Shown here: positions 1-64,000 of the stretch, one piece after another
How positions within the stretch are numbered: position 1 is the first letter of the stretch
Layout: every line of letters starts with the position of its first letter
Source: Parcubacteria group bacterium ADurb.Bin159
GTDB lineage: Bacteria; Patescibacteriota; Patescibacteriia; UBA2591; MWDC01
Direction: 5' to 3'
Assembly (NCBI GenBank): GCA_002070355.1
Contig: MWDC01000002.1
Location: 8,814-72,813 of the forward strand
DNA: 64,000 bases
Program-made: the position numbers and the translations under genes
Notes under the pieces: model-generated
Databases searched by the model: none
Seen by the model: the letters and a program-made list of their open reading frames with translations, nothing else
What the model was told of the DNA's origin: nothing

Positions 1-638
1 CCATAAATTTAAAAGAAAATATTAAAAATTTTAGTCCGGCTAAAATAGACAAAAGAATTCCTTCTTTTTGTCCGGGTTGTCCTCATCAGCCAGTTTTTTA
101 CGCGGTAAGAGAAGTTTTGGGTAAAGATAAAATTTATGGCGGCGATATTGGCTGTTATTTATTGGGGGCAATGCCTCCTTTTTATGGTGAAGATTTTATT
201 GTGGCTATGGGCGCGGGAATAGGCATATCGCATGGCATTAGCCAAACAAATAAAAAAAAGCCAGTGGCTTTTATTGGTGATTCCACTTTTTTTCACGCGG
301 GCATTCCTGCTTTGATAAATTTAATTTTTAATCAAGCTGATATTTTAGTGATTATTTTGAACAATCATTTTACCTCTATGACCGGACAGCAGCCGCATCC
401 AGAAACCGGAGAAAACGCCCGAGGCATAACTAAAAAAATTGCGATTGAAGATGTGGTTAAATCTATTCAAGTTGATTGGGTGAAAACCGTCAGCGCTTAT
501 AATTTAACTGAGTTAAAAAAAGCCCTTAAAGAGGGTTATGAGAAAAAAGGGGTTTGTGTTTTAATTACCGAAGGTCCCTGTCGTCTCGGTAAAAGACTTA
601 AGGGTGGAACCCTTAAATCCCCTGTAGTAGAGCGGTAA
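1..638 (+). CDS. iorA: indolepyruvate/2-oxoacid:ferredoxin oxidoreductase alpha (TPP-binding) subunit, 3' portion; gene begins upstream of window
   Basis: Frame is open from nt 3. The translation contains SFCPGCPHQPVFYAV (CPGCPH motif) and the GDIGCY / FIGDSTFFHAGIPALIN TPP-binding signatures. The last ~14 codons (KRLKGGTLKSPVVER) are encoded by the 41-bp hairpin repeat at 595-635. Confidence 0.7.
   Translation, partial: INLKENIKNFSPAKIDKRIPSFCPGCPHQPVFYAVREVLGKDKIYGGDIGCYLLGAMPPFYGEDFIVAMGAGIGISHGISQTNKKKPVAFIGDSTFFHAGIPALINLIFNQADILVIILNNHFTSMTGQQPHPETGENARGITKKIAIEDVVKSIQVDWVKTVSAYNLTELKKALKEGYEKKGVCVLITEGPCRLGKRLKGGTLKSPVVER
595..635 (+). repeat. 41-bp hairpin repeat R2, copy 1 (gacttaagggTGGAAcccttaaatcccctgtagtagagcgg)
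   Basis: Near-identical to 20101-20141. The stem is cttaaggg/cccttaa(g). The 5-nt loop TGGAA is the reverse complement of the loop TTCCA in copy 2, while the 3' tail tcccctgtagtagagcgg is in the same orientation. It ends 11 nt before the iorB ATG. Confidence 0.8.
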
Positions 639-646
639 AAACAACT

Positions 647-1216
647 ATGACAAAATTTTTTAATTTAATTATTTGCGGTTATGGAGGCCAAGGAGTTTTA
701 ACTTTGGCGGAAATAATTTCTCGCGCTGCTTTGGAAGAAAATTATAAAGTAATGGAATCCGAGTTGCACGGTTTAGCGCAAAGAGGCGGTCCTTTGGATT
801 GCCATATTAGAATGGGAAAAAACCAAGAATTTTTTTCTCCCTTAATCAGGCGAGGGGAAGCGGATTTAATTATTGCTTTGGATTTATTAGAAGCTTGGCG
901 GGCTTGTTATTTCGCTAACAAAAAAAAGACGAAAATTATTAGTAACGAAGAAATAGGTTTTCTTGGTAAATGGCAGGGGACGGACAAAAAACAAATGATT
1001 TCCCAAATTAAAAAAAACAGTCAAGAACAAGAATTTATAGAAGCAACAAAAATAGTTAAAGAAAACGTGGGGATTATTGGGCCTTTAAATATTTTTATGC
1101 TTTCTCAAGCGCTGAAAAAAAATTATCTCCCCTTAAAGAGGGAGACAGTTTGGCGAGTTATTGAAGAAAGATTAAAAGGTAAAAATTTGGAAATTAATAA
1201 AAAAGTTTTTTGTTAG
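647..1216 (+). CDS. iorB: indolepyruvate ferredoxin oxidoreductase beta subunit (POR/OFOR gamma-type catalytic domain)
   Basis: 189 aa. N-terminus ICGYGGQGVLTLAEIISRAAL..GLAQRGGPLDCHIRMG is the typical IorB/PorG fold. It lies 9 nt downstream of iorA. Confidence 0.75.
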   Translation: MTKFFNLIICGYGGQGVLTLAEIISRAALEENYKVMESELHGLAQRGGPLDCHIRMGKNQEFFSPLIRRGEADLIIALDLLEAWRACYFANKKKTKIISNEEIGFLGKWQGTDKKQMISQIKKNSQEQEFIEATKIVKENVGIIGPLNIFMLSQALKKNYLPLKRETVWRVIEERLKGKNLEINKKVFC

Positions 1217-1461
1217 GGTCAGACCCCAAAAACCGACCGCTGATAACCCTTTATTGATGCGGGTTTGCGGGCGATTTTTCAAAAATGGCACGATTTTGAT
1301 CAGAATTTGGAATTTAGAATTTTAAATATAAAATTTATTTTATTTTTATCATTTTTTACATTATTTTAAATTTGGTAAAAAAAGTGTCAAAATTGATTTT
1401 CGGGCGATTTTACCCTTTATTGATGCGGGTTTGCAGAGGTCGGAAAAAGGGGACTGTCCCC
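1216..1461 (-). repeat. modular intergenic repeat element, copy A (~246 bp), an inverted copy of element F at 53985-54222
   Basis: Modules found: M2 palindrome GGGTCAGACCCC (1216-1227); M3 ccctttattgatgcgggttt twice (1247-1266, 1413-1432); M5 aaaaatggcacgattttgat (1281-1300); AT-rich core; M1 palindrome GGGGACTGTCCCC (1449-1461). The reverse complement aligns to copy F over the full length at roughly 85-90% identity. Confidence 0.85.
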
Positions 1462-3659
1462 TTTGCAATTGACTTTGGCCAATCTTGAATAAGAAGAAGA
1501 TTGGCTTTTTCATTTGGATGAAATTCTTGCCAAATTTTTTCCGTGACAAAGGGAATAAACGGGTGTAAAAGTTTAAGCAGATCAAATAAAATTAAATATA
1601 AAATTTTAATTGTTTGATCCTTTAACTCAGCGTTTTTAATTTGTTTTTTAGCGGTTTCAATATATATATCGGCTAATTCGTGCCAAGAAAACTGATAAAG
1701 CTCTTGCGCGGCTTTACCTAATTCGTATTGTTCGATTTTTGAAGTAACGGAAATAATTATTTCGTTTAATCGCGAAAGGATTTGAATATCAGCAGGGGTC
1801 AGATTTTTATAATTTATTTTTTCTTTACTAAAATCTGTATCTATTGAATCTTGCATTTTTATAAATCGGGCAATGTTATAAATTTTATTAACGAAATTTC
1901 TCGCTCCCACTAAAGAGCGTTCATCAAATTTTATAGATTGCTGTTCTGGGGTAAGATTAAAAATTAAGCTCCAGCGAGTGGCATCGGCTCCGTAATTTTT
2001 AATTAAGTTTAATGGGTCAACGCCTGTGCCCAATGATTTGCTCATTCGTCGGCCTTCGGGGTTAAGAATAGTGGGATGAATATAAACCGTGGAAAACGGA
2101 ATTTTGCCGGTAAATTCTAAAGAGGAAAAAATCATTCGGGATACCCACAGATAAAGAATTTCTTGGGCAGTAGTTAAAAAATCAGTAGGATAAAAATTTT
2201 TTAAATCTTTTGTTTTTTTAGGCCAGCCAAGAATGGCAAATGGCCAAAGAGCAGAAGAAAACCAGGTATCTAACACATCGGGGACTTGCTCGTATTCTGA
2301 ATTACATATGGGGCATTTTTCTTTCGGCTTATTTATGGAAACTATGAAATTTGTTTTTTGGTTTTGATGGGCAGATTTTGAATTTTCTGCTTGACATTGC
2401 CAAACAGGCAATCTGTGCCCCCACCACAATTGGCGGGAAATACACCAATCTTCGATATTTTGAAGCCAATTAAAATATAATTTTTCTAAACGTGAGGGAA
2501 TTATTTTGATTTTTCCTTGTTTTACTACTTTAATGGCTGGGCGAACCAATTTATCCATTTTAATAAACCACTGAGTAGATATTTGCGGTTCGATAGGCGT
2601 TAGACACCGGTCGCATAAAGAAAGATGGTGAGTATAATCTTCTTCTTTAACTAATAATTTGAGACGTTCTAACTCCTCCTTTATTTTCTGCCGCGCTTCT
2701 AAAACAGGCAGCCCTTTATATTTACCCGCTTCATCAGTCATTTTTGCTTGCGGGCCAATAACATTTATAATTTTTAATTTATGCGCTTGGCCAATTTTCC
2801 AGTCAAGAGCATCGTGGGCAGGGGTGATTTTAACTGCTCCGGTGCCAAATTGAGGGTCAACAAAATGATTGGCAATAATAGGTATCTCCCGGTTAACTAT
2901 GGGCAGAATTGCTGTTTTGCCTATTAAATTTTTATATCTTTTGTCCTTAGGATTAACGGCTATGGCGGTATCGCCCAACATTGTTTCCGGCCGAGTAGTA
3001 GCCACAATAATATATTCTGAATTTTGAATTAAATTTGAATTTTTAATTTTATATTTTATATAGTAAAGTTTTGTTTTTTCTTCTTTATATTTAATTTCAA
3101 TATCAGAAATGGCTGTTTCGCATCTTGGACACCAGTTAACTAAACGCGGGCCACGATAAATATAGCCCTTTTGGTAATAATGAAAAAAAGCTTTCTCTAC
3201 AGCAGTGGAATAATCATCATCTAAAGTAAAACGAGTTCTTGACCAGTCGCAAGAACAACCCAATTTTTCAAATTGTGATAAAATAATATTGCCATATTTT
3301 TCTTTCCATTGCCAAACATACTCTAAAAATTTTTCACGGCCAATATTTTTGCGAGTTATTCCTTTTTTAGCTAATTCTTTTTCTACAACATTTTGAGTGG
3401 CAATGCCGGCATGGTCAGTACCGGGAACCCATAAAGTTTTTTCTCCTTTAAGCCGATGATAGCGAATTAAAATATCTTGAATAGTGGAGTTTAGGGCATG
3501 TCCCATATGGAGAGAACCGGTAATATTTGGTGGAGGGATAGCAATTACAAATTTTTTCTTTCTTTTCCCTGGCAGATTATCAGGATTAAAAAAGCCGCTC
3601 TCTTTCCAGAGCTGGTAAATTTCCTCTTCAAATTTTTCCGCTTGCCATTTCGGCTCCAT
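1410..3659 (-). CDS. valS: valine--tRNA ligase (short form, about 749 aa, no long C-terminal coiled coil)
   Basis: PPPNITGSLHMGHALN (HIGH region), KMSKS motif, and the CP1 editing motif GTGAVKITPAHD. The last ~17 codons are read through repeat element A. Confidence 0.9.
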   Translation of the reverse strand: MEPKWQAEKFEEEIYQLWKESGFFNPDNLPGKRKKKFVIAIPPPNITGSLHMGHALNSTIQDILIRYHRLKGEKTLWVPGTDHAGIATQNVVEKELAKKGITRKNIGREKFLEYVWQWKEKYGNIILSQFEKLGCSCDWSRTRFTLDDDYSTAVEKAFFHYYQKGYIYRGPRLVNWCPRCETAISDIEIKYKEEKTKLYYIKYKIKNSNLIQNSEYIIVATTRPETMLGDTAIAVNPKDKRYKNLIGKTAILPIVNREIPIIANHFVDPQFGTGAVKITPAHDALDWKIGQAHKLKIINVIGPQAKMTDEAGKYKGLPVLEARQKIKEELERLKLLVKEEDYTHHLSLCDRCLTPIEPQISTQWFIKMDKLVRPAIKVVKQGKIKIIPSRLEKLYFNWLQNIEDWCISRQLWWGHRLPVWQCQAENSKSAHQNQKTNFIVSINKPKEKCPICNSEYEQVPDVLDTWFSSALWPFAILGWPKKTKDLKNFYPTDFLTTAQEILYLWVSRMIFSSLEFTGKIPFSTVYIHPTILNPEGRRMSKSLGTGVDPLNLIKNYGADATRWSLIFNLTPEQQSIKFDERSLVGARNFVNKIYNIARFIKMQDSIDTDFSKEKINYKNLTPADIQILSRLNEIIISVTSKIEQYELGKAAQELYQFSWHELADIYIETAKKQIKNAELKDQTIKILYLILFDLLKLLHPFIPFVTEKIWQEFHPNEKANLLLIQDWPKSIAKGTVPFFRPLQTRINKG

Positions 3660-3703
3660 AATTTTTATTGTATTGATTTTTTGTATTAAGTCAATAATTT
3701 ATA

Positions 3704-3732
3704 TTGCTTGATTTCTAAAAATATATTATAAT
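3704..3732 (+). promoter_or_regulatory. sigma70-like promoter TTGCTT-N17-TATAAT; the -10 box ends 7 nt before the ATG at 3740 (leaderless mRNA)
   Basis: ttgctt at 3704-3709 and tataat at 3727-3732. No Shine-Dalgarno sequence is present. Confidence 0.5.
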
Positions 3733-3739
3733 ATAACAT

Positions 3740-4615
3740 ATGTCGATAGAGAGGCAATCAAATTCGGCAATTAAACAAGAAAAAGTTATAATCCCTAAAG
3801 AAGAAGGGGATAATTATAAGAAAGAAAAAGAAGAGCAAAAGCAGATAAAAGAATTTTATACTGATAATCTAAAAAACATTTTTGAAAAATTTTACCAGTC
3901 CTCTTTGGACTGGCGATTAATTGGTGGAACGGCTTTAAGTCTTTGTTTAGATAAAATTCCCGAACCTTATCGTTCTGATGGAACAGTTAGAGATGTGGAT
4001 ATTATGATTTTAGATGAAAAGCCAGAGAATCTTGAAGAAATAGACAAATTTTTTGAAAAAGAAAGGGAAAAATATAATATAAAAAATCCACATAATCCTG
4101 TTTATCCAGAAGTATCTATTTTTGCTATTAAAAATAAAAAATATTTGGAAGAAAAGAAGGCCTCTGTTTCTCAATTAGTGCCCCATATTTTGCGAGATGG
4201 TTCCCGTTTTTTTCTCCAATTTAGAGACATTTGGGAAGAGCTTGATCCAAAAATTTTAGAACCATATACTTTGGAAGTGGAAACAAATAAAGGGATTATT
4301 AAAGCCGAATCTTTTAATCCACAAACATTAGTTCATCTATACCTTAAACGTATCGGATGCTTAAAACTCAAAGATATAGATAAAATAAAAAATTTTTTAA
4401 GAGAATATAAAGAAAAAAACAAAAATCCGGAAATAGAAGAGAACCATAATTTATATTTGCCTTTTCATAGATTAGCTAAAAAGATGAGAGAAAAATATAA
4501 AATTGTCACCAAAGCTTGGCAATTATACAATTTAGTTGATTATAAATTGTTTAATTCGGCTTTGAGTCATAAAATAGTGCCGGAAAAAATAATTAAGATA
4601 TTTTTAGAAAAATAA
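3740..4615 (+). CDS. hypothetical K/E-rich protein with a possible nucleotidyltransferase-fold core
   Basis: 291 aa. LIGGTALSL..(x15)..DGTVRDVDIMI loosely fits the hG[GS]...DhDh motif of Pol-beta-like nucleotidyltransferases. Beyond that motif the recognisable similarity is weak. Confidence 0.45.
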   Translation: MSIERQSNSAIKQEKVIIPKEEGDNYKKEKEEQKQIKEFYTDNLKNIFEKFYQSSLDWRLIGGTALSLCLDKIPEPYRSDGTVRDVDIMILDEKPENLEEIDKFFEKEREKYNIKNPHNPVYPEVSIFAIKNKKYLEEKKASVSQLVPHILRDGSRFFLQFRDIWEELDPKILEPYTLEVETNKGIIKAESFNPQTLVHLYLKRIGCLKLKDIDKIKNFLREYKEKNKNPEIEENHNLYLPFHRLAKKMREKYKIVTKAWQLYNLVDYKLFNSALSHKIVPEKIIKIFLEK

Positions 4616-4629
4616 TTAACAGATTTTAT

Positions 4630-5655
4630 ATGGATATTCTAAATATCAAAAAACAAATAGAAGAAGATATTAGCCGCGTGAGGACATTAAATGATTTAGA
4701 AAATATTTCTAAAAAATATTTAGGCAGAAAAGGCGAGATTACTCGTTTTTTTGATGAAATAAAAAATTTTTCTTCAAAGCAAAGAGCAGAGAAAGGAAGA
4801 GAGGGGAATGAACTTAAAAATTGGTTAATTACCCAAATAGAAAGCAAGAGGCAAATATTTGAAAAGGGAGGAGAAGAGAGTAAATACAAAAAAGATATAG
4901 ACATTACTCAGCCCGGGGAAAAAATAGAAAGGGGTAATTTGTCGCTGATTACCCAGATGAAAAATGAAATAGAAATGTTTTTTCTTTCTATGGGGTTTGA
5001 TATAGCTGAGGGGCCGAATGTGGAAACAGAATTTTATAATTTTGATGCCTTAAATATACCAGAATATCATCCGGCTCGAGATATACAAGATACTTTTTGG
5101 CTGAAAGAAAAGGGAATAAATAAAGAAAAATTACTTTTGCGCACTCACACTTCGCCGGTGCAAATAAGATATATGAGAGAGCATAAGCCGCCGCTGAAAA
5201 TGATAACTATTGGCAATACTTTTAGACATGAAGCCATTGATGCTTCCCATGAAGCGCAATTTTGCCAAATGGAAGGGTTGGCTGTTGATAAAAACATTTC
5301 TTTGGCGAATTTAAAAGATGTGGTGGAAAATTTTTTGCGGCATTTTTTCGGCAAAAAAATGGCTATTCAATGGCGACCAGGTTATTTTCCTTTTGTTGAG
5401 CCGGGAGTAGAAGTGGATATGGAGTGTTTGATGTGTCGCGGAAAAGGATGTCCGGTTTGTAAAAATAGTGGATGGCTGGAAGTAATGGGGGCAGGAATGG
5501 TTCATCCGTATGTTTTAAAAAAAGGAGGTATTGACCCTCATAAATGGCAGGGATTTGCTTTTGGTATAGGCATTGACCGTTTGGTGATGTTAAGACACTG
5601 TATTACTGACATTCGAGTTTTCCGCGGGGGACAGTCCCCAAAGATTGACTTCTGA
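4630..5655 (+). CDS. pheS: phenylalanine--tRNA ligase alpha subunit
   Basis: 341 aa. The class II core motifs FRHEAIDASHEAQFCQMEGL and GAGMVHP are present. The last codons run into repeat element B. Confidence 0.95.
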   Translation: MDILNIKKQIEEDISRVRTLNDLENISKKYLGRKGEITRFFDEIKNFSSKQRAEKGREGNELKNWLITQIESKRQIFEKGGEESKYKKDIDITQPGEKIERGNLSLITQMKNEIEMFFLSMGFDIAEGPNVETEFYNFDALNIPEYHPARDIQDTFWLKEKGINKEKLLLRTHTSPVQIRYMREHKPPLKMITIGNTFRHEAIDASHEAQFCQMEGLAVDKNISLANLKDVVENFLRHFFGKKMAIQWRPGYFPFVEPGVEVDMECLMCRGKGCPVCKNSGWLEVMGAGMVHPYVLKKGGIDPHKWQGFAFGIGIDRLVMLRHCITDIRVFRGGQSPKIDF

Positions 5656-5933
5656 AAATCCGCATAAATAAAGGCGAAACAAGCGAATTTTTAAAATTAG
5701 GGTTGTGGACCCTAAATTTGAAAAATTATTTAAATTGGTCAAAAAATATATTAGTATTAAAGGAACAGTCCCCAAAAAAAGTAAAAAGTTGTTTAAATTG
5801 ATTAAAAAATATAATTTTTATTTTGAATAAACAAAATTCTAAATTTAGGGTTGTGAGCCCTAAATTTGAAAAATGCCTTTGAAACGCAGATGAATAAAGG
5901 CTTTTAGAGGGGCGGAAACAAGGGACTGTCCCC
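5627..5933 (+). repeat. modular intergenic repeat element, copy B (long form with an internal partial duplication)
   Basis: M1 GGGGACAGTCCCC (5627-5639); M3 aaatccgcataaataaaggc (5656-5675); M4 palindrome tagggttgtggaccctaa (5698-5715); half M1 ggaacagtcccc (5762-5773); M4 copy (5846-5863); M3-like cgcagatgaataaaggc (5885-5901); M1 (5922-5933). It is co-linear with copy E. Confidence 0.85.
5789..5815 (+). promoter_or_regulatory. promoter-like TTGTTT-N15-TATAAT embedded in repeat B, facing pheT
   Basis: The same arrangement (TTGCTT-N15-TATAAT) occurs at the equivalent position of repeat E (14772-14798). The 15-nt spacer is shorter than optimal. Confidence 0.35.
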
Positions 5934-5951
5934 AAAAAACCCAAAAAAATT

Positions 5952-8339
5952 ATGCTTTTGTCTTATTCGTGGTTAAAAGAATTAACAGGATTTAAATTAA
6001 AGCCAGAAAAACTGGCGGATATTTTGTCTACCCATACAGCAGAAGTAGAGAAAATAATTAAATTAGGACAAGGATTGGATAAAATAGTGGTGGGTGAAAT
6101 AAAAGAAATTAAACCTTTACCCAAATCTAAAAAATTAAGTTTAGCTAAAGTTCAAACAAAAATAAATAAAAAGGTGAAAGAATTGGATATAGTTTGCGGG
6201 GCGGAAAATATTGCCGTGGGGCAAAAAGTTCCCTTAGCCTTAACAGGAGCGAAAATATTAGGCGAGGAGATTAAAGAAGTTTCTATTTTGGGAGTAAAAT
6301 CTCAAGGCATGCTTTGCGCGGAAGACGAATTAGGCATTGGCGAAGATCATAGCGGAATTTATATTTTACCCGAAGAAACAAAAATAGGTGAACCAGTTGC
6401 TAAAGTTTTAGGACTTAATGATTATATATTAGAAATAGAAAATTCATCTCTTACCCATCGGCCGGATTTATTTAATCATTTTGGCTTGGCAAGAGAAATA
6501 ATGGCTTGCTTAGGGCAAATTAAAATTAAAAATTTTTACTTGCCAGCAGGTAAAGAAAATTCAAAATTAAAAGTTCAAAATCCAAAAATAAAACAACTCA
6601 AAATTATTGTTCAGGACAATAAATTATGTCCGCGTTATATGGCAGTAATTATAGACGGAATTAAAATTGTGCCTTCTCCTTTATGGATGCAGAATAGGTT
6701 AAGAAATTGCGGTATTCGGCCGATTAATAATGTAGTGGACATCACTAATTATGTTTTATTGGAATTAGGTCAACCCTTACACGCCTTTGATTTGAATAAT
6801 TTAGAGGGAACGCAAATAATGGTCAGGCCTGCAAAAAAAGGAGAAAAAATTTTAGCTTTGGACGGCAAGGAATATGAATTAGATAAAACAGATTTAATTA
6901 TTGCCGATAAAATAAAACCTGTTGCTTTAGCCGGAATAATGGGAGGAGAATATTCCGGAATATCCGAGAAAACAAAAACCATTGTTATTGAATCAGCCAA
7001 TTTTAACCCTATAAATATTCGTCAATCTTCCAAGCGTTTAGGGATAAGGACAGAATCATCTTTACGTTTTGAAAAGGGTTTGCCATTGAATTTTAGCCAA
7101 GAAGGTCTTTATCGAGCCATTGAATTAGTGAAAAATTTAGCGCAAGGGCAAGTGGTCAGCCAAATTTTTGATATAAAAAGTGAAGAAGCAAAAAGGCGAT
7201 TAACCGGTTCTAAAAAAATTTTTTTGAATTTTGAAAAATTAGAAAGAGTAGCCGGCATAAAATTTTCTACTAAAGAGATATTAAGTATATTAAAATTTTT
7301 AGGGTTTAAAACAAAGGAGCAAAAAAAGGACATTTTAGTTCAAGCGCCGATTTGGCGAAACGATATTAATATCCCCGAAGATATTATTGAAGAGGTTGTC
7401 AGGATTTACGGCATAAATAAAATTAAACCTAAGCCGATAGTAGCAGAGATTAAACCAGTTGCTTTAAGCCCGGAAATGAGTTGGGAAAATAAATTAAAAG
7501 ATATTTTAGCGGGAGCGGGGTTTGATGAAATCTACACTTATATTTTTTATCAAACACCAATAGAAACAAAAGTAGAACATTTAGAATTAGCTAACCCTTT
7601 AAATCCAAGTCAAAGATATTTAAGAATAAGTCTTTTGCCAAATTTAGAGAAAAGTATAGAAAAAAATCAGCGGTTTTTTGAGAAGATAAAAGTTTTCGAA
7701 TTAAGTAATGTCTTTTATAGAAAAGATAATCAAATTGTGGAAAAGAAAAATTTGGCAGGTATAATTTATGGAGAAAAAGAATTATTTTTTAAGGCAAAAG
7801 GAGTAGTAGAAATGATTTGTCGCGCTTGCGGAGTAGGGAGAGAATCATTGAGGTTTGAATTTTTTTCTTCAGACGAGATGAAGGAGTGGATTGATTTAAG
7901 CAAAGATGGTTTAGAGATAGAGATATTAATAGATAATAATATTTTAGGAATATTTGGGGAGAGAAAATTAGAAAAATATAAAATTGGTTTTTTTGAACTT
8001 GATTTTAAAGTTTTGGTAAATTACGCTAAGCAAATTAAAAAGTATGAACCAGCTTCCCGATACGAGCCGGTTAAGAGAGATTTGGCTTTTTTAATAGATA
8101 AAAATATTTCTTGTCAAAAAATAGAAGCGACAATTAAAAGTATTGACCCATTAATAAAAAAAGTAGAATTGTTTGATATTTTTACCAGTGAACGGTTTGG
8201 TGAAAAAAGAAATTTAGCTTTTCATATTATTTATCAAAGCAATGAACGAACTCTTGTTACTGAAGAAGTAGATGTTATTCAGAAAAAAATTATTGATAGT
8301 TTAGAAAAAAATTTTAAAGCCATTCTGCGTGATTTCTAA
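5952..8339 (+). CDS. pheT: phenylalanine--tRNA ligase beta subunit
   Basis: 795 aa. N-terminus MLLSYSWLKELTG is the typical PheT start. It includes the B3/4 and B5 domains and the C-terminal anticodon-binding region, and follows pheS. Confidence 0.95.
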   Translation: MLLSYSWLKELTGFKLKPEKLADILSTHTAEVEKIIKLGQGLDKIVVGEIKEIKPLPKSKKLSLAKVQTKINKKVKELDIVCGAENIAVGQKVPLALTGAKILGEEIKEVSILGVKSQGMLCAEDELGIGEDHSGIYILPEETKIGEPVAKVLGLNDYILEIENSSLTHRPDLFNHFGLAREIMACLGQIKIKNFYLPAGKENSKLKVQNPKIKQLKIIVQDNKLCPRYMAVIIDGIKIVPSPLWMQNRLRNCGIRPINNVVDITNYVLLELGQPLHAFDLNNLEGTQIMVRPAKKGEKILALDGKEYELDKTDLIIADKIKPVALAGIMGGEYSGISEKTKTIVIESANFNPINIRQSSKRLGIRTESSLRFEKGLPLNFSQEGLYRAIELVKNLAQGQVVSQIFDIKSEEAKRRLTGSKKIFLNFEKLERVAGIKFSTKEILSILKFLGFKTKEQKKDILVQAPIWRNDINIPEDIIEEVVRIYGINKIKPKPIVAEIKPVALSPEMSWENKLKDILAGAGFDEIYTYIFYQTPIETKVEHLELANPLNPSQRYLRISLLPNLEKSIEKNQRFFEKIKVFELSNVFYRKDNQIVEKKNLAGIIYGEKELFFKAKGVVEMICRACGVGRESLRFEFFSSDEMKEWIDLSKDGLEIEILIDNNILGIFGERKLEKYKIGFFELDFKVLVNYAKQIKKYEPASRYEPVKRDLAFLIDKNISCQKIEATIKSIDPLIKKVELFDIFTSERFGEKRNLAFHIIYQSNERTLVTEEVDVIQKKIIDSLEKNFKAILRDF

Positions 8340-8340
8340 T

Positions 8341-8353
8341 GGGGACTGTCCCC
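8341..8353. repeat. solo M1 palindrome GGGGACTGTCCCC immediately after the pheT stop
   Basis: This 13-mer terminates or begins repeat elements A, B, E and F. It is followed by atatccaca (8361-8369), which matches the DnaA-box consensus at 8 of 9 positions. Confidence 0.7.
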
Positions 8354-8378
8354 AAAAAATATATCCACATAATTTAAT

Positions 8379-8406
8379 TTGACATATTTTGTTTATTTTT
8401 TATAAT
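8379..8406 (+). promoter_or_regulatory. consensus sigma70 promoter TTGACA-N16-TATAAT
   Basis: ttgaca at 8379-8384 and tataat at 8401-8406, 49 nt upstream of the 8455 ATG. Confidence 0.6.
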
Positions 8407-8454
8407 TAATTTATTATTTAATTTTTATTTATATTTTTATTTAATTTTAACATT

Positions 8455-9441
8455 ATGAAAAAAGAAAACATTTGGTTAATCGTTTCTATTGTGTTGTTTA
8501 TTGGTTTAGTTGCTTCTATGTTTACTGGTGGTTTTGGTATAAAAATTAGCGGCAGTGGCGATTCTCCAGTAGAAGTAGCCGACAAGGCGGTAAAATTTAT
8601 TAATGATTACGGTTTAGGAGGAGGAGCAACTGCTTCAGTTGTGCCGGGTTCTTCAGAGTATTTAAAAAGCGACCTTTATAAATTTGGTTTAAATATAGGT
8701 GGGCAAGAATATACTTCTTATGTTTCTCGAGACGGCAAATTACTTTTTCCTAGTGTCATTGATATGGGAGAAATGTCCAAGTCCTCGCCGGAAGCAACAG
8801 CCGAAAATGAATCAGTAGAAATACCTCAGACAGAAAAGCCGGAGGTGAGATTATTTGTGATGGCTTATTGCCCTTATGGCAATCAAGCAGAAGCAGCGAT
8901 GATACCTGCGGCTAATCTCCTGAAAGACAAAGCTGATATTAGTTTAAATAGTGTTATTTATTCTGATTACGCTACAAATATGGGAGGAGAAGCCAAAGAT
9001 TGGTGTTTAGATGAAGAGCAAAAATATTGTTCTATGCATGGGATTAATGAATTAAATGAAGATATTAGAGAATTGTGTGTGGCTAAATACGAGCCGGAAA
9101 AACTTTGGGATTTTGTAGGGAAAATAAATGACGAAACAACTACTCAAGATGTGGAAACTAAATGGGAAGATATTGCCAAAGAAATGAAAATAGATGTTAA
9201 TAAAATAAAAGATTGTCAAAAAAATGAAGCGGAAAGTTTATTAGACGAACAAGTGGCTTTAAATGAAGAATATGGCATTTCCGGTTCACCTACTCTTTTA
9301 ATCAACGGAGTGAGATATCAAGGAGACCGCACTGCTGAGGCATATAAAACGGCCATTTGTCAGGCTTTTACAGAAATGCCGGAAGAATGCAAAACAACAT
9401 TAGACGAAGGAACAGTTGCTGCTCAAGGGACTTGTAACTAA
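8455..9441 (+). CDS. membrane-anchored thioredoxin-fold (DsbA-like) protein with a variant CPYG active-site motif
   Basis: An N-terminal transmembrane helix, FVMAYCPYGNQ, and GISGSPTLLINGVRYQG (thioredoxin/DsbA C-terminal signature). The second active-site Cys is replaced by Gly. Confidence 0.55.
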   Translation: MKKENIWLIVSIVLFIGLVASMFTGGFGIKISGSGDSPVEVADKAVKFINDYGLGGGATASVVPGSSEYLKSDLYKFGLNIGGQEYTSYVSRDGKLLFPSVIDMGEMSKSSPEATAENESVEIPQTEKPEVRLFVMAYCPYGNQAEAAMIPAANLLKDKADISLNSVIYSDYATNMGGEAKDWCLDEEQKYCSMHGINELNEDIRELCVAKYEPEKLWDFVGKINDETTTQDVETKWEDIAKEMKIDVNKIKDCQKNEAESLLDEQVALNEEYGISGSPTLLINGVRYQGDRTAEAYKTAICQAFTEMPEECKTTLDEGTVAAQGTCN

Positions 9442-9617
9442 TAAAAAGGATAGTTCCCACAAAGTAATCCTATAAAATCAATAAAGGGCTATCTTTTAAA
9501 AAAATAAAATAACTTGTCTTATTTTGTTTACTCTGTTTACTGACAGGCAGGCGGCAGACAGGCGTTTTTTGCCTATTTAAAAATTAATCACAAAAAATAT
9601 AAGAAAAGGAGGAAAAA

Positions 9618-10445
9618 ATGAAGCACCTTAAATCATCGAAATTATGGGATTGTCAAAGTTTTTGGTTGATTTTTTTTTGGGCTGGATTTCTTGTAATTCT
9701 ATCTTTTCAAGAACCATATTGGCGAGCAGGGAAGCAATACGCGGACATCATTAAAGAGCTGAGAGAATTGGGGTTCTCAGACAAACAAATAGATTCTATT
9801 TTTTCCGATCCCAGAATTCGGCTTCACCCGGATTTAGTTCAAAAATCAAAAGGGGTAAATGTTCCTAGTTTAATTAGTTCGAATTCCCGATTGCTATCCC
9901 AGGAGTCGGTTGCAAGAGGGAAAAAATTTTTAGAAGAAAATCGGGAATTTTTAGAAAAGATAGAATCAAAATATGGGGTGGAAAAAGAAGCAATAGTAGC
10001 GATTTTAAGGATAGAAACCGATTTTGGTAAATATTTAGGGGAATACTACGCTTTTAATATCTTTAATAGCGTAGTTTTCTATACGGATTCAGGGTTTTAC
10101 CGTTATGAATGGGCAAAGAAAGAATTAATAAGCCTCATCAAACTTTCTCAACTTTCCCAAAGAGAAAAATTTGATTATTTAGGGATTAGATCCTCATCAG
10201 CCGGCGCTATTGGGTTAGCCCAATTTTTACCCTCTAGCTATCTGCAATTTGCTGTTGATGGTAATGGAGATGGGAAAATTAATCTTTTTGAGGTAGAAGA
10301 TAGTATAGAGAGTATTGCCAATTATTTGAAAGAATCTGGTTGGCAAAAAAACAGAAATAAGGCAATTTGGCGATACAATCCCGACGAACATTACGTCGAG
10401 GGAGTTAATGTTTATGCACAAAAATTAAAAGAGGCGGATAAATAA
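9618..10445 (+). CDS. lytic murein transglycosylase (MltB family)
   Basis: GIRSSSAGAIGLAQFLPSSY..AVDGNGDGKINLFE..DSIESIANYL matches MltB-family motifs. There is a signal/TM N-terminus and a strong SD (aaaggagg) 8 nt upstream. Confidence 0.8.
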   Translation: MKHLKSSKLWDCQSFWLIFFWAGFLVILSFQEPYWRAGKQYADIIKELRELGFSDKQIDSIFSDPRIRLHPDLVQKSKGVNVPSLISSNSRLLSQESVARGKKFLEENREFLEKIESKYGVEKEAIVAILRIETDFGKYLGEYYAFNIFNSVVFYTDSGFYRYEWAKKELISLIKLSQLSQREKFDYLGIRSSSAGAIGLAQFLPSSYLQFAVDGNGDGKINLFEVEDSIESIANYLKESGWQKNRNKAIWRYNPDEHYVEGVNVYAQKLKEADK

Positions 10446-10476
10446 TCCGTCTTTTTGTTTGACATCTATTATTTAG

Positions 10477-11868
10477 ATGATATATTTTAAATATATGCAA
10501 AAGCCATCTCTTTTTTTTACCGTGTTAAAAGTTCCACTTGATTGGTTGATGCTTATTCTATCCGGTCTTTTTGTTTATTGGTTGCGTTTTATCGCTTTGG
10601 CTAATCGATGGCCAGTAGTTTTTGAGATAAAATTTCTTGATTATTTTTTAATTTTAATTATTTTAGCCTTTGTTTGGGTAGGCCTTTTTGCTATTAGCGG
10701 TCTTTACCAAACCAAAAGAATACATTTTTCCAAAGAAGCCCTAAAAATATTTTTAGCTTCTTCCATTGGCATTATTTTTCTTTTTTTAGTTAGTTTCTTT
10801 TCTAGAGAATTAATTCCCTCTCGATTTATTATTATTGCTTTTTGGTTTTTTTCTATTATTTTTGTTTGTTGGGGAAGAATTTTTATCCATTATTTACTGA
10901 ATAATCAATTTAAAAAAGGAAAAGGACTGGAGCCGATTATTATTTTAGGGAAAAATGAAATAGCGCAGCGTTTAATCACAATTATTAATAAAAATCCGAA
11001 TTTAGGATATAAAGTAATTGATAATCTCTCTTCAGTATTTCTTTTAAAAGAAAAATGGCAAGGCAAAGAAAGAAGAATAAATCAAATTATTCAAGCAGAT
11101 CCAAATATTAGTTCCGAAGAATTAAAAACTATTATTGATTTTTGTGTGGAAAATCAAATTATTTTTAGATACATTCCTGATTTAGTTGGTTTAGTTAGTC
11201 CGAAAATGGAGTTAGATTTTTTGGGAGGATTTCCTATAATGGAGATTAAGGAAAGTGTTTGTCAGGGTTGGGGGAGTGTAGCTAAAGATATTTTTGATCT
11301 CATCGTCTCTGATATTATTGTCACCTTGCTTTTACCTGTTTTTGTTATTATTATTTTGGCTATTAAATTAGATTCACCTGGTCCGGCTTTTGTTACTTTA
11401 ACTCGTCTTGGAGCAAGAGGAAAGCCATTCGGGCTTTTCAAATTCCGTTCTATGATAAAGGATGCAGATAAAATGAAAGAACAATTAGCCGCTTTAAATG
11501 AAAGAGAGGGACCTCTTTTTAAAATTAAAAACGACCCGCGAATTACGCGAGTAGGTAAAGTTTTACGCCGTTTAAGTTTAGATGAATTACCTCAATTTTT
11601 TAATGTTTTAAGGGGAGAAATGAGTTTAGTTGGCCCGCGGCCCCATGAGCCCGGAGAAGTGGCTAAATATGAAACTTGGCATAAAAAATTATTAAATGTC
11701 AAACCGGGCATAACCGGTTTAGCTCAAATTTCCGGTCGTTCAGATTTGAGTTTTGAAGAAGAGGCGCGGCTTGATTTATATTATCTTCAAAATTGGTCTT
11801 TTTTGTTTGATTTAGAAATTTTAATTAAAACTATCCCTGCGGTCTTAAACTTTAAACATTCTGCTTAA
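10477..11868 (+). CDS. polyprenyl-phosphate glycosylphosphotransferase (WbaP/bacterial sugar transferase family)
   Basis: 463 aa with an N-terminal multi-TM region. C-terminal motifs KFRSM..KNDPRITRVGKVLRRLSLDELPQFFNVLRGEMSLVGPRP are characteristic of this family. Confidence 0.85.
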   Translation: MIYFKYMQKPSLFFTVLKVPLDWLMLILSGLFVYWLRFIALANRWPVVFEIKFLDYFLILIILAFVWVGLFAISGLYQTKRIHFSKEALKIFLASSIGIIFLFLVSFFSRELIPSRFIIIAFWFFSIIFVCWGRIFIHYLLNNQFKKGKGLEPIIILGKNEIAQRLITIINKNPNLGYKVIDNLSSVFLLKEKWQGKERRINQIIQADPNISSEELKTIIDFCVENQIIFRYIPDLVGLVSPKMELDFLGGFPIMEIKESVCQGWGSVAKDIFDLIVSDIIVTLLLPVFVIIILAIKLDSPGPAFVTLTRLGARGKPFGLFKFRSMIKDADKMKEQLAALNEREGPLFKIKNDPRITRVGKVLRRLSLDELPQFFNVLRGEMSLVGPRPHEPGEVAKYETWHKKLLNVKPGITGLAQISGRSDLSFEEEARLDLYYLQNWSFLFDLEILIKTIPAVLNFKHSA

Positions 11869-11973
11869 ATGGGGTCTCCGCTTAAATGGGGTCAGACCCC
11901 CAAAACCAACCTCCGGAAAGCCGCATAAATAAAAGGATATCTTTCAAATTTTTAAAAATGGCACGATTTTGAT
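11863..11973 (+). repeat. modular intergenic repeat, copy D (partial: tandem 14-mer, M2, M3, M5)
   Basis: gcttaaatggggtc occurs twice (11863-11876, 11880-11893). M2 GGGGTCAGACCCCC (11888-11901); M3 ccgcataaataaaagg (11921-11936) in the opposite orientation relative to M2/M5 compared with copy A; M5 aaaaatggcacgattttgat (11954-11973). Confidence 0.75.
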
Positions 11974-11994
11974 TAAAATGATTAAAAAGACATC

Positions 11995-12023
11995 TTGATT
12001 TAAAAAATAAAATTTGTTATATT
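11995..12023 (+). promoter_or_regulatory. promoter TTGATT-N17-TATATT; the -10 box ends 6 nt before the ATG at 12030 (leaderless)
   Basis: ttgatt at 11995-12000 and tatatt at 12018-12023. Confidence 0.45.
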
Positions 12024-12029
12024 TATTTT

Positions 12030-12479
12030 ATGCCACGAAATTGTGTTTTTTGTAAAATTATTCAAGGGGAAATTCCTGCTGTAAAAATTTGGGAAGATAA
12101 AAATTATTTGGCGATTTTAGATTTAAATCCAAATACTGAAGGGATGACTTTGGTTTTACCTAAAAAACATTATTCTTCCGATGCTTTTAATATGCCGGAG
12201 AAAGAATATAAAAATTTTTTTATCGCCGGCAGGAAGATGGCAAAATTATTAAAAAGAAAATTAAAAGTAAAAAGAGTGGCTTTGGTTATGGAGGGAATGG
12301 GGGTTGACCATGCTCATCTTAAATTATATCCCCTTTATGGTTTGGAGAAAAATTTTGTTTCTATTACTCCTGCTCAAAAAATATTTTTTGAAAAATATCC
12401 CGGCTATTTAACTACTCAATTAGGCCCTCAAAAATCATTAAAAGAATTAGAAAAAACAGCCAAAAAAATTAGAAAATAA
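12030..12479 (+). CDS. HIT-family (histidine triad) hydrolase
   Basis: 149 aa. N-terminus CVFCKII.GEIPA, and a His triad region VDHAHLKLYP. Confidence 0.8.
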   Translation: MPRNCVFCKIIQGEIPAVKIWEDKNYLAILDLNPNTEGMTLVLPKKHYSSDAFNMPEKEYKNFFIAGRKMAKLLKRKLKVKRVALVMEGMGVDHAHLKLYPLYGLEKNFVSITPAQKIFFEKYPGYLTTQLGPQKSLKELEKTAKKIRK

Positions 12480-12496
12480 AATTTTACATTATTATT

Positions 12497-13783
12497 ATGT
12501 CCAACAAACAATGGACCAAAATTATTATAGTTTTAGTTATAGTCATTTTTGCCATACTTGTAGATATTCCTCGGCTTCCTTCCTGGGTGCCGGGTTATAA
12601 ATGGTTTAGCGACTTGAAGGTGCATTTAGGCCTTGATTTGCAAGGGGGGATACATCTTATTTACGAAACAGACACAACTAACATTCCGGAAGAAGATAAA
12701 GAATATGCTGTGGAAGGAGCGCGCGACGTTATTGAAAAGCGGGTAAATGTTTTTGGTGTTGGTGAACCCCAAATTCAAACGGCTAAAACTGGTTCAGAAT
12801 GGCGGATTATTGTGGAATTGCCGGGAATTAGCGACGTAGGAGAAGCGTTAGAAATAATTGGCCAGACACCCACTTTAGAGTTTAGGGAACCCGGAGATTT
12901 ATCATCTCTTACTGAGGAGCAAATTTCTTCGATTTCTTCTTGGGTTTATACTGGTTTATCGGGACAGCAGCTTAAAATGGCGCGTTTGTCTTTTGATCAG
13001 CAAAACAGACCGCAAGTGTCTTTAGAATTTAATGAAGAAGGGACAAAATTGTTTAAAGAAATAACCGAAAGGAACATTGGTAAACCTGTGGCTATATTTT
13101 TAGATGGCGCTCCTTTAAGTATTCCCACCGTTCAAGAGGCCATTCCTTCCGGGCAAGCGGTAATTACCGGAGATTTTTCTATAACCGAAGCCAAAGAATT
13201 AGCCGAACGTTTAGCTGCTGGCGCTTTGCCTGTACCTATTAAATTAATTTCGCAACAACATATTGGCCCGACATTGGGGAAAATTTCTTTAGAACAAAGT
13301 TTTTTCGCCGGCTTGTTGGGTTTAATTTTGGTTATGGTCTTTATGATTTATTTTTATAAAGGCAAAGGGGTGTGCGCTTCTTTGGCGTTAATTATTTATT
13401 GCTTAATAAATTTGGCAATTTTTAAATTAATCCCCGTTACTTTAACTTTAGCCGGTATTGCCGGATTTATTCTTTCCATAGGTATGGCTGTTGACGCTAA
13501 TGTTTTAATTTTTGAACAGATTAAAGACGAAGAAGAACAAGGGAAAAATTCGTTAGTTGCTCTTAATTCAGGGTTTCGCCACGCTTGGACAGCTATTCGC
13601 GACAGCAATATCACTACATTAATAGTGTGTTTTATTCTTTATGAATTCGGTACCGGATTAATTAGGGGATTTGGCTTGACCTTAGGTATTGGCGTAGCTG
13701 TTAGTATGTTCTCTGCACTTACTATAACAAGAATAATATTAGAGATATTTTATCAACCAAAAATTAAAACAGTGAAAGTATAA
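12497..13783 (+). CDS. secD: protein translocase subunit SecD
   Basis: LGLDLQGGIHLIYE is the SecD periplasmic P1 head motif. There are six C-terminal TM helices, and it lies immediately upstream of secF. Confidence 0.9.
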   Translation: MSNKQWTKIIIVLVIVIFAILVDIPRLPSWVPGYKWFSDLKVHLGLDLQGGIHLIYETDTTNIPEEDKEYAVEGARDVIEKRVNVFGVGEPQIQTAKTGSEWRIIVELPGISDVGEALEIIGQTPTLEFREPGDLSSLTEEQISSISSWVYTGLSGQQLKMARLSFDQQNRPQVSLEFNEEGTKLFKEITERNIGKPVAIFLDGAPLSIPTVQEAIPSGQAVITGDFSITEAKELAERLAAGALPVPIKLISQQHIGPTLGKISLEQSFFAGLLGLILVMVFMIYFYKGKGVCASLALIIYCLINLAIFKLIPVTLTLAGIAGFILSIGMAVDANVLIFEQIKDEEEQGKNSLVALNSGFRHAWTAIRDSNITTLIVCFILYEFGTGLIRGFGLTLGIGVAVSMFSALTITRIILEIFYQPKIKTVKV

Positions 13784-13785
13784 TT

Positions 13786-14727
13786 TTGATATATTTTATG
13801 TTTTCCATTGTTTCAAAAAGAAAAATTTTTTTTAGCATATCAGCGGTTGTTTGTTTAGCGGCAATTTTATGTTTGATTATTTGCCCCCTGAAATTAGGTA
13901 TTGATTTTACTGGTGGAGCAATGATTGAATTGTCCTTTGAAGAAAGGCCGTCAATAGAACAAATTAAAGAAAAGCTCAATTCTTTTAATTTAGGAGAAGT
14001 AAAAATCAGTCAAACAGGAGAGAATGGTTATCTTTTAAGATTTAAAGAAATTGACGAGCAAACTCACCAAGAAATTCTTAAAGTATTAACCGGCGCTAAA
14101 GAGGAAAGATATGAAATTGTTGGGCCGACTATTGGGCAAGAAGTAAAAACAAAAGCGAAAACAGCGATTATTTTGTCAGTTATTCTTATATTTGTTTATA
14201 TTGTTTGGGCTTTTCGTAAAATATCACGTTTTTTTGGCAGGCAGGAATCATGGCGTTATGGAGCAGGAGCAATTTTAGCCTTAGTTCATGATATGTTGAT
14301 TATGTGTGGATTTTTTGCTTTGCTCGGTTTTTTGAAGGGAACAGAAGTGGACACGCTTTTTATTAGCGCCTTATTAACGATTTTAGGATATTCAGTCAAT
14401 GATACTATTGTTATTTATGACCGCATTAGGGAAAACACCCTTCTCTACGGCAGAGATAATTTTGAAGAGGTGGTTAATCTTTCTTTAAACGAATCTTTAG
14501 TTCGTTCTTTAAATACTTCTTTAACTACTCTTTTAGTGGTTTTGACCATTGCTTTATTTACTGGTTCAAGTACTCAAATATTTGCTTTAGCTTTAGCTGT
14601 GGGTATTATATCCGGTACTTGGTCTACTATTGCCATTGCTACACCCTTTGTCCTTTTGGGCCACACCAAAAAGGGGACAGTCCCCAAAAGTCGACCTTCG
14701 CAAACCCGCATAAACATTGGCTTTTAG
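13786..14727 (+). CDS. secF: protein translocase subunit SecF
   Basis: LGIDFTGG motif with an RND-like TM region. The last ~15 codons (GTVPKSRPSQTRINIGF) run into repeat E. Confidence 0.9.
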   Translation: MIYFMFSIVSKRKIFFSISAVVCLAAILCLIICPLKLGIDFTGGAMIELSFEERPSIEQIKEKLNSFNLGEVKISQTGENGYLLRFKEIDEQTHQEILKVLTGAKEERYEIVGPTIGQEVKTKAKTAIILSVILIFVYIVWAFRKISRFFGRQESWRYGAGAILALVHDMLIMCGFFALLGFLKGTEVDTLFISALLTILGYSVNDTIVIYDRIRENTLLYGRDNFEEVVNLSLNESLVRSLNTSLTTLLVVLTIALFTGSSTQIFALALAVGIISGTWSTIAIATPFVLLGHTKKGTVPKSRPSQTRINIGF

Positions 14728-14918
14728 GACGAATTTTAAAAATTAGGGCTGTGAACCCTAAATTTGCAAAATTGCTTAAATTGGTCAAAAAATATAATTT
14801 TTATTTTAAATAAACAAAATTCTGAAAATTAGGGTTGTGAACCCTAATTTTGAAAAAATGCCTTTGAAACGCAGATGAATAAAGGCTTTTGGAGGGGCGG
14901 AAACGGGGGACTGTCCCC
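14673..14918 (+). repeat. modular intergenic repeat element, copy E (canonical long form)
   Basis: M1 (14673-14685); M3 variant aaacccgcataaacattggc (14702-14721); M4 tagggctgtgaaccctaa (14744-14761); promoter-like TTGCTT-N15-TATAAT (14772-14798); M4 (14830-14847); cgcagatgaataaaggc (14870-14886); M1 (14905-14918). It is co-linear with copy B. Confidence 0.85.
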
Positions 14919-14931
14919 AAAATAATAGAAT

Positions 14932-16527
14932 ATGATTCAAGCGATTATATTAGGCATTTTAGGACTTGTCTTTTTTTTCATTGGCGTTTTTGAATTGAAT
15001 TCTGTTGTCCAGAAAATCTTTAATTTTAGAATCAGACAATATCTTCAATCGGTTAATAAAAATCGATTTTTCGGCGCTATTTTTGGTTTTATTTTAACCG
15101 CTCTTCTTCAAAGCAGTTCAGTGGCAAGTGTTTTAATCATAGCTTTAGTCAACGCTGGACTTTTGAATTTTCTCGGGTCTTTACCTATTATTTTGGGTAT
15201 AGGAGTTGGTTCAACTATTGCTCCGGCTTTAGTCGCTTTTAAAATAACTAATATTGCCCCCATTTTTATTATTATTGGGGGTTTTTTATATCTTTTTTCA
15301 AAAAAAGATAAATTGCAATCTTTGGGACAGGCATTTTTATACTTTGGTTTATTATTTTTTGGGTTAGATTTAATTGGCGAAGCAGCGGAGCCCATAAAAA
15401 ATAGCGCTTTTTTTATGAGATTGGCTCAGGAAGGAATGTCTCCATTTTTTGGTTTGCTGTTTGGCATAATTTTTACCGCTATTATTCAAAGCAGCGTAGT
15501 GCCTATTGGGCTTTTAGTTATTTTAGCCGGAGAAGGTTTAGTCGGTTTAAACCTTGCTCTACCTATTATTTTAGGAGCGAATATTGGCACTACATTTAGC
15601 GCAATTTTAGTTAGTTTGAAAGAAAATTTAGCCGCTAAAAGAACAGCTTTATTTTATTTAATTTTTAAAATTATTGGTGTAATTATTATTTTTCCTTTTT
15701 TAGGACTATTCACTTCCTTTTTAGAAAAAATTTTTCCTTCTTTACCGTTTCAAATTATTGGCGCTCATTTCTTTTTCAATTTGTTTTTATTTTTAATTTT
15801 TATTTTTTTGACAGAAGCAATAGGAAAGATTATAAAACAAATTTTACCCGGGGAAGAGAAAGTATTGCCCCTTTTTCCTATTTATTTAGATAAGCGTTTA
15901 ACCGAATATCCATCTCAATCTTTTTCTGTTGTTTTAGAAGAATTGTCTCGGGCGGTTATTTTAATAAAAGAAATGTTTGAAGAAACGGAAAATCTTTTTA
16001 TAAATTTTAAACCTTCTGATTTTAAAAGAATAGATTATATTGAAGTAGTTATAGATGAATTACAAGACGAGATTTTGGATTTTTTGAATTGCCTTAAAAA
16101 AGAAAAATTAACGCAAAAAGACGTAAAAAAAGCAATCTGTTTAGCGACCATTACTGATGAGTTAGAAAGAATAGGTGATAGGATATTAAATGTGGCAAAA
16201 TTGGCTCGGCTTAAAGCAAAAAAAGAAGTTGTTTTTTCTCAAGAAGCAGAGGAAGAAATTAAGGGCATTTTATCTATGCTTAAAAATAGTTTTTCTATTT
16301 TAGAAAAAGCAATTTCTTCTTTAAGTCCTAATTATCTTAATGACATATTAGCGCAAAAAAAAGATTTTGAAGAAAAAATATCTTCAGCTTTGAATAACCA
16401 TCTTGAAAGATTTTATGAGAGAAAATGCCCAATGGCTGATAGCACTATTTTTAATAATATTCTTATTAATTTTCGGGAAATTTATAATCATTGTTTGAAA
16501 ATAATTCAAACACTTACGATGATATAG
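14932..16527 (+). CDS. Na+/phosphate cotransporter family protein (NptA-like) with a C-terminal PhoU-like domain
   Basis: Duplicated QSSS motifs (TALLQSSSVASVL / AIIQSSVVPIG) within a polytopic N-terminal half, and an alpha-helical PhoU-like C-terminus. Confidence 0.8.
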   Translation: MIQAIILGILGLVFFFIGVFELNSVVQKIFNFRIRQYLQSVNKNRFFGAIFGFILTALLQSSSVASVLIIALVNAGLLNFLGSLPIILGIGVGSTIAPALVAFKITNIAPIFIIIGGFLYLFSKKDKLQSLGQAFLYFGLLFFGLDLIGEAAEPIKNSAFFMRLAQEGMSPFFGLLFGIIFTAIIQSSVVPIGLLVILAGEGLVGLNLALPIILGANIGTTFSAILVSLKENLAAKRTALFYLIFKIIGVIIIFPFLGLFTSFLEKIFPSLPFQIIGAHFFFNLFLFLIFIFLTEAIGKIIKQILPGEEKVLPLFPIYLDKRLTEYPSQSFSVVLEELSRAVILIKEMFEETENLFINFKPSDFKRIDYIEVVIDELQDEILDFLNCLKKEKLTQKDVKKAICLATITDELERIGDRILNVAKLARLKAKKEVVFSQEAEEEIKGILSMLKNSFSILEKAISSLSPNYLNDILAQKKDFEEKISSALNNHLERFYERKCPMADSTIFNNILINFREIYNHCLKIIQTLTMI

Positions 16528-16561
16528 TAAAATTATTTTAATAAGAATTTTTAGATAATTT

Positions 16562-16585
16562 TCTGGTTTTAAGCCAGATTTTTTG
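16562..16585 (+). terminator. weak intrinsic terminator (tctgg-ttttaag-ccaga + T7)
   Basis: A 5-bp stem at 16562-16578 followed by tttttt, 35 nt after the transporter stop. Confidence 0.35.
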
Positions 16586-16594
16586 TTTTAAAAG

Positions 16595-16679
16595 TTATCC
16601 ACAGAAAGGACTTGTTTTGTGGTAAAAAATGGTGTATAATGTAAGCGCTGTGGAAATCTGTGGATAAAAGTGGGGATAA
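16595..16679. promoter_or_regulatory. DnaA-box cluster upstream of mraZ: TTATCCACA (16595-16603) plus three inverted boxes phased about 10-11 bp apart (tgtggaaat 16649-16657, tgtggataa 16659-16667, tggggataa 16671-16679)
   Basis: One box is a perfect match and one is the exact reverse complement of the TTATCCACA consensus; the other two have 1-2 mismatches. An extended -10 box tgtgtataat (16631-16640) lies between them. Confidence 0.6.
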
Positions 16680-16740
16680 CTCAAAATTTTAGAGGATAAG
16701 TTCCAAAAAACTATTATTTCTGCTTTTTTAACTTTTTATT

Positions 16741-17172
16741 ATGTTTATTGGTGAATATCATTATTTAATAGACGATAAAAATAGATTATCTATTCCAGTA
16801 AAATTTCGAAGCTACTTTAATAAAGGAGCAGTAATTACTCGAGGAATAGATAATTGTTTGACTCTTTATCCATTAGTTGAGTGGAAAAAAGTAGCAGAAA
16901 AATTAGTTAATCTTCCCACAAATCAAGCTAAACCACGAGCTTTTGCCCGTTTAATGTTAGCCGGAGCCATGGATGTTAAATTAGATTCTTTGGGCAGAAT
17001 TGTTTTGCCTGATTATTTAAAAAAATACGCTGGGTTAAAAAAAGAAATAGTCATTAGCGGCCTTTATAATAAGTTAGAAATTTGGGATGAGGTAAAATGG
17101 GAAGAAGTAAAAGCAAAAGCCGAATCTTCCAGCATTGACATTGCCGAAACATTAGGAGAAATGGGAGTATGA
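16741..17172 (+). CDS. mraZ: division/cell-wall cluster transcriptional regulator MraZ
   Basis: 143 aa. MFIGEYHYLIDDKNRLSIPVKFR and a second DXXXR-type repeat; it overlaps rsmH by 4 nt. Confidence 0.9.
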   Translation: MFIGEYHYLIDDKNRLSIPVKFRSYFNKGAVITRGIDNCLTLYPLVEWKKVAEKLVNLPTNQAKPRAFARLMLAGAMDVKLDSLGRIVLPDYLKKYAGLKKEIVISGLYNKLEIWDEVKWEEVKAKAESSSIDIAETLGEMGV

Positions 17173-18041
17173 AACACCTTCCTGTTCTTTTAAAAGAAAC
17201 AATACAATTTTTAGCTCCTTGTCCTAACGAGAATTTTATTGACGCGACTATCGGTGGAGGGGGGCATAGCTTGGCTATTTTAGAAAAAACAAAGTCAAAA
17301 GGAAAAGTTTTAGGTATTGATTGGTCATTAGAAGCTATTACTGAACTTGAACAGCAAAAAAAGAATAAACTGGATATTTCATCAAGATTGATTCTGGTGG
17401 CAGACAATTTTATAAATATTGCCGCTATTGCCCATAAATTAAATTTTAAACCTATCCATGGCATTTTATTTGATTTAGGATTGTCAACTGATATTTTAGA
17501 AAGCAAACGAGGATTTTCTTTTAAAGACAATGAGCCATTAGATATGCGCTATAATCCGAAGATGACAGATTTAACTGCTAGCCACATTTTGAATACAGCG
17601 AGCGAAAAAGAAATTTATTATATTTTAAAAAATTTTGGCGAAGAAAAATATTCTTACAAGATTGCTAAAACCATCATCTTCCTGCGCCAAAAAGAACCTT
17701 TTACCACCACCAAACAATTAAAAATAGCCGTAATTAAAGCCACTAAGCAAAATTTTAATATTAAAATTTTAGCCAGAGTTTTCCAGGCATTAAGAATCGT
17801 GGTAAATAAAGAATTGGAAAATTTAGAAAAAGCATTAGATGATTCTTTCAATATTTTGGCGGAAAACGGTAGAATAGTGGTTATTAGCTATCATTCTTTA
17901 GAAGATAGAATTGTTAAAAATAAATTTAAACAGGCAAAAAATTTTAAGATATTAACCAAAAAACCGATTATACCGAAAGAAGAAGAAATAAAAAATAATC
18001 CTCGTTCCCGCAGCGCTAAACTTCGAGCTATTAAAAAATGA
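17169..18041 (+). CDS. rsmH: 16S rRNA (cytosine1402-N4)-methyltransferase
   Basis: MKHLPVLLKE..DATIGGGGHS SAM-binding motif. It follows mraZ. Confidence 0.9.
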   Translation: MKHLPVLLKETIQFLAPCPNENFIDATIGGGGHSLAILEKTKSKGKVLGIDWSLEAITELEQQKKNKLDISSRLILVADNFINIAAIAHKLNFKPIHGILFDLGLSTDILESKRGFSFKDNEPLDMRYNPKMTDLTASHILNTASEKEIYYILKNFGEEKYSYKIAKTIIFLRQKEPFTTTKQLKIAVIKATKQNFNIKILARVFQALRIVVNKELENLEKALDDSFNILAENGRIVVISYHSLEDRIVKNKFKQAKNFKILTKKPIIPKEEEIKNNPRSRSAKLRAIKK

Positions 18042-18155
18042 AATTTTTGACGTTTGTTTGTCAGTAATGAGGCAAGGATTTTAAATTTTTGCTTTATTAT
18101 TTTGATTTTTGCCTTTAAATTTTAATTTTTGATTTTTACATTTTGATTTTTTATT

Positions 18156-18506
18156 ATGTCTCCTTTTCTTCAAAAACAATATAAAGAAAGAAAAGAAAAG
18201 AAAAATTTGATTATAAATATTATTCTTTTGGCTGTTTTTATCTTTTTTTTCGTTTCTACTATAGTGATAACTAATTTAAATCGAGACACCATAGAAGATT
18301 TAATTGTTTTAAGAGAAAAGACGAATAATTTAAAAATAGAAAACGAAGTTTTGTCTTTAAAATTCTCTCAAGCATTAGAACTTAGTAAATTAGAGAAGAG
18401 AGCAAAGGAGCTTTCGTATCTTCCTCTCTCTTCTATTATTTGGCTTAAATTACAGCCAGAAATTTTAGTAAAAAGTGACTTACTATCAAACGAAAAACAA
18501 TTTTAA
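18156..18506 (+). CDS. ftsL: FtsL-like small bitopic division protein
   Basis: 116 aa, a single TM helix followed by a coiled-coil segment. It sits between rsmH and the PBP gene. Confidence 0.5.
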   Translation: MSPFLQKQYKERKEKKNLIINIILLAVFIFFFVSTIVITNLNRDTIEDLIVLREKTNNLKIENEVLSLKFSQALELSKLEKRAKELSYLPLSSIIWLKLQPEILVKSDLLSNEKQF

Positions 18507-20100
18507 ACGGCTTAATTTGATGACGGGATGCGTTTTCATCTGCGCCTTAATAATTTTGGGGCGTCTTTTTTATTGCCAAATTATTGATAATTCTTTAATA
18601 AAAGCGGCGACGAATATAGAAAATACAGGGCATCAAAGAGCGGAAATTTTTGCCACTGATAAAACAGGAAAAGATTGGCCAATTGCCGTTAATATTGTAA
18701 TGTGGCGCCTTATTGCTGACCCTTCAAAAATTGACGAGCCGGTTTCCACATTAAAAATTCTTTCTCCCTTTTTAGATATTCCATCAAAATTTTTTGATGA
18801 AGATTTTTTGGAAGACAGCGAAGAAAATTTAGAATTTAAGAAATTGGTTAATCGTCTTTCTAATAAAAATTCTTATTATGAAATTTTAAAAATCGTTGAT
18901 AGAGAAGAAAAAGAAAAAATTGAACAGATGAGAATTCCCGGAATTTATTTTGAAGAAATAGATGGACGTTTTTGGCCAGAAAAAGATTATTTTGGCCAGA
19001 TTACTGGATTTACCAGATTAGAAAATGGCAAACTTGTTGGTCAATATGGTTTGGAAAAATTGATTGATGAATCAGATAATAAAAATTTATATATTACTAT
19101 TGATAGAACTCTTCAATTTTTTAGTTGTCAGCTTTTGAAAGAATCTTTAAAAAATTATAAGGCGGAGGGGGGGACAATTATTGTTTTAAATAAAGAAGGG
19201 GCTATTAAAGCTATGTGCAATTTGCCGAGTTTTGACCCTAATGATTATTCTTCTATCAGCGATTTTCATCTTTTCCAAAATGCCTCTATAGAAACTCCTT
19301 ATGAACCGGGTTCTATTTTCAAAATGATTACTATGGCGGCAGGATTGGATTCAAAAAAAGTAAAACCAGAGACAACTTATTTTGATCAAGGTTTTGTTAA
19401 AATTGGTCCAGAACCAAAAATTATTAAAAATTCAACAGGCCAGAGTTATGGAGAGCAAACAATGACTAATGTTTTGGAAAAATCTTTGAATACTGGCGCG
19501 GTTTGGGTGGCTAAACAGGTAGGCAGGGATTTATTTAAATATTACGTCAAGGAATTCGGTTTTGGCAGTTTAAGTGGGGTAGAATTGCCCGAAGAAGCTA
19601 AGGGTAATATTGATAATTTAGACAAGCCAAGTGAAATTTATTTAGCTACTGCCTCTTTTGGCCAAGGGCTTACTACTACTTCTTTGCAATTAGCTAATGC
19701 CTTTTTAGCCGTGGCTAATCAAGGAAAATTATACAGACCTTATATTTTAAGAGAAACAGGACCTTATTTTGTGAAACAAGTTATTAGCGAAGAAGCAGCG
19801 GAAGATTTAACAGAAATGTTAGTTTCAGTAGTGGAAAATGGTTATGGCCGTCGAGCTAAAGTAGCTGGCTATAAAGTTGCCGGCAAAACAGGAACAGCCG
19901 AAGTTCCTGAAGAAGGGGAATATAAAGGAAAAGTTATTCATTCTTTTGTGGGATTTGCCCCGGCGGAAAATCCTGAATTTGTAGCTTTGGTTAAATTAGA
20001 TAATCCTCAAATAGGCACATTTTCTGAATATACTGCTGTACCTGTTTTTGGCCAATTAGCCGATTTTGTTTTAAAATATTATCGTATCCCTCCTCAATAA
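18475..20100 (+). CDS. ftsI: peptidoglycan D,D-transpeptidase (class B PBP, FtsI-like); the likely start is the internal ATG at 18520
   Basis: SXXK (PGSIFKM), SXN (KSLNTG) and KTG (AGKTGTA) motifs, plus an N-terminal TM helix and dimerisation domain. Confidence 0.85.
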   Translation: MTYYQTKNNFKRLNLMTGCVFICALIILGRLFYCQIIDNSLIKAATNIENTGHQRAEIFATDKTGKDWPIAVNIVMWRLIADPSKIDEPVSTLKILSPFLDIPSKFFDEDFLEDSEENLEFKKLVNRLSNKNSYYEILKIVDREEKEKIEQMRIPGIYFEEIDGRFWPEKDYFGQITGFTRLENGKLVGQYGLEKLIDESDNKNLYITIDRTLQFFSCQLLKESLKNYKAEGGTIIVLNKEGAIKAMCNLPSFDPNDYSSISDFHLFQNASIETPYEPGSIFKMITMAAGLDSKKVKPETTYFDQGFVKIGPEPKIIKNSTGQSYGEQTMTNVLEKSLNTGAVWVAKQVGRDLFKYYVKEFGFGSLSGVELPEEAKGNIDNLDKPSEIYLATASFGQGLTTTSLQLANAFLAVANQGKLYRPYILRETGPYFVKQVISEEAAEDLTEMLVSVVENGYGRRAKVAGYKVAGKTGTAEVPEEGEYKGKVIHSFVGFAPAENPEFVALVKLDNPQIGTFSEYTAVPVFGQLADFVLKYYRIPPQ

Positions 20101-20141
20101 GACTTAAGGGTTCCACCCTTAAGTCCCCTGTAGTAGAGCGG
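20101..20141 (+). repeat. 41-bp hairpin repeat R2, copy 2 (gacttaagggTTCCAcccttaagtcccctgtagtagagcgg)
   Basis: It starts 1 nt after the ftsI stop and ends 10 nt before the murF ATG. The loop is inverted relative to copy 1. Confidence 0.8.
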
Positions 20142-20151
20142 AAATTGAGAT

Positions 20152-21399
20152 ATGAGTTTTAGAAAAATTATTCAATTTATTTTAAAGAAAAAAGCGAAAA
20201 AAGTCGTTCGCCGCTTTAATCCTTTGGTTATTGGCATAACCGGCAGTGTAGGAAAATCATCAACTAAAGAAATGATTGCTTTAGCTTTGTCTTCAAAATT
20301 TTCTCGTCTTCGCCAATCACCTTCAAATTATAATAATGAAGTTGGCTTACCTTTGACTATTTTAAACGAAAAAGGGCAAGAAAATAATTTAGGTAAATGG
20401 CTTAGTCTTTTTTGGCGAACAAGAGGAAGAGCACTACGACAGATGAAAGAATATCCGGAAATATTAGTTTTAGAAATGGCTGCTGACCATCCCGGAGATA
20501 TTTCCTATCTTCTTTCTATTGTCAAGCCTAAAATCGGTATTCTTACTGCTATCGCTCCTTGTCATTTGGAATATTTTAAAAATATAGAAAATGTTAAACG
20601 GGAAAAAATAAAATTATTAACTAGCATTAGCGAAGATGGTTGGGCTATTTTTAATTCTGACGATCCGAATTTAAGCGATATTAAACAAAAAATAAAAGCA
20701 AAAATTATCACTTTCGGATTTAATCCTTCGTCTGATATTTATCCTTTAGAAATTCAACTTGACCAAGAGTTAAAAGGCAAAAGAATTCATATTTTAGGGC
20801 TTCGTTTTAAAATAAAATGCCAAGGAAATGTTATTCCTGTATTTTTACCTAAGGTTTTATCAGGGTCTTTGGTTAATTCTGTTTTAGCCACTATGGCTGT
20901 GGGTGTTACTCAAGAAATCAATCTTTTAAAAATTGCTGAAAAAATAAGACAATATAAGCCGCTTTCTCAAAGAATGAATTTAATTTATGGGAAAAATGGA
21001 ACATTGATTATTGATGATACTTACAATTCTTCTCCTTATTCTTTAAAAAGCGCTCTCTCTGATTTGGATCAAATAAAAAATCATCCGCAAACCCAAAAAT
21101 GGGTGGTTTTATCAGATATGTTGGAATTGGGCGTTGAAGGGAAAAAATATCATTTAGAAATAGGGCAAGAAATAGCGCGGAAGAAAGATTGCCGATTAGT
21201 GGCTACAGGGGATTTATCTCTTTATTTTGTTAAAGGAGCGAGAGAGGAAGGAACGAGCAAAGAAAGGGCTTTATATTTTAAGGAAAAGCAGCAAGCCATA
21301 GAATATCTTTTAAAAAATATTAAAGAAGGAGATGTTATTTTGGTTAAAGGTTCTCGCGCTACTAAAATGGAAGAAGTGGTAGAAAAACTGAAAAAATAA
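20152..21399 (+). CDS. murF: Mur ligase family protein, probably UDP-MurNAc-tripeptide--D-Ala-D-Ala ligase (short form)
   Basis: ITGSVGKSSTKEMIA is the P-loop typical of MurF. The position after ftsI fits the dcw order. At 415 aa it is short. Confidence 0.7.
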   Translation: MSFRKIIQFILKKKAKKVVRRFNPLVIGITGSVGKSSTKEMIALALSSKFSRLRQSPSNYNNEVGLPLTILNEKGQENNLGKWLSLFWRTRGRALRQMKEYPEILVLEMAADHPGDISYLLSIVKPKIGILTAIAPCHLEYFKNIENVKREKIKLLTSISEDGWAIFNSDDPNLSDIKQKIKAKIITFGFNPSSDIYPLEIQLDQELKGKRIHILGLRFKIKCQGNVIPVFLPKVLSGSLVNSVLATMAVGVTQEINLLKIAEKIRQYKPLSQRMNLIYGKNGTLIIDDTYNSSPYSLKSALSDLDQIKNHPQTQKWVVLSDMLELGVEGKKYHLEIGQEIARKKDCRLVATGDLSLYFVKGAREEGTSKERALYFKEKQQAIEYLLKNIKEGDVILVKGSRATKMEEVVEKLKK

Positions 21400-21412
21400 A
21401 AATTTTGAACAT

Positions 21413-21441
21413 AAAAAAACCGAGATATTTCGGTTTTTTTT
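21413..21441. terminator. bidirectional intrinsic terminator (A7-ccga-gatatt-tcgg-T7) between convergent murF and smc
   Basis: aaaaaaaccgagatatttcggttttttt. Confidence 0.55.
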
Positions 21442-21460
21442 ATTTAATTAAAATCCAATA

Positions 21461-23635
21461 TTAATTTTCGTCTAATTTGACAGAAATAATTTTAGAAACT
21501 CCATCTCGGCCCATAGTAATGCCGTAAAGAGTATCAGCCGCTTGCATTGTTTGACGATTATGAGTGATAATAATAAGTTGGCTGTCTTTATTTATTTCTT
21601 TTAGAATTTCGGCGAAACGAAGAGAATTTTCTTCATCAAGAGCAGCATCAACTTCGTCATAAATAGCAAAAGGCGGTTTATTTAAAGAAAGAATAGCTGA
21701 AATCAAAGCTAAAGAAGTAAGAGTTTTTTCGCCGCCAGAAAGAGTTTTAACACTCTTTATTTTTTTTCCAGGAGGACAGGCTTCTATCTCAATGCCTTCT
21801 ACTTCTTTTAACTCATCTTTTGAAGGATTTTCTTCGTTTTTAAATTTAATGGGAATTAATTTAGTATAACCGCCATCAAAAAGTCGTTTAAAATATTCAT
21901 CAAATTTTTTATTTATTTCATTAAATTGTTTATTAAATTGTTTTTTTGTTTGTTCTTTTAATTCATCAATAATTTTATTTAAAGATTTTATTGACTTTAT
22001 AAGGTCATCGCTTTCTTGTTTAAGAAAATTATGGCGAGAAGAAATTTTAGGATATTCTTTTTCTACTTCCGGGTCAATTTCGCCAATAATTAAGAGTTCT
22101 CTTTTTATTTTAGCGATTTTTTCTTCTTTGTCGTCTATTGGAGATTCAACGGCCGGCCCCAGAGAATTATTAATTATTTTTTCTAAATTATCTTTGCCCA
22201 ATTCTTTTTCTATCTCTTTATATAAATTTTCTCGTTTTTCTTGAAGCCGGGCTAAATTAATTTTATTTTCTTGTAGAATATTTTCTTTTATTTCTAATTC
22301 TTTTCTTAATTTTTGATTTTCTTGTTCAAAAATAGCGAAAGATTGACGAAATTTATCCTCTTCTTCGCCGAGAGAGGATAATTTCAAAAAAATATCTTTT
22401 GCTTCTTTGGAAATTTTCTCCAAACGTTCTTCGAACTCTTTTTTTGTTTGAAGCAGATTTTGTGATTTTTCTTGAAATGTTTTGTCAGGCTCTTGCTTTT
22501 TGAAATAAGACAATATCTTATTAACGGAAGCGATTAATTCTTTAATTTGATTTTTAAAAGAAGAAGGATTCACAGAAGAAGAAATATCTGCTAATACAGA
22601 ATTCATTTTTTGTTCAATTGTTTTTAATTCTTGAAAAAGTAATTCGTTTTTTACTGTTAAAACAATCTCTTCATTTTTGGGTATATTTTTAAGTGATTTA
22701 ATTTCAAACTCTAAGGCAATAATTTCTCGGGAGTATTGATTCTTTTTTGCTTCTTTGTCTTGATATTCTTTTTGAAGTTCTTGCCAACGGCTAGACAGAT
22801 TAGAGGAGGAGAGGGTTTGAATTTTTTTCTCGTTTTCTTCTATGGATTTTTTTAATTTTTCTATTTTATTTAAAAGGTCAGGATTTTCCGTCTCATTTTC
22901 AGATATTTCCTGATTTATTTTTTTAGCTTCTATTTGATAAAAATCTTTTTCTAATTGAAATAACTCGCGTTTTAATTCTTGTTTTTTGGCTAATTTTTGG
23001 ACTTGCCGAGAAAGATAAGATAATTGAGGGCTAATTTCTTTCAAGGCAACTTCGACTTTAGCTAAATTCTCCTTTGCCATTTCAATTTTTTTTTGGGAAT
23101 TTTCTATTTTTTTAAGATAGGGCTTAACGCCGGTGGCTTCGTTAAAAAATTCTTTTTTCCCCGCGGGAGTCATTTCTAAAAGGCGAATAATTTCTCCTTG
23201 ACCGATAATGCTATAATTGTATTTACCAAAATTTAATTTAAAAAGTGTATCTTCAATATCTGCCAAGCGCACTTTATTTTTATTAAGTATATAATCACTA
23301 TCTCCGTTATACCAGAGCCGGCGTTTAATTTCAACTAATGGCCAAATATCTTTATTTGTTTTATTTTCTAAAGTAATACCAACTTCCGCATAATCGGCTC
23401 TAGCGCGAAGAGGGGAGCCGGAAAAAATAAGATCTTGGCTGTTGTGGGAGCGAAGAGTTTTATGACCTTGTTCGCCCAAGACCCATTGGATTGCTTCTAC
23501 GATATTAGATTTCCCACTGCCATTGGGTCCCACAATAGCGGTAATGCCAAAATTTTCCTCATTTGGTCGAGGAAAAATTAATTTTATTTTATCGGCAAAT
23601 GATTTAAAGCCGAATATCTCTAATTCCTTTAACAT
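21461..23635 (-). CDS. smc: SMC-family chromosome condensation ATPase, unusually short (724 aa) with no recognisable hinge
   Basis: N-terminus FKSFADK..ITAIVGPNGSGKSNIVEAIQWVLGEQ (SMC head). C-terminus LSGGEKTLTSLALI..FAIYDEVDAALDE (signature motif plus Walker B). About 450 aa of K/E-rich coiled coil in between. The rnc-smc synteny is conserved. Confidence 0.8.
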   Translation of the reverse strand: MLKELEIFGFKSFADKIKLIFPRPNEENFGITAIVGPNGSGKSNIVEAIQWVLGEQGHKTLRSHNSQDLIFSGSPLRARADYAEVGITLENKTNKDIWPLVEIKRRLWYNGDSDYILNKNKVRLADIEDTLFKLNFGKYNYSIIGQGEIIRLLEMTPAGKKEFFNEATGVKPYLKKIENSQKKIEMAKENLAKVEVALKEISPQLSYLSRQVQKLAKKQELKRELFQLEKDFYQIEAKKINQEISENETENPDLLNKIEKLKKSIEENEKKIQTLSSSNLSSRWQELQKEYQDKEAKKNQYSREIIALEFEIKSLKNIPKNEEIVLTVKNELLFQELKTIEQKMNSVLADISSSVNPSSFKNQIKELIASVNKILSYFKKQEPDKTFQEKSQNLLQTKKEFEERLEKISKEAKDIFLKLSSLGEEEDKFRQSFAIFEQENQKLRKELEIKENILQENKINLARLQEKRENLYKEIEKELGKDNLEKIINNSLGPAVESPIDDKEEKIAKIKRELLIIGEIDPEVEKEYPKISSRHNFLKQESDDLIKSIKSLNKIIDELKEQTKKQFNKQFNEINKKFDEYFKRLFDGGYTKLIPIKFKNEENPSKDELKEVEGIEIEACPPGKKIKSVKTLSGGEKTLTSLALISAILSLNKPPFAIYDEVDAALDEENSLRFAEILKEINKDSQLIIITHNRQTMQAADTLYGITMGRDGVSKIISVKLDEN

Positions 23636-24363
23636 ATTTTATTTGGGGATTGTTTCCATCGAGAAAGGGCGAGGGAGGCGGCAACGGTTTGCGCTTCTTG
23701 TTTACTTTTTCCCTTGCCTTTAGCAATAATTTTATCGCCAAGCATTAAATTAATCGTAAAAATTTTAGCGTGCGAGGGTCCGCTTTCTTCCACTAATTTA
23801 TAAGTGGGAGTAATACCAAAGCGGTTTTGGGCTATTTCCTGAAAAGTGCTTTTGGCATCTTTGTATAATTCATTTTTTAGAATGAAATTTGCTTTTTTTA
23901 AAAGATATTTAGAAAGAAATTTTTTAACCACTTCTATTCCTTGATCCAAATAAAGGGCCCCTATAAAGGCCTCTAATGTATTGGCTAAAATATGTTGTTT
24001 CCCTCTGGGGAAAGTAGCGCGCTCTCCTTTGGACAGATAAAGGAATTCGTCAAAATGTAGTTTTTGTGCCAATTCAGCTAAACTTTTGGTATTGACTAAA
24101 CTTGCCCGGAGGTGAGTTAATTGCCCCTCAGATAATTCAAAGGTAAAATAAAGGTATTCTGTAGTGATTAATTCCAAAACAGCATCGCCTAAAAACTCTA
24201 ATCTCTCATTTTGGCCATAAATCCAATTTTTACATTCATTGAGATAAGAGCGATGAGTAAAGGCTTGTTGGAATAAATTAATATTTTTAAATTTTAACCC
24301 CAATATTTTTTCCAATTGAAATAAATTTTTAGGAGTTGTCGTGTTTTTTTTATCTTTCTTCAT
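23629..24363 (-). CDS. rnc: ribonuclease III (start trimmed to MKKDKK; the longer ORF extension overlaps nusB)
   Basis: ERLEFLGDAVLELITTEYLY RNase III signature, and a C-terminal dsRBD. Confidence 0.9.
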   Translation of the reverse strand: MKKDKKNTTTPKNLFQLEKILGLKFKNINLFQQAFTHRSYLNECKNWIYGQNERLEFLGDAVLELITTEYLYFTFELSEGQLTHLRASLVNTKSLAELAQKLHFDEFLYLSKGERATFPRGKQHILANTLEAFIGALYLDQGIEVVKKFLSKYLLKKANFILKNELYKDAKSTFQEIAQNRFGITPTYKLVEESGPSHAKIFTINLMLGDKIIAKGKGKSKQEAQTVAASLALSRWKQSPNKIC

Positions 24364-24811
24364 CCTTTTTATATTTATTATAGATTGTCCCCAATACACC
24401 ATTAACAAATTTTCCTGAAGATATATTGCCAAAAATTTTAGCAATTTCCACCGCTTCATTAATGGCTACTTTCGGCGGAACATTTTTTGAAAACATCATT
24501 TCCCAGATACTCAAGCGTAAGATATTGCGATCAACAGGAGTAATTTTATCTAAGGGCCAATGAGGAGCAAATTCTTTTATATATGTATCGATTTTATCTA
24601 AATTTTTATAAACGCCTAAAACTAATTCTTCAACAAATTCTTTTTCATCAAAATTTTTTGGCGCAAAATATTCAAGATTATTTTTAATAACTTCATTTAA
24701 ATCCAAAGATTTGCCCAAAATAGAGGTATTAAAGTCCCATTGGGCAAGTATTTGTAAAGCAATCCCTCTGGCAAGATGCCGTGAAGACATAATAGATAAT
24801 TTAAATCTCAA
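24350..24811 (-). CDS. nusB: transcription antitermination factor NusB
   Basis: 153 aa. ARGIALQILAQWDF and the all-helical NusB family pattern. It lies upstream of rnc. Confidence 0.8.
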   Translation of the reverse strand: MRFKLSIMSSRHLARGIALQILAQWDFNTSILGKSLDLNEVIKNNLEYFAPKNFDEKEFVEELVLGVYKNLDKIDTYIKEFAPHWPLDKITPVDRNILRLSIWEMMFSKNVPPKVAINEAVEIAKIFGNISSGKFVNGVLGTIYNKYKKDEER

Positions 24812-24837
24812 AATGTAAAATAACCCGAAGAAGCGTG

Positions 24838-25059
24838 TTAGTCACGCGCTTGTCCTTCTTTTTTCATTTTTTTCTGTTTTTTCTCTTTTTTAGGTAGAAT
24901 TTCTTTGCCCTTAAAAAATCCGCAATAAGGGCAAATATGATGAGGTTTAATCAATTTTTTGCATTGGGGGCAGGGGATAAGGTTTGGTTTTTTTAACCGC
25001 AAATGAAAACGTTTTATTTTTGTCCTGCTTTTAGTGCTTTTTTGTGTTGGATTAGCCAT
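24838..25059 (-). CDS. rpmF: 50S ribosomal protein L32 (start at MANPTQK)
   Basis: ANPTQKSTKSRTKIKR..CPQCKKLIKPHHICPYCGFFKG shows the zinc-ribbon L32 pattern. Confidence 0.85.
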   Translation of the reverse strand: MANPTQKSTKSRTKIKRFHLRLKKPNLIPCPQCKKLIKPHHICPYCGFFKGKEILPKKEKKQKKMKKEGQARD

Positions 25060-25188
25060 AAAAATTAAAACGCAAAAATCAAATTTCAAAATACAAATTT
25101 AAAATTAAAAATAACCTTTTTAATTTTTTTATTATATCTTTTATTCCCTTTTTTGTCAATAAATTAAAGTTTATTAAATTTTAGATTT

Positions 25189-25197
25189 TGCTATAAT
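25189..25197 (+). promoter_or_regulatory. extended -10 promoter TGcTATAAT, 6 nt upstream of the polX ATG (leaderless)
   Basis: tgctataat at 25189-25197, ATG at 25204. Confidence 0.4.
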
Positions 25198-25203
25198 ATT
25201 TTT

Positions 25204-26937
25204 ATGGACAACATTGAGGTTAGCAAAATTTTGGAAGAAACGGCTGATATTTTGGAAATTAAAGGAGAAAATCAATTTCGGGTTGGCGCTTATCGTAAAG
25301 CATCGCAGGTTATAGGCACTTTATCTAAAGATATTAATGAAATTTATCGGCAAAATAAATTAGAAGAAATACCCGGCATAGGGAAGAATATCGCCTCTCA
25401 TATTAAAGAATTGTTAGAAAATGGCAAGTGTCGAGAATTCGAAAGTTTAAAAAAACAGGTTCCTTCTTCATTAATTGAACTTTTAAAAATAGAAGGATTA
25501 GGTCCCAAAAAGGTTAAATTTTTATTTGAAAAGTTTAACGTTAAAAGTGTAAGTCAATTGGAAAAATTATTAAAATCTCATTGTTTGGAAAATATTCCGA
25601 ATTGGGGAGAAAAATCAGTAGAAAATATTTTAAAAAGCTTAAAACTCTATAAAAAATATAAAAAGCGGTTTATTTTAGGAGAAATTTATCCTTTAGCTCA
25701 AGATATTTTATTTAAATTAAAAAAACAGAAATATATAGACCAAGCGGAAATTTGCGGTTCTATCCGCCGTATGAAAGAAACTATCGGTGATTTAGATTTT
25801 TTAGTTGCCAGCAAAAAACCAGGGAAAGCTATTGATTTTTTTTGTCGAATGAACGAAGTAGGGCGAATTATTGCTAAAGGAGAAACCAAAGTAAATGTTG
25901 TTCTAAAAAGAAATATTGACGCTGATTTACGAGTGGTCAACCCTCAAAGTTTTGGCGCAGCTCTTTGCTATTTTACCGGTTCAAAAGCGCATAATATTGT
26001 TTTGCGTCGTTTAGCAATGAAAAAGGGATTAAAAATTAATGAATACGGAGTTTTCAAAAAAAACGACAAAAATTTAATTAAAAAAGCTGGCGAAAAAGAA
26101 GAAGATATTTATCGTTTATTGGGTTTGTCTTATATTCCTCCTGAACTTCGAGAAAATAGGGGAGAGATTGAGGTGGCGCAAAAAAATCAATTGCCGACTT
26201 TAATTAAATCATCAGAAATTAAAGGAGATTTACATCTGCATACCAATTGGTCTGATGGCGATAATTCTATAGAAGAAATAGTTGAAGCTTGTCGCAGTAA
26301 AGGTTATAAATACATAGCCATTACTGACCATGCTTCTAATATAGGAGTGGCTAATGGTTTATCCCCAGAAAGAGTGTTAAAGCAGATAAAAGAAATAAGG
26401 CGTTTGGATAAAAAGTTTAAGAATATTAAGATTTTAGCTGGTATAGAAGTGGATATTCAAAAAGACGGCAGTTTAGTTTTACCTAATAGTGTTTTGGAAA
26501 AACTTGATTTTGTCATTGCTTCTATCCATAGTTCTTTTCATCTTTCCCGGGAAGAGATGACTAAGCGGTTGCTTAAAGCAATGGAAAATCCTTATATTAA
26601 TGTTATTGGCCATCTTACTGGTCGTTTAATCAATAAACGTGAACCCTATAATTTGGATTTGGGTGCTATATTTAAGCAAGCCCAAAAAAATAAAATTGCC
26701 TTAGAGATAAATGCTTTTTTTAATAGATTGGATTTAAATGATATCAATGCCCGGCAAGCCAAAGATATGGGAGTGAAAATAGTTATTAGCACAGATGCTC
26801 ATAATATTTCTCATTTATCTATGATGGATTACGGTATTTCCCAAGCTCGTCGCGCTTGGTTAGGCAGAAAAGATGTTTTAAATACCCAAAATTTAAATGC
26901 TTTTCTCGCCTCAATTTCAAGGCCCTTCCGCATTTAA
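25204..26937 (+). CDS. polX: DNA polymerase X family protein with a C-terminal PHP phosphoesterase domain
   Basis: N-terminal HhH motifs (GIGKNIASHI), a Pol-beta-like nucleotidyltransferase core, and a PHP domain (GDLHLHTNWSDGDNSIEEIV..YIAITDH). Confidence 0.85.
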   Translation: MDNIEVSKILEETADILEIKGENQFRVGAYRKASQVIGTLSKDINEIYRQNKLEEIPGIGKNIASHIKELLENGKCREFESLKKQVPSSLIELLKIEGLGPKKVKFLFEKFNVKSVSQLEKLLKSHCLENIPNWGEKSVENILKSLKLYKKYKKRFILGEIYPLAQDILFKLKKQKYIDQAEICGSIRRMKETIGDLDFLVASKKPGKAIDFFCRMNEVGRIIAKGETKVNVVLKRNIDADLRVVNPQSFGAALCYFTGSKAHNIVLRRLAMKKGLKINEYGVFKKNDKNLIKKAGEKEEDIYRLLGLSYIPPELRENRGEIEVAQKNQLPTLIKSSEIKGDLHLHTNWSDGDNSIEEIVEACRSKGYKYIAITDHASNIGVANGLSPERVLKQIKEIRRLDKKFKNIKILAGIEVDIQKDGSLVLPNSVLEKLDFVIASIHSSFHLSREEMTKRLLKAMENPYINVIGHLTGRLINKREPYNLDLGAIFKQAQKNKIALEINAFFNRLDLNDINARQAKDMGVKIVISTDAHNISHLSMMDYGISQARRAWLGRKDVLNTQNLNAFLASISRPFRI

Positions 26938-27055
26938 TGAAATATACCTAGTAATGCTTCTAAATTTGGTAAAACAAGGGATATATTAAAAAAATAGATG
27001 GATTTCTTTTTAAATATGAAAAAATGTTACCAAGAAGCCTTCCCGGCATAAACCC

Positions 27056-27083
27056 TTGACGTTTTTAAAAGAAAATATATAAT
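27056..27083 (+). promoter_or_regulatory. sigma70 promoter TTGACG-N16-TATAAT giving a ~165-nt 5' UTR for the RRM gene
   Basis: ttgacg at 27056-27061 and tataat at 27078-27083. The UTR contains ggcgaa..ttcgcc and cacca-aatt-tggtg hairpins. Confidence 0.55.
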
Positions 27084-27253
27084 ATAAAAACATTTTTTGG
27101 CGAAGAGCTAATGAATGTCGTACTCTTTAATTTCGCCTTACAAGGCTTTTACTTCCCGCCAAATTTTGGAAAGGAGTATAGCCGTAAGAAAATATGGGAG
27201 TAGGTCGTTTATTAAAATTTTTTTTATCACCATTTGGTGAGGAAGTTTAATTT

Positions 27254-27541
27254 ATGGAAAAGAAACTTTATGTAGGCAGTTTATCTTATAATACTACGGA
27301 AAATTCTTTAAAAGATTTTTTTTCTCAAGCAGGTACTGTGGAATCAGTCACTATTATTATGGATAAAATGTCTGGCAGGTCAAAAGGTTTTGGTTTTGTG
27401 GAAATGTCTAGCGAAGAAGAGGCTAAAAAAGCCATAGAAATGTTTGATGGAAAGGAATTAGACGGGAGAAGCATTAGGGTAAGCGAAGCAAGACCAATGA
27501 AAGAAAGACCTCAAAGAAGAAACTTTGATTATCGTAGATAA
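27254..27541 (+). CDS. RNA-binding protein with a single RRM domain
   Basis: RNP-2 LYVGSL and RNP-1 KGFGFVEM. 95 aa. SD gaggaag. Confidence 0.85.
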   Translation: MEKKLYVGSLSYNTTENSLKDFFSQAGTVESVTIIMDKMSGRSKGFGFVEMSSEEEAKKAIEMFDGKELDGRSIRVSEARPMKERPQRRNFDYRR

Positions 27542-27567
27542 TTAAAAGAATCTTTTCATTTTTAAAC

Positions 27568-27600
27568 AAAAGAGCCCGTTAAGGGTTCTTTTGTTTTTTA
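27568..27600. terminator. intrinsic terminator (aaagagccc-gtta-gggttcttt + T-run), usable from both strands
   Basis: A 9-bp stem with one G-U pair, followed by tgtttttt. It sits between convergent genes. Confidence 0.6.
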
Positions 27601-27620
27601 AAAGGGCTTAAAAGAAAAAT

Positions 27621-29051
27621 TTATTTTAAAAGCGGGCCATCGGAATAAGTATTTAAATCAGAATAACTAATAGTAATAATATCGCTCCATTTATAACCCA
27701 TTTTTTCAAAAACTTCTGCTGAATAAATTGGTCTTTTTGTTTTACCTTCTAATAAATATACTGTTGCTTTGTCTGGAGTTTTGACTAATGTAACATCTTT
27801 ATATTGAGCGAGTTTAGCTGAGTCAATTATTTTAACATTACTCCAATAATAGCCATAATTTTCAAAAACAGAGGGGCCGGGAATCCAGTGTTTTTTATTA
27901 TTATAAATAGCATATATTTTGTCGTCCCCTTTAGCTTTAACTAAAGCAGTTGGTTTAGTGTAGAAAGAAGGAGGAAAAAATTCTTCGTGGGAGGGGGGAG
28001 ATTGAATTATGGGAGAAGGAACGGGATTTTCGGTTTTTTCGTTGTTAAGAGAAGAATTATCATTAGAGATATTTTCATTAGATTCATTAGAAGGAGGAGG
28101 CGTTTGTTTGGTGGTAAAAAATAAATTTGAAGAAGACACTTTGTTACCAAAAATATCAGAAGAGGTAATCTTAAAGATATAAGTTGTGTTTGGTTTAAGA
28201 TTTTCTAAAACAAAAAAATGCTCTAATTTTTTAGGAGGTTTGGATTTGAGGGTATTACGGCAACGTGTTCCTTCTCCCCAGCAAATTTCACCGGTGGTAA
28301 TACGATTTGTTCGCCAACTAATAATAGCGCTATTCTCGGTGATATTTTGGTCATTATCGGAAATAGGGGAAATGTACGAGATTGACAAGGGTTCTTTATC
28401 TGCCTTAACATTATTATCCGTAATAAAATTCAATATTCCCGAAGAGCCAACATTTCCTGAAGAATCTCTTGATTCAAAGTAAAAATAATATTGAGTACTA
28501 GAAGACAAGCCAGTTAAATCTATTTCGTGAAAGGTTTGATATGCGGATGTTTTCTTTTGTTTTTTGCATTCTTGTGTAGTGCCGTATTTAAAAGTATCTT
28601 TAGCTGGTTCATCGGTTTCCCAACTGATAGTAGCGGTAGTGGCAGTAACAGAAACGATTTTTATATCTTTAATTTTTGGCGGATAGATGTCTTTATATTT
28701 TTCCGTTTTGAAATAAAGGTCATTAGAAAAAATTTGTTCGCCTGAAAGACTTGATGCCATTACTTTAAAATGATAAGTTGTTTCAGGTAAAAGATTGGTT
28801 AAAGCAACTTGATGAGAAGTGCTTTGGTCGTATTCGGAATAAGTCCAATAAATATAATTGTCTTTTTCTAAGCCAAATTTTACCATTCCCTTACTTGTTT
28901 CATTTGTTTGAAAAGTTATTATTGCTGAATTATCGGTAATTTCAGAAATATTTATATTAAGAATTTGAAAAGAAGCCGCTTCAAGCGGTGAGAAGATAAA
29001 GAAAGAAACTAAAAAAAACCCTAAAACAGATTTTTTATTTATTAAAGACAT
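27621..29051 (-). CDS. secreted protein with three FN3-like repeats and a C-terminal tandem ~45-aa repeat domain
   Basis: A signal peptide (MSLINKKSVLGFFLVSFFIFSPLEAA), three AIITFQT../ATISWET../AIISWRT.. FN3-like modules each ending in a TxYxFK pattern, a Pro/Ser linker, and a duplicated YAIYNNKKHWIP..YGYYWSNV / TVYLLEGKTKRPIY..MGYKWSDI unit. Confidence 0.55.
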   Translation of the reverse strand: MSLINKKSVLGFFLVSFFIFSPLEAASFQILNINISEITDNSAIITFQTNETSKGMVKFGLEKDNYIYWTYSEYDQSTSHQVALTNLLPETTYHFKVMASSLSGEQIFSNDLYFKTEKYKDIYPPKIKDIKIVSVTATTATISWETDEPAKDTFKYGTTQECKKQKKTSAYQTFHEIDLTGLSSSTQYYFYFESRDSSGNVGSSGILNFITDNNVKADKEPLSISYISPISDNDQNITENSAIISWRTNRITTGEICWGEGTRCRNTLKSKPPKKLEHFFVLENLKPNTTYIFKITSSDIFGNKVSSSNLFFTTKQTPPPSNESNENISNDNSSLNNEKTENPVPSPIIQSPPSHEEFFPPSFYTKPTALVKAKGDDKIYAIYNNKKHWIPGPSVFENYGYYWSNVKIIDSAKLAQYKDVTLVKTPDKATVYLLEGKTKRPIYSAEVFEKMGYKWSDIITISYSDLNTYSDGPLLK

Positions 29052-29193
29052 AATTTATTTTTTCAAAAATCATTTTAATTATACAAAATTTTAGGCTTTT
29101 GTCAAGAAGGTTGCTTATTTTTTAAAAGCATATATAATAAAAGTATCAATAAAGGTCGCCTATAGAGAATTATATATAAATTAAACTAATTTT

Positions 29194-29325
29194 ATGACAG
29201 CAGTAATAATAATATTAGTTGTGGCGCTTCTTGTTGTTTTATTCCTTTTAAAGAAGAGAAAAAAAGCAGAATCTATGCCTAAAAAAGAAGAAGAACCAAA
29301 AGAAGAGAATAAAGAAGAAATGTAA
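29194..29325 (+). CDS. candidate 43-aa single-TM small protein (MTAVIIILVVALLVVLFLLKKRKKAESMPKKEEEPKEENKEEM)
   Basis: Preceded by TTGCTT-N16-TATAAT (about 29111-29138) and followed by an intrinsic terminator (29353-29386). It is below the ORF-track size cutoff. Confidence 0.3.
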   Translation: MTAVIIILVVALLVVLFLLKKRKKAESMPKKEEEPKEENKEEM

Positions 29326-29352
29326 TATGGCGTTTTTAGCAATAAAATATAA

Positions 29353-29386
29353 GGGGGCAAGGGCTACTTGTCCCCTTTTTTATTTT
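29353..29386 (+). terminator. intrinsic terminator gggggcaag-ggcta-cttgtcccc + T6aT5
   Basis: A GC-rich stem with one bulge followed by a long T-run. It is followed immediately by the extended -10 box tgctataat (29387-29395). Confidence 0.6.
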
Positions 29387-29422
29387 TGCTATAATATAAA
29401 TAATGTGAAAATTAAACATCAA

Positions 29423-29797
29423 ATGCAAACTGATAATGTAAAATACGAAATTGAAGTTAATAACAAGATAAAAGCGCCGATTAAAGAAGAAGAAATCAAA
29501 AAAGAGGCGGAAAAAATTTTACAAGAATTATTTCCTTCAATCAAATTTTTATCCCCCCTTTCTATTGCCTTAGTAGATAAAAACACCATTAGGGCGCTTA
29601 ATAAAAAATATCGGAAATTAAATAAAATTACCAATGTTCTAACCTTTGGCGCTATAGGAGAAGATTTAATGGAAATTGTTATTTGCTGGGACAGAATAAA
29701 AAAAGAGGCGGATAGGGCAAAAATCTCCCTTAAAGAATATTTTGAATATGTATTAAGACACGGAATTGAAAATTTAAAACTTGCGGTTGAAACTTAA
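29423..29797 (+). CDS. ybeY: YbeY-like endoribonuclease homolog lacking the HxxxHxxxxxH metal-binding motif (possibly inactive)
   Basis: LSIALVDKNTIRALNKKYRKLNKITNVLTFG..GEDLMEIVICWDRIKKEADRAKISL aligns with the YbeY core. At the site of the canonical HGxLHLxGxDH motif it has RHGIENLKLAVET and then a stop. Confidence 0.55.
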   Translation: MQTDNVKYEIEVNNKIKAPIKEEEIKKEAEKILQELFPSIKFLSPLSIALVDKNTIRALNKKYRKLNKITNVLTFGAIGEDLMEIVICWDRIKKEADRAKISLKEYFEYVLRHGIENLKLAVET

Positions 29798-29861
29798 AAC
29801 TTGTAACGTCAGAAAAATTCAAAATTTTCGAAGGAATTTTTACATTTTAATTTTTTATTAT

Positions 29862-31079
29862 ATGCGTCTTGAAATTATAACTGGTATCGACCTCGGTTCA
29901 AAAACAATTAGAATTGCCGTGGGCGAGAAAGACCCAAAAACAAAAAAAATAAAAATTATCGGCGCAGCAGAAGGGGAATCAGAGGGCATTTCTAAAGGAG
30001 TTATTTCTAATTTAGAAGATACGATTTCCTCTATTTCCAAAGTAGTGGAAAAAACGGAAAGAATAATTGGTACATCTATTGAAAGGGCTAATATTGGTAT
30101 TTCGGGAACACACATTATTTCTGAAGAAAGCAAAGGTGTAGTGGCTGTTTCTCGAGCCGATGGAGAAATATCGCCAGAAGATGTGGCTAGGGCTTTAAGT
30201 GCAGCTCAAATTATTGCTACTCCGCCAAATTATGAAATTCTTCATATTATTCCGCGAAGCTATACTATTGATAGTCAACCAGGTATTAAAGATCCTGTAG
30301 GTATGACAGGCTCTCGATTAGAAGTTGATGCTCAAGTTATTTTAGGATTATCCAATCAAATTAAAACACTAAATAAAACATTTTATCGGGTGGGCATAGA
30401 AGTTAATGAATTTATTTTTTCGATTTTAGCCTGTGCTGAATCTGTTCTTAATCGAGAGCAAAAAGAGTTGGGGGTTGTTTTAGTTAATCTCGGAGAAACA
30501 ACAGCAAGTATGGCTGTTTTTGAAGAAGGAGATATTCTAAAAGCTAATGTTTTACCCATAGGTTCTCGCCATATTACTGCTGATATTGCTATTGGTTTGC
30601 AGATTCCTATGAAATTAGCAGAGAAAATAAAAATTAATTATGGCACAGCCAAACCAGAGACAGTTCCTAAATATGAACAAATTAATCTTAGCGAATTAGA
30701 TGAGAAGATAAAAACAATAGTGAGCAGGAAGGAGGTAGCAGAAATTATTTCTGCTAGATGCGAGGAAATTTTTAATCTTGTGGACGAAGAATTGAAAAAA
30801 ATTGGCCGTAGCGGGAAATTGCCAGCAGGAGTGGTTTTAACCGGCGCGGCAGCTCAGCTTGACGGCATAGCGGAATTAGCAAAACGTGTTTTTAAATTAC
30901 CAACATCGATTGGATTCCCTTCGGGTTATGATACGGCTATTGATAAAATCAATGACCCCAGTTTTTCTGCAGCTATTGGTTTGGTGTTATGGAATCCAGC
31001 TTATTCAATAGAATCTTCTCCTAAAGGGACAATGGGATTAAAATTTAAAAATTGGGTTAAAAATTTATGGCCGAAATAA
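29862..31079 (+). CDS. ftsA: cell division protein FtsA (start at MRLEIITGIDLGS)
   Basis: Actin-like ATPase motifs (GIDLGSKTIRIAV, GGGTS-equivalent regions) and a C-terminal amphipathic tail. It overlaps ftsZ by 13 nt. Confidence 0.9.
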   Translation: MRLEIITGIDLGSKTIRIAVGEKDPKTKKIKIIGAAEGESEGISKGVISNLEDTISSISKVVEKTERIIGTSIERANIGISGTHIISEESKGVVAVSRADGEISPEDVARALSAAQIIATPPNYEILHIIPRSYTIDSQPGIKDPVGMTGSRLEVDAQVILGLSNQIKTLNKTFYRVGIEVNEFIFSILACAESVLNREQKELGVVLVNLGETTASMAVFEEGDILKANVLPIGSRHITADIAIGLQIPMKLAEKIKINYGTAKPETVPKYEQINLSELDEKIKTIVSRKEVAEIISARCEEIFNLVDEELKKIGRSGKLPAGVVLTGAAAQLDGIAELAKRVFKLPTSIGFPSGYDTAIDKINDPSFSAAIGLVLWNPAYSIESSPKGTMGLKFKNWVKNLWPK

Positions 31080-32347
31080 TAAAAAGTCAAAAATCTCTTG
31101 CCTACCATCAGGTAGAAAAAAACAAAAGCCAAAATGATAAATTAAAAGTTAAAGATAAAAAGATAAAAAAAGAAATAAATAAATCAGATAAATTAACCAA
31201 TAAAAAATATTACGGGCCAAGGATTAAGATTATAGGGGTAGGGGGAGCAGGGGGGAATATAGTAGCGCGGCTTAGAAAGAAAAGTAAAGCTGATGGTTTA
31301 GATTATTTAGCCATTAATACTGATAAACAAGCATTAAGCGCGCTTCCTAGATTGATTAAGAAAATAATAATTGGTCAAAAAATTACCGGGGGATTGGGAG
31401 CAGGAATGAATCCGGATATTGGCCGAGCAGCGGCAGAAGAAGATGAAGAAATTATAAAAGAAGAGATAAAAAAAGCAGATATGGTTTTTATTTTAGCTGG
31501 TTTTGGCGGAGGGACGGGTACAGGGGCAACACCAGTGATTGCTGAAATAGCCAGAAAATTGGGAATTTTAACAGTGGTTTTGGCTATTCGTCCCTTTTCT
31601 TTTGAAGGGGAAGAACGGCTTTCTATCGCCGAAAACGGTTTTAAGGAAGTTCTTAATTTTGTAGATACGGCTATTTTTTTATCTAACGAACAATTATTCA
31701 GTCATTTGCCAGAAGGGGTTTCTCTTTTAGAAGGTTTTGATATAGCGGATAATATTTTTTCTGACGGACTTTTAGGAATTTTTAATATTTTGATTGAACC
31801 AGGTTTAATTAATCTTGATTTTGCTGATCTTAGAGTTGTTTTAGAAAATGGCGGGCAAGGTATTTTGGCTATTGGCGAAGGGGAAGGAGATAAGAAAGAT
31901 GAAGAAATTATAAAGGGTTTATTGAAAAATATTCCTCCTGATTTTCTATTGAAAAATTCAAAAAGAATTTTTTATGCCATAACAAGTAGTCCTTCTTCGG
32001 CTTTTAGTGAAATCCAAAAAATTATTGAAAAAATTAAAGAATTGTCTAATCCTGAAGCTAAAATAATTTTTGGCATTTCCATTGATTTAAAATTACACAA
32101 TAAAGTGAAAGCAACTCTCATCGCTACATCTTCCGATAATTCCTCAACCTTTTTGGCATCTAATTACAAACCCATAGAACAGAAAGATAAGGAAAAAGAT
32201 AAAAATAAATCGGAGGATTATGCTGATTTTGAAAAAAAGGAGGACAAACAAAAAATATTTGAAGAGACAAAAAATCAAAAGTATCAAGATTCTTTATACG
32301 ATGAATTGGATATTCCCGCTTTTATTAGGCGCCGTCTGCATAAATAA
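31067..32347 (+). CDS. ftsZ: cell division GTPase FtsZ
   Basis: GVGGAGGNIV and the tubulin signature GGGTGTGATPVIAEIA. The C-terminal conserved peptide DIPAFIRRR is present. Confidence 0.95.
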   Translation: MAEIIKSQKSLAYHQVEKNKSQNDKLKVKDKKIKKEINKSDKLTNKKYYGPRIKIIGVGGAGGNIVARLRKKSKADGLDYLAINTDKQALSALPRLIKKIIIGQKITGGLGAGMNPDIGRAAAEEDEEIIKEEIKKADMVFILAGFGGGTGTGATPVIAEIARKLGILTVVLAIRPFSFEGEERLSIAENGFKEVLNFVDTAIFLSNEQLFSHLPEGVSLLEGFDIADNIFSDGLLGIFNILIEPGLINLDFADLRVVLENGGQGILAIGEGEGDKKDEEIIKGLLKNIPPDFLLKNSKRIFYAITSSPSSAFSEIQKIIEKIKELSNPEAKIIFGISIDLKLHNKVKATLIATSSDNSSTFLASNYKPIEQKDKEKDKNKSEDYADFEKKEDKQKIFEETKNQKYQDSLYDELDIPAFIRRRLHK

Positions 32348-32423
32348 AGCGATTTTTTCAAAATTCACGAGTCAAAAGCAAGAATCAGAAAAAATTTATA
32401 ATTTTAGATTTATTCAATAATTT

Positions 32424-34406
32424 ATGTCAAAACCAACAGATTCATATAAAGCAGAATCAATTACCATTTTAGAAGGGTTAGCAGCTGTTCGTCGCCATCC
32501 GGCAATGTATATTGGTTCAACTGGCATAGCCGGCCTCCATCATCTTGTATACGAAGTTTGTGATAACGCGTTAGATGAAGTTATTGCTGGCTATGGTAAA
32601 AATATTATTGTTGACCTTTTAGATGATAATATGGTGAGAGTGAGTGACGATGGTAGGGGTATTCCTGTTGATATTCATAAGCCTACAGGACTTTCGGCGT
32701 TAGAAGTGGTAATGACCCGTTTGCATGCTGGGGCTAAATTTTCTCAAGATATTTATAAAGTATCGGGCGGTTTGCATGGTGTAGGAGTCGCAGCGGTTAA
32801 TGCCTTGTCTTCTTATCTTAAAGCAGAGGTTAAAAGAGACGGTTATCTTTACGAACAAACTTACCGCCAAGGTAAACCGGAAACAAAAGTTAAAAAAGTC
32901 AAAAAGGCGGAAGGCACAGGGACAATAATTACTTTTCAACCAGATGTGTCTATTTTTGGCAACATTGAGTTTAATCTTAAAACTATTCTTGCCCATCTTC
33001 GCCAGCAAGCATATCTTACTTCCGGAGTAAAAATACAAGTAAATGATTTTAGAAAAAAGAATTACAATCCTTATACTTTTTATTTTGAGGGAGGAATAAG
33101 ATCTTTTGTGCGATATCTTAATCGAACAAATAAACCTATTTCAGAAGAAATTTTTTATGTGAGTAAAGAGGTGGATAAAGTTTTTGTAGAAATCGCTCTT
33201 CAATATGTTGATGATTATAAAGAAAATGTTTTGGGTTTTGCTAATAATATTTATACCGTCGATGGAGGAACACATTTAGTTGGTTTTAGAACAGCATTAA
33301 CTCGGGCATTAAATAGTTTTGCTCGAAACAAAGAATTATTAAAAGAAAAAGATATTAATTTAACAGGAGATGATGTTAAAGAAGGACTTACCACTATAGT
33401 AAGTGTTCGTTTACCTCGTCCTCAATTTGAAGGACAGACAAAAGGGAAACTTGGCAATGAAGAGATAAGAAGCATTGTAGACAATGTTTTTTCTACTGCC
33501 TTTAAAACATATTTAGAAGAGCATCCCAAATCAGCGGGAGCTATCATAAATAAATGCCTTTTAACATTAAGAGCGAGGAGAGCGGCTAAAAATGCCAAAG
33601 AAGCAATTCTTAGAAAGGGATTACTTGAATCGTTTTCTCTTCCCGGCAAATTATCCGATTGTTCTTCCGGGGAGGCAGCTATATCTGAACTTTATATTGT
33701 AGAAGGGGACAGCGCTGGTGGTTCGGCTCGTCAGGGGAGAGATCCAAGATTCCAAGCAATATTACCCTTAAGGGGGAAAATTTTAAATGCTGAACGGACA
33801 AGAATGGAAAAAATTTTAGTCAATGAAGAGTTAAAATCTTTGATTATTGCTTTAGGAACAAATATTGGGGAACAATTTAATATAAATAAACTTCGTTATC
33901 ACAAAATTATTATTATGACCGATGCTGATGTTGACGGCTTGCATATTAGAACACTTCTCCTGACTTTTTTTTGGCGATACTTCCCTGAATTAATAAAAGG
34001 CGGTTATATTTATATTGCTTGTCCGCCTCTTTATCGGATAAATTATAAAGGAAAAAATTATTATGTTTATAGTGATGAAGAAAAAGAAAAATTAATAAAA
34101 AAAATAACTTATAAAACGCCATCTTCTAAAGCAGAAAAGTCAAGTTTTAAGATTAAAAAATTGGAAGAGAAAAAATCAGGAGAAGAGAAAATTGATATCC
34201 AAAGATATAAAGGATTAGGAGAAATGAACCCTGATGAATTATATACCACAACAATGGATCCAGAAAACAGAATTTTAAAACTTGTTACTGTGGAAGACGC
34301 TACTCAAGCCGATGAAATTTTTGAAATTTTAATGGGGGAAGATGTTGAGGCAAGAAAACATTTTATTCAAGTTCACGCTAAACAAGCAGAAAACATAGAT
34401 GTGTAA
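32424..34406 (+). CDS. gyrB: DNA gyrase subunit B (660 aa, short insertion form)
   Basis: GHKL ATPase motifs (LHHLVYEVCDNALDE, GLHGVGVAAVNALS), the Toprim EGDSAGGS motif, and the YKGLGEMNP motif. Confidence 0.9.
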   Translation: MSKPTDSYKAESITILEGLAAVRRHPAMYIGSTGIAGLHHLVYEVCDNALDEVIAGYGKNIIVDLLDDNMVRVSDDGRGIPVDIHKPTGLSALEVVMTRLHAGAKFSQDIYKVSGGLHGVGVAAVNALSSYLKAEVKRDGYLYEQTYRQGKPETKVKKVKKAEGTGTIITFQPDVSIFGNIEFNLKTILAHLRQQAYLTSGVKIQVNDFRKKNYNPYTFYFEGGIRSFVRYLNRTNKPISEEIFYVSKEVDKVFVEIALQYVDDYKENVLGFANNIYTVDGGTHLVGFRTALTRALNSFARNKELLKEKDINLTGDDVKEGLTTIVSVRLPRPQFEGQTKGKLGNEEIRSIVDNVFSTAFKTYLEEHPKSAGAIINKCLLTLRARRAAKNAKEAILRKGLLESFSLPGKLSDCSSGEAAISELYIVEGDSAGGSARQGRDPRFQAILPLRGKILNAERTRMEKILVNEELKSLIIALGTNIGEQFNINKLRYHKIIIMTDADVDGLHIRTLLLTFFWRYFPELIKGGYIYIACPPLYRINYKGKNYYVYSDEEKEKLIKKITYKTPSSKAEKSSFKIKKLEEKKSGEEKIDIQRYKGLGEMNPDELYTTTMDPENRILKLVTVEDATQADEIFEILMGEDVEARKHFIQVHAKQAENIDV

Positions 34407-34461
34407 AAATTTTTATTTTAATAATAATTTTAATTTTTAATATTTAATTTTTAATTTTATT

Positions 34462-35400
34462 ATGTTTGATGCAGTTACTGTGGGGGGAACGGTTCAGGAT
34501 ATTATTTTTATTACTAAAGAAGGAAAAACTATTTCAAATTACAATGATCCTCTTTGTCAAAAATTGATGGGATTTGAGGAGGGGGCAAAAATTTATAGTA
34601 AAGAAGTATATTTCACTTCAGGCGGAGGAGCAGCCAATTTGGCTGTCGGTTTAAGTAGATTTGGCGTTAAAACAAGTATTTTATCTCGTCTCGGTAAAGA
34701 TGATATAGGGAAAACAATTATAAGCAATTTAAAAAAAGAAGGAGTGGACACTTCTAACATTCAGTTAGATTCACATTTATCAACGGGTATTTCTTTTATT
34801 GTAAGTTTCCCTAAATCTCCCAAACAAATTATTTTTTCCTATCGCGGAGCGAACGATAAATTAAAAGTTCCAACTCAAAAAATTTCTACTCGCTGGTTTG
34901 TTGTTTCTTCTTTAAGTTTTTCTCATTGGACAAATATTTTAGATTATATAATTTCTCAAAAATGCGAAATTCTTTGGAACCCGGGAATTTCTCAAATTAG
35001 AATCCCGTTTTTTGTTTTCAGTAAATATCTTAAACAAATAATGATTTTTGTGGTTAATGAAGATGAAGCGCGAGAAATAGTTTTTAGAAAAAACAAAATA
35101 AAAAAAATATCCCTTAAAGAAGTTATAAAACAAATTTATTCTCTTGGTCCAAAAATAGTAGTTGTCACTCAGGGAAAGAATGGAGCAACTGCTTTTGATG
35201 GAAAAAATTTTTATTTTAAAAAAGCCAAGAAAACAAATATTATAAACGTGACCGGAGCAGGGGACGCCTTTAATAGCGGTTTTTTGGCTTATTATATGAA
35301 GTATGCTTCAATTAATAAGGCTTTGGAAGGCGGAATTTTAAATAGTGCGGCAGTTATTTCTCAAATTGGCGCGCAAAAAGGACTATTTAAAATAAATTAG
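34462..35400 (+). CDS. PfkB-family carbohydrate kinase (ribokinase-like)
   Basis: GGGAANLAVGLSRFG and VTGAGDAFNSGFLA (the anion-hole GAGD motif). Confidence 0.8.
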   Translation: MFDAVTVGGTVQDIIFITKEGKTISNYNDPLCQKLMGFEEGAKIYSKEVYFTSGGGAANLAVGLSRFGVKTSILSRLGKDDIGKTIISNLKKEGVDTSNIQLDSHLSTGISFIVSFPKSPKQIIFSYRGANDKLKVPTQKISTRWFVVSSLSFSHWTNILDYIISQKCEILWNPGISQIRIPFFVFSKYLKQIMIFVVNEDEAREIVFRKNKIKKISLKEVIKQIYSLGPKIVVVTQGKNGATAFDGKNFYFKKAKKTNIINVTGAGDAFNSGFLAYYMKYASINKALEGGILNSAAVISQIGAQKGLFKIN

Positions 35401-35458
35401 AATTTCTATTTTCATCTTTTGATTTATATCTTTAAGATTTAATTTTTAAGATATCATT

Positions 35459-36037
35459 ATGTCTACTTTTATTAAAGTTCCTGTTGAGATTTCGGCAAGA
35501 CATATTCATTTGTCAAAAAAAGATTTAGATAACCTTTTCGGCAGAGGATATAAATTAAAAAAATTACGGTCTCTTTCTCAACCAGGGATGTTTGCTGCTG
35601 AAGAAACAGTAGTTATTTGTAATAAGCAAAATTGTTTAAAAAATGTCAGAATTTTGGGACCAATTCGCCCTCAAACACAAATAGAAATTTCTCAAACAGA
35701 CGCTCGAGCGCTTGGACTAAAACCGCCCCTTAGAATTTCTGAAGATATTAGAGGTAGCGCTGGCTGTCAAATAAAAGGGCCCAAAGGAACTATTGATTTA
35801 AAAGAAGGCGTTATTATTGCTTGGCGACATCTTCATTGCCCGTTATCTTTTGCCAAAAAATATAATTTAGAAAAAAGAAAATTTGTTTCTATTAAAATAA
35901 ATAATCAGCGGTCATTGACTTTTCATAAAGTATGGTTGAGAATTAGCCCAAATTATAGATTGGCTTTTCATTTAGATACTGACGAGGGTAATGCCGCGGG
36001 AATAAAAAAAATAGCCAGAGGCTATTTAATACTATAA
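35459..36037 (+). CDS. pduL: phosphate propanoyl/acetyl-transferase PduL
   Basis: The duplicated PduL signature: ISARHIHLSKKDLDNLFG..QPGMFAAEE..RILGPIR and GVIIAWRHLHC..LDTDEGNAAGI. Confidence 0.8.
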   Translation: MSTFIKVPVEISARHIHLSKKDLDNLFGRGYKLKKLRSLSQPGMFAAEETVVICNKQNCLKNVRILGPIRPQTQIEISQTDARALGLKPPLRISEDIRGSAGCQIKGPKGTIDLKEGVIIAWRHLHCPLSFAKKYNLEKRKFVSIKINNQRSLTFHKVWLRISPNYRLAFHLDTDEGNAAGIKKIARGYLIL

Positions 36038-36058
36038 AATAATCATTTTAATTTAAAC

Positions 36059-36086
36059 AATCCCGGTTTTTGAGCGGGATTTTTTA
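36059..36086 (+). terminator. intrinsic terminator aatcccg-gtttttgag-cgggatt + T5
   Basis: A 7-bp stem 22 nt after the pduL stop. Confidence 0.6.
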
Positions 36087-36244
36087 TTTGGTCGCAATTA
36101 CTGAACGAGGGAATTTAATTTTTACTTTACAAATTTTAGAATTGGAAAGACCGACTGTTTTGGCTTTAAATATGGCTAACTTACTCAAGGGCGAAAGCGA
36201 GGGCGGGGCAGGAATTCCTTTCCCCCAATTCCTTTTCCTTATTT

Positions 36245-37336
36245 TTACTCTACGGCTATACGACGTACATAAACGTAAATTGAAGAAAGGTAATAATCAT
36301 AAGGGGTAACTTTTAAAGTATACTCTCCCGCCTGGTTAGGAGTAAAATAAAGTTTTCTCGTAATTGAAGTAACTTTTCCATCAAAATTACGAGGCCTTGT
36401 AAAAGGTTCTTCTTTGCTAATATAAATTATTGTTTTTTTATCAGGATTTTTTAATTCTATTTCTACTGAGAATTTTGGATCCGGCAATTCTATTTGAGGC
36501 ATAACTTGAACTTCTAAAATCATTTTTTCATTTATTGCCTCTGTTAAAGAAAATTTGACCGTGGTTGGCGTCCCAGGCACTATACAAGAGGGATCCAAAG
36601 TTCCCTTTTCCCCCACCGAAGTATTTATTAATAAAACTGATGTACAGGGAAATTTATTTTGCCAGACAATTGGATATTTCTTTTCTTCTTTGGTCCCCAG
36701 AAAAATACCGGCAGCTAAAGCTCCAATTGTCAGTAAAATCCCACAAATAATAATAATTGTTTTTTCTTTTTTAGAAGCGTGTTTATATACCTTTTTTGTT
36801 TCTTTAAAAGATTTTTCTTCTTTCGCTGTTTTTTTCTTATTAATTTCCAAAGCAAAACCAACATTAAATTTGGTTAAAATTAATAAAATTGCTGATTTGA
36901 GTTGTATTAAAAGCATTAAGATAATATCAACGAAACCAGCCCAAAAAATAAAATCAATAACTTTTCCTTGAATAGTGAAACCAACAAAATTATTAATTAC
37001 TTCCGGAAATACCCATACAAAATTAGGGTCTACTCCCAAATTAAAAGAATTAAAAAATTGATAAGCATGAGTATAATAAAAATAAGCGATAAAAGAAAAA
37101 ATACCTATTTGAAGCCAAGGTGGAGAAAAAAGTGATAACAACTCGGCTGTCGTACCAACCACAAGGAAAATACCCAAAAGTATCTCAAACAAATACTGCC
37201 CTTGGTTAAAATTCAATTTGCTTTGAATAATAATAAGAACAAAAATCCCTATCCCTACAAAACAAAATAGCCATAAAAGCAAAGAAATAATTTTTGAAAA
37301 AATATTCCAAATAATTTTTCCAAAGGAAACGTTCAT
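36245..37336 (-). CDS. polytopic membrane protein (about 6 N-terminal TM helices) with a C-terminal ~150-aa extracytoplasmic domain; paralog of the next gene
   Basis: Its C-terminal domain shares VE(I/V)ELKNPDKKTIIY(I/L)(S/E)KEE, W(Q/R)..FP.T, and AG(E/D)YTLK(V/I)TPY with the protein at 37346-37897. Confidence 0.6.
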   Translation of the reverse strand: MNVSFGKIIWNIFSKIISLLLWLFCFVGIGIFVLIIIQSKLNFNQGQYLFEILLGIFLVVGTTAELLSLFSPPWLQIGIFSFIAYFYYTHAYQFFNSFNLGVDPNFVWVFPEVINNFVGFTIQGKVIDFIFWAGFVDIILMLLIQLKSAILLILTKFNVGFALEINKKKTAKEEKSFKETKKVYKHASKKEKTIIIICGILLTIGALAAGIFLGTKEEKKYPIVWQNKFPCTSVLLINTSVGEKGTLDPSCIVPGTPTTVKFSLTEAINEKMILEVQVMPQIELPDPKFSVEIELKNPDKKTIIYISKEEPFTRPRNFDGKVTSITRKLYFTPNQAGEYTLKVTPYDYYLSSIYVYVRRIAVE

Positions 37337-37345
37337 ATTTTTATT

Positions 37346-37897
37346 TTACGTTGCTTCACGAATTGTTACATCAATATATTCAATGCCGTAGCTATAAGGA
37401 GTAATTTTTAAGGTGTAATCTCCTGCTTTTTCAATAGTAAAATTAAATTCTTTAAAAGAATTAGAGTTTTTATTTGGAGAATTAGGAATAGATCCTTTTA
37501 AAATTTCTTCTTTTTCTAAGTAAATAATTGTTTTTTTGTCAGGATTTTTTAATTCTACTTCAACAGAGGCCTCTGGCGAATTTTTCCCTTCTTGAATAAG
37601 AGGTTGCATAGCAACCATTAAATATAAAATTAATTTTTCATTTTCTTTCTCTAATGGAATAAGAGCTGTTTTTGTTTCTCCTGGTTTAATCGAGGAAGGA
37701 AGTAAATTGTCTTTTTTACCACAATCTTCTTTATAACAAATAGCTGTTCCAGGAAATCTGCCTCGCCAAATAGCAGGATGTTTTATCTCTTGTTGATCCG
37801 CAAACCAAACAATGGTAAAAATTACTCCTACAGCAAGCGCCATAGTAAAAAACATTATAAAAAGAGGATTTTGAAATATGTTTCGTTTTTTGGGCAT
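37346..37897 (-). CDS. single-TM membrane protein with the same extracytoplasmic domain (paralog)
   Basis: 183 aa; an N-terminal TM helix followed by the shared domain. It lies 9 nt upstream of its paralog and is co-oriented with tRNA-Pro. Confidence 0.6.
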   Translation of the reverse strand: MPKKRNIFQNPLFIMFFTMALAVGVIFTIVWFADQQEIKHPAIWRGRFPGTAICYKEDCGKKDNLLPSSIKPGETKTALIPLEKENEKLILYLMVAMQPLIQEGKNSPEASVEVELKNPDKKTIIYLEKEEILKGSIPNSPNKNSNSFKEFNFTIEKAGDYTLKITPYSYGIEYIDVTIREAT

Positions 37898-38078
37898 TTT
37901 TTTTAATTTCTATAGTTTTAAAACCAAAAGATTCAATTCGCATTACTAAACGAAGTACGAACCTTTTTTGAGTAAAGTCCTGAATGATTGCCGTGCTTTG
38001 CGGGCAGACACCAAAACGGAACGCTCGGGCGGGGCGAGTGAGTGAACAAATTCCTCACAAAATTCGTAATGTTTAGAT

Positions 38079-38153
38079 TGGTCGGGGTAGCCGGACTTGA
38101 ACCGGCGACCTCATCGTCCCGAACGATGCGCGCTACCACTGCGCTATACCCCG
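38079..38153 (-). tRNA. tRNA-Pro (anticodon CGG), with CCA encoded
   Basis: The reverse complement reads CGGGGTA-TA-GCGC-AGTGGTA-GCGC-G-CATCG-TTCGGGA-CGATG-AGGTC-GCCGG-TTCAAGT-CCGGC-TACCCCG-A-CCA. This is a canonical cloverleaf with a 7-bp acceptor stem and TTCGGGA anticodon loop. Two ORF-track entries (37933-38190 and 38097-38462) overlap it and are spurious. Confidence 0.9.
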
Positions 38154-38162
38154 CTTGCTTTA

Positions 38163-38190
38163 ATTGTAAAAGATTATGGTAAAAAGTCAA
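38163..38190 (-). promoter_or_regulatory. promoter TTGACT-N16-TACAAT for tRNA-Pro (minus strand); the -10 box ends 9 nt before the mature 5' end
   Basis: The reverse complement of agtcaa (38185-38190) and attgta (38163-38168). Confidence 0.5.
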
Positions 38191-38280
38191 AATATGCCAA
38201 ATACTCCTTCTGCTGGTTTGTCATGGAAATTTTGGATTTTAATATCTTGTTTTCGTTTTATAAATTGCTAAAATATTATT

Positions 38281-40476
38281 ATGAGCCAAAAAACACAAAA
38301 TATATTATTAGAGATAATTTATTTTGGCAGCGCCCTGATTTTGTTTTTGCCTCTTTTGGTCTTAAAAACCACTATATATCCTTTTATTTTTCCCAAGGTT
38401 ATTTTTTTTCAAATTATTGTAGAAATTATTTTTGCTGTTTGGCTGGGATTGGCTATTTATGAGCCAAAATTTCGCCCAAATTGGAAAAACCCAGTGCTTA
38501 TAAGTTTAATTGTTTTTGTAAGTTTTTTAATTCTTTCGGGTATTTTTGGCTTGGATATTTATCGTTCTTTTTATTCAACTCAAGAAAGAATGACAGGCAT
38601 ATTAACTTGGTTGCATCTTTTGATTTGGTTTATAATACTTTCGTCTGTTTTTACACAAGAAAAAGAAATTAAAAAATTAATTTGGATAACGCTAATTGTT
38701 TCTTTCTTGGTTGGTTTATACGGCATTGGCCAACGTTTTGGTCTGTCATTTTTGATAAAAGATAAAAATGTGCGATTGACCTCTACTTTGGGTAATCCTA
38801 TTTTTTTGGGTGTATATAGTATGATGCACTTTTTTCTGGGCCTTTTTTTGTTTTTAAAAGAAAAGAGAAAAATTCGTTTTTTCACTTTGGCTTTATCTAT
38901 TTTTAATTTAGTAATTATGTTTTTGGCTGCTTCAAGGGGGGTGATGCTGGCTACTATAATTGGTATAATACTTATAATTGGAGTGATGATTTTTACTTTA
39001 AAAAAACGAAAATTAAGGAATATTTTAAGCATTTTATTTGTTATTTTTATTATCAGTGTTGTTTCAATTATTATTTATATTCAGGGTAAACCATTACCCC
39101 AAAAAGCGCCTTATGCTTTAACTCGTTTATCTAATTTAATGGGTTCAGCTGAAGATAGATTAATTGCTTGGGGAATTGCCAAGAATGGTTTTGAAGAAAA
39201 GCCATTTTTAGGTTGGGGTTGGGCTAATTATAACTTAATTTTTAATAAATATTATAACCCCTATTTTTTAGAAAAAGGCCTGTCAGCCACTTGGTTTGAT
39301 CATTCTCATAATCAACTTTTAGATATTTTGGCGTTAAGTGGAATTTTAGGATTTTTAGCTTATCTCTCTATTTTTTTAACCATTTTAATTATTTGGGGAA
39401 AATTTTTGAAAGAAGCGGATAAACAGGACAAATTGGCTATTTCTGTTTTATCCACTTTGAATATAGCATATTTTATTCAAAATATTTTTGTTTTTGATAC
39501 ACCAGCGCCTCTTTTTATTTTTATTTTTAATTTAGCTTTATTTTCTTTTTATAGTCAAAAACAATATTCTTCTAAAAATCTTGTTAAAGAAAATAAAAAA
39601 AATAAATTTCCTTTGCCAATTTTTATTTTTTTAATTATTTTATTTTTATCTTTTTCTCTTTGGTCTTTTAATTTTTCTCCTTTTAATCAATCTAAATTAG
39701 GCGCGCAAGCAAATCAGGCGTCAAAAGTTGATTTTAGCCAAAGTATTTATTTATTTAACAAATCTTTGGAAAAAAGCACTTTTACTGCGCCAGAAATTAG
39801 GGCTCTTTTAGCTAAAACAATAAGCGATAATAAACCACCCAAAGTTTCTACTGATACTTATAATATTGGTTTGGAATTGGCTATTTCCCAAATGGAAAAA
39901 AACGTTAAAGAACATCCTTTGGATGCCCATTATTGGCTATATTTAGGTCAACTTTACGGGCTTTCTAGCGATCAAAATAATAAAAATCTTGATTTAGCTG
40001 AAGAAGCGCTAAAAAAGGCATTTTCTCTTTCACCTAAACGGCAAGAAATATATTATGAATTAAGTAATATATATCTTTTAAAACGAGAACCAGCAAAAGC
40101 TTTAGAATGGGCGAGACAAGCTGTTATTTTAGATGGAAATGTGGGAATGAGCTGGTGGCATTTAGCCGTAGCTTATCTTGTTTCTGGAGAGAAAATAAAA
40201 GCCACAAAAGTTCTTGATAAAGCTGTTTGGCAATTTGGTTATTATAGGCCGGGATTAGATAAATATTTTGCTGATGCTTATAAAGAAGCGGAAAATTATG
40301 AGCGGGCTATTTATTTCTGCGATAAAGCCGTGGTAAATGAGCCGAAAGATTTAGAAGGTTCAATTTTTTGTTTTACTTTAGCTAAACAAAAAGGGAAAGA
40401 AGATAAAGCCAATTATTATTTTTCAAAAATTAAAGAGCAAGATGAAGAATTAGCTGAACAATTGGCCGGAATATAG
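38281..40476 (+). CDS. O-antigen ligase (Wzy_C) family membrane protein fused to C-terminal TPR repeats
   Basis: An N-terminal half of about 12 TM helices with HSHNQLLDILALSGILGFLAY (O-antigen ligase motif), and a C-terminal 250 aa of TPR-like helical repeats. It is a paralog of 59549-61822. Confidence 0.7.
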   Translation: MSQKTQNILLEIIYFGSALILFLPLLVLKTTIYPFIFPKVIFFQIIVEIIFAVWLGLAIYEPKFRPNWKNPVLISLIVFVSFLILSGIFGLDIYRSFYSTQERMTGILTWLHLLIWFIILSSVFTQEKEIKKLIWITLIVSFLVGLYGIGQRFGLSFLIKDKNVRLTSTLGNPIFLGVYSMMHFFLGLFLFLKEKRKIRFFTLALSIFNLVIMFLAASRGVMLATIIGIILIIGVMIFTLKKRKLRNILSILFVIFIISVVSIIIYIQGKPLPQKAPYALTRLSNLMGSAEDRLIAWGIAKNGFEEKPFLGWGWANYNLIFNKYYNPYFLEKGLSATWFDHSHNQLLDILALSGILGFLAYLSIFLTILIIWGKFLKEADKQDKLAISVLSTLNIAYFIQNIFVFDTPAPLFIFIFNLALFSFYSQKQYSSKNLVKENKKNKFPLPIFIFLIILFLSFSLWSFNFSPFNQSKLGAQANQASKVDFSQSIYLFNKSLEKSTFTAPEIRALLAKTISDNKPPKVSTDTYNIGLELAISQMEKNVKEHPLDAHYWLYLGQLYGLSSDQNNKNLDLAEEALKKAFSLSPKRQEIYYELSNIYLLKREPAKALEWARQAVILDGNVGMSWWHLAVAYLVSGEKIKATKVLDKAVWQFGYYRPGLDKYFADAYKEAENYERAIYFCDKAVVNEPKDLEGSIFCFTLAKQKGKEDKANYYFSKIKEQDEELAEQLAGI

Positions 40477-40575
40477 AATAAATAAAATTTTAAATCCGAA
40501 TTTTAGAAAATTTAAAAGTTAAAATGAGATTAAATCTTAAAATTCAAAAAATTAAAACCTAAATTTTGATTTATT

Positions 40576-41802
40576 ATGGCGTTTTTTAGGACAATTAAAA
40601 ATATTAAAAATCTTTACGGGAAACGAGTTTTAATGCGCGTTGATTTTAATTTTACCCTAAAAGACGGAAAACCCATAGATAGTTTTCGTTTAAAAGCCAT
40701 ATTTCCTACTTTAGAATTTTTAAAACCATTTAGAACAAAACTAATTTTAATCAGTCATTTTGGCGAACCCAAGGGAAAATTTGATAAAAAATATAGTTTA
40801 GAGCCTATAGCTAAATGGCTATTAAACCAAGATAAAATTTTTCAAAACTTAAAATTTATTGTCAATCCGTTTGAGAAAGAGGGGAGAGAAGCAATCCAAA
40901 ATTTGAAAGAAGGAGATATTGCTCTTTTAGAAAATATCCGCTTCTGGAAAGGAGAAGAAGAAAATAATCCAAAATTTGCGCAAAAATTAGCTAATTTTGG
41001 GGATATTTATATTAACGAAGCATTTTCTGTTTCTCATCGAGCACATTCTTCTATAACGGGATTACCTAAAATTTTACCCAGTTACGCTGGGATAAATTTT
41101 GAAAATGAAGTTAATAATTTAAATCAAGTTTTAAAAAAATATCATCATCCTTTTACTCTTATTTTAGGAGGAGCAAAAATTAGCACTAAACTTGGTTTGC
41201 TTTTAAATTTTAAGAACAAAGCAAATTTTATTCTTATTGGCGGCGCTATGGCTAACACTTTTTTAAAAGCAAAGGGATCCAATATAGGCAATTCTTTAAT
41301 AGAAGAAACAATGCTTTCAAAAGCCAAAGAAATTCTAAAACAAAAAAATTTGATTTTACCTAATGATGTGATGATAAAAATGAGAAATAAAAAAATACGA
41401 ATTATAGATATTGACAAATTAAACGATTTAAAGCATAATGATTTTAAGATATTGGATATTGGCCCGAAAACGATAAAAAAATTTTCTGATATTATTAAAA
41501 CATCTAAAGAAATAATTTGGAATGGACCATTAGGTTATTTTGAGGAGAAACCCTTTACTCAAGGAACGGTAAAAATAATTCAAAGTATTTTGTCTAATAA
41601 AAAGGCGAGAATAACTATTGGTGGGGGAGAAACCATAGTTTGCCTTGGACAGGCAAAGGTTAAACGTCCGATGCCAAATGCCGAAAATAAAATATTCGTT
41701 TCTACTGGAGGAGGGGCGATGCTTGAATTTTTAAGCGGGAAAGAATTACCCGGTTTAATCGCCTTGACAAAAAATAAGGATTTGGTAAATTTAAATAAAT
41801 AA
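40576..41802 (+). CDS. pgk: phosphoglycerate kinase
   Basis: 408 aa. N-terminus VLMRVDFNFTLKDGKPID, the hinge, and C-terminal nucleotide-binding GGGETIV / GGGAMLEFL motifs. Confidence 0.9.
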   Translation: MAFFRTIKNIKNLYGKRVLMRVDFNFTLKDGKPIDSFRLKAIFPTLEFLKPFRTKLILISHFGEPKGKFDKKYSLEPIAKWLLNQDKIFQNLKFIVNPFEKEGREAIQNLKEGDIALLENIRFWKGEEENNPKFAQKLANFGDIYINEAFSVSHRAHSSITGLPKILPSYAGINFENEVNNLNQVLKKYHHPFTLILGGAKISTKLGLLLNFKNKANFILIGGAMANTFLKAKGSNIGNSLIEETMLSKAKEILKQKNLILPNDVMIKMRNKKIRIIDIDKLNDLKHNDFKILDIGPKTIKKFSDIIKTSKEIIWNGPLGYFEEKPFTQGTVKIIQSILSNKKARITIGGGETIVCLGQAKVKRPMPNAENKIFVSTGGGAMLEFLSGKELPGLIALTKNKDLVNLNK

Positions 41803-41814
41803 AATAATTTAGCC

Positions 41815-41901
41815 GAAGAAAGTAGGGGATTATAACAATCTTAAAAATCCTATTGAGGCAAAACATTAGACCTACTTTCTTCTTTATACTGTAGGTTTTT
41901 T
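41815..41901 (+). terminator. pgk 3' structure: a perfect 12-bp inverted repeat gaagaaagtagg/cctactttcttc (41815-41826 and 41871-41882), plus an alternative cctac..gtagg + T6 hairpin (41871-41901)
   Basis: There are two mutually exclusive pairings for the cctac segment. The T-run is followed by tatataat (41901-41908), a -10-like box. Confidence 0.45.
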
Positions 41902-41944
41902 ATATAATTAAAAAATAAATTTTACCTTTACTAAACAGAAATTT

Positions 41945-42160
41945 GTTTTCGTGGTAATCCCTCGCTACCGCTCCGAGCTTTGACAAATAATACTCGCTCG
42001 CTTCGGGGAGCCCTCTAAAATTCCGCTCGCTTTGCTCGCTCCAGTTTTAGTTTCCCTCTCGCTCGCTTCGTTTATTTGTTACAAATCTCTCCGCTCAAAC
42101 GCTCGGGATTAGACGAAAACAATTAATTTTTTCCTGCCCACCTATTGGCAGGCAGGGATT
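41945..42160 (+). promoter_or_regulatory. structured 5' leader of rplJ-rplL (candidate L10 autoregulatory leader) ending in a terminator-like hairpin
   Basis: Two 7-bp long-range helices, gttttcg..taatccc (41945-41961) with gggatta..cgaaaac (42105-42120), enclose about 140 nt rich in ctcgctcgcttcg repeats. Then cctgcc-cacctatt-ggcagg (42133-42154) plus a T-rich run immediately before the ATG. Confidence 0.5.
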
Positions 42161-42173
42161 TTTGATTTTTTTT

Positions 42174-42686
42174 ATGCCTAAAACACGTCAAGAAAAAGAA
42201 AATCTTATTAAAAATTTGTCTTATGATTTAAATGAGGCAAAAATTGTGGTTTTTACTAATCATTTAGGTTTGAATGCCAATGAATTAAATAGTTTAAGGA
42301 AAATTTTAAGAGAAAATGAATGTAAATACCAAGTAGTTAAAAAAACCCTTTTAAAAAAGGTTTACCAAAATAAAAATATAGAAGAAGAGATAGATAAACT
42401 TGAAGGAGGAGTGGGAGTAATTTTTAGTTTTGGAGACGAGATTAAGGGGCCCAAAGCAGCTCTTAAATTTTCAGAGGAAAAAGCAAAATTTAAGATAAAC
42501 GGGGGAATTTGGAATAAAAATTATTTAACTGGAAACGAAATTTTGTCTTTAGCTAATTTACCTTCTAAAAAAACGCTTTTATCCCAAGTTGCGGGTAATA
42601 TTAGTTTTCCCTTAAAACGATTAGATTATATTCTTAAATATAATTTACAAAGGTTGATTTTAGTTTTAGAATCTTTATCTAAATAA
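42174..42686 (+). CDS. rplJ: 50S ribosomal protein L10
   Basis: MPKTRQEKENLIKNL..IVVFTNHLGLNANELNSLRKILRE..KYQVVKKTL. Confidence 0.9.
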   Translation: MPKTRQEKENLIKNLSYDLNEAKIVVFTNHLGLNANELNSLRKILRENECKYQVVKKTLLKKVYQNKNIEEEIDKLEGGVGVIFSFGDEIKGPKAALKFSEEKAKFKINGGIWNKNYLTGNEILSLANLPSKKTLLSQVAGNISFPLKRLDYILKYNLQRLILVLESLSK

Positions 42687-42703
42687 TTTTTATATTTTTT
42701 ATT

Positions 42704-43132
42704 ATGGTTGAAGAAAAACAAAAACAAGAAGAAAAAAAAGAGGCAAATGAAGTGCCTTTAAAGTTTCAGAAGATTGTTGAAGAAATAGAAAAATTGAATG
42801 TTTTGGAGCTTAGCGAGTTAGTTAAGGTTCTGGAAAAGAGATTTGATATTTCTCCTATGCCGATAGTAAGCGGAGCGATAGGGGTGGCTTCTGAAGCGCC
42901 AGAGAAGAAAGGTGAAGAACAAACTGTTTTTAATGTGGAATTAGCTGATGCGGGAACGAATAAAATCGGAGTGATTAAAAGCTTAAGAGAAGTTATTCAG
43001 ATTGGTTTAAAAGAAGCTAAAGATTTAGTTGATAATTTACCCAAAGTTGTTAAAGAGGGGGTTAATAAAGAAGAGGCCGAAACATTAAAGAAAAAGTTTG
43101 AAGAAGCGGGGGCGAAAGTGAATTTAATCTGA
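42704..43132 (+). CDS. rplL: 50S ribosomal protein L7/L12
   Basis: The C-terminal domain FNVELADAG..KIGVIKSLREV..GLKEAKDLVDNLPKVVKEGVNKEEAE..KKKFEEAGAKV. Confidence 0.9.
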   Translation: MVEEKQKQEEKKEANEVPLKFQKIVEEIEKLNVLELSELVKVLEKRFDISPMPIVSGAIGVASEAPEKKGEEQTVFNVELADAGTNKIGVIKSLREVIQIGLKEAKDLVDNLPKVVKEGVNKEEAETLKKKFEEAGAKVNLI

Positions 43133-45094
43133 AATTTGATATATTTCTGTTCCGGCAAGCAAGGTTATAACCCCATTTTTTTCTTCTATGCTTTTTAGGT
43201 TGGCAAAAGCAGGATTTTTATATTGGCTTACAAGCTCTCCTTCTTTATTATAAATAATAATTCTTTCTGTTTCTTTATCAGTAAAATAAAGATTATCTGT
43301 TTCAGAATGGGTATAAAGAAGAGCAGCGTTTTCTATTTCAGGGAAAACGTCTTTTTGTTTAAATTCTTTTTGTTCGCCGAGATAAAATTTGCTTATTATC
43401 CCGTCATTTCTTAGTAAATAGATATTGCCATTTATAGCAAAAGAAGCAATATTAGTGAAATTTCTTGGTTGGTTTTCCAATATCCAAGGCGTTCCTTTGG
43501 AAAAACCAATAATTGTTTCGGGGTATTTAAAAATTTGATGGGCTGTTTTGTCTAAAACATAGAGCCTGCCACCGTAAAGAGAAATATCGGAAATTTCAGT
43601 ATTATTTTGAGCTAATTCAATTGTTAGAGGAGTATAAGTTTTAGTTTTTAAATTAAAACGGCCAATATGTTTTGTCTCATCTAAAACCAAAAGATTGTCT
43701 TTATCCCAAGATATTAATTTATCAATTGTTGTTTTACCCTCTAAAGAAGTAGAGTAAAGAACAGATTTTTTGTTTAAAAGATTTATTTGCCAAAGATGAT
43801 TTGTTGTTTTATTGATTACATAAAAATAATCGCCATTCATTAATAAATTTGTTGGATTAAAGTTGATTTCTAAATCTTTAAGGCTAAACAAAGGAGTCAG
43901 ATCAATTGTCTGATATTTAAAGTATTGATTTATTAAAGCAAGCCATTCTTTTTTTAGGTCAGCATATTTTTCTTTTTGTAATTCATTGTTTTGGGGGAAT
44001 TCTTCTAAAATTGTTTCCATTTCTTTTAAAATAGTTTTTATTTCTCCCCCTGTTTGAACTACAGACAATTGTTCTTTTCTAAGATCGAATTCGGTTTGCG
44101 TCTCGGTAAGAAGTTGTTCTTCTTTTTTAATTTGAGAATTCTTTTTTGAGACGCTAATATTTTGAGCGAAAATAATTAAAGCAATGATAATTAAAATAAA
44201 AATAGCTTTTTGAAGAGAGCTTAAATGAGGCAATCGCACCTTTTTATTTTTTAAGGGTTGTTCTATCTTATAACCATTTTCTGGGACAAGATTAGCTAAC
44301 TCTTTTTTGGGCGGTTTTACTTTAACTTCTTTAATCTCTTTAACCTCTTTTTTTTCAGGTTTTAACTGTTCTTCCTTTTTATTTTCCGCTAAAAGTTTTT
44401 TTTCATCTTCTTCCTTATTATTTTTTGTTTCTTTCATTTGAATAATAAGCCCCTCTAAATTAAAATTAAAAGAAGAAGAACGATTTTCCAAAACAGCTTG
44501 AAATTCTAAAGGATTATTTGTTTTAAGCAATTCAGATATTTTATCTTCAGCAAAATAATCAAAGATATTTTCTAAAGTAAAAAACAAGGTATCTCCTTCG
44601 GATAAATTTCCGCTGATTATATTAATAAATTTTTTATCCTTTTCTTTCTCTTTGGGCTCGAGAAATTCAAATTGATTATCAGAAACTAAAAAAATTTGAA
44701 ACCCGCCGAATTTAGAAGAAAATATTTTTTCTTCAACAGCAAGAACTAAGCATAGCTCCATATTCTCAAAATATAATTTTTGAGAACGGAGTATTTCCCT
44801 TTTAAGCCAATCGTTGATTTTATTGAGCAAATTTTCAAAACCATCTTCCGGGGATTTAATTGATTCTATAGGGTTATAATAAATATCTTCTATTTGTATT
44901 AAAATTTTTTTTATAAATTCTTTAATTTCATCCTTTTCGTTTTTTAGGGGAGGGGAAGAAAACCAAAAATTGCTCATTAAATAAATATTGCCAAATTTTT
45001 GGAATTTACCAGTTGGCTCAATAGAGCGAATTAAGGGATAATTTTTCGCTTCAAGATTGTCGTCCCAGCAAAAATATGAGATTTGTGTTTGCAT
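43124..45094 (-). CDS. hypothetical bitopic membrane protein: N-terminal cytoplasmic domain (weak PP2C-like pattern), K/E-rich linker, TM helix, C-terminal beta-propeller-like repeats
   Basis: 656 aa. A TM helix AIFILIIIALIIF at about residue 300. The C-terminal repeats (GRLYVLDKTAHQIFKY, NLYFTDKETERIIIYNKEG) resemble NHL/YVTN blades. LSEGDTLFFTLENIFDY weakly resembles the PP2C GD..SDG motif. Confidence 0.45.
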   Translation of the reverse strand: MQTQISYFCWDDNLEAKNYPLIRSIEPTGKFQKFGNIYLMSNFWFSSPPLKNEKDEIKEFIKKILIQIEDIYYNPIESIKSPEDGFENLLNKINDWLKREILRSQKLYFENMELCLVLAVEEKIFSSKFGGFQIFLVSDNQFEFLEPKEKEKDKKFINIISGNLSEGDTLFFTLENIFDYFAEDKISELLKTNNPLEFQAVLENRSSSFNFNLEGLIIQMKETKNNKEEDEKKLLAENKKEEQLKPEKKEVKEIKEVKVKPPKKELANLVPENGYKIEQPLKNKKVRLPHLSSLQKAIFILIIIALIIFAQNISVSKKNSQIKKEEQLLTETQTEFDLRKEQLSVVQTGGEIKTILKEMETILEEFPQNNELQKEKYADLKKEWLALINQYFKYQTIDLTPLFSLKDLEINFNPTNLLMNGDYFYVINKTTNHLWQINLLNKKSVLYSTSLEGKTTIDKLISWDKDNLLVLDETKHIGRFNLKTKTYTPLTIELAQNNTEISDISLYGGRLYVLDKTAHQIFKYPETIIGFSKGTPWILENQPRNFTNIASFAINGNIYLLRNDGIISKFYLGEQKEFKQKDVFPEIENAALLYTHSETDNLYFTDKETERIIIYNKEGELVSQYKNPAFANLKSIEEKNGVITLLAGTEIYQISD

Positions 45095-45188
45095 AATTAT
45101 TATGTTTTGCTAAAATGATATAAAGAATTTTAATTATAGTATACAAAAAACAAAAAAATGTGCAACTTCAAAATAAGGTCTTCACTTT

Positions 45189-45578
45189 TTGACATTTATT
45201 ATGTTTTTATATTTTAACACTTTAGGAGATAAAAAAACAATTAAGGTTTTGGGAGCCAAAAAAGATGATGAAATTTGCTTTTTTGCTCCTAATAATTCAC
45301 AAGAGCATATTTTACTATATTTAAATAAATTGCAAAAAAGGGCAGGATTTGATTTAAAAGATATAAAAGGAATAATGGTGAATCAAGGGCCAGGTTCTTT
45401 TGCCGGAATTCGCAAGATTTTAACCATAGTTAATGTTATGGGGTGGTGTTTGCAAATTCCTGTACAGGGAGTTTCTTTAGAGCGAGAGAAAACAGAAGAA
45501 GAAGCGGTCAAAAAAGCATTAGCGAAAATAAAAAGAAAAAAAACAGGAAGTTTTGCTATGCCCGTGTATAAGATTTAA
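45189..45578 (+). CDS. truncated TsaB/YeaZ-like protein (N-terminal Kae1/YeaZ fold only; TTG start)
   Basis: 129 aa. IMVNQGPGSFAGIRKILTIVNVMGWCLQIPVQGVSLE matches the GPGSFTGxR core of TsaB. Confidence 0.45.
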   Translation: MTFIMFLYFNTLGDKKTIKVLGAKKDDEICFFAPNNSQEHILLYLNKLQKRAGFDLKDIKGIMVNQGPGSFAGIRKILTIVNVMGWCLQIPVQGVSLEREKTEEEAVKKALAKIKRKKTGSFAMPVYKI

Positions 45579-45664
45579 TATTAAAAGAGGCCTTGTCAAT
45601 TTTAATTAAATATGTTAATCTAAAATCAAAAATAAAGTTTTTAAAAAATTAATTAAAAATTTAT

Positions 45665-46417
45665 ATGATCAATATTCCTCTTACCAATGAATTAGCTAAA
45701 AACGCCGTACATTTAGGACATCGGACGAGCAGAGTCTGCCCTCAGATGCTTCCTTATATTAGCGGAGTGCAGGCGACTATTCATATTATTGATTTAGAAA
45801 AAACAAGGCAAAAATTAGAAGAAGCCTTGAATTTTTTAACCCATCTTATTCAAAATCAAGGTGTGATTCTTTTTGTGGGGACAAAACCATCGGCTAAAAA
45901 GATTATTAAAGAAGCGGCCTTAAAGGCAAATGTGCCTTATGTTAATGAAAAGTGGATAGGGGGAACATTGACCAATTTTCCAGTTATATTAGATAAACTG
46001 ATATCAAAACTAAAAACAATGCGCCAAGAGAAGAAAGATAATCTTTGGTTAGAATTGAATAAAAAAGAACAAATTGAAAAAGCAAGAGAAATAGAACGAT
46101 TAGAAAAAATGGTAGGGGGGATTGCTTCTCTTACAAAAATACCTGATGCTTTATTTGTAATAGATTTAATTAAAGAAAAAACGGCTATTCGTGAGGCAAA
46201 ACGGCTTAATATTCCAGTAATTGGTTTAGTTGACACCAACGCCAACCCTACGTTAATCGATTGGCCAATTCCCGCTAACGATGATGCTCGCCGGTCTATT
46301 CAATTTATTACTGATTTAGTTGTCCGAGCAATAAAAGAGGCTCAAAATCAACCCAAAAATTTAAAAAAAGAAAAAGAAAAAAATGAGAAAAAAGAAGAAA
46401 AAAAATCTGAAAAATAA
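45665..46417 (+). CDS. rpsB: 30S ribosomal protein S2 with a K/E-rich C-terminal tail
   Basis: AVHLGHRTSRVCPQMLPYI and the S2 fold. The tail is KNLKKEKEKNEKKEEKKSEK. Confidence 0.9.
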   Translation: MINIPLTNELAKNAVHLGHRTSRVCPQMLPYISGVQATIHIIDLEKTRQKLEEALNFLTHLIQNQGVILFVGTKPSAKKIIKEAALKANVPYVNEKWIGGTLTNFPVILDKLISKLKTMRQEKKDNLWLELNKKEQIEKAREIERLEKMVGGIASLTKIPDALFVIDLIKEKTAIREAKRLNIPVIGLVDTNANPTLIDWPIPANDDARRSIQFITDLVVRAIKEAQNQPKNLKKEKEKNEKKEEKKSEK

Positions 46418-46426
46418 TTTAATTTT

Positions 46427-47011
46427 ATGGAAATACAAATTCAAGATATTAAAATATTAAGAGAAAAAACGGGTTTAGGAATTGCTGAATGTAAATCTGC
46501 CCTTAAAGAAGCAGGAGGAAACAAGGAAAAGGCTCTTGAAATTCTTGCTATGAAAAGTAAAATTATTTCCCAAGAAAAAGAAAATAGAATAGTTAAAGAA
46601 GGGGTCATTTCAGCTTATGTTCATAGTAATAATAAAATTGGCGTTTTAGTTGAACTTCTTTGTGAAACAGATTTTGTGGCCCGTTCAGTTAAATTTCAAA
46701 ATTTGGCTCATGAAATTGCCCTTCAAATAGCCGCTGCTAATCCTCAATGGATTTCTAAAAACGAGGTTCCACTTAAAATTATGCAAGAAAAAAGAAAAAT
46801 AATAGAAGAGAGTTTAGAAGAAAATAAACCATTGGAAATTAAAGAAAAAATTATTCAAGGGAAGTTAGAGCAATTTTTAAAAGAAAATTGCCTTTTAGAA
46901 CAATCTTATATTCGCGATGAAAAATTTACCATAAATGATTTAATTCAAGAACACATAGCTTTATTTAAAGAAAACATTAAATTATCTCGATTCATTAGAT
47001 TCTCTATATGA
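46427..47011 (+). CDS. tsf: elongation factor Ts (short form)
   Basis: LREKTGLGIAECKSALKEAGGNKEKALEIL (the UBA-like N-terminus) and the dimerisation core. Confidence 0.9.
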   Translation: MEIQIQDIKILREKTGLGIAECKSALKEAGGNKEKALEILAMKSKIISQEKENRIVKEGVISAYVHSNNKIGVLVELLCETDFVARSVKFQNLAHEIALQIAAANPQWISKNEVPLKIMQEKRKIIEESLEENKPLEIKEKIIQGKLEQFLKENCLLEQSYIRDEKFTINDLIQEHIALFKENIKLSRFIRFSI

Positions 47012-47778
47012 GGATTTATGAAATTTTAATAACATCGTGGGATAAGCCATATCTTCTTTCATGCCAAAATGAAAGTATTTCTGAATTATTAAAAGTGGGG
47101 GAGAGAGTAATTTTACGATCTAAATCAGGTATAGATTTAGCGGAGATAGTGGCTATTAAAGAAGTTAATGAATCTCCGGAATTAGTAGAAAAAATAAAAG
47201 AATTTTCTATTTTAAGAAAAGCAAGCGAGGAAGATTGTCAAAAATATAATTATCTTAATCAAGAGGAAAAAATAAAAGAAGCAATAGAAGTCAGTAATAA
47301 ATTGGTTAAAAAGCATAATTTGCCCATTAAAATAATGGGTGCTTATTTTTCTTTTGATGGGGGGAGAATTACTTTTCTTTTTACTGCTCCGGATAGGGTT
47401 GATTTTCGGGAGTTAGTTAAAAATCTCACTCAAGAATTTCATAAGTCAATTAGATTGCATCAAGTTGGCATTAGGCAAGCTCTCGAATTCAGTGGCGATA
47501 TAGGCTCTTGCGGCAGGCCTATTTGTTGTAAAGATTTTTTAAAAGAATTAGGTAAAATAACTACGGATTTAATAGCAGACCAAAATTTATTTAATCGAGG
47601 AGCAGATCGATTAACGGGCATCTGCGGGCGTTTAAAATGTTGTCTCCTTTTTGAAGAAGAAGATTATAAAAAGTCAAAAGCGCCTGTGGCGCGACGAGCA
47701 AGAATACCTATTGGCAAGCAAGGGGTAAGTAAGGAAAATCCTTCAATTCACCGCAAGCAGAAAAAATCAACATTATAA
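47008..47778 (+). CDS. PSP1 C-terminal domain protein (RicT/YaaT-like)
   Basis: GSCGRPICCKDFL..GICGRLKCCLLFEE is the PSP1/RicT hallmark. Its start overlaps the tsf stop (ATGA). Confidence 0.7.
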   Translation: MRIYEILITSWDKPYLLSCQNESISELLKVGERVILRSKSGIDLAEIVAIKEVNESPELVEKIKEFSILRKASEEDCQKYNYLNQEEKIKEAIEVSNKLVKKHNLPIKIMGAYFSFDGGRITFLFTAPDRVDFRELVKNLTQEFHKSIRLHQVGIRQALEFSGDIGSCGRPICCKDFLKELGKITTDLIADQNLFNRGADRLTGICGRLKCCLLFEEEDYKKSKAPVARRARIPIGKQGVSKENPSIHRKQKKSTL

Positions 47779-47787
47779 ATTAAAAGT

Positions 47788-48447
47788 ATGTTTAAAAAGA
47801 TTATTTTGGTTATTATTATTTTAATTATTGTTTTTTTAATAGTTTATTTCTTCTTCATTAATAAAAAATTTAGCAATAAAATTTCTATGCCGGAAGAAAA
47901 AAAATTAAATTTAAGAGGGAAAAAAGTTGCTTTAATTATCGCTCAAGAGGGGTTTGAAGATGACGAATTCTCACAAACCAAAGATGTCTTAATAAGACAA
48001 GGGGCGGAAATATCAGTTGTTTCAAAAAATACGGTTTTGCCTGCTTTAGGGAAATATGGATTAGAAGTAATTCCTGATATTAAATTAGATGATTTGGAAG
48101 TTGAAGATTTTAATGCTATTGTTTTTATTGGCGGTCCTGGGGCAACAGTTTATGTTGATGATTTAAGGGCTCACCAAATTATAAAAGAAGCAGTAGAAAA
48201 AAAGAAAATTTTAGGAGCGATTTGTATTGCTCCGACGATTTTAGCCAAAGCTGGAGTTTTAAGAGGAGTAGAGGCTACGGTTTGGTCTAACGCTTTTGAT
48301 CCAAGTACCATTGATGTTTTAAAAGAAAGTGGGGCTAATTATATAGACAAACCAGTAGTTATTTCAGGTAAAATTGTTACTGCTAACGGTCCATCTGCTG
48401 CCTCTGAATTCGGTGAGGCTTTAGCTAGTTTATTGGGAGAAGAATAA
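47788..48447 (+). CDS. DJ-1/PfpI family protein with an N-terminal membrane anchor
   Basis: An N-terminal TM helix (IILVIIILIIVFLIVYFFFI), KKVALIIAQEGFEDDEF, and the nucleophile elbow AICIAP. Confidence 0.8.
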   Translation: MFKKIILVIIILIIVFLIVYFFFINKKFSNKISMPEEKKLNLRGKKVALIIAQEGFEDDEFSQTKDVLIRQGAEISVVSKNTVLPALGKYGLEVIPDIKLDDLEVEDFNAIVFIGGPGATVYVDDLRAHQIIKEAVEKKKILGAICIAPTILAKAGVLRGVEATVWSNAFDPSTIDVLKESGANYIDKPVVISGKIVTANGPSAASEFGEALASLLGEE

Positions 48448-48550
48448 AATAATCTAGAAATAAATTAAAAATTTTCTTCAAAGATTTCATTAAGAGCAGA
48501 ATGCCAAAATTTAAAATTCAAAATTCTATATTCTAATTAATTTTTTTATT

Positions 48551-49561
48551 ATGCTTTCCAAAATTCGTTTAGCTATTAATGGTTTTGGCCGTATTGGCCG
48601 AGCAGCATTTAAAATTGGTTGGGAAAGGCAAGATATTGAATTTGTTGCCATTAATGATTTGGGCGATATAAAGACAATGGCGCATCTTTTAAAATATGAT
48701 TCTATTTATGGCATTTGGGATAAAGAAATAGATTATGATGAGCAAGGTTTGATTATAAATAAAAAAAGAGTGCCTATTTTAAAAGAAAAAGAGCCGATGA
48801 ATTTGCCTTGGAAAAAGATGGGGGTTGATATTGTTTTAGAATCTACAGGTATTTTTTTAGACAAAGAATCATCAATGGGCCATATTAAAGCTGGAGCAAA
48901 AAGAGTTATCATTTCCGCGCCTGCTAAAGGAGAGGATATCCCTACCTATATTTTAGGAGTTAATGAAGAAAAATTAGATGCCTCCCAACTTATTATTTCT
49001 AATGGTTCCTGCACCACTAATTGTTTAGCGCCAATAGTAAAAATTTTAGATGATAATTTTGGTTTAGATTATGGATTTATGACCACGGTACATGCTTATA
49101 CAAATGACCAAAAAATATTAGATTTACCCCATAAAGATTTACGGCGAGCGAGAGCAGCGGGATTTAATATGATTCCGACTACAAGTGGCGCAACCAAAAC
49201 AGTAGTAGATGTCCTTCCTCATCTTAAAGGACGGTTAGACGGTTTAGCCATAAGAGTACCCATTCCCGTTGTTTCTCTTGTTGATTTTGTTTGTCTCACT
49301 AAAAAAGAAGTTAATGTTTCGTTAATTAATCAAACGTTTGAACAAGCTTCTAAGGGGGTGTTATCCAATATCATAGCCGTAACTAATGAGCCGCTTGTTT
49401 CTTCAGATTTTAAGGGGGACACTCATTCGGCTATTGTTGACCTTTCTTTAACTCAAGTTCAAAATAATAATTTAGTTAAAATTATTGCTTGGTATGATAA
49501 TGAATGGGGTTATTCTCAGCGCTATATTGAGTTGGCTGAATATTTAGGAAGGAAAATTTAA
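48551..49561 (+). CDS. gap: glyceraldehyde-3-phosphate dehydrogenase
   Basis: INGFGRIGR (Rossmann fold) and the catalytic SNGSCTTNCLAP. Confidence 0.95.
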   Translation: MLSKIRLAINGFGRIGRAAFKIGWERQDIEFVAINDLGDIKTMAHLLKYDSIYGIWDKEIDYDEQGLIINKKRVPILKEKEPMNLPWKKMGVDIVLESTGIFLDKESSMGHIKAGAKRVIISAPAKGEDIPTYILGVNEEKLDASQLIISNGSCTTNCLAPIVKILDDNFGLDYGFMTTVHAYTNDQKILDLPHKDLRRARAAGFNMIPTTSGATKTVVDVLPHLKGRLDGLAIRVPIPVVSLVDFVCLTKKEVNVSLINQTFEQASKGVLSNIIAVTNEPLVSSDFKGDTHSAIVDLSLTQVQNNNLVKIIAWYDNEWGYSQRYIELAEYLGRKI

Positions 49562-49572
49562 TATTTAAAATT

Positions 49573-49959
49573 ATGTCTCAAAAATTTATTCCAATTATTG
49601 TTTTAACCTCCATTTCTTTAATTGTTTGCTTTTTTATAGGTTGTCTTTTTATGTTTTTTAAAGACACTGCTTTAAGTATAATGTTTTCTGATGATAAAAT
49701 TGATGATTTAATGAGAGAAGAGGGTATTACTAATGAGATGATAAAAATATCAATGACTTTTGTTGGTTCTTTAAGTTTAGCTTTGGCAGCTTGGTTTGGT
49801 TTGGCTCTCAATCAAATGAGTTCAGGAAAAGCATTTATTCATTTTATTATTCCAGCAGTGTTATCTTTTGTTTTAGGTATTTGGTTAGCTGGTATTTGTG
49901 GTTTTATCGCTGCTTTTATTTATAAACATCAAATAAAAGCAAATAAATTGACAAAATAA
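49573..49959 (+). CDS. small hypothetical membrane protein (three TM helices)
   Basis: 128 aa, hydrophobic, no recognisable motifs. Confidence 0.4.
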   Translation: MSQKFIPIIVLTSISLIVCFFIGCLFMFFKDTALSIMFSDDKIDDLMREEGITNEMIKISMTFVGSLSLALAAWFGLALNQMSSGKAFIHFIIPAVLSFVLGIWLAGICGFIAAFIYKHQIKANKLTK

Positions 49960-49967
49960 GATAAAAG

Positions 49968-50034
49968 TTATCCACAATTTATCCACAGTTTATCCACTTC
50001 TTTGATTTGGATTTTTTTTATTTTAGTTTATAAT
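49968..50034 (+). promoter_or_regulatory. oriC-type DnaA-box array (three direct TTATCCACA boxes with 11-bp periodicity: 49968, 49979, 49990), an AT-rich segment, and a dnaA promoter (TTGGAT-N16-TATAAT, 50007-50034) ending 8 nt before the ATG
   Basis: ttatccacaat-ttatccacagt-ttatccact; the -10 box tataat is at 50029-50034. Confidence 0.8.
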
Positions 50035-50042
50035 AAACCAAT

Positions 50043-51434
50043 ATGACAGAAGAAAAAAATAATAAAATAGAAGAAATAAATAAAGAAGAACTTTGGCAAA
50101 GTGTTTTGGGTGAATTAGAAGTTTCTATTTCTCCGGCAAATTTCAAAACCTGGTTTTCTAATACTTTTATTTTACGATTTGAAAATAATGGAGAAACGGT
50201 TGTTATCGGTGTGCCCAATGTTTTTACTGAGCAATGGTTAAGTCAAAAATACCATAAAGCGATATTAGATGCCTTTCAAAACATAACCGATAATAAAATA
50301 AAAGAGATTGTTTATACTATTAAAGCCGCTCTTCCTCCTCAAGAAAGATTTTTGGATAATTTAATAAAAATAAAAGCAAATGATAATGAAGGAACTTTTA
50401 AAACAGATAAACACGGGCTTAATCCTCGTTATACTTTCGAAAATTTTATTGTGGGAAAGGGCAACGAATTAGCCCATGCCGCTGCTATAGCAGTAAGTAA
50501 ACAACCAGGGAAAAAATATAATCCGCTTTTTATTTACGGGGGAGTGGGATTAGGTAAAACTCATCTTCTTCAAGCGATAGGGCATCGTGTTCTAGCTAAA
50601 AATCCTAAAACTAAAGTTCGTTATGTTAATGCCGAGGTTTTTACAAATGAATTTATTGAAGGCATTAGAACTGGTCAAAATGATAATTTTAAAAATAAGT
50701 ATCGTCAACTTGATTTTCTTTTAGTTGATGATATTCAATTTATGGCAGGGAAAGAGAGGACAGAAGAAGAATTTTTTCACACTTTTGATTGGCTTCATCA
50801 AGGAGGCAAACAAATAGTTATTACTTCTGATAGGCCCCCGAAATCTTTACCTGCTCTAGAAAAGAGGATTATTTCCCGATTTGAATGGGGATTAATTTGC
50901 GATATTACTCCTCCTGATTTTGAAACACGTTTGGCTATTTTAAAAACAAAATCAAAAGAAAAGGGATATAAATTAGAAGATGATGTTTTAAATTATTTAG
51001 CTAGTCATATACAAAATAATGTAAGAGAATTGGAAGGAGCGTTGAATAAAATTTTTGCTTGGCATGAATTAAAAGGAGGGCCGATTAATCTTGATGTAGT
51101 AGAAAAAATTATAAAAAGTTTGAATCAAATACAAAAAGGGTCTGTTAAAAGTGATAAAATAATTCAAGAAGTATCAGAGTTTTATAATTTGACGCCTCTT
51201 GATTTGAAAAGCGCTTCTCGAAAAAAAGAATTAGTGATGTCAAGGCAAATAGCTATGTATTTATTAAGAGAAGATTTAAACTTATCTTTTCCTGCTATTG
51301 GAAAAATTATAGGGGGGCGCGATCATTCTACCACTATGCATGGATGGGAAAAGGTAAAAAAAGAAGTTGAAGAAGGGGGAGAAACAAAACAAGATATTGA
51401 TTCTATCAGACAAAGAATTTATACTCATAAATAA
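50043..51434 (+). CDS. dnaA: chromosomal replication initiator DnaA
   Basis: AAA+ Walker A GGVGLGKTHLLQAIG, Walker B LLVDDIQF, and a C-terminal DnaA-box binding HTH (SRQIAMYLLRE..IGKIIGGRDHSTTMH). Confidence 0.95.
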   Translation: MTEEKNNKIEEINKEELWQSVLGELEVSISPANFKTWFSNTFILRFENNGETVVIGVPNVFTEQWLSQKYHKAILDAFQNITDNKIKEIVYTIKAALPPQERFLDNLIKIKANDNEGTFKTDKHGLNPRYTFENFIVGKGNELAHAAAIAVSKQPGKKYNPLFIYGGVGLGKTHLLQAIGHRVLAKNPKTKVRYVNAEVFTNEFIEGIRTGQNDNFKNKYRQLDFLLVDDIQFMAGKERTEEEFFHTFDWLHQGGKQIVITSDRPPKSLPALEKRIISRFEWGLICDITPPDFETRLAILKTKSKEKGYKLEDDVLNYLASHIQNNVRELEGALNKIFAWHELKGGPINLDVVEKIIKSLNQIQKGSVKSDKIIQEVSEFYNLTPLDLKSASRKKELVMSRQIAMYLLREDLNLSFPAIGKIIGGRDHSTTMHGWEKVKKEVEEGGETKQDIDSIRQRIYTHK

Positions 51435-51441
51435 ATTTAAA

Positions 51442-52293
51442 ATGACCAAAAATAAAGAAATTTTTGTTCGAAAAGCTACTGGAGGAAGAGATAAATTTAG
51501 ACCGGAAAAAATAAAAAATACTTGTTTGAGGATTGGGGTAAACCCTGAAACAGCCCAAAAAATCGTTGATAAGGTTTCTGAAGAGATATATAACGGTATT
51601 TCCACTAAAAAAATATTAGAAAAAACACGTTATTATTTAAAAGAAATTTCTCCGGTTTTATCTGATATTTATTCTTTAAAATCAGCTATGTTAGAACTTG
51701 GTCCAGATGGTTTTATTTTTGAAGAATATTGTCGCCGACTTTTAAATTATTACAATATTCCCGCTGTTTGCCCTAAAACTATTTTTGGGTTTTGTATTAG
51801 TCATGAAGTTGATATAATTTTTGAAAATGAAAAAAAATATACTTTTATTGAATGTAAATATCACAATAGGCAAGGAATATATTGCGGTTCAAAGGATATT
51901 CTTTATACTTGGGCAAGATTTTTAGATCTGCAAGATGGATTTAAATCACAAAAAAATTTTTATAATTTTACTTCAGTTTGGCTAATTACCAATACTAAAT
52001 TTTCTGACCATGCTAAACAATTTGGCTTATGTAAAAAGATGGGTCTTTTAGGATGGAATTGGCCAGAAAATGGAGGGTTGGCTTATTATATTAAAAAAGC
52101 AAAATTTTGGCCAATTACCATTTTGTCTAATATTGATAATAACATTCGTAAAATTTTATTTAAAGAAGGAATTATATTAATAAGCGATTTACTTAAACCA
52201 AATTTTACTTTAAAAAACGGTAAAATCAGCCAAAAGAAAATATCTATCATCCAAGAAGAAGCCCAAAAAGTAATGGATTATTTTAAAGAGTAA
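51442..52293 (+). CDS. ATP-cone domain fused to a PD-(D/E)xK (Mrr-like restriction endonuclease fold) domain
   Basis: N-terminus IFVRKATGGRDKFRPEKIKNTCLRIGV is ATP-cone-like, as in NrdR. The C-terminal half has ..FIFEEYCRRLL..HEVDIIFENEKKYTFIECKYH. (hD..ExK). The start is trimmed to MTKNKE to avoid overlapping dnaA. Confidence 0.55.
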   Translation: MTKNKEIFVRKATGGRDKFRPEKIKNTCLRIGVNPETAQKIVDKVSEEIYNGISTKKILEKTRYYLKEISPVLSDIYSLKSAMLELGPDGFIFEEYCRRLLNYYNIPAVCPKTIFGFCISHEVDIIFENEKKYTFIECKYHNRQGIYCGSKDILYTWARFLDLQDGFKSQKNFYNFTSVWLITNTKFSDHAKQFGLCKKMGLLGWNWPENGGLAYYIKKAKFWPITILSNIDNNIRKILFKEGIILISDLLKPNFTLKNGKISQKKISIIQEEAQKVMDYFKE

Positions 52294-52312
52294 AATAAAT
52301 ATATTTTTTATT

Positions 52313-53983
52313 ATGCCTCAAAACAACACATCTCCCACTTCCGAAGAAATGGAAAAAAAATTAAAAGATAAACTTAGCGGTCTTGCTTTAGAAAAGGAAG
52401 AAGAAAACGCTAGAAATATGGCTTACAGCTTAGGATTAGATTATATTAATTTATATAACTTTCCTATTGCCCCGGAAGCCTTAAGGTTAATTTCCGAAGA
52501 AGAGGCGAGACAATTTAATACTGTTTGTTTTTGGTTGGGAGAGAAAGAGGCGAAATTAGCTACAACCTTAATAGAAAAATCAAAAATAAGAGAATTCCAA
52601 AAAATTTTTGAAGAAAGGGCGGGGGTATCTACTCGTCTTTTTTTTGTTTCTCAAAATAGTTTAAAATATGCTCTTGATTTTTATAAAACGCTTCCCAAAA
52701 TTTATCAGCCATCTAAGGGGGTTCAAATTACTTCTGTTGATTTAGCACGTTTTGAAGATAAAATAAAAACCTTTAAGGATTTAAACGAAGAGATAAAAAA
52801 TGTTTCTATTTCAGATATCGTAACCTTAATTGTTGCTTCAGCTATTAATTCCCGCGCTTCAGATATTCATATAGAAGCAGAAGAAAAGGAAATTAAAGTT
52901 CGATTTAGAGTTGATGGAGTTTTAGTGGATGTAGCTGATATAGATAAAGATTTATGGAAAAGTATTATTTCGCGTATAAAATTACTCTCCGCTCTTAAAA
53001 TTAACATTAATGACCAACCCCAAGATGGCCGTTTTACCATAAATTTGCCGAACGATAAAGTAGATGTAAGGGTTTCTACTTTGCCGACGGCATTTGGAGA
53101 AAGCGTAGTAATGAGGTTGCTTCGTTCTTCTTCTGTTGGTTTGCAATTTGAAGATTTAGGTTTAATAGACAGGGCGTTTGACATACTATCCCGGGCAATT
53201 AAGAGGCCGAATGGTATGATTATTACCACTGGTCCGACTGGTTCAGGGAAAACGACTACTCTTTACGCTATTTTAAATAAAATTAATCGGCCAGAAATAA
53301 AAATTCTTACTTTAGAAGACCCTATTGAATATCACTTAGAAGGAATTAATCAAAGTCAAGTAGATAAAGAAAAAGATTATACTTTTGCTAAAGGCCTTCG
53401 CTCACTTATGCGGCAAGATCCTGATGTAATAATGATTGGAGAAATTAGGGACGGGGAAACAGCAGAAATAGCTATTCAAGCAGCTTTAACCGGCCATTTA
53501 GTTATTTCCACTCTTCATACTAATGACGCCGCTGGAGCAATTCCCAGATTTATTGCTTTAGGAGCAAAACCATTTCTTTTAGCCCCGGCTTTAAATGTGA
53601 TTATTGCTCAAAGATTAGTTCGCCGAATTTGCCCTGAATGCAAGAAAGAAACAAAATTATCTCCTGACCTTCTCAAAAGAGTTTCTGCTGATTTGAATAA
53701 AATTCCGCAGAAAAACAATCTTTCTTTAGAAAAACTTAAATTTTATAAAGGAGAGGGATGTTCTCATTGTCAAGGATTAGGATATCATGGCCGTATCGGT
53801 ATTTATGAGGTTTTAGAAATTACTTCAGAAGCTGAAAAGATTATCAACGAAGGAGATGTTTCTGAATATAAAATAAAAGAATTCGCCGCCAGCCAAGGGA
53901 TGGTTCCTATGGTGGGCGATGGTTTATTAAAAGCCATTAATGGAATTACTACTGTAGACGAAGTATATCGTGTCATCGAATAA
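52313..53983 (+). CDS. type II secretion / type IV pilus assembly ATPase (GspE/PilB family)
   Basis: Walker A GPTGSGKTTT, Asp/His boxes, Walker B DPDVIMIGEIRD, and the tetracysteine CPECKK..CSHCQGLGY. Confidence 0.9.
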   Translation: MPQNNTSPTSEEMEKKLKDKLSGLALEKEEENARNMAYSLGLDYINLYNFPIAPEALRLISEEEARQFNTVCFWLGEKEAKLATTLIEKSKIREFQKIFEERAGVSTRLFFVSQNSLKYALDFYKTLPKIYQPSKGVQITSVDLARFEDKIKTFKDLNEEIKNVSISDIVTLIVASAINSRASDIHIEAEEKEIKVRFRVDGVLVDVADIDKDLWKSIISRIKLLSALKININDQPQDGRFTINLPNDKVDVRVSTLPTAFGESVVMRLLRSSSVGLQFEDLGLIDRAFDILSRAIKRPNGMIITTGPTGSGKTTTLYAILNKINRPEIKILTLEDPIEYHLEGINQSQVDKEKDYTFAKGLRSLMRQDPDVIMIGEIRDGETAEIAIQAALTGHLVISTLHTNDAAGAIPRFIALGAKPFLLAPALNVIIAQRLVRRICPECKKETKLSPDLLKRVSADLNKIPQKNNLSLEKLKFYKGEGCSHCQGLGYHGRIGIYEVLEITSEAEKIINEGDVSEYKIKEFAASQGMVPMVGDGLLKAINGITTVDEVYRVIE

Positions 53984-53984
53984 A

Positions 53985-54222
53985 GGGGACAGTCCCCTTT
54001 TTCTGCCTCTCGCAAACCCGCATCAATAAAGGCTTATCTCGCGAGAAAATCAAATTTGACACTTTTTTTACCTTTTTAAAATAATAATAAAAATAAATTA
54101 AATTTTATATTCCATATTCCAAATTCTAAATTCTGATCAAAATCGTGCCATTTTTGAAAAATCGCCTGGAAATCCGCATCAATAAAGGGCTTCCTGCGGT
54201 CGGTTTTTGGGGTCTGACCCCC
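53985..54222 (+). repeat. modular intergenic repeat element, copy F (~238 bp), inverted partner of copy A
   Basis: M1 (53985-53997) starts 1 nt after the gspE stop. M3 aaacccgcatcaataaagg (54014-54032); TTGACA-N15-TAAAAT (54056-54082); AT-rich core; M5 in reverse complement (54136-54155); M3 (54170-54189); M2 GGGGTCTGACCCCC (54209-54222). Confidence 0.85.
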
Positions 54223-54255
54223 AATTAAAATACCAATTTTTTATTTACGCCTAAA

Positions 54256-55329
54256 ATGGAAAAATTATTCCAAAAACAAACAAAAGAGAGGATGAAAAAC
54301 TCCTCTTTATTTATAGTTATTCCTTGCCATAATGGTAGAAAATATATTAAAGATTTAATTTATTCGCTTAATCAAGGCGAAGTAAAACCAAATTCAATAA
54401 TTATTATAGATAATGGCTCAACTGACGGCACTGCGGATCTAATTCAACAAGAATTTCCCGAAGTTAGATTATTCTCTTATAAAGAAAGCCTTGGTTATGC
54501 CAAGGCATCTAATTTAGGAATAAAAAAAGCTTTAGAAGATGGGCCGGATTATATTTTTCTTCTTAATCAAGATATAATTTGCAAAAAAGACACTATAAAA
54601 AATTTGATTGATTTTGCCGAAATCCATCAAAATTTTTTTATTCTCTCTCCCTTAATTCTTTGTTGGCCTGAAAAAGATTTAATACAAACTTCGGGAGATA
54701 TGATGCATTTTTTAGGTTTTGGCTATTCAGGCAATTATAAATTGCCTTTATCCGAATTTAAATTAAAACCATTTACTTATGCTTCAGGCGCGGCAATGTT
54801 TTTCAACGCTCAAAAATTAAAAAAAATTGGTTTTTTTGATGAAGATTTTGTTATGTATCACGAAGATGCAGATTTGTGTTTAAGGGCGCAATTAAAAAAA
54901 GAAAAATATTTACTTGTTCCCCAAGCGCAACTTTATCATCGTTATAAAGAAGAAATTAGCGATTTTCGCTGGTTTTGGTCGGAAAGAAATAGAATTTTAA
55001 CTTTGATAAAATTTTATAAATTACCCACTTTACTTCTTATTGCTCCCTTATTTAAGTTTATGGAATTAGGGGTTCTTGGTTTTAGCTTATTCGATGGCTG
55101 GTTAAACCTTAAAATAAAAAGCTATCAGGACATTTATAAATTGCTTCCTAAAATATTAAAAAAGAGAAAAATTATTCAAAAAGAACGGAAAATATCAGAT
55201 AAAGAATTTTTAAAATATTTTGTAGCTACTTTTCATTTTGAAGGATTTACTCATCCTTTGCTTAAATACATAGTAAATCCTATTTTTGGTTTTGCCTGGA
55301 AAATTCTTTATTCTTGTGTATTTTGGTAA
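54256..55329 (+). CDS. family 2 glycosyltransferase
   Basis: LFIVIPCHNGRKYI..IIIIDNGSTDGT and a DxD-containing region EDADLCLRA. Confidence 0.8.
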   Translation: MEKLFQKQTKERMKNSSLFIVIPCHNGRKYIKDLIYSLNQGEVKPNSIIIIDNGSTDGTADLIQQEFPEVRLFSYKESLGYAKASNLGIKKALEDGPDYIFLLNQDIICKKDTIKNLIDFAEIHQNFFILSPLILCWPEKDLIQTSGDMMHFLGFGYSGNYKLPLSEFKLKPFTYASGAAMFFNAQKLKKIGFFDEDFVMYHEDADLCLRAQLKKEKYLLVPQAQLYHRYKEEISDFRWFWSERNRILTLIKFYKLPTLLLIAPLFKFMELGVLGFSLFDGWLNLKIKSYQDIYKLLPKILKKRKIIQKERKISDKEFLKYFVATFHFEGFTHPLLKYIVNPIFGFAWKILYSCVFW

Positions 55330-55444
55330 AATACAGCAGAAACCTTTTTAAGACACTCTTTTCTTATTTTTAAAATAGCCCAAGAATCATTTATATCTTG
55401 GGTCTTTATTTTAAGGGTTAAAATGATATAATAATATAAAGATT

Positions 55445-56575
55445 ATGTTAAAAATCGCTCATATTGTTTGCGCTTTTCCCCCTTATCAGGGAGGGATGGG
55501 TAATGTTTGTTTTAATCAAGCCACATATTTGGCTAAAATTGGCCATCAAGTTACTGTTTTTGCTCCTCAAATAAACAATCAAGAGTCATTTTCTTTGGGA
55601 TTTAAGCAGCAAAAATTAATATCTCTTTTGACCTTAGGCAACGCCAGTTTAATTTTCCCTCAAATTTCTATTTTAAACAAATTTGATATTTTACATTTTC
55701 ATTATCCTTTTATTGGTTTAGGGGAGCAAATACTTTTTTTAAAAAAAATAGGGCTTATTAAAATTCCTTTAATTATTCAATATCATATGGATTTAATCGG
55801 GGAGGGGAATAGAAAATTATTTTTTGAAATTTATAATAAAAAAACTTTACCCTTATTGCTTTGCGCAGATAAAATTTTAGTAAGCTCTGAAGATTATTTG
55901 CTGCATTCAAAAATAAAGAAATATTTTCTAAAAGCAAAAAATAAATTTGAAATTTTACCTTTAGGGGTAGATGAAAATAAATTTTATCCTTCTTTTGAAG
56001 CAACTTCTTCAGAATATCAAAACATTCTTTTTGTTGGCGCTTTAGATAAAGCCCATTATTTCAAGGGAGTTGATGTTTTGATTAAGGCGTTTAAAAAAGT
56101 AAATAATATTTTACCGCAAAGCCGTTTAATTATTGTGGGCAAAGGAGATTTAAGAAATCAATTTATTGATTTAGCTAAAAAATTAAACATTAGAGACAAA
56201 ATTGAATTTGCTGATAATGTTCTAAAAGAAGAATTGCCTCTTTATTATCAAAAAACGGCTGTTTTTGTTCTTCCCTCCACTACTCGTTCTGAGGCTTTTG
56301 GTTTAGTTACTTTGGAAGCAATGGCTAGCGGTTTGCCAGTTATTGTTTCTAATCTTCCCGGACCTCGTTCTTTAGTTGATAATAATGGTTTTCTAGTAAA
56401 ACCCGGCGATTCAGATGATTTGTCTGCCAAAATAATTAAAATTTTACAAAACGATAAGCTAAAAAAAGAGTTTGGCAACCAATCGCGGCAATTAGTTAAT
56501 AAGTATTATTGTTGGTCTAAAATAGTTCCTCGTTTATCAACTATTTATGAAAATATTCTTTCAGCAAAATTGTGA
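55445..56575 (+). CDS. family 4 (GT-B) glycosyltransferase
   Basis: The C-terminal EAFGLVTLEAMASGLPVIVSN motif (EX7E-type). Confidence 0.85.
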   Translation: MLKIAHIVCAFPPYQGGMGNVCFNQATYLAKIGHQVTVFAPQINNQESFSLGFKQQKLISLLTLGNASLIFPQISILNKFDILHFHYPFIGLGEQILFLKKIGLIKIPLIIQYHMDLIGEGNRKLFFEIYNKKTLPLLLCADKILVSSEDYLLHSKIKKYFLKAKNKFEILPLGVDENKFYPSFEATSSEYQNILFVGALDKAHYFKGVDVLIKAFKKVNNILPQSRLIIVGKGDLRNQFIDLAKKLNIRDKIEFADNVLKEELPLYYQKTAVFVLPSTTRSEAFGLVTLEAMASGLPVIVSNLPGPRSLVDNNGFLVKPGDSDDLSAKIIKILQNDKLKKEFGNQSRQLVNKYYCWSKIVPRLSTIYENILSAKL

Positions 56576-58799
56576 AAATTTGATTTTAACTATAAAAAAA
56601 AATAAATATTTTCTAGGAACAATTTTAGAAGTAATTATTCCCCTTTTTTGGTTTTTAAATTTTACCAACGGAAAAAACATATTAATTAATGTTTTTTTAT
56701 TTATTAGTTATTTTGCTCTTAATGGATTTTATCTTGGTTTAATTTTAAAAAAGTATTTGAAAATAAGATATTTTTTTATTTTAGGTATTTTAGCTATTTT
56801 TTATTTAATTAGCTTTGCTCTATCTATACCTATTGTTTTTTATAAAATTGCGCCTTTATATTTATTTATTATTTTAGCTATTATCGGGATTATTCTTTCT
56901 TTAAGCGTTCAATATTTATTTAAGGATAAGCAGTACGACGGACCTAGCCGCAACACGAATTCCGGAAATAGCAACCCTATTCCTCTTTGGTGGAAAATTA
57001 GTTTTTTAATTCTTTTTTTGGCTTCTTTGTTTGTTCTTTTACATTCCCGTACTTCCAGCATAATTCGTTCTCCTTGGCAAGAGATTCATCCGCTTTATAT
57101 TTACGGCTATATAGGGCTAATAATTTTAGTCCTTTATTTAATTAAATTAAAACCAAAATTTAAGATTTTTATTTTTTTTGTTATTTTGCTTTCTTTATTA
57201 GCTCATAGTTATGTAATTTTTCCTTATGAAGCTGGTTTTGGCGGAGATAAATGGCGACATTTAGGAGCAGAGCAATGGCTAATGGAAGGCAATATATATT
57301 CTCCCTCTCTTTTTGGCGAAAAAATTTCTTATAAACAATTGGGGCCACTTAAAATACCTGAAGTGTTTTTAATTGGCAATAAAACTTCTTATGCCAATCT
57401 TTGGGCGGGAGTTATTAATTTATCTTGGTTATTAAATATATCTCCTTTTTGGATTGATATTTTTTTATGTTTTATTTTATCCAGTATTTTTTTGCCATTT
57501 TTACTTTACGAATTAGGGAAAAAAGTATTTAAAAAAAGAGAAGCAATTTATTTTTTTATTTTGGCTCCTCTTTTTTTCTTTCCCTTTCAATTATATGGCT
57601 CTTTAACTGTGCCCACATTTTTTGGTTTTATTCTTTTTTGTTTTTCTTTGCTTTTGCTTTTTTCTTTATATCAATTTGCTTGCCGAGAAAAGTTGTCTTT
57701 AAAATATTTTTTCTTAGCGCTAATTTTACCCTGTCTTTTTCTTTATTTTAATTATGTTCTGTATCTCATTCTTTATTTAATGGTTTTTATTTTATTTATA
57801 TTTTTTTATCGGCTTTTACCTCTTTTAAATCGTTCTCTTTCAACCATCTTATTGATAATTTTAATTTGTTTTATGGCAATCGTCTTTCCTTGTTTAGATG
57901 TAGCAAGCGGTTATTCACAATTTAAATCAGAAAAATTATCTGGTACAACAATTAAAAATTTCGGTCATAATTTATTATTTTCTTTGCCTATATTTTATCG
58001 GGAAAATGGGTTTGAACAAGACAGCTGGCTTTATAGCGGGATAGAAGAAAATTTATCTTCATCTATTTTTAGTCAAATTATTAAATGGAACTATTTTTTT
58101 ACCCCTATTTTTTGGCTGATTACCATTATCGGTTTTTTTTCATTTTATTTTTGGCAATCAAAAAAAGAAATAGGTTTAATTTTTAGTTTATTAATAATTA
58201 TTTTGATATCACAATTTATAGGTTCTTCTTTTTTAGAAGGAAGCTGTCTTTTTAGCAAACGTTTAATTTTAGTTTTTTCTTTTTTCTTATTTTTCTCTTT
58301 TGCCGCTGGTTTAAGTTGGGTTGTTTTTAAAAAAGAAAAACTTTTTATATTTCTTATAATTTTTTTAGGTCTTTTTTCGGGAAGCAGTTATATCTCCGGA
58401 CCGAAGTTTGAAGCAGTAACCGGCAATGAATTAAAGGCGGTTTCTTATATCTGGCAAAATCTTAAATCTGAAGATGGGCCATATTGCGTTATAGGCAATA
58501 CTTGGCCACTTTTGGCTTTGGAAGGAGTAAGTGGCAGGCAAATTATTGCCGGCGGTTTTCCTGTTTATCAAGAATATAAACAACCGGAAAGAGTGCAGTT
58601 ATTTGAAAATTTAAATAGCTATCCCCATATAAATGATTTTAATAAAGCATTAGAAATAACCGGTGCTTCTTCTTGTTATTTTATGACCGAAGAACGTTGG
58701 ATAAGAGGAGGGAAAAAGGATATTGTTTTTAATAATTTAAAGACAATAATCGGTGAGCCTTTTATTCTTGGCGATATTTATATTTGGCATTATCAATAA
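56547..58799 (+). CDS. large polytopic membrane protein (about 14 TM helices plus a C-terminal ~180-aa soluble domain); possible GT-C-type glycosyltransferase
   Basis: 750 aa, with the topology of PMT/ArnT/STT3-like enzymes and a position between glycosyltransferases and the O-antigen ligase. No WWDYG or DE motif was found. Confidence 0.4.
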   Translation: MKIFFQQNCENLILTIKKNKYFLGTILEVIIPLFWFLNFTNGKNILINVFLFISYFALNGFYLGLILKKYLKIRYFFILGILAIFYLISFALSIPIVFYKIAPLYLFIILAIIGIILSLSVQYLFKDKQYDGPSRNTNSGNSNPIPLWWKISFLILFLASLFVLLHSRTSSIIRSPWQEIHPLYIYGYIGLIILVLYLIKLKPKFKIFIFFVILLSLLAHSYVIFPYEAGFGGDKWRHLGAEQWLMEGNIYSPSLFGEKISYKQLGPLKIPEVFLIGNKTSYANLWAGVINLSWLLNISPFWIDIFLCFILSSIFLPFLLYELGKKVFKKREAIYFFILAPLFFFPFQLYGSLTVPTFFGFILFCFSLLLLFSLYQFACREKLSLKYFFLALILPCLFLYFNYVLYLILYLMVFILFIFFYRLLPLLNRSLSTILLIILICFMAIVFPCLDVASGYSQFKSEKLSGTTIKNFGHNLLFSLPIFYRENGFEQDSWLYSGIEENLSSSIFSQIIKWNYFFTPIFWLITIIGFFSFYFWQSKKEIGLIFSLLIIILISQFIGSSFLEGSCLFSKRLILVFSFFLFFSFAAGLSWVVFKKEKLFIFLIIFLGLFSGSSYISGPKFEAVTGNELKAVSYIWQNLKSEDGPYCVIGNTWPLLALEGVSGRQIIAGGFPVYQEYKQPERVQLFENLNSYPHINDFNKALEITGASSCYFMTEERWIRGGKKDIVFNNLKTIIGEPFILGDIYIWHYQ

Positions 58800-58809
58800 A
58801 ATAATTTTT

Positions 58810-59349
58810 ATGACTTTTTCTCGTTTTTACCGTTTAATTTTTATTTTAACCATTTTTGGGCTTTTTATTTGGCTGGGGGCGCAAAATTTTATGCCTCAAA
58901 AGGAGCTTCTTTTAGAATGGACCCCAGAAGGAAGAGGCAAGTTTGTAAGTGATATTTATCCCCAAGAAAGAGTATTAAATGTTTGGGAAGAAAATAATTC
59001 ATATAGCAAAGTTTTATTTGAGCCGATTTATTTTTTTGTTTATTTGCCCAAATCTTTTAAAAAAGCAGAAGTCAATCTTATCTATCAAAGCGATTTAGAT
59101 ATAAGGATTGGTTTGATGTATCGTCAGGGAGTTTTACCTAATTGGCAATTTGACCTTAAAGATATAAAAGAAAAAAATATTGGTATGGATATTTGGAAAA
59201 ATGGTGAAGTAGAATTTAATATTACTTCCGAATTTATTAATAAAAAAAATCGTTTTAATGGTTTAGAATTTATAATTTCTATTCCCGAGATTTATAAAAA
59301 AGAAGGAGATGTTAAAATCAAAAAAATAGAAATTTTATTAAAAAATTAG
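58810..59349 (+). CDS. hypothetical single-TM protein
   Basis: An N-terminal TM helix (FYRLIFILTIFGLFIWL); no recognisable motifs. The start is trimmed to the ATG after the upstream stop. Confidence 0.4.
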   Translation: MTFSRFYRLIFILTIFGLFIWLGAQNFMPQKELLLEWTPEGRGKFVSDIYPQERVLNVWEENNSYSKVLFEPIYFFVYLPKSFKKAEVNLIYQSDLDIRIGLMYRQGVLPNWQFDLKDIKEKNIGMDIWKNGEVEFNITSEFINKKNRFNGLEFIISIPEIYKKEGDVKIKKIEILLKN

Positions 59350-59351
59350 TT

Positions 59352-59552
59352 ATGTTTAAATTTAATTTACAATTTTTTAAAGATTTGAGTTTGGTAAGTA
59401 TTCTAACTTTTATTTTACTTTTAATGATAGAGGATTTTAAACCAGGTTTTGTTGTTTTTTGGTTTGACCCAAAAATTATTTTTTATATTTTTTTATTTAG
59501 TTTTTTAATTTATTTATTTTTAATTATATTTAATACAAAATCAGAAAAATGA
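59352..59552 (+). CDS. small hydrophobic protein (66 aa, two TM helices)
   Basis: Tightly packed between flanking genes (overlapping or abutting stop/start codons). Confidence 0.3.
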   Translation: MFKFNLQFFKDLSLVSILTFILLLMIEDFKPGFVVFWFDPKIIFYIFLFSFLIYLFLIIFNTKSEK

Positions 59553-61822
59553 ACAAAATCGCCTCTGCCTGCCAATTAGACAGGCCAAATTTAAAAAATG
59601 AGCCAAAAAACCGTATAAATAAAGGGTTTCATAAGGAGGAGGAAAGAGAGTGTGAAGAAAAAAAAGGATTATCCCTTTTGGAGGTGGTGTGGTTAATCAC
59701 TATTGCTATTGTGCCGCTTTGTTTTTGTCTTAATATGTTTAACCCTTGGCAAATGGCTAAAAATATCATTTTCCAAAGTTTAGTTGAAATATCTTTTTTT
59801 ATTTTTTGGGGACAAATTATAATTTTTGGCTTTCCTAAAGAAGAATTCAAGAAAAAATTAAAATTTATTATACCACCATTTATTTTTATTATTATTTTAG
59901 GTTTGGCTACTTTGTTCTCTCCTACGCGCTGGTTTAGTTTTTGGGGTTATTGGGAAAGAAAATTGGGGTTTTTAACTTGGCTTCACTTTTTTATTTTTTA
60001 TGTAATTTTACTTCTAAATATAAAAAATAAAGTTCAAATTAAACGCATTATTTTAACTGTTTTGATAACAGCAACGCTCGTAGCCTTCTATGGTTTTATG
60101 CAGTTTGCCAGATATGACCCTTTTGAGTGGGATCTTAATCCTATTTTGAAAATATCCGATTACCGCGTTTTTTCTTCTTTAGGACAACCGAATTTTTTAG
60201 CTTCTTGGCTACTTTTGGTCATCCCTTTAAATATTTTAGCCATATTTATTTACAAAAAAAGAATAGTTAGGTTTTTTTTATTTTTACTTTTTTCTATTTT
60301 AATTGTTCTTTTAATTTTAACTCAGAGTAGGGGAGGGCTAATTGGTTTTATCTTTGAAATTGTTTTTTTGCTTCTTTCTTTCTCCTATTTTAAAAAAAAG
60401 AAAAAAATATTTATTTTTATTTCTATTGTTTTAATTTTAGGAATTTTATTTATTTTTTGGATAAATTCAAAAAATATCGATTTAGAAAAAACAGAGAATA
60501 ACCTTTTTAATCGTCTTCAGTCTTTAGTTAATCTTAAAGAAGCTGGAGAATATCGGCTTTGGCATTGGCAGGCGAGTTTAGAATTGATAAAAAAGAAACC
60601 GATTTTGGGTTATGGTTTAGAAAGTCAACGTTTTTATTTTCCCTCTTATTACCGCAAAGAATTTGCCATGAAAGAAGCGCCGAATATTTTTTTAGATAGA
60701 GCGCATAACGATATTTTAGATGTTCTTTTGAATAGCGGGTTTTTGGGGCTTATTTCTTGGTGGTTTTTTCTTGGCTATTTATTTTATCAAGGATTTAAAA
60801 CAGTAAAAAGGGGTAAGATTAATATTTTATTTCTTTTAGCCGGTATTTTCGGTTATTTGGTTTCTTTACAATTTTCTTTTCATACTCATTCTACCTTGCT
60901 TTATTTTTGGATATGGGCAATATTAATTTTTTTAAATAATGATGATAATGAATTTAAAATAGATTGCTCCAAAAAGTATTTCAAAGAAAAACCCGAGGTA
61001 CATTCTTGTATTTCTAAAATTCAAATAGCAATAATTTTTCTTTTAATTATTTTAACCTGTTCTTTTATTTGGTTTATTAATGGTTATGAGTATTTAGCCA
61101 GTCATTATTTACTTAAAGCGGAGATAGCTAAAATTGAAGGAAAGGGAGAAGATGCTGATATTTTTTATACTAAATCAATAAAATATGGCAGAAATGACCC
61201 TTATTTTCGTCAAATGTCGGCTGAGGGTATGTTAGAATTAGGTTTAATGGAGCAAGATTTGTCAAAAAAAATGTTTTTTATTCAAACAGGTATCAAGCAG
61301 ATAGAAGATATCCCAAACAATTTAAGGCCCATTGAAGCCAGAATTTATTTACCACAGTTATTAACCCAAAAAGCAAAATTAACTAATAACCCAGATGATT
61401 TTGAAAAAGCCGAATATTATTTTAAAGATTTAATTGAGTTTAGCCCAAATTTAGCTTTAGCTTGGCGGAATTGGGCGGAATTAGATATAGTTAGAAAAGA
61501 TTGGGATAAAGCTAGAGAAAAAATAAATTTGTCTTTAAACTTGTGCCCTGACCCTTTTGACAAAGAGAACGAACATTCAGAAGAGGTTATTAGTGAAATA
61601 ATTGCAGCTAAAGAAAAATTAGCCCGTATAGAATTAGAAACAGGAAATTACGATAAATCCTTAGAAATTTATAATGAAATTCTCCGGCTTGATCCAGAAC
61701 AATTTTTTGTTTGGCAAAAAATAAGCGAAATTTATGAAATGAAAGGAGACAAAGATAATGCAATTAAAGCTCAAAATGAATTTTTAAAAAGAATGAGAGA
61801 TAGAAATTTTTATGATTTATGA
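59549..61822 (+). CDS. O-antigen ligase (Wzy_C) family membrane protein fused to C-terminal TPR repeats (paralog of 38281-40476)
   Basis: RAHNDILDVLLNSGFLGLISW matches the O-antigen ligase motif, and the C-terminus carries TPR-like repeats. Confidence 0.7.
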   Translation: MNKIASACQLDRPNLKNEPKNRINKGFHKEEERECEEKKGLSLLEVVWLITIAIVPLCFCLNMFNPWQMAKNIIFQSLVEISFFIFWGQIIIFGFPKEEFKKKLKFIIPPFIFIIILGLATLFSPTRWFSFWGYWERKLGFLTWLHFFIFYVILLLNIKNKVQIKRIILTVLITATLVAFYGFMQFARYDPFEWDLNPILKISDYRVFSSLGQPNFLASWLLLVIPLNILAIFIYKKRIVRFFLFLLFSILIVLLILTQSRGGLIGFIFEIVFLLLSFSYFKKKKKIFIFISIVLILGILFIFWINSKNIDLEKTENNLFNRLQSLVNLKEAGEYRLWHWQASLELIKKKPILGYGLESQRFYFPSYYRKEFAMKEAPNIFLDRAHNDILDVLLNSGFLGLISWWFFLGYLFYQGFKTVKRGKINILFLLAGIFGYLVSLQFSFHTHSTLLYFWIWAILIFLNNDDNEFKIDCSKKYFKEKPEVHSCISKIQIAIIFLLIILTCSFIWFINGYEYLASHYLLKAEIAKIEGKGEDADIFYTKSIKYGRNDPYFRQMSAEGMLELGLMEQDLSKKMFFIQTGIKQIEDIPNNLRPIEARIYLPQLLTQKAKLTNNPDDFEKAEYYFKDLIEFSPNLALAWRNWAELDIVRKDWDKAREKINLSLNLCPDPFDKENEHSEEVISEIIAAKEKLARIELETGNYDKSLEIYNEILRLDPEQFFVWQKISEIYEMKGDKDNAIKAQNEFLKRMRDRNFYDL

Positions 61823-61851
61823 TATAATAATTCTATTAATAAGAATAAATT

Positions 61852-62754
61852 ATGTTATTTGAAATTATTCTAATCATATTTTTTGCCCTTGGTTTAACTG
61901 GTCTTTTTTTGTATTTTAAGAAAAGAATGGATGAGATAAGCGAAACAAAAAAAGGAGACCAAAGTTTGCTTTTGCTCAATCAAAATATTCAGGGTATTGA
62001 ACAAAAAATTAACAGTCAAATAAATCAGCTCGCTTCTAATTTAGGAGAACTTACCGAAGTAGGAAGAGATATTAAATCTTTTAGTGAATTTTTAAAATCT
62101 CCCAAGCTTAGGGGAAATATTGGCGAAGAAATTTTGCAGGACCTTTTGGAGCAATATTTTTCCAAAGAGCATTTTGCTTTGCAGTATAAGTTTAAAAGCG
62201 GAGAAAGAGTTGACGCTATTTTAAAAACAAGGGAGGGGATAATCCCTATTGATGCTAAATTTCCTTTAGAAAATTTTCAGAAATGGAATAAAGCAAATAA
62301 AGAAGAAGAAAAAAAAATTTATTTTAAAGCGTTTATTAATGATGTTAAGAAACATATTGATAAAATTTCTCAAAAATACATTTTGCCAGAAGAGGGCACG
62401 GTTGATTTTGCAGTAATGTATATTCCCTCTGAAACAATTTATTATGAATTAATAGGGCGGGAGACAGATATTTCGGAATTTAGCAGGCGAAAAAGAGTTT
62501 ATTTTACTTCACCTAATAGTTTTTATTATTTTTTGAAGGTTATTATGATGAGCATGCAAGGAGAAAAAATTCAAGAAAATTCAAAAAAAATTTTAGAGGT
62601 TCTTGAAGCCATTAGAGTAGACAGTTTAAAGTTTGCTAAAACCCTGAAATTAGTAAGTTCACATTTTAATAATGCGGAAAAAGCATTAAATGAGGCAACC
62701 AATGAATATAGAAATCTTTCTTTAAAGATTGACCAAATAAAACTTTTAAAATGA
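61852..62754 (+). CDS. rmuC: DNA recombination protein RmuC
   Basis: An N-terminal TM helix, a coiled coil, then KLRGNIGEEILQDLLE..RVDAILKTREGIIPIDAKFPLENF..DFAVMYIPSE, which is the RmuC nuclease-like core. Confidence 0.8.
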   Translation: MLFEIILIIFFALGLTGLFLYFKKRMDEISETKKGDQSLLLLNQNIQGIEQKINSQINQLASNLGELTEVGRDIKSFSEFLKSPKLRGNIGEEILQDLLEQYFSKEHFALQYKFKSGERVDAILKTREGIIPIDAKFPLENFQKWNKANKEEEKKIYFKAFINDVKKHIDKISQKYILPEEGTVDFAVMYIPSETIYYELIGRETDISEFSRRKRVYFTSPNSFYYFLKVIMMSMQGEKIQENSKKILEVLEAIRVDSLKFAKTLKLVSSHFNNAEKALNEATNEYRNLSLKIDQIKLLK

Positions 62755-63890
62755 AATTTAAACAAAAATCTTTTTATTTAGCTATAAGCGCTTTTATAGG
62801 GACAGTTATTGGGGCAGGAATTTTTGCCTTGCCTTATGTTTTTTCTCAATCCGGCTTTGGTATCGGATTTTTTTGGTTAGTTTTATTAAGTTTAATATTA
62901 ATAATTGTTTCTTTATCTTATGGCGAAGTTGTTTTGCGAACTCCTCAAGATTTAGAAATGGCTGGTTATGCTGAATATTATTTAGGTAAAAAGGGCAAAA
63001 TTATGGCTACGGTCTCTATGATTTTAGGAACTTACGCCGCCTTAATCGCTTATATAATCGGTGTAGGTAATTTTTTATCCGAACTTTTGGTAACATTTAA
63101 TTATGAGCCTATTTTTTGGGGTATTATTTTTTGGGCTATAGCCAGTTTCATACTTTTTTTGGGTATACAGGCGGTAAGCAAATTAGAATTAGTATTGAAT
63201 TTAGGAGTGGCTTTAATCATCATAATTATTATTTTTTCCTGCCTCGGCTTTATTGATTTGTCAAATTTCACTTATTTAAATCTCGACAACTTTTGGGTTC
63301 CTTACGGGCCTCTTCTTTTTGCTTTAGGAGGAATAAGCGCTGTGCCGACAATGAAAAGAATATTAAAAAATGAGCCGAAACTTTTAAAAAAAGCAGTTAT
63401 TAACGGGAAAATAATTGTTTTTTTTATTTATCTGATATTTATTATAACTGTTTTAGGGGTAGCTGGCAAAAATACTTCACCTCAAGCCATTAGCGGATTG
63501 ATTAATATAGTAAGCCCTTATGTTTTAATTCTTAGTTTTATTTTAGGCATTTTAACAATGACTACTTCTTTTTTAATCTTGGGTCACATTTTAATCCAAT
63601 TATATGGATATGATTGGAAGATCCCCAAAATTGCTGCTTGGTTTTTGGTTGTTTTCCCTCCTCTTTTACTCTTGCTTTTGGGGTTGAATAATTTTATTTT
63701 AGTTATTTCTTTGGGTGGAGGATTATTGTCAGGATTAGAAGGCATTCTTTTACTTTTAGTTTGGAAAAGGGCAAAAAAGCAGGGGAAACGTCAGCCAGAA
63801 TATGAAATTAAAATTCCTCCTTTTGTTTTTTATTTTATTTTGTTAATTTTCGCTTTTAGTATAATTTATCAAATAATTGATTTAATATGA
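62751..63890 (+). CDS. amino-acid permease-like transporter (Aa_trans / aromatic amino acid permease-like)
   Basis: 11 TM helices; the N-terminus AISAFIGTVIGAGIFALPYVFSQSGFGIG resembles the amino acid/auxin permease signature. Confidence 0.55.
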   Translation: MKFKQKSFYLAISAFIGTVIGAGIFALPYVFSQSGFGIGFFWLVLLSLILIIVSLSYGEVVLRTPQDLEMAGYAEYYLGKKGKIMATVSMILGTYAALIAYIIGVGNFLSELLVTFNYEPIFWGIIFWAIASFILFLGIQAVSKLELVLNLGVALIIIIIIFSCLGFIDLSNFTYLNLDNFWVPYGPLLFALGGISAVPTMKRILKNEPKLLKKAVINGKIIVFFIYLIFIITVLGVAGKNTSPQAISGLINIVSPYVLILSFILGILTMTTSFLILGHILIQLYGYDWKIPKIAAWFLVVFPPLLLLLLGLNNFILVISLGGGLLSGLEGILLLLVWKRAKKQGKRQPEYEIKIPPFVFYFILLIFAFSIIYQIIDLI

Positions 63891-64000
63891 AAAATTTAAC
63901 AAAATCTATAGCTGTTTTAAATGCCGGCAGCACTTCTTTAAAATATAAAGTTTTTTCTCTTGATTTAAAAATTTTAGCTTCCGGAGAATTTGCTAATTTA
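63887..64000 (+). CDS. ackA: acetate kinase, 5' end (continues beyond window)
   Basis: MKNLTKSIAVLNAGSTSLKYKVF matches the AckA N-terminal phosphate-1 motif (LVLNCGSSSIKY). Its ATG overlaps the permease stop (ATGA). Confidence 0.7.
   Translation, partial: MKNLTKSIAVLNAGSTSLKYKVFSLDLKILASGEFANL

What the first reader, a model, noticed from the sequence alone, without database searches (positions are those of the whole stretch)
16595..16679. A second DnaA-box cluster 33 kb from dnaA, directly upstream of mraZ
Four DnaA-type boxes fall within 85 bp. One is a perfect TTATCCACA and one is its exact reverse complement. Three of them are phased at about 10-11 bp. Together with an extended -10 box they sit in the 210-bp gap before mraZ. 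The cluster could be a DnaA-regulated promoter coupling replication initiation to cell division. It could also be a DnaA-titration site or a second half of a split origin. A further near-consensus box (atatccaca) lies at 8361-8369, next to a solo M1 palindrome.
Basis: partly seen in the sequence, partly recalled or inferred. Interest (0 to 1): 0.6.

Follow-up and report, generated by a model that had tools for sequence, protein, structure and literature searches.

The report
MraZ operator flanked by DnaA boxes
The "DnaA-box cluster" in front of mraZ is mainly the usual MraZ self-repression site of the cell-division operon, but one box just upstream of the promoter looks like a genuine, conserved DnaA site that could link replication to division, as already reported in Bacillus subtilis.

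Summary
TTATCCACA occurs perfectly at 16595-16603 (+) and 16659-16667 (-). There is a 1-mismatch copy at 16671-16679 and a 2-mismatch copy at 16649-16657. All lie in the 213-bp gap before mraZ. The window has only four perfect boxes (0.41 expected); the other two precede dnaA.

The three phased boxes are GTGG-N6-GTGG-N6-GTGG (16650-16673). This pattern is unique in the window and starts 9 nt after a TATAAT. That is the canonical MraZ operator of E. coli, B. subtilis and Mycoplasma. The adjacent MraZ keeps the DNA-contact residues K13, R15 and R86. In 76 of 81 Patescibacteria mraZ upstream regions the same array is present.

The fourth box, GTTATCCACAG at 16594-16604, is inverted relative to the array and sits 8 bp upstream of the -35. 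It is invariant in eight relatives whose spacers have diverged. It matches the boxes before dnaA. Isolated boxes of this type flank the array in 51 of 76 loci. I read it as a probable real DnaA site.

B. subtilis DnaA is reported to repress yllB(mraZ)-ftsL, so the coupling idea has precedent. GC skew gives no support for an origin at this site. This is a new member of known kinds, of moderate interest.

The parts
16562..16588 (+). Intrinsic terminator of the upstream Na/Pi-cotransporter/PhoU gene (14932-16527). It consists of the hairpin TCTGGTTTTAAGCCAGA followed by a T-run, and it bounds the mraZ regulatory region on the left.
   Evidence: Terminator scan (1 found against 0.1 expected). Pfam assignment of the upstream gene.
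16594..16604 (+). Isolated consensus DnaA box GTTATCCACAG (9-mer at 16595-16603). It is inverted relative to the GTGG array and ends 8 bp upstream of the -35. It is the probable DnaA site.
   Evidence: GTTATCCACA is invariant in 9 of 9 sequences of alignment A2 while its flanks vary. The dnaA upstream region carries GTTATCCACAA and TTTATCCACAG, each one base from this 11-mer. Upstream boxes cluster near -61 from box 2 in both orientations in relatives.
16612..16640 (+). Predicted sigma-70-type Pmra promoter: -35 TTGTTT (16612-16617), a 17-bp spacer, and -10 TATAAT (16635-16640) preceded directly by TG. Two further MraZ-type cores lie in the spacer, GTGG at 16619-16622 and ATGG at 16629-16632.
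   Evidence: Sequence. AAATGGT.TATA.T and GTGG 16619 are invariant in A2. The homologous GTGGtgTAAAATGG block is present across the phylum. The tool's promoter scan did not call this promoter because the -35 matches only 3 of 6 positions. The promoter and the TSS (about 16645-16648) are inferred.
16650..16673 (+). MraZ operator: three direct GTGG boxes at 16650, 16660 and 16670 with 6-nt spacers. It starts 9 nt after the -10, at about +3 to +27 of the inferred transcript.
   Evidence: Unique in the window, with 0.00 expected. The doublet pattern occurs only here. It matches the published MraZ sites GTGG[A/T]G x3 and GTG(G/T) with six spacer nucleotides. The core AaGTGGa.AAAAGTGGGGA.aa is conserved in 76 of 81 loci. 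E. coli Pmra has the same layout.
16659..16667 (-). Box 2 read as a perfect DnaA box (TTATCCACA on the - strand). It overlaps MraZ box 2, so it may be a dual-use site.
   Evidence: TGTGGATAAA is invariant in A2. In the wider phylum this box usually has A, not T, before GTGG (53 of 76 loci) and is a perfect DnaA box in only 8 of 76.
16671..16679 (-). Box 3 read as a 1-mismatch DnaA box (TTATCCCCA). It is the tail of MraZ box 3, GTGGGGATAA.
   Evidence: GTGGGGA.AA is conserved across the phylum. The E. coli third MraZ repeat, GTGGGAATAA, is similar, which suggests this is an operator feature and not a DnaA site.
16691..16700 (+). Degenerate copy (AGAGGATAAG) of the downstream flanking box. In relatives this box is tGTGGATAAc, placed exactly 22 bp after the GTGG of box 3.
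   Evidence: In relatives 12 loci carry a perfect box and 29 of 76 carry a box with at most one mismatch at this position. Nearly all sit at +32 from box 2.
16741..17172 (+). mraZ, the first gene of the mraZ-rsmH-ftsL-like-PBP-mur ligase cluster. It encodes the protein expected to bind the GTGG array.
   Evidence: Pfam MraZ 2e-36. The sequence is 100% identical to MraZ of Parcubacteria group bacterium ADurb.Bin159. K13, R15 and R86 are invariant in A1. It aligns to the M. genitalium MraZ structures 9qlr and 9qlg at about 4e-27.
49967..49999 (+). Reference DnaA boxes of this genome: GTTATCCACAA, TTTATCCACAG and TTTATCCACTT at an 11-bp period, 45 bp upstream of dnaA.
   Evidence: The boxes are at the same place in a relative with 68% identical DnaA (L092). 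Most DnaA domain IV contact residues are kept.

Best explanation
The 213-bp gap is the regulatory region of the division/cell-wall (mra/dcw) operon promoter, and it carries two overlapping sets of sites.

(1) The MraZ operator (firm). It is an array of GTGG-type boxes at a 10-bp period. The cores are at 16650, 16660 and 16670, with further cores at 16619 and 16629 inside the promoter spacer. An MraZ oligomer inserts one subunit per box into successive major grooves. The array begins about 3 nt after the inferred start site, so binding there would repress mraZ-rsmH-ftsL-PBP transcription. This is autorepression.

(2) DnaA boxes (probable). The isolated, inverted consensus box GTTATCCACAG at 16594-16604 lies in the UP-element zone, at about -52 to -44. 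Box 2 is also a perfect DnaA box. Together they would give the replication initiator an input into the same promoter, so that division-gene expression responds to replication status, as reported for B. subtilis yllB(mraZ)-ftsL.

What is shown: the sequences, their statistics, their conservation, and the integrity of both proteins' DNA-reading residues. What is inferred: the promoter and start site, binding by either protein, and the sign of any DnaA effect.
For: MraZ part:
- GTGG-N6-GTGG-N6-GTGG is unique in the window, with zero expected. The doublet occurs only here.
[quoted passage not shown] There are three or four boxes, and the TSS lies in box 1.
- E. coli Pmra reads TTGACA-17-TAAACT-7nt-GTGGG-N5-GTGGG-N5-GTGGG.
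- MraZ K13, R15 and R86 are invariant.
- 76 of 81 Patescibacteria mraZ upstream regions carry the array.

DnaA part:
- Perfect boxes occur in the window only here and before dnaA.
- GTTATCCACA is invariant in 9 of 9 relatives with 64-85% MraZ identity, while the flanks vary.
- Across 80 loci there are 46 perfect boxes in 20.5 kb of upstream sequence and 0 in 149 kb of mraZ plus downstream DNA.
- 51 of 76 loci have an isolated box with at most one mismatch in one of two fixed zones, about -61 and +32 from box 2.
- The isolated boxes read tGTGGATAAc. They differ from array boxes at -1 (T in 16 of 24 against 12 of 76, p = 5e-6) and at +5.
- Upstream boxes occur in both orientations, which does not fit a direct-repeat MraZ array.
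- DnaA domain IV keeps R399, P423, D433, H434 and H439, with T435 changed to S. The roles of these residues are from my own knowledge of the 1J1V complex.
- Precedent: DnaA binds and represses the yllB(ftsL) promoter in B. subtilis.
Against: - No binding data exist for this uncultured organism.
- Every DnaA-type box contains the MraZ core GTGG, so MraZ alone could in principle bind all of them. An MraZ octamer bound to a single box has been seen.
- The downstream flanking box sits at a strictly fixed 22 bp from box 3. The upstream box keeps its distance to the array (about -61) even though the -35 lies at -48 or -37. That looks like membership in one nucleoprotein complex, not an independent factor site.
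- The downstream flanking site is degenerate in this window (AGAGGATAAG).
- The DnaA-likeness of box 3 is shared with E. coli's third MraZ repeat. At least that part needs no DnaA.
- The -35 is weak (TTGTTT), and the promoter scan did not call it.
Confidence: 0.68

Rival explanations
1. MraZ only. Every GTGG-containing box in the gap is an MraZ site, including the inverted upstream box and the +22 site. On this reading the resemblance to the DnaA consensus reflects the lineage's extended MraZ box (GTGGATAA) together with A-rich spacers, and DnaA plays no part.
For: - All boxes contain GTGG.
- The flanking boxes keep fixed distances to the array: +22 from box 3 and about -61 from box 2, whatever the -35 position.
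- The spacer As are explained by the AAAGTGG form of the box known from Mollicutes.
- E. coli's third repeat is GTGGGAATAA.
- MraZ can bind a single box.
- In E. coli, MraZ binds a site overlapping the mioC DnaA box.
Against: - The isolated boxes have a different flank signature from array boxes (T at -1, ATAA in 23-24 of 24, C at +5).
- That signature resembles the boxes before dnaA in the same genome.
- Upstream boxes occur in either orientation. A ring of identically oriented subunits should not tolerate that.
- MraZ's base contacts cover only GTG(G/T), yet 10-11 bp are invariant.
Confidence: 0.22
2. DnaA only. All four boxes are DnaA boxes of a DnaA-controlled promoter, and the 10-bp phasing serves DnaA oligomerisation.
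For: There are two perfect boxes and one 1-mismatch box within 85 bp. The dnaA upstream boxes are also phased, at 11 bp.
Against: - What is invariant across 76 loci at the phased positions is GTGG with a 10-bp period, not the 9-mer. Box 2 is a perfect DnaA box in only 8 of 76 loci, and box 1 is often GGTG or GTGT.
- The pattern equals the experimentally defined MraZ operator, and it lies beside an intact mraZ.
Confidence: 0.05
3. DnaA-titration or DnaA-inactivation locus, like E. coli datA or the B. subtilis DnaA-box clusters. On this reading the site acts on replication timing and not on transcription.
For: It is a cluster of consensus boxes away from dnaA. Stable DnaA-binding intergenic clusters are known in B. 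subtilis.
Against: - There are only two consensus boxes.
- The boxes are locked to promoter and operator elements at base-pair precision, and they travel with mraZ whatever the upstream gene is. That gene is a Na/Pi transporter here, secF in L082, a permease in L090 and acetate kinase in L088.
- This placement fits gene regulation.
Confidence: 0.04
4. A second or split replication origin.
For: A DnaA-box cluster lies in an AT-rich (26% GC) intergenic gap.
Against: - GC skew is positive and the cumulative skew rises monotonically across all 64 kb. There is no inflection at 16.6 kb.
- Nearly all genes on both sides are on the + strand.
- The gap is fully occupied by a terminator, a promoter, an operator and a leader, which leaves no room for an unwinding element.
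- The site is 33 kb from dnaA, whereas known bipartite origins are separated only by dnaA.
Confidence: 0.01

Closest known systems
MraZ-binding repeats (MBRs) of the Pmra promoter in B. subtilis, E. coli and Mycoplasma
   Same: - Three direct repeats with a GTGG core at a 10-bp period.
- They lie directly after the -10 and start site of the promoter in front of mraZ.
- The triple repeat is unique in the sequence available.
- The cognate MraZ carries both DXXXR motifs and K13, R15 and R86.
   Different: - Box flanks are lineage-specific (GTGGATAAAA and GTGGGGATAA).
- Extra xTGG cores sit inside the promoter spacer (16619, 16629).
- Box 2 doubles as a perfect DnaA consensus.
- Nothing has been tested experimentally in Patescibacteria.
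DnaA as transcription factor at the B. subtilis yllB(mraZ)-ftsL promoter (Goranov et al. 2005, as cited in PMC2533591 and bioRxiv 10.1101/2022.02.09.479790)
   Same: DnaA boxes lie in the promoter region of the same operon. The proposed role is to lower or adjust division-gene expression according to replication status.
   Different: - Here the evidence is purely comparative.
- Box positions are fixed relative to the MraZ array, at about -61 and +32.
- One box overlaps an MraZ box.
- The sign of regulation is unknown.
E. coli mioC promoter, where an MraZ site overlaps a DnaA box (Eraso et al. 2014, as cited in PMC4446571)
   Same: One stretch of DNA can be read by both MraZ and DnaA, because the DnaA box TGTGGATAA contains the MraZ core.
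   Different: That case is at a gene next to oriC. This one is at the mraZ promoter itself.
dnaA autoregulatory boxes and oriC DnaA-box clusters
   Same: The 9-mer consensus is the same, and so are similar extended flanks, as at 49967-49999 in this genome.
   Different: There is no skew switch, no unwinding element and no adjacency to dnaA or dnaN. Only one box is isolated from the MraZ array.

Membership tests
MraZ operator (MBR) at Pmra | At least three direct repeats with a GTG(G/T) or TGGG core | tested here: met
   GTGG at 16650, 16660 and 16670
MraZ operator (MBR) at Pmra | 10-bp period (six spacer nucleotides for a 4-nt core) | tested here: met
   Exactly 10 bp twice. The pattern is unique in 64 kb, with 0.00 expected.
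MraZ operator (MBR) at Pmra | Located at or just after the -10 and start site of the promoter in front of mraZ | tested here: met
   TATAAT at 16635-16640, 9 nt before box 1. The layout matches E. coli Pmra and M. genitalium. The promoter is predicted, not mapped.
MraZ operator (MBR) at Pmra | Adjacent mraZ encodes a protein with intact DNA-binding residues | tested here: met
   D11xxxR15 and D82xxxR86 are present. K13, R15 and R86 are invariant in A1. The protein aligns to 9qlr.
MraZ operator (MBR) at Pmra | Conserved in relatives at the same place | tested here: met
   76 of 81 Patescibacteria loci. Invariant in A2.
MraZ operator (MBR) at Pmra | MraZ binds the site and represses transcription | not testable with these tools
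   Requires EMSA, footprinting or a reporter assay
DnaA box / DnaA-regulated promoter | 9-mer matching TTATNCACA | tested here: met
   Perfect TTATCCACA at 16595-16603 and 16659-16667
DnaA box / DnaA-regulated promoter | More frequent than chance, and conserved beyond the surrounding sequence | tested here: met
   4 found against 0.41 expected. Ten invariant columns lie amid variable flanks. 46 perfect boxes in 20.5 kb upstream against 0 in 149 kb.
DnaA box / DnaA-regulated promoter | The same motif is used at dnaA or oriC in the same genome | tested here: met
   Three phased boxes at 49967-49999, conserved in L092
DnaA box / DnaA-regulated promoter | The organism's DnaA domain IV keeps the base-reading residues | tested here: met
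   Alignment to 1J1V: R399, P423, D433, H434 and H439 are kept, and T435 is S. Residue roles are from my own knowledge.
DnaA box / DnaA-regulated promoter | The site is distinguishable from an MraZ box | tested here: inconclusive
   Flank signature and free orientation favour DnaA. Fixed spacing to the array favours one shared complex.
DnaA box / DnaA-regulated promoter | DnaA binds the site and changes transcription | not testable with these tools
   Requires footprinting, DAP-seq or a reporter assay
Chromosomal origin (oriC) or half of a split origin | GC-skew sign change at the site | tested here: not met
   Skew is positive on both sides and the cumulative skew is monotonic
Chromosomal origin (oriC) or half of a split origin | Room for an AT-rich unwinding element next to the boxes | tested here: not met
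   The gap is filled by a terminator, the box, the promoter, the operator and a 68-nt leader. A DnaA-trio search was not run.
Chromosomal origin (oriC) or half of a split origin | Adjacency to dnaA or dnaN | tested here: not met
   dnaA is 33.4 kb away
datA / DnaA-box-cluster titration locus | Several (about four or more) high-affinity boxes acting independently of a promoter | tested here: not met
   There are two consensus boxes, both locked to promoter and operator elements

The most novel reading that the evidence does not exclude
In Patescibacteria the mra promoter may be a fixed-geometry composite. DnaA boxes at about -61 and +32 from MraZ box 2 are roughly six and three helical turns away, which puts them on the same face of the helix. 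In this sub-lineage a perfect DnaA box is also embedded in box 2. DnaA and MraZ would then assemble, or compete, on one nucleoprotein complex. That would be a hard-wired replication-to-division checkpoint in organisms with minimal regulatory repertoires, and possibly ancestral to the B. subtilis DnaA-ftsL link.
Probability: 0.3. Interest if true: 0.6.

Novelty: new member of a known kind. Interest (0 to 1): 0.4.

Why it matters
Patescibacteria (CPR) are uncultured, have tiny genomes, and almost nothing is known of their gene regulation. This locus gives two concrete, testable regulator-site pairs for them.

The first is an MraZ operator that follows the rules set by the recent cryo-EM work. 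The second is conserved DnaA boxes at the division-operon promoter.

If the DnaA input is real, the replication-status control of ftsL and division seen in B. subtilis is much more widespread, and probably older, than one phylum.

For genome annotation the practical lesson is that GTGG-N6 repeats before mraZ will be mis-scored as DnaA-box clusters or origin candidates by box-counting methods, because TGTGGATAA contains the MraZ core.

Tried and rejected
- Rfam scan of 16000-17300 at E <= 1 gave no hits, so there is no sign of a known leader RNA.
- The consensus promoter scan did not call the mraZ promoter, because the -35 TTGTTT matches only 3 of 6 positions. Its three hits in the region are at chance level. 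The promoter assignment rests on conservation instead.
- The metagenome scan with DnaA was meant to give a phylum-specific box logo from dnaA upstream regions. It returned only one usable relative, L092 at 68% identity. The rest were distant or GC-rich.
- Eraso 2014 (PMC4010979) and Goranov 2005 (PMC1200305) are not held. Their results are cited second-hand through PMC4446571, PMC2533591 and the White et al. preprint.
- Literature searches for DnaA box with mraZ, and for Patescibacteria with DnaA box, found no description of this arrangement. Several hits for 'mraZ' were the author name Mrazek.
- L088 (P0006, a 190-aa MraZ variant) did not align with the others upstream and was left out.
- The origin and titration readings were considered and rejected for the reasons given under the rival explanations.

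Full report
**1. What is in the sequence.**

The window comes from a Patescibacteria (CPR) genome. Its MraZ is 100% identical to that of Parcubacteria group bacterium ADurb.Bin159. The region 16528-16740 is a 213-bp gap with 26% GC. On its left is a Na/Pi-cotransporter/PhoU gene. On its right is mraZ (16741-17172), followed by rsmH, an ftsL-like gene, a class-B PBP and a Mur ligase.

- TTATCCACA at 16595-16603 (+).
- TGTGGATAA at 16659-16667.
- TGGGGATAA at 16671-16679.
- TGTGGAAAT at 16649-16657.

The consensus 9-mer occurs four times in 64 kb, against 0.41 expected, and no shuffle reaches four. The other two copies are at 49968 and 49979, with a one-mismatch third at 49990. These sit at an 11-bp period, 45 bp before dnaA.

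**2. The three phased boxes are an MraZ operator.**

The common denominator of the three phased boxes is GTGG at 16650, 16660 and 16670. The pattern GTGG-N6-GTGG-N6-GTGG is unique in the window, with zero expected. Even the doublet occurs only here.

This is the published MraZ site:
- Three GTGG[A/T]G motifs with 4-nt spacers in B. subtilis. They are required for repression of the mra operon and are found only at Pmra.
[quoted passage not shown] Each is read by K13, R15 and R86 of one MraZ subunit, and the start site lies in box 1.
- AAAGTG[T/G] repeats in Mollicutes.

E. coli K-12 Pmra, read here directly, has the same layout: TTGACA-17-TAAACT-7 nt-GTGGGaaattGTGGGgcaaaGTGGGaataa.

In the window a TATAAT (16635-16640) lies 9 nt before box 1. 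A TTGTTT lies 17 bp upstream of that TATAAT. Two more xTGG cores (16619, 16629) sit in the spacer.

The encoded MraZ has both DXXXR motifs. K13, R15 and R86 are invariant among 27 homologues. The protein aligns to the M. genitalium cryo-EM chains at about 4e-27.

**3. Comparative test.**

A scan of species-representative genomes returned 80 Patescibacteria mraZ loci.
- In 76 of 81 upstream regions, counting the window, the array is present. Its core is AaGTGGa.AAAAGTGGGGA.aa.
- The usual context is TTGAC ... GTGGtgTAAAATGG ... array.
- At the phased positions the invariant element is GTGG with a 10-bp period, not the DnaA 9-mer.
- Box 2 is a perfect DnaA box in only 8 of 76 loci, and it usually has A, not T, before GTGG.
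- Box 3 (GTGGGGATAA) resembles E. coli's third repeat, GTGGGAATAA.

Much of the array's DnaA-likeness is thus a property of the operator itself: a shared GTGG core plus A-rich spacers.

**4. The isolated box behaves differently.**

GTTATCCACAG (16594-16604) is inverted relative to the array. It lies between the upstream gene's terminator (16562-16588) and the -35.

I aligned nine sequences: the window, five metagenomic relatives with 70-85% MraZ identity and three genome relatives with 64-66% identity. GTTATCCACA is invariant in all nine, while the sequence on both sides varies. TGTGGATAAA.GTGGGGA.AA is invariant too.

The box stays with the promoter although the upstream gene differs. It is a Na/Pi transporter here, secF in L082 and a permease in L090.

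Across the phylum:
- Perfect boxes are strongly concentrated in front of mraZ. There are 46 in 20.5 kb of upstream sequence, in 34 of 80 loci.
- There are none in 149 kb of mraZ plus downstream DNA.
- Most of the 17 found further upstream still lie in long mraZ leaders.
- They fall in two hot spots outside the array: about -61 from box 2, in either orientation, and +32, which is exactly 22 bp after box 3.
- 51 of 76 loci have a box with at most one mismatch in at least one of these zones.

The isolated boxes read tGTGGATAAc. A follows the core in 24 of 24, ATAA in 23-24 of 24, and T precedes it in 16 of 24. In array box 2, T precedes the core in only 12 of 76 (p = 5e-6).

The isolated box at 16594-16604 reads GTTATCCACAG. 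The three dnaA upstream boxes read GTTATCCACAA, TTTATCCACAG and TTTATCCACTT, so each of the first two differs from that 11-mer at one flank base. From my own memory, the 11-mer also matches the E. coli oriC R1 and R4 boxes.

The window's DnaA domain IV keeps the residues that contact the box in the 1J1V complex, apart from a conservative T435S change (residue roles from my own knowledge).

In this window the +32 site is degenerate: AGAGGATAAG at 16691-16700.

**5. Mechanism.**

I conclude that the gap is a composite promoter region.

The firm part is MraZ autorepression, through a 10-bp-phased array that begins at about +3.

The probable part is a DnaA input. It would act through the box at about -52 to -44 and perhaps through box 2, which both proteins could read.

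There is direct precedent. B. subtilis yllB(mraZ)-ftsL is reported to be bound and negatively regulated by DnaA on replication stress. In E. coli an MraZ site overlaps the mioC DnaA box.

Whether DnaA activates or represses here cannot be inferred from the sequence.

One point counts against an independent DnaA site: the flanking boxes keep fixed distances to the array.
- The downstream box is always 22 bp after box 3.
- The upstream box stays near -61 even though the -35 lies at -48 or -47 in 27 loci and at -37 in 12.
- These distances are close to three and six helical turns.

This suggests either one shared complex or MraZ binding to all boxes. I give the MraZ-only rival 0.22.

**6. Origin and titration readings.**

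GC skew is positive in nearly every 2-kb bin, and the cumulative curve rises almost monotonically, dipping slightly only at 23-25, 36-38 and 54-56 kb. There is no inflection at 16.6 kb. Almost all genes on both sides are on the + strand.

The gap has no free space for an unwinding element. Known split origins are separated by dnaA only, not by 33 kb.

A titration role cannot be excluded. It would rest on two consensus boxes that are locked to promoter elements.

**7. Verdict.**

The cluster is mostly an ordinary MraZ operator that a box-counting eye reads as DnaA boxes. It also includes one well-conserved box, and possibly a second, dual-use one, that is probably a true DnaA site.

This is a new member of known kinds. 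The conserved fixed-geometry pairing of DnaA-type boxes with the MraZ array across Patescibacteria is, as far as my searches show, undescribed. It is the part worth following up.

Noticed in passing
It lies 9 bp upstream of a near-perfect promoter, TTGACA-17-TATAAT, for a thioredoxin-like gene (8455-9441). The box-to-(-35) geometry and orientation match the mraZ upstream box, so this may be another DnaA-controlled promoter.
   Followed up: partly
window 49960-52300 and the whole window: dnaA has only an 83-bp upstream gap, holding three 11-bp-phased boxes. It is not followed by dnaN: the next ORF has ATP-cone and AF1548-like domains, and after that comes a T2SSE ATPase. GC skew and gene orientation do not switch at dnaA, so no skew-defined origin lies in this window.
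   Followed up: partly
L013 1298-1343, L026 1302-1347, L040 1300-1345, L059 1298-1343, L066 1291-1336: About 200 bp upstream of mraZ in one sub-lineage there is a terminator-like hairpin. In L059 and L066 it is built from inverted DnaA-like boxes (GTGGATAAAC ... GTTTATCCA). All five loci carry CTGTGGATAG spanning the loop and have a T-run after the hairpin. Predicted folding energies are -10 to -16 kcal/mol.
   Followed up: partly
L099 (E. coli K-12 89200-89700), positions 391-425: The third MraZ repeat of E. coli Pmra reads GTGGGAATAA. It is close to the Patescibacteria box 3, GTGGGGATAA, and scores as a 1-mismatch TTATNCACA. The last repeat may carry an extended motif conserved across phyla.
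   Followed up: partly
L006 about 1035-1085 and L014 about 1136-1186: Between 290 and 470 bp upstream of mraZ, a perfect TTATCCACA is followed about 30 bp later by a conserved aaatCCACTTAT(G/A)CACA. The latter is a second box of TTATNCACA type. Some lineages therefore carry further DnaA-type boxes far upstream of the array.
   Followed up: no
window 12497-16527 compared with L082-L084: In relatives with 76% identical MraZ, secD-secF directly precede mraZ. In the window a Na/Pi-cotransporter/PhoU gene lies between secF and mraZ. The box-promoter-operator block is unchanged.
   Followed up: no
record titles of L002, L006, L011, L012, L019 and others: Many contigs with typical Patescibacteria mraZ loci are titled 'uncultured Gammaproteobacteria bacterium' or 'Candidatus Binatia' in the genome collection. 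These are probably placeholder or mis-assigned taxonomy.
   Followed up: no

What the first reader, a model, noticed from the sequence alone, without database searches (positions are those of the whole stretch)
36245..38190. tRNA-Pro followed by two tandem paralogous membrane proteins sharing a novel extracytoplasmic domain
On the minus strand a promoter drives tRNA-Pro(CGG) (38079-38153). Two adjacent genes follow, with a shared ~150-aa C-terminal domain (VEIELKNPDKKTIIY, AGEYTLKVTPY). One has a single TM anchor. The other is fused to a 6-TM membrane domain. There are no recognisable family motifs. tRNA-adjacent, duplicated, surface-exposed proteins are candidates for host or phage interaction in an episymbiont-type organism. 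They could also be an integrated-island remnant. No integrase or att repeat was seen.
Basis: partly seen in the sequence, partly recalled or inferred. Interest (0 to 1): 0.55.

Follow-up and report, generated by a model that had tools for sequence, protein, structure and literature searches.

The report
Orphan membrane-anchored jelly-roll protein pair
Next to a proline tRNA gene, a Parcubacteria (CPR) genome carries two adjacent genes for membrane-tethered proteins that share a previously unclassified beta-sandwich domain; the family is real and very rare, but the tRNA neighbourhood is incidental and there is no sign of a genomic island.

Summary
tRNA-Pro(CGG) lies at 38079-38153(-). ORF B (37346-37897, 183 aa) and ORF A (36245-37336, 363 aa) follow on the same strand, 9 nt apart. 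They share 38% identity over 172 aa (E 1e-28).

ORF B is one signal-anchor helix plus a ~145-aa domain. ORF A has four N-terminal TM helices rather than six. These are followed by a Lys-rich helix, inferred to be cytoplasmic, an anchor helix and the same domain.

AlphaFold models are confident (pTM 0.84 for the domain alone). They show a jelly-roll beta-sandwich. The nearest structures are GOLD/p24 domains, subtilase C-terminal (PPC-like) domains and CBMs, all with TM-score below 0.5. No Pfam, NCBIfam, PHROG, PADLOC or PDB sequence match passes threshold for either domain.

The family is tiny: 33 representatives among 1.84 billion proteins. Members come from Parcubacteria (the window is bin ADurb.Bin159; one relative is a Gribaldobacteria MAG) and from Anaerolineaceae-type genomes.

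The island reading fails:
- composition is native
- there is no integrase and no repeat of the tRNA 3' end
- the locus is collinear in three strains
- no tRNA lies near the gene in the roughly ten distinct loci from other lineages

The short form does look horizontally transferred into higher-GC genomes. Function is unknown. My best guess is a membrane-proximal binding or scaffold module. Interest is modest.

The parts
38163..38190 (-). Sigma-70-like promoter match TTGACT-16-TACAAT. It ends 10 nt upstream of the tRNA. A second match, TTGGCA-16-CATAAT at 38200-38173, overlaps it.
   Evidence: Consensus scan, 10 of 12 for each. Not shown to be functional.
38079..38153 (-). tRNA-Pro, anticodon CGG
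   Evidence: ARAGORN; Rfam RF00005, 70.1 bits.
37898..38078 (-). 181-nt spacer between the tRNA and ORF B, with a G+C-rich patch (GCCCCGCCC at 38027-38035). No terminator-like site, so the tRNA and the two genes may be co-transcribed (inference).
   Evidence: No terminator-like or promoter-like site here. No Rfam family. Fold z-score -1.5, not significant.
37346..37897 (-). ORF B, 183 aa, the 'short form'. It has a cytoplasmic MPKKRN tail, one uncleaved signal-anchor helix (residues ~12-32, 37802-37864) and an extracytoplasmic jelly-roll domain (residues ~40-181, 37355-37780).
   Evidence: AF2 model of residues 34-183: pLDDT 87.9, pTM 0.84, nine strands. Homologues.
36245..37336 (-). ORF A, 363 aa, the 'long form' (GenBank OQB44441.1, hypothetical protein). 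Parts:
- orphan 4-TM module, residues 1-156 (36869-37336), with a conserved outer loop NFxWSLPxxINNxxGFSIQGKVIDFxFWSGF
- Lys/Glu-rich helix, inferred to be cytoplasmic, residues 157-188 (36773-36868)
- anchor helix, residues 189-213 (36698-36772)
- jelly-roll domain, residues ~220-360 (36257-36679)
36070..36306 (+). Unexpressed relic of a FeoB-type GTPase G-domain (…NLIFTLQILELERPTVLALNM…) in the 3' flank of ORF A. It overlaps the end of ORF A on the opposite strand.
   Evidence: Pfam FeoB_N PF02421, E=6.3e-4, residues 14-40 matching profile positions 93-119 of 156, below the gathering score. Six-frame reading.
36058..36089 (+). Hairpin AATCCCG…CGGGATT followed by a T run, reading as the intrinsic terminator of the convergent pduL gene (35459-36037). 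A further terminator-like site on the minus strand lies at 36027-36009.
   Evidence: Sequence read directly (D3). Terminator scan.

Best explanation
The locus is an ordinary chromosomal two-gene operon of a Parcubacteria (CPR) bacterium. It happens to sit downstream of tRNA-Pro(CGG).

It encodes two paralogous membrane proteins of a very rare, uncurated family. Each displays a ~145-aa jelly-roll beta-sandwich domain directly on the outer face of the cytoplasmic membrane. A single N-terminal anchor helix holds the domain in place.

The long form (ORF A) joins this anchor-plus-domain unit to an orphan four-helix membrane module through a Lys-rich helix that is inferred to be cytoplasmic. That module has a strongly conserved extracytoplasmic loop.

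Shown:
- gene structure and paralogy
- topology logic
- fold class
- rarity of the family and its taxonomic spread
- lack of island features

Inferred:
- The domain works as a non-catalytic binding or scaffold module, as GOLD, PPC and CBM-type jelly rolls do. Its target would be a cell-envelope ligand or a partner membrane protein at the membrane surface.
- The short and long forms may act together as a hetero-oligomer, since they are probably co-transcribed, perhaps together with the tRNA.

The short form has also moved horizontally into higher-G+C, non-CPR genomes, one of which is placed in the Anaerolineaceae.
For: Paralogy: 38% identity over 172 aa, E=1e-28.

Topology: an N-terminal KKR tail plus one hydrophobic helix in ORF B. 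In ORF A, five AF2 membrane helices, four of them above the hydropathy threshold, with 11 K+R in the 153-189 linker. Cys pairs are conserved in the domain with variable spacing (CxxC, Cx3C, Cx4C, Cx19C), as expected for disulfides outside the cell.

Fold: AF2 pLDDT 81 for full-length ORF A and 87.9 (pTM 0.84) for the ORF B domain. Foldseek against the PDB returns only jelly-roll sandwiches:
- Tk-SP and KP-43 subtilase C-domains
- p24/TMED GOLD domains (TM-score on target 0.60-0.65)
- PorU, CBM16/22/35, TNF-like domains
- best TM-score on query 0.47

Weak per-member Pfam hints point the same way: PPC 4e-4, EMP24/GOLD 0.046.

Conserved positions: across distant members only G, Y, P and L positions are invariant or nearly so, and none is His, Cys, Asp or Glu. 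This fits a non-catalytic module.

Rarity: 6, 9 and 12 hits among 5.8 billion clusters. 33 hits among 1.84 billion representatives. 17 loci in JGI metagenomes and none in IMG/VR.

Organism: ADurb.Bin159 Parcubacteria; a relative in a Gribaldobacteria MAG.

Not an island: GC is 0.30 against 0.31 for the window, and GC3 is 0.17-0.22, like gyrB and pgk. There is no repeat of the tRNA 3' end. Strains are collinear at 97-99% over 35498-39716.

Operon: a 9-nt gap between ORF B and ORF A here and a 4-nt gap in relative L004.

Horizontal transfer: the short form has GC3 0.29 against 0.54-0.66 for its neighbours in L001, and 0.38 against 0.42-0.56 in L002. L002 is placed in the Anaerolineaceae by 90%-identity clusters, and its copy of the gene sits on a 3.09-Mb contig.
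Against: No experiment, ligand, conserved operon partner or annotated homologue supports any specific function.

Gene neighbourhoods differ in every lineage examined.

Structural matches are generic, with TM-score on query below 0.5. 'Binding module' is therefore a class-level inference.

Hetero-oligomerisation was not tested, because no multimer prediction was available.

The tandem short-plus-long arrangement occurs only in this species and one relative (L004/L005). Most genomes have one form alone, so the two forms need not work together.

Co-transcription with the tRNA is inferred only from the absence of a recognisable terminator or promoter in the 181-nt spacer.
Confidence: 0.5

Rival explanations
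1. The pair is the remnant of a genomic island integrated at tRNA-Pro.
For: The genes lie directly downstream of a tRNA. They form one of the few minus-strand blocks in a window that is mostly plus-strand.

A FeoB-like gene relic abuts the far end.

The close relative L004 carries the same cassette between different genes, and similarity stops at the cassette ends (L004 3342-4973 against window 37894-36255, 82.6% nt).

The exact 9-mer GCCCCGCCC occurs only twice in the window, once in each flank and on the same strand.
Against: GC and GC3 are native.

There is no integrase or recombinase ORF.

No partial copy of the tRNA 3' end exists anywhere in the 64 kb, even with 3 mismatches allowed.

The two flanks are no more alike than random tiles of the genome. 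The best local score is 22; 173 of 614 control tiles score as high.

Three strains from different samples are collinear through both junctions.

No other family locus has a tRNA next to the gene.
Confidence: 0.05
2. The proteins are surface adhesins or receptors that mediate episymbiont attachment to a host cell, or phage recognition or exclusion.
For: The organism is a CPR bacterium.

The domain is extracytoplasmic and of a fold class used by adhesins, tail fibres and CBMs.

The short form is shared across phyla with an Anaerolineaceae genome and other higher-GC genomes, with low-GC codon usage in the two recipients measured (L001, L002). This could reflect physical association.

In L028 it lies next to rve-type transposase-like ORFs, judged by eye.
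Against: Only ~7-10 residues separate the anchor helix from the first strand, so the domain cannot reach through a wall or S-layer.

There are no repeats or stalk.

No relatives were found on viral contigs. There are no PHROG or PADLOC hits.

Strains show 97-99% conservation and no hypervariability.
Confidence: 0.15
3. The proteins are accessory components of metal-ion uptake, for example a membrane-tethered substitute for a solute-binding protein.
For: In L004 the pair follows ABC_tran and ABC-3 (Mn/Zn/Fe-type permease) genes after a 37-nt gap, and no binding-protein gene is visible.

A FeoB relic abuts ORF A in the window.

A Zip transporter gene lies two genes away in L006.
Against: Among the invariant or nearly invariant columns, the family-wide alignment has no His, Cys, Asp, Glu or Met, and the closer-family alignment has only two Glu.

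The associations differ in kind and are absent from most loci.

The fold is not that of known metal-binding SBPs.
Confidence: 0.07
4. The ORFs are not real genes.
For: AT-rich genomes yield long chance ORFs. No annotated homologue exists.
Against: Homologues at 37-80% identity are conserved along their full length in many independent contigs.

AF2 models are confident.

The overlapping antisense ORFs match other loci only as the shadow of the family gene, on its opposite strand.
Confidence: 0.01

Closest known systems
GOLD domain of p24/TMED cargo receptors (Pfam PF01105, e.g. PDB 5AZW, 5GU5, 7RRM)
   Same: A compact beta-sandwich displayed on the non-cytoplasmic side of a membrane by a single TM helix. 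It gives the best TM-scores on target, 0.60-0.65. Two family members give weak PF01105 hits, E 0.046.
   Different: GOLD/p24 proteins are eukaryotic, with type-I topology (C-terminal TM plus coiled coil). Here the anchor is N-terminal. The domain is ~145 aa against ~95 aa. TM-score on query is only 0.42-0.45. No sequence-level membership.
PPC / beta-jelly-roll C-terminal domains of secreted subtilases (Pfam PF04151; Tk-SP 3AFG/9UES, KP-43 1WMD)
   Same: Top or near-top Foldseek E-values (1e-5 to 1e-4) and the best TM-score on query, 0.47. One family member hits PF04151 at E=4e-4. The 'DPDG…G.YTL.V.P' strand pattern is similar (my own recollection).
   Different: Not attached to a peptidase. 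It is membrane-anchored rather than secreted. The window proteins give no PPC hit.
Carbohydrate-binding modules of the galactose-binding-domain-like jelly-roll class (CBM16, CBM22, CBM35, CBM4)
   Same: Same fold class in Foldseek. Non-catalytic binding is the function I infer.
   Different: TM-scores are 0.33-0.43. No sequence similarity. No glycoside hydrolase partner. A sugar-binding site was not assessed.
tRNA-integrated genomic islands
   Same: Position immediately 3' of a tRNA gene.
   Different: Lacks an integrase, the att duplication of the tRNA 3' end, atypical composition and strain variability.

Membership tests
PPC domain (PF04151) | Sequence match to the Pfam model above the gathering score | tested here: not met
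   No PPC hit for ORF A or ORF B at E<=10. Only 1 of 17 family members hits, at E=4e-4.
PPC domain (PF04151) | Jelly-roll fold superposable on subtilase C-terminal domains | tested here: inconclusive
   Foldseek E 1.7e-5 to 1.1e-4. TM-score on query 0.36-0.47.
PPC domain (PF04151) | Located C-terminal to a secreted peptidase | tested here: not met
   The architecture is TM anchor plus domain, or 4-TM module plus anchor plus domain. No peptidase domain.
GOLD / p24 (PF01105) | Sequence match above the gathering score | tested here: not met
   2 of 17 members hit at best E 0.046. The window proteins give no hit.
GOLD / p24 (PF01105) | GOLD beta-sandwich fold | tested here: inconclusive
   TM-score on target 0.60-0.65 but on query 0.42-0.45, rmsd 4-5.6 A.
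GOLD / p24 (PF01105) | Type-I topology: lumenal domain, coiled coil, C-terminal TM, short cytosolic tail | tested here: not met
   The anchor helix is N-terminal to the domain in both proteins.
Carbohydrate-binding module (galactose-binding-like) | Demonstrated or conserved sugar-binding site | not testable with these tools
   Only fold-class similarity is available.
tRNA-integrated genomic island | Integrase or recombinase gene | tested here: not met
   The ORFs between pduL and the Wzy_C/TPR gene are only ORF A, ORF B and spurious overlaps.
tRNA-integrated genomic island | Direct repeat of the tRNA 3' end at the distal boundary | tested here: not met
   The 22-mer and 17-mer of the tRNA 3' end, with up to 3 mismatches, match only the tRNA itself in the 64 kb.
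tRNA-integrated genomic island | Atypical base composition | tested here: not met
   GC 0.300 and 0.303 against 0.314 for the window. GC3 0.22 and 0.17 against 0.21-0.22 for gyrB, pgk and the Wzy_C/TPR gene.
tRNA-integrated genomic island | Variable presence among strains | tested here: not met
   L013, L014 and L024, from three samples, are collinear with window 35498-39716 at 97-99% nt.
Bacterial lipoprotein | Lipobox [LVI][ASTVI][GAS]C after the signal h-region | tested here: not met
   The first Cys of ORF B is in ICYKEDC, well after the anchor. Cys25 of ORF A is preceded by LF (sequences).
FeoB (for the relic at 36070-36306) | Complete G-domain and membrane domain | tested here: not met
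   Only 27 residues match FeoB_N positions 93-119 of 156, E=6.3e-4. Stops occur in the flanking frames.

The most novel reading that the evidence does not exclude
The short-form gene is shared between anaerobic-digester Parcubacteria and an Anaerolineaceae-type (and other higher-GC) genomes because these organisms are physically associated as episymbiont and host. On this reading the membrane-tethered jelly-roll proteins take part in the cell-cell interface. The gene would then be a genomic marker for an unknown CPR-Chloroflexota partnership.
Probability: 0.08. Interest if true: 0.65.

Novelty: new variant of a known kind. Interest (0 to 1): 0.3.

Why it matters
The locus defines two uncurated protein domains. 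One is a jelly-roll ectodomain. The other is a 4-TM module with a conserved outer loop.

Both occur in a handful of Parcubacteria and Chloroflexota-type genomes, at least some of them from anaerobic digester and activated-sludge samples. That makes them candidates for new Pfam entries.

The compositionally foreign short-form copies in a 3.1-Mb Anaerolineaceae-type chromosome and in another 50% G+C genome are a small but concrete case of gene flow between CPR and non-CPR bacteria. They could guide searches for hosts.

Beyond this, the locus is an ordinary pair of hypothetical membrane-protein genes. The tRNA and island aspect that drew attention does not hold.

Tried and rejected
- Searched for a direct repeat of the tRNA 3' end: none found.
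- Tested the exact 9-mer GCCCCGCCC that occurs in both flanks as an att or target duplication. Extended similarity of the two flanks is not above chance, so it was rejected.
- Looked for a structured RNA in the tRNA-ORF B spacer and in the ORF A 3' flank. Rfam gives only the tRNA, and fold z-scores are -1.5 and +0.8.
- Ran Pfam, NCBIfam, PHROGs and PADLOC on both proteins, and Pfam on each member of the C-domain and N-domain alignments. Nothing reached a curated cut-off or a convincing E-value. The NCBIfam FILTED hit (E 0.0016, residues 144-235) covers the K/E-rich linker plus TM helix, and I judged it compositional.
- Ran profile searches of both domains against PDB sequences: zero hits at E<=10.
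- Foldseek against BFVD returned only generic beta-sandwich and TM matches.
- Scanned IMG/VR: no relatives.
- Looked for conserved synteny. Flanks differ in each lineage, and only the related loci L003 and L008 share a downstream PDDEXK_1 gene.
- Tried to name the L001 organism through 90% clusters: all were singletons.
- Searched the literature for ADurb.Bin159: nothing.
Full report
**What is there**

ARAGORN finds a single tRNA in the 64-kb window, tRNA-Pro(CGG) at 38079-38153 on the minus strand. Rfam confirms it at 70 bits.

Two overlapping sigma-70-like matches lie just upstream on the minus strand, each scoring 10 of 12:
- TTGACT-16-TACAAT at 38190-38163, ending 10 nt before the tRNA
- TTGGCA-16-CATAAT at 38200-38173

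These are consensus matches only.

Two ORFs follow on the same strand after a 181-nt spacer:
- ORF B, 37346-37897, 183 aa
- ORF A, 36245-37336, 363 aa

They are 9 nt apart. BLASTP between them gives 38% identity over 172 aa, E=1e-28.

Two corrections apply. The shared region includes the membrane anchor. The N-terminal module of ORF A has four helices, not six.

**Anatomy**

ORF B has three parts:
- a basic tail, MPKKRN
- one hydrophobic helix, residues ~12-32
- a globular domain

It has no lipobox and no obvious signal-peptidase site, so it reads as an uncleaved signal anchor.

The AlphaFold model of ORF A (pLDDT 81) has:
- helices 5-38, 43-70, 73-96 and 126-156
- a Lys/Glu-rich helix, 160-183
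- a fifth membrane helix, 189-220
- a beta-sandwich, 223-359

The 153-189 linker carries 11 K+R. By the positive-inside rule the linker is cytoplasmic. That places both the sandwich and the best-conserved loop of the N-module (NFxWSLPxxINNxxGFSIQGKVIDFxFWSGF, between helices 3 and 4) outside the membrane.

Pairs of cysteines are kept in nearly all close family members, with variable spacing. This fits disulfides in an extracytoplasmic domain; it is an inference.

The sandwich begins only 7-10 residues after the anchor. It therefore sits on the membrane face rather than projecting from the cell.

**Fold and family**

No curated library recognises either domain:
- Pfam
- NCBIfam
- PHROGs
- PADLOC
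- profile searches against all PDB sequences

The domain-only model of ORF B is confident: pLDDT 87.9, pTM 0.84, nine strands.

Foldseek against the PDB returns only jelly-roll sandwiches:
- C-terminal domains of the subtilases Tk-SP and KP-43
- GOLD domains of p24/TMED proteins (TM-score on target 0.60-0.65)
- PorU
- several CBMs
- TNF-like domains

No TM-score normalised on the query exceeds 0.47. Scattered sub-threshold Pfam hits in individual members point the same way: PPC 4e-4, EMP24/GOLD 0.046, P_proprotein, Y_Y_Y, Filamin.

Across distant members only G, Y, P and L positions are invariant or nearly so. This argues for a non-catalytic module.

My reading is a new sequence family with a common binding-type fold. 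The four-helix N-module has no detectable relative outside the family.

**How rare, and in whom**

The word-indexed searches of 5.8 billion clusters returned 6, 9 and 12 proteins. An exhaustive HMMER profile search of 1.84 billion representatives found 33 at E<=1e-3. JGI metagenomes gave 17 loci and IMG/VR none. GTDB species representatives gave one full hit, in a Candidatus Gribaldobacteria MAG, and one fragment at the end of a Woesebacteria contig.

Exact-sequence look-up identifies the window as a contig of 'Parcubacteria group bacterium ADurb.Bin159'. ORF A is OQB44441.1, a hypothetical protein.

Architectures vary:
- the long form alone, in most CPR loci
- the short form alone
- the N-module alone
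- the N-module fused to a zinc ribbon or an EbsA-like segment, plus other beta domains

**Is it an island at the tRNA?**

No. The evidence:
- GC (0.30) and GC3 (0.17-0.22) equal those of gyrB, pgk and the window.
- No integrase ORF is present.
- The tRNA 3' end has no second copy in the 64 kb, even with three mismatches.
- Contigs of the same species from three samples (L013, L014, L024) are collinear with window 35498-39716 at 97-99%.
- Among the roughly ten distinct loci from other lineages, none has a tRNA next to the gene. The single tRNA found, tRNA-Leu in L002, is 7.6 kb away.

The exact 9-mer GCCCCGCCC occurs only in the two flanks. The flanks are otherwise no more alike than random genome tiles. 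They fold no better than shuffles.

The closest other lineage, L004/L005, keeps the short-then-long pair with a 4-nt gap. There it lies between an ABC-3 permease gene and argS. Nucleotide similarity to the window (82.6%) stops at the cassette ends. The pair has therefore changed neighbourhood over time, but nothing marks it as a mobile element here.

**Evolution of the pair**

A neighbour-joining tree of C-domains puts ORF B (with L004 and L001) and ORF A (with L004 and L012) in separate clades. One long form, L022, nests among short forms. The tree is approximate.

The pair is thus not a recent tandem duplication. The N-module has been gained or lost more than once.

One 69-nt stretch, encoding ELKNPDKKTIIY.SKEE, is 81% identical between the two genes. 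The same peptide is conserved family-wide, so selection is a sufficient explanation.

**Horizontal transfer (outside the original finding)**

A short form 67% identical to ORF B sits in a 25.7-kb contig of 50% G+C (L001). Its neighbours encode a DMSO-reductase-type enzyme, a HisKA_3 kinase and TatA. Its GC3 is 0.29, against 0.54-0.66 for those neighbours.

A second short form (46% identical) lies in L002. Its GC3 is 0.38, against 0.42-0.56 for neighbours. The ClpP and RelA proteins of L002 cluster at 90% or more with Anaerolineaceae MAG proteins. The gene's own cluster sits on a 3.09-Mb contig, which rules out an assembly chimera.

More distant short forms occur in 61% G+C contigs. In L028 the short form lies next to ORFs that look by eye like rve-type transposases.

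Low-GC donors of the Parcubacteria type are the simplest source for the L001 and L002 copies. The direction of transfer is an inference.

**Mechanism, with confidence**

I regard the following as well supported (about 0.85): these are real, probably co-transcribed genes for membrane-tethered extracytoplasmic jelly-roll proteins of an orphan family, unrelated to the tRNA.

The functional step is inference (about 0.3). I propose that the domain is a membrane-proximal binding or scaffold module for an envelope ligand or a partner protein. It may work as a short/long hetero-oligomer. In the long form the four-helix module would provide a second conserved outer surface.

Rivals are scored in the report sections:
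- host or phage interaction
- a metal-uptake accessory, suggested by ABC-3, FeoB-relic and Zip neighbours
- an island remnant

**Verdict**

The family is new at the sequence level but ordinary in fold and kind. The island interpretation is not supported. The cross-phylum short-form copies are the most interesting by-product. Interest 0.3.

Noticed in passing
window 36070-36306 (+): A 79-codon ORF in the ORF A 3' flank reads as a fragment of a FeoB-type GTPase G-domain (Pfam FeoB_N E=6.3e-4, profile positions 93-119). It begins inside the pduL terminator hairpin and overlaps the ORF A stop. It is probably a decayed gene relic.
   Followed up: partly
window 36201-36209 and 38027-38035 (-): The exact G+C-rich 9-mer GCCCCGCCC occurs only twice in the 31% G+C window. 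The copies are on the same strand, one in each flank of the two-gene pair. Extended flank similarity is not above chance, so this is unexplained or a coincidence.
   Followed up: yes
L001 8001-8552; L002 8001-8564: Short-form homologues (67% and 46% identical to ORF B) sit as low-GC3 genes (0.29 and 0.38) inside 50% and 47% G+C non-CPR genomes. L002 is placed in the Anaerolineaceae, with the gene on a 3.09-Mb contig. This indicates cross-phylum horizontal transfer.
   Followed up: partly
L028 1716-3199: The short-form gene (288-848) is followed by ORFs that look, by eye, like an rve-type (IS481/IS3-like) transposase and a transposase fragment. No family search was run on them.
   Followed up: no
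L002 8643-8768 (-): A 41-codon fragment with a DPPYN DNA-methyltransferase motif lies just downstream of the short-form gene. It may be another remnant of foreign DNA.
   Followed up: no
window 36402-36470 vs 37500-37568: A 69-nt stretch is 81% identical between ORF A and ORF B, although the proteins are only 38% identical overall. It encodes the family-wide motif ELKNPDKKTIIY.SKEE. Selection is likely, but gene conversion is not excluded.
   Followed up: partly
proteins P0022, P0023, P0031, P0024, P0029: The orphan 4-TM N-module also occurs alone. It also occurs fused to a zinc ribbon or an EbsA-like segment plus different C-terminal beta domains. P0024 and P0029 are longer forms (495 and 518 aa) with Ala/Arg/Pro-rich sequences; the profile matches P0024 in three stretches.
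   Followed up: partly
L017 2027-2608; L021 4561-5007; L003 7474-7908: In several CPR loci the long form is flanked by another small membrane protein with a C-terminal beta-rich domain that is not a family member. Clusters of small membrane-anchored ectodomain proteins may be a theme.
   Followed up: no
window 1-64000: Nearly all long ORFs are on the plus strand, with positive GC skew throughout. The tRNA-ORF B-ORF A block (36245-38153) is one of the few minus-strand segments, and GC skew dips to -0.05 there.
   Followed up: no
protein P0026: A 151-aa protein joins a radical-SAM-like N-terminal fragment (CxxxCxxC) to the C-terminal half of the jelly-roll domain. It is likely a frameshift or assembly chimera.
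   Followed up: no

What the first reader, a model, noticed from the sequence alone, without database searches (positions are those of the whole stretch)
41803..42173. 370-bp pgk-rplJ spacer: alternative hairpins, a -10 box, and a long GC-rich closed leader ending in a terminator-like hairpin before rplJ
Three structured elements follow one another. (1) A perfect 12-bp inverted repeat at 41815/41871, whose right arm can instead pair with gtagg plus T6. This is an either/or arrangement typical of attenuators. (2) tatataat at 41901-41908. (3) A ~175-nt segment closed by two 7-bp long-range helices (41945-41961 with 42105-42120) and filled with ctcgctcgcttcg-type repeats, which are GC-rich islands in a ~30% GC genome. 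It is followed by cctgcc..ggcagg plus a U-run just upstream of the ATG. The layout matches L10(L12)4-mediated autoregulation by transcription attenuation at the rplJ leader, as known in Bacillus. The primary sequence, however, does not resemble the known leader, as far as can be judged by eye.
Basis: partly seen in the sequence, partly recalled or inferred. Interest (0 to 1): 0.6.

Follow-up and report, generated by a model that had tools for sequence, protein, structure and literature searches.

The report
Known L10 leader plus hairpin insertion
The spacer starts with an ordinary ribosomal-protein L10 feedback switch of an already catalogued RNA family, followed by a species-specific, roughly 270-base GC-rich hairpin insertion whose role is unknown.

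Summary

**The L10 leader.** The first element (41795-41911) is the known L10 leader. Rfam RF00557 scores 51.4 bits against a gathering score of 44. It has the L10-binding hairpin, a 12-bp antiterminator and a terminator with a U6 run. The claim that the sequence does not resemble the known leader is therefore wrong.

**The GC-rich segment is not part of that sensor.**
- Seven other Parcubacteria rplJ loci also carry the leader.
- In six of them the terminator's U-tract (or, in L256, the antiterminator's 3' arm) lies next to the ATG. Leader start to ATG is 95-158 nt, against 379 nt here.
- About 272 nt (41902-42173) is therefore an insertion seen only in this species.

**What the insertion contains.**
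- A 180-nt rod-like hairpin (41943-42122).
- A second hairpin plus U-tract just before the ATG.
- In the rod, AT-rich helices alternate with C-rich GCTCGCT-type segments, all on the + strand.
- A diverged strain lineage lacks exactly the apical 98 nt.
- No second copy was found anywhere I could search.

**Other points.**
- TATATAAT is not supported as a promoter.
- Near-identical GCTCGCT-NN-GCTCGCT units recur in many viral contigs, with unknown meaning.

Function of the insertion is unproven. I favour a tolerated passenger insertion.

The parts
41764..41791 (+). Sigma-70-like promoter of rplJL inside the 3' end of pgk (TTGACA, 16 nt, TG-n-TAAATT)
   Evidence: 10 of 12 matches, TG extension. 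An equivalent TTGACA...TATATT sits at the same place in the nearest relative L011. Function is inferred.
41795..41911 (+). L10 leader, Rfam RF00557 (full-length match)
   Evidence: 51.4 bits against gathering score 44; E = 2.7e-5 over the window and 3.3e-7 over 801 nt.
41813..41858 (+). Predicted L10(L12)4 binding domain (anti-antiterminator). It consists of the CCGAAGA box (41813-41819), a hairpin at 41822-41853 with the internal loop UUAAAAA (41841-41847), and the GAGG box (41855-41858).
   Evidence: Alignment to the RF00557 consensus. The lower helix covaries among 8 Parcubacteria leaders: GUAGG/CCUAU, GUAGG/CCUAC, GCAGG/CCUGC, GUAGG/CCUGC, ACAGG/CCUGU. Protein binding is inferred from the B. 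subtilis work (PMC4538822).
41815..41882 (+). Antiterminator: 12-bp helix of 41815-41826 with 41871-41882. It shares GUAGG (41822-41826) with the binding hairpin.
   Evidence: (-20.4 kcal/mol). An equivalent helix with different sequence exists in all 7 relatives (-14 to -20 kcal/mol).
41869..41901 (+). Leader terminator T1: stem 41869-41875 with 41891-41897, a 15-nt loop, and U6 at 41896-41901. It shares CCUAC with the antiterminator.
   Evidence: -7.8 kcal/mol. It is a rather weak hairpin. Its function as a terminator is inferred.
41902..41942 (+). AT-rich linker. It contains most of the TATATAAT string (41901-41908) and the only SNP of the spacer (41925 C/T).
   Evidence: No promoter support.
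41943..42122 (+). 180-nt GC-rich rod-like hairpin. AT-rich helices alternate with C-rich GCTCGCT-type segments that face each other.
   Evidence: 57 predicted pairs: 28 AU, 26 GC, 3 GU; -49.3 kcal/mol. Absent from relatives.
41983..42080 (+). Apical 98 nt of the rod, absent in the strain lineage of L004, L006 and L009. The indel is bounded by the direct repeat ACAAAT (41983 and 42081) at the base of an internal hairpin.
   Evidence: The short form still folds as a stable hairpin (z = -4.4).
42023..42042 (+). Apical unit CC-GCTCGCT-TT-GCTCGCT-CC. Further GCTCGCT heptamers are at 41996 and 42061 (inside the 13-mers at 41993-42005 and 42058-42070). CGCTC partial copies are at 41969, 42092 and 42100. 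All are on the + strand.
   Evidence: There are exact 20-mer matches in three viral contigs and a one-mismatch variant in more than 88.
42131..42173 (+). Second hairpin T2 (42131-42138 with 42151-42158, plus an inner 2 bp), followed by U5-GA-U8 directly before the rplJ start codon
   Evidence: -16.1 kcal/mol. Identical in all 11 strain sequences. Terminator activity is not shown.
42174..43132 (+). rplJ (42174-42686) and rplL (42704-43132), the regulated genes
   Evidence: (Pfam Ribosomal_L10, Ribosomal_L12).

Best explanation
The spacer consists of two unrelated things in series.

**(a) A canonical L10 leader (RF00557), 41795-41911.** It is transcribed from a promoter in the end of pgk. When L10(L12)4 is in excess it binds the kink-turn-like hairpin with its CCGAAGA and GAGG boxes. 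That hairpin holds GUAGG (41822-41826), so CCUAC (41871-41875) is free to pair with GUAGG (41891-41895). Terminator T1 then stops transcription at the U6 run. Without bound protein the 12-bp antiterminator (41815-41826 with 41871-41882) forms and RNA polymerase reads on.

**(b) A species-specific insertion of about 272 nt, 41902-42173.** It sits between that terminator and the start codon and takes no part in sensing L10. It consists of a 180-nt rod-like hairpin and a second hairpin plus U-tract (T2). The rod is built from same-strand GCTCGCT-type units separated by mutually complementary AT-rich linkers.

I consider the insertion a tolerated passenger. It is probably foreign or slippage-derived palindromic DNA. 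It must be transcribed through as a long structured 5' UTR. It is tolerated because T2 plus its U-tract recreates the hairpin / U-tract / AUG context that rplJ has in related genomes.

**Shown:** family membership of (a), absence of (b) in relatives, and polymorphism of (b).
**Inferred:** protein binding, termination, and the passenger status of (b).
For: **Leader**
- RF00557 hit above its gathering score.
- The same family is detected upstream of rplJ in 7 other Parcubacteria loci at 35.6-48 bits.
- The binding-hairpin helix and the antiterminator helix keep pairing through sequence changes among these loci. One example is A-to-G at the position of 41821 matched by T-to-C at the position of 41876 between the window and L011.
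- The minimum-free-energy fold of the leader is the antiterminator.
- The anti-antiterminator / antiterminator / terminator mechanism was established experimentally in B. subtilis (PMC4538822).

**Insertion**
- In the nearest relative (L011 and L012, L10 60% identical, same pgk-rplJ-rplL gene order) the whole spacer is 119 nt, and the terminator's U-tract runs into the ATG.
- Distance from the antiterminator's 3' arm to the ATG is 19-52 nt in relatives against 304 nt here.
- Rfam finds nothing in 41912-42173 even at E = 10.
- The apical 98 nt is dispensable in nature.
- No ATG-initiated or Shine-Dalgarno-preceded reading frame and no promoter lie inside it.
- rplJ has no Shine-Dalgarno sequence and follows a hairpin plus U-tract in relatives as well.
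Against: - The passenger idea is a default, not a demonstration.
- T2 looks like a strong intrinsic terminator (-16.1 kcal/mol, U-tract immediately after) in front of an essential operon with no promoter behind it. That would be costly unless it is leaky or regulated.
- The outer rod and T2 carry no SNP in 133 nt between lineages whose 4-fold degenerate sites differ by 2.6-3.7%. The expected number is about 3.4-4.9, giving P(0) of about 0.01-0.03. This hints at constraint. It is not significant against the 0-1.1% seen in other intergenic DNA.
- The same-strand arrangement of the C-rich units on both arms is not what a simple DNA palindrome would give. It suggests strand-specific selection.
- T1 is a weak hairpin (7 bp, 15-nt loop).
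Confidence: 0.6

Rival explanations
1. The whole 370 nt is one extended L10-responsive attenuator. The closed GC-rich segment is the sensor or scaffold, and the last hairpin (T2) is the regulated terminator.
For: - T2 is the stronger terminator-like hairpin and sits where the leader terminator sits in relatives, next to the ATG.
- UAAUCCC (41955-41961) could pair either with 42105-42111 or with AGGGAUU (42155-42161), which is a formal either/or (I7).
Against: - The complete RF00557 architecture, with its own antiterminator and terminator, ends at 41911.
- No second L10-leader match at E up to 10.
- The rod is absent in 7 relatives that keep the leader.
- The apical 98 nt is deleted in a natural lineage.
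- The rod's closing strand is transcribed before T2, so the rod would always win kinetically. The rod is also far more stable (-49 kcal/mol).
Confidence: 0.05
2. The rod plus T2 is a second regulatory or processing module that does not depend on L10, added to the leader. Possibilities are:
- a constitutive or factor-controlled terminator;
- a Rho entry (rut-like) region, since the RNA is C-rich and G-poor;
- an RNase III processing hairpin that separates leader and mRNA;
- a platform for a protein that recognises GCUCGCU repeats.
For: - Strong, shuffle-resistant structure (z = -4.0 long form, -4.4 short form).
- C-rich strand bias opposite to the surrounding genes.
- Seven CGCTC cores on the sense strand and none on the other strand within the rod.
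- No SNPs in the outer rod or T2 between diverged lineages.
- In B. subtilis the post-terminator part of the rplJL leader is subject to Rho.
- Another Parcubacterium (L258) also carries a GC-rich rod (z = -6.7) between the L10 leader and rplJ.
Against: - Present in one species only, so no covariation test is possible.
- The apical half is dispensable.
- Predicted to be highly structured, which is unlike a rut site.
- The SNP deficit is not significant against other intergenic DNA.
- Presence of rho or rnc in this genome was not checked.
Confidence: 0.2
3. The rod is a MITE-like or REP-like mobile palindromic element with terminal inverted repeats TTGTTTTCGT.. and ..ACGAAAACAA. The inner 98 nt may be a nested second insertion with an ACAAAT target duplication.
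For: - Terminal inverted repeats of 10 + 7 bp (z = 6.7).
- Presence/absence polymorphism bounded by a 6-bp direct repeat.
- GC-rich in an AT-rich genome.
- Another mobile insertion lies in the same window at tRNA-Pro.
- GCTCGCT-type units are dispersed in many viral contigs.
Against: - No second copy in the 64-kb window.
- The 19-nt terminal repeat finds only the rplJ locus in the metagenome collection.
- Contigs of 31-74 kb assemble straight through it.
- No hit in the phage or plasmid collections.
- The indel is equally well explained by slipped-strand deletion of a hairpin between ACAAAT repeats.
- The C-rich segments on the two arms are direct, not inverted, copies.
Confidence: 0.12
4. 41902-42173 is an independent small-RNA gene, with promoter TATAAT at 41903-41908, the rod as its body and T2 as its terminator. 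It is lodged between the leader and rplJ.
For: The layout (-10 box, structured GC-rich body, hairpin plus U-tract) is that of a typical sRNA gene.
Against: - No -35 element: best 2 of 6 matches by my own reading of the sequence, and not called by the scan. By contrast the rplJ promoter has a perfect TTGACA.
- TATAAT occurs about once per 500 nt in this genome.
- An efficient T2 would cut rplJL off from its only promoter.
- Not conserved in relatives.
Confidence: 0.05

Closest known systems
Ribosomal protein L10 leader, Rfam RF00557; the Bacillus subtilis rplJL attenuator (Yakhnin, Yakhnin and Babitzke 2015, PMC4538822)
   Same: - Position upstream of rplJL on the same strand.
- Conserved CCGAAGA...UUAA...GAGG binding domain.
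- Three overlapping structures (anti-antiterminator, antiterminator, terminator plus U-run).
- Score above the family threshold.
   Different: - Here about 272 nt of structured, lineage-specific RNA and a second terminator-like hairpin separate the terminator from the start codon.
- There is no leader peptide. B. subtilis has one downstream of its terminator.
- T1 has an unusually large 15-nt loop.
Escherichia coli rplJ leader (translational feedback by L10(L12)4). Cited from established knowledge and from the abstract of PMC4538822.
   Same: The same protein complex senses an rRNA-mimicking site in a long leader that lies more than 100 nt upstream of the start codon.
   Different: The E. coli mechanism is translational. 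Here a terminator overlaps the antiterminator, as in Firmicutes. The long distance to the AUG comes from an insertion, not from a conserved structure.
Small GC-rich palindromic insertions in AT-rich genomes: MITE, REP or BIME elements, Rickettsia palindromic elements, yeast mitochondrial GC clusters. Cited from established knowledge only.
   Same: A GC-rich imperfect palindrome with terminal inverted repeats, inserted in a transcribed intergenic region of an AT-rich genome and polymorphic between strains.
   Different: - No evidence of multiple copies.
- The GC-rich segments are same-strand direct copies rather than complementary arms.
Intervening-sequence-like insertions in highly transcribed genes, for example 23S rRNA intervening sequences excised by RNase III. 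Recalled from memory; a lead only.
   Same: A long extended stem-loop inserted in a highly expressed, ribosome-related transcript. In L258 a GC-rich rod plus a GxxExxY (PDDEXK_3) gene sits at the same place after the L10 leader.
   Different: No evidence of excision or RNase III cleavage. The host transcript is an mRNA leader, not rRNA.
GCTCGCT-NC-GCTCGCT units in viral contigs (undescribed, found here). Their complement contains d(GCGAAGC)-type C-GNA-G mini-hairpins, a stable motif known from Hirao and colleagues (from memory).
   Same: - The rod's apical 20-mer has three exact matches.
- It differs by one base from CCGCTCGCTTCGCTCGCTCC, found in more than 88 viral loci.
- Same-strand arrays with short spacers occur in 31 further loci.
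   Different: - In the T7-like cyanophage-type contigs the unit pairs with a downstream inverted copy. In the rod all units point the same way.
- The rod's apical unit has TT (an AAA loop on the complement), the rare variant (3 of 123).
- Homology cannot be separated from convergence of a low-complexity motif.

Membership tests
L10 leader (Rfam RF00557) | Covariance-model score at or above the curated gathering score (44 bits), full-length match | tested here: met
   51.4 bits, model positions 1-138 of 138, window 41795-41911 on the + strand.
L10 leader (Rfam RF00557) | Lies upstream of rplJ (L10) and rplL on the coding strand | tested here: met
   rplJ starts at 42174 and rplL at 42704. The leader ends 262 nt before the ATG, which is unusually far. 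In 6 relatives the leader runs up to the ATG.
L10 leader (Rfam RF00557) | L10(L12)4 binding domain: hairpin with an asymmetric UUAA-containing loop, flanked by the conserved CCGAAGA and GAGG boxes (mimic of the 23S rRNA site) | tested here: met
   Alignment to the consensus. The helix covaries among 8 Parcubacteria leaders.
L10 leader, Bacillus-type attenuation | Mutually exclusive anti-antiterminator, antiterminator and terminator structures, the last followed by a U-run | tested here: met
   GUAGG 41822-41826 is shared by the binding hairpin and the antiterminator. CCUAC 41871-41875 is shared by the antiterminator and T1. U6 is at 41896-41901.
L10 leader, Bacillus-type attenuation | L10(L12)4 binds the RNA and increases termination | not testable with these tools
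   Needs binding and in vitro transcription assays. The precedent is PMC4538822.
MITE / REP-like mobile palindromic element (for the rod 41943-42122) | Several dispersed copies in the genome | tested here: not met
   Single copy in the 64-kb window. The 19-nt terminal repeat finds only the rplJ locus in the metagenome scan. The rest of the genome could not be searched directly.
MITE / REP-like mobile palindromic element | Terminal inverted repeats and a target-site duplication | tested here: inconclusive
   Terminal inverted repeats are present (10 + 7 bp). The flanks are AT-rich, so a duplication (AATT / ATTA, or TTTTTTAT for the whole insert) cannot be told from chance.
Intrinsic terminator (for T2, 42131-42173) | GC-rich hairpin immediately followed by a U-tract | tested here: met
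   8 + 2 bp stem, -16.1 kcal/mol, then U5-GA-U8. Not called by the simple scan because of its internal loop. Activity is not testable here.
Rho utilisation (rut) site | About 80 nt of C-rich, G-poor and largely unstructured RNA | tested here: inconclusive
   C 54 and G 33 of 180 nt; GC skew -0.25 to -0.32. The region is predicted to be strongly structured. Presence of rho was not tested.
Independent sRNA gene | Own promoter (-35 and -10) upstream of the structured body | tested here: not met
   Only a -10-like string is present. The scan does not call it and the string is common in this genome.
Guide or bridge RNAs of IS110 or TnpB/IscB elements, and retron ncRNA | Adjacent recombinase, nuclease or reverse-transcriptase gene | tested here: not met
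   The neighbours are pgk and rplJ in every strain. No Rfam match.

The most novel reading that the evidence does not exclude
The insertion may not be junk. It may be a member of an undescribed, widely dispersed class of elements. These are same-strand arrays of a 17-20-nt GCTCGCT-NC-GCTCGCT unit separated by short AT-rich spacers. The unit's complement folds into a C-GNA-G triloop mini-hairpin with tandem G.A pairs. Such arrays occur in many viral contigs, including the non-coding regions after talC in T7-like cyanophage-type contigs and in giant-virus bins. Here one has been recruited into the 5' UTR of rplJL. In that position, together with the strong T2 hairpin, it would act as a second checkpoint on ribosomal-protein expression that does not depend on L10. 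The checkpoint could work through a bound factor, through Rho, or through RNA processing.
Probability: 0.12. Interest if true: 0.55.

Novelty: new member of a known kind. Interest (0 to 1): 0.28.

Why it matters
The regulatory core is a textbook r-protein feedback element, so the finding as submitted is largely explained. It has three modest values.

1. It documents that the Bacillus-type L10 attenuator is conserved across Parcubacteria (candidate phyla radiation bacteria). There the terminator's U-tract directly precedes a start codon that has no Shine-Dalgarno sequence.
2. It shows that the short stretch between the attenuator and rplJ tolerates large structured insertions in at least two lineages. 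If T2 terminates, this is a natural experiment on how an essential operon copes with a second terminator.
3. The GCTCGCT units link this insertion to a recurrent, unannotated motif in viral metagenomes that may deserve its own study.

Tried and rejected
**Searches for other copies**
- Other copies of the 13-mer or the terminal repeat in the window: none.
- L10-based scan of GTDB species genomes: no close relative.
- The DNA pattern CGCTCGCTTYG..CGCTCGCTTYG in GTDB genomes returned only high-GC genomes and no Patescibacteria among the 80 loci shown. I judge these hits to be noise.
- Viral scans with the paired 13-mers and with a 14-base terminal-repeat pattern gave one unrelated coding repeat and chance hits.
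- Metagenome scan with the 19-nt terminal repeat: only the rplJ locus.
- blastn against cultured phages and plasmids: nothing relevant.

**Structural and evolutionary hypotheses**
- Tandem-duplication origin of the 98-nt indel: rejected. The deleted segment has no similarity to its neighbours beyond chance. Tandem Repeats Finder found nothing.
- Second degenerate L10 leader in the T2 region (CCUGCC / GGCAGG resembles the consensus helix): not supported by the covariance model at E up to 10.
- Leader peptide as in B. subtilis: rejected. There is no ATG and no Shine-Dalgarno sequence. The only frames are a 10-codon GTG frame and a 26-codon TTG frame, and the indel destroys the latter.
- Internal promoter: none.
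- Purifying selection from strain SNPs: inconclusive.

**Other checks**
- Known RNA families at the motif in 23 viral loci: none.
- tRNA near the viral motif: none.
- Literature search for the motif sequence, and for the L10 leader in Parcubacteria: nothing.
- The GC-rich stretch next to tRNA-Pro (37925-38080): no significant structure (z = -1.1) and no Rfam match.
Full report
**Context.** The window is AT-rich (31.4% GC). It comes from a Parcubacteria (Patescibacteria) bacterium: the L10 protein is identical to one that NCBI names from 'Parcubacteria group bacterium ADurb.Bin159'. The finding covers the spacer between pgk (40576-41802) and rplJ. The rplJ start is the ATG at 42174, not the upstream in-frame TTG at 42162. 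rplL follows at 42704.

**Observation.**
- The 12-bp perfect inverted repeat 41815-41826 / 41871-41882, and the alternative CCTAC / GTAGG pairing followed by T6.
- TATATAAT at 41901-41908.
- A 180-nt segment (41943-42122) closed by a perfect 10-bp helix and a 7-bp helix. It contains two exact copies and one 77% copy of CTCGCTCGCTTCG.
- A CCTGCC..GGCAGG hairpin followed by U5-GA-U8 and the ATG.

The GC-rich segment reaches 53-56% GC with a C-rich strand bias opposite to the flanking genes. It folds far better than shuffled sequence (z = -4.0). TATATAAT is not remarkable. TATAAT occurs 127 times on the two strands of the window, and no -35 partner is found.

**What the first element is.** Rfam's L10_leader model (RF00557) matches 41795-41911 over its full length at 51.4 bits, above the curated threshold of 44. 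The alignment places:
- the conserved CCGAAGA box at 41813-41819;
- the hairpin 41822-41853 with its UUAAAAA internal loop;
- the GAGG box at 41855-41858.

A sigma-70-like promoter (TTGACA, 16 nt, TG-n-TAAATT; 41764-41791) lies just upstream, inside the end of pgk. A matching promoter occupies the same place in the nearest relative.

The 12-bp helix shares GUAGG with the binding hairpin on one side and CCUAC with the terminator stem on the other. This is exactly the anti-antiterminator / antiterminator / terminator logic shown experimentally for B. subtilis rplJL (PMC4538822). The antiterminator is the minimum-free-energy fold of the leader.

**Comparative support.** I retrieved rplJ loci for seven other Parcubacteria L10 proteins, 36-60% identical.
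- RF00557 is detected upstream of rplJ in all seven that have upstream sequence, at 35.6-48 bits.
- The lower helix of the binding hairpin changes while keeping pairs: GUAGG/CCUAU, GUAGG/CCUAC, GCAGG/CCUGC, GUAGG/CCUGC, ACAGG/CCUGU.
- Every locus has an antiterminator helix of different sequence (-14 to -20 kcal/mol). Six of the seven also have a terminator hairpin overlapping its 3' arm. In L256 none is predicted (-0.5 kcal/mol).

The statement that the primary sequence does not resemble the known leader is therefore wrong. The attenuation idea is right, for this element.

**What the rest is not.** In six of the seven relatives the terminator's U-tract (or, in L256, the antiterminator's 3' arm) lies next to the rplJ start codon.
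- Leader start to ATG is 95-158 nt, against 379 nt here.
- From the antiterminator's 3' arm to the ATG it is 19-52 nt, against 304 nt here.
- The nearest relative (L011 and L012) has the same gene order pgk, rplJ, rplL and a 662-aa gene. Its whole spacer is 119 nt.

About 272 nt (41902-42173) is therefore an insertion seen only in this species, lying between a complete leader and the ATG. No Rfam family matches it even at E = 10, and there is no second L10-leader match. It is not an artefact. Ten further contigs from JGI, ENA, NCBI and Logan assemblies carry the same spacer.

**Anatomy of the insertion.**
- An AT-rich linker, 41902-41942.
- The rod, 41943-42122: four AT-rich helices separated by C-rich segments that face each other. 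It has 57 predicted pairs (28 AU, 26 GC, 3 GU) at -49.3 kcal/mol.
- A hairpin T2 (42131-42158, -16.1 kcal/mol) directly followed by a U-tract and the ATG.

The C-rich segments are not complementary arms. They are same-strand copies. All seven CGCTC cores and all four GCTCGCT heptamers in the rod are on the + strand, with none on the other strand. The only significant similarities between the two arms are the direct 13-mer and the terminal inverted repeat. Because GC is self-complementary, the facing copies can form isolated G-C pairs separated by U.C mismatches.

**Population data.** Seven contigs match the window's spacer exactly. Three (L004, L006, L009; three different sources) lack exactly 98 nt (41983-42080) and carry one SNP at 41925.
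- These three belong to a lineage 1.2-2% diverged in the flanking genes.
- The indel removes the apical part of the rod. It is bounded by ACAAAT direct repeats at the base of an internal hairpin. That is the classic signature of slipped-strand deletion of a palindrome, although a nested insertion cannot be excluded.
- The short form is still a stable hairpin (z = -4.4).
- The outer rod and T2 have no SNP in 133 nt. About 3.4-4.9 would be expected at the 4-fold-site rate of 2.6-3.7%, but only about one at the rate of other intergenic DNA. The test for constraint is therefore inconclusive.

**Is it mobile?** I found no second copy:
- not in the window;
- not in the metagenome collection with the 19-nt terminal repeat, which returned only the rplJ locus;
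- not in the phage or plasmid collections.

Contigs of 31-74 kb assemble through it. The rest of this genome could not be searched directly, so low copy number elsewhere is not excluded.

**A lead found late.** The apical 20-mer CC-GCTCGCT-TT-GCTCGCT-CC has three exact matches in viral contigs.
- One is again near the tip of a hairpin with unrelated stems, in a phage intergenic region (L262).
- One is in the intergenic region of a small Rep-plus-capsid contig (L264).
- One appears from its context to be coding and looks like chance (L263).

Allowing the two central bases to vary gives more than 120 viral loci, where I estimate about two by chance from an assumed collection size. The central bases are TC 88, AC 13, GC 12, CC 7 and TT 3. 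The second base is C in 120 of 123 while the first varies. On the complementary strand this is the pattern of a C-GNA-G triloop flanked by tandem G.A pairs.

Many of these loci are homologous non-coding regions downstream of a transaldolase-like gene. I assign these contigs to T7-like cyanophage-type genomes from my own reading of the translated gene ends. There the unit pairs with an inverted copy about 60 nt away. The counts are therefore not independent.

Thirty-one further viral loci carry same-strand arrays of GCTCGCTTYG units with short spacers. In AT-rich loci, extra cores near a seed are all on the same strand: 58 against 0.

No Rfam family, no tRNA and no paper explains the motif. Whether the rod is related to these units or merely converges on a low-complexity, slippage-prone motif is open.

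**Mechanism, with steps marked.**

Shown:
- RF00557 membership.
- Mutually exclusive helices.
- Covariation across Parcubacteria.
- Absence of the insertion in relatives.
- A natural deletion of the rod's tip.

Inferred from the B. subtilis work:
- Excess L10(L12)4 binds 41813-41858, frees CCUAC and lets T1 stop transcription at 41896-41901.
- Otherwise the antiterminator forms and transcription continues.

Inferred by default:
- Read-through transcripts carry the rod and T2 as a long structured 5' UTR.
- T2 plus its U-tract recreates the hairpin / U-tract / AUG context that rplJ, which has no Shine-Dalgarno sequence, has in relatives.
- The insertion is a tolerated passenger.

The main tension is that T2 looks like an efficient terminator in front of an essential operon, with no promoter behind it. 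That keeps a second-checkpoint reading alive at about 0.2.

**Verdict.** This is a new member of a known family (the L10 leader) in a candidate-phyla-radiation bacterium. It carries an unexplained, species-specific structured insertion. Interest is low to moderate.

Noticed in passing
window 36095-38077: A 1983-bp segment present in the window (L002 overlaps only its right-hand 452 bp) is absent from strains L001, L003 and L008. It is inserted exactly at the 3' end of tRNA-Pro (38079-38153, - strand), with a 7-bp direct repeat TTGGTCG at both junctions. It carries two ORFs (363 aa and 183 aa, - strand) with no significant Pfam, NCBIfam or PHROG match (one sub-threshold NCBIfam hit). It looks like a small integrative element that targets a tRNA gene.
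   Followed up: partly
L258 391-1212: In another Parcubacterium the L10 leader (391-528, 35.6 bits) is also separated from rplJ (1210). The intervening DNA is a GxxExxY / PDDEXK_3 gene (590-1057) flanked by direct copies of a GC-rich GTCTGCG-type segment, followed by a very stable GC-rich rod (1058-1190, z = -6.7). The site after the leader terminator therefore seems to tolerate or attract insertions.
   Followed up: partly
Viral loci L262, L264, L366-L483 (unit) and L484-L512 (arrays): A 20-nt unit CCGCTCGCT-NC-GCTCGCTCC occurs in more than 120 viral contigs, where I estimate about 2 by chance. Its central-base variation fits a GNA triloop on the complementary strand. It is often paired with an inverted copy about 60 nt away, downstream of a transaldolase-like gene. 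Same-strand arrays of GCTCGCTTYG units occur in 31 further contigs. It has no Rfam family and no literature hit.
   Followed up: partly
window 42159-42176; L011, L013, L014, L256, L259, L260 upstream of rplJ: rplJ has no recognisable Shine-Dalgarno sequence in five of the six relatives (L011 has a weak AAGG about 11 nt upstream). In the window an AGGGA lies about 15 nt upstream, too far to count. In five of the six relatives the start codon follows the leader terminator's U-tract within about 25 nt. This suggests the U-rich tract itself serves as the ribosome landing site.
   Followed up: no
window 43124-45094 (- strand): A 656-aa ORF converges on rplL and overlaps its last 9 nt. It has no Pfam domain. 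It is conserved as the neighbour of rplL in the sister lineage, where it is 662 aa (L011, L012).
   Followed up: no
window 37925-38080 (- strand): A GC-rich stretch directly downstream of tRNA-Pro, inside the strain-specific insertion. It has no Rfam match and no significant fold (z = -1.1).
   Followed up: yes
window 41234-41236 in L003: One strain has a 3-nt in-frame deletion in pgk, giving 407 instead of 408 aa.
   Followed up: no
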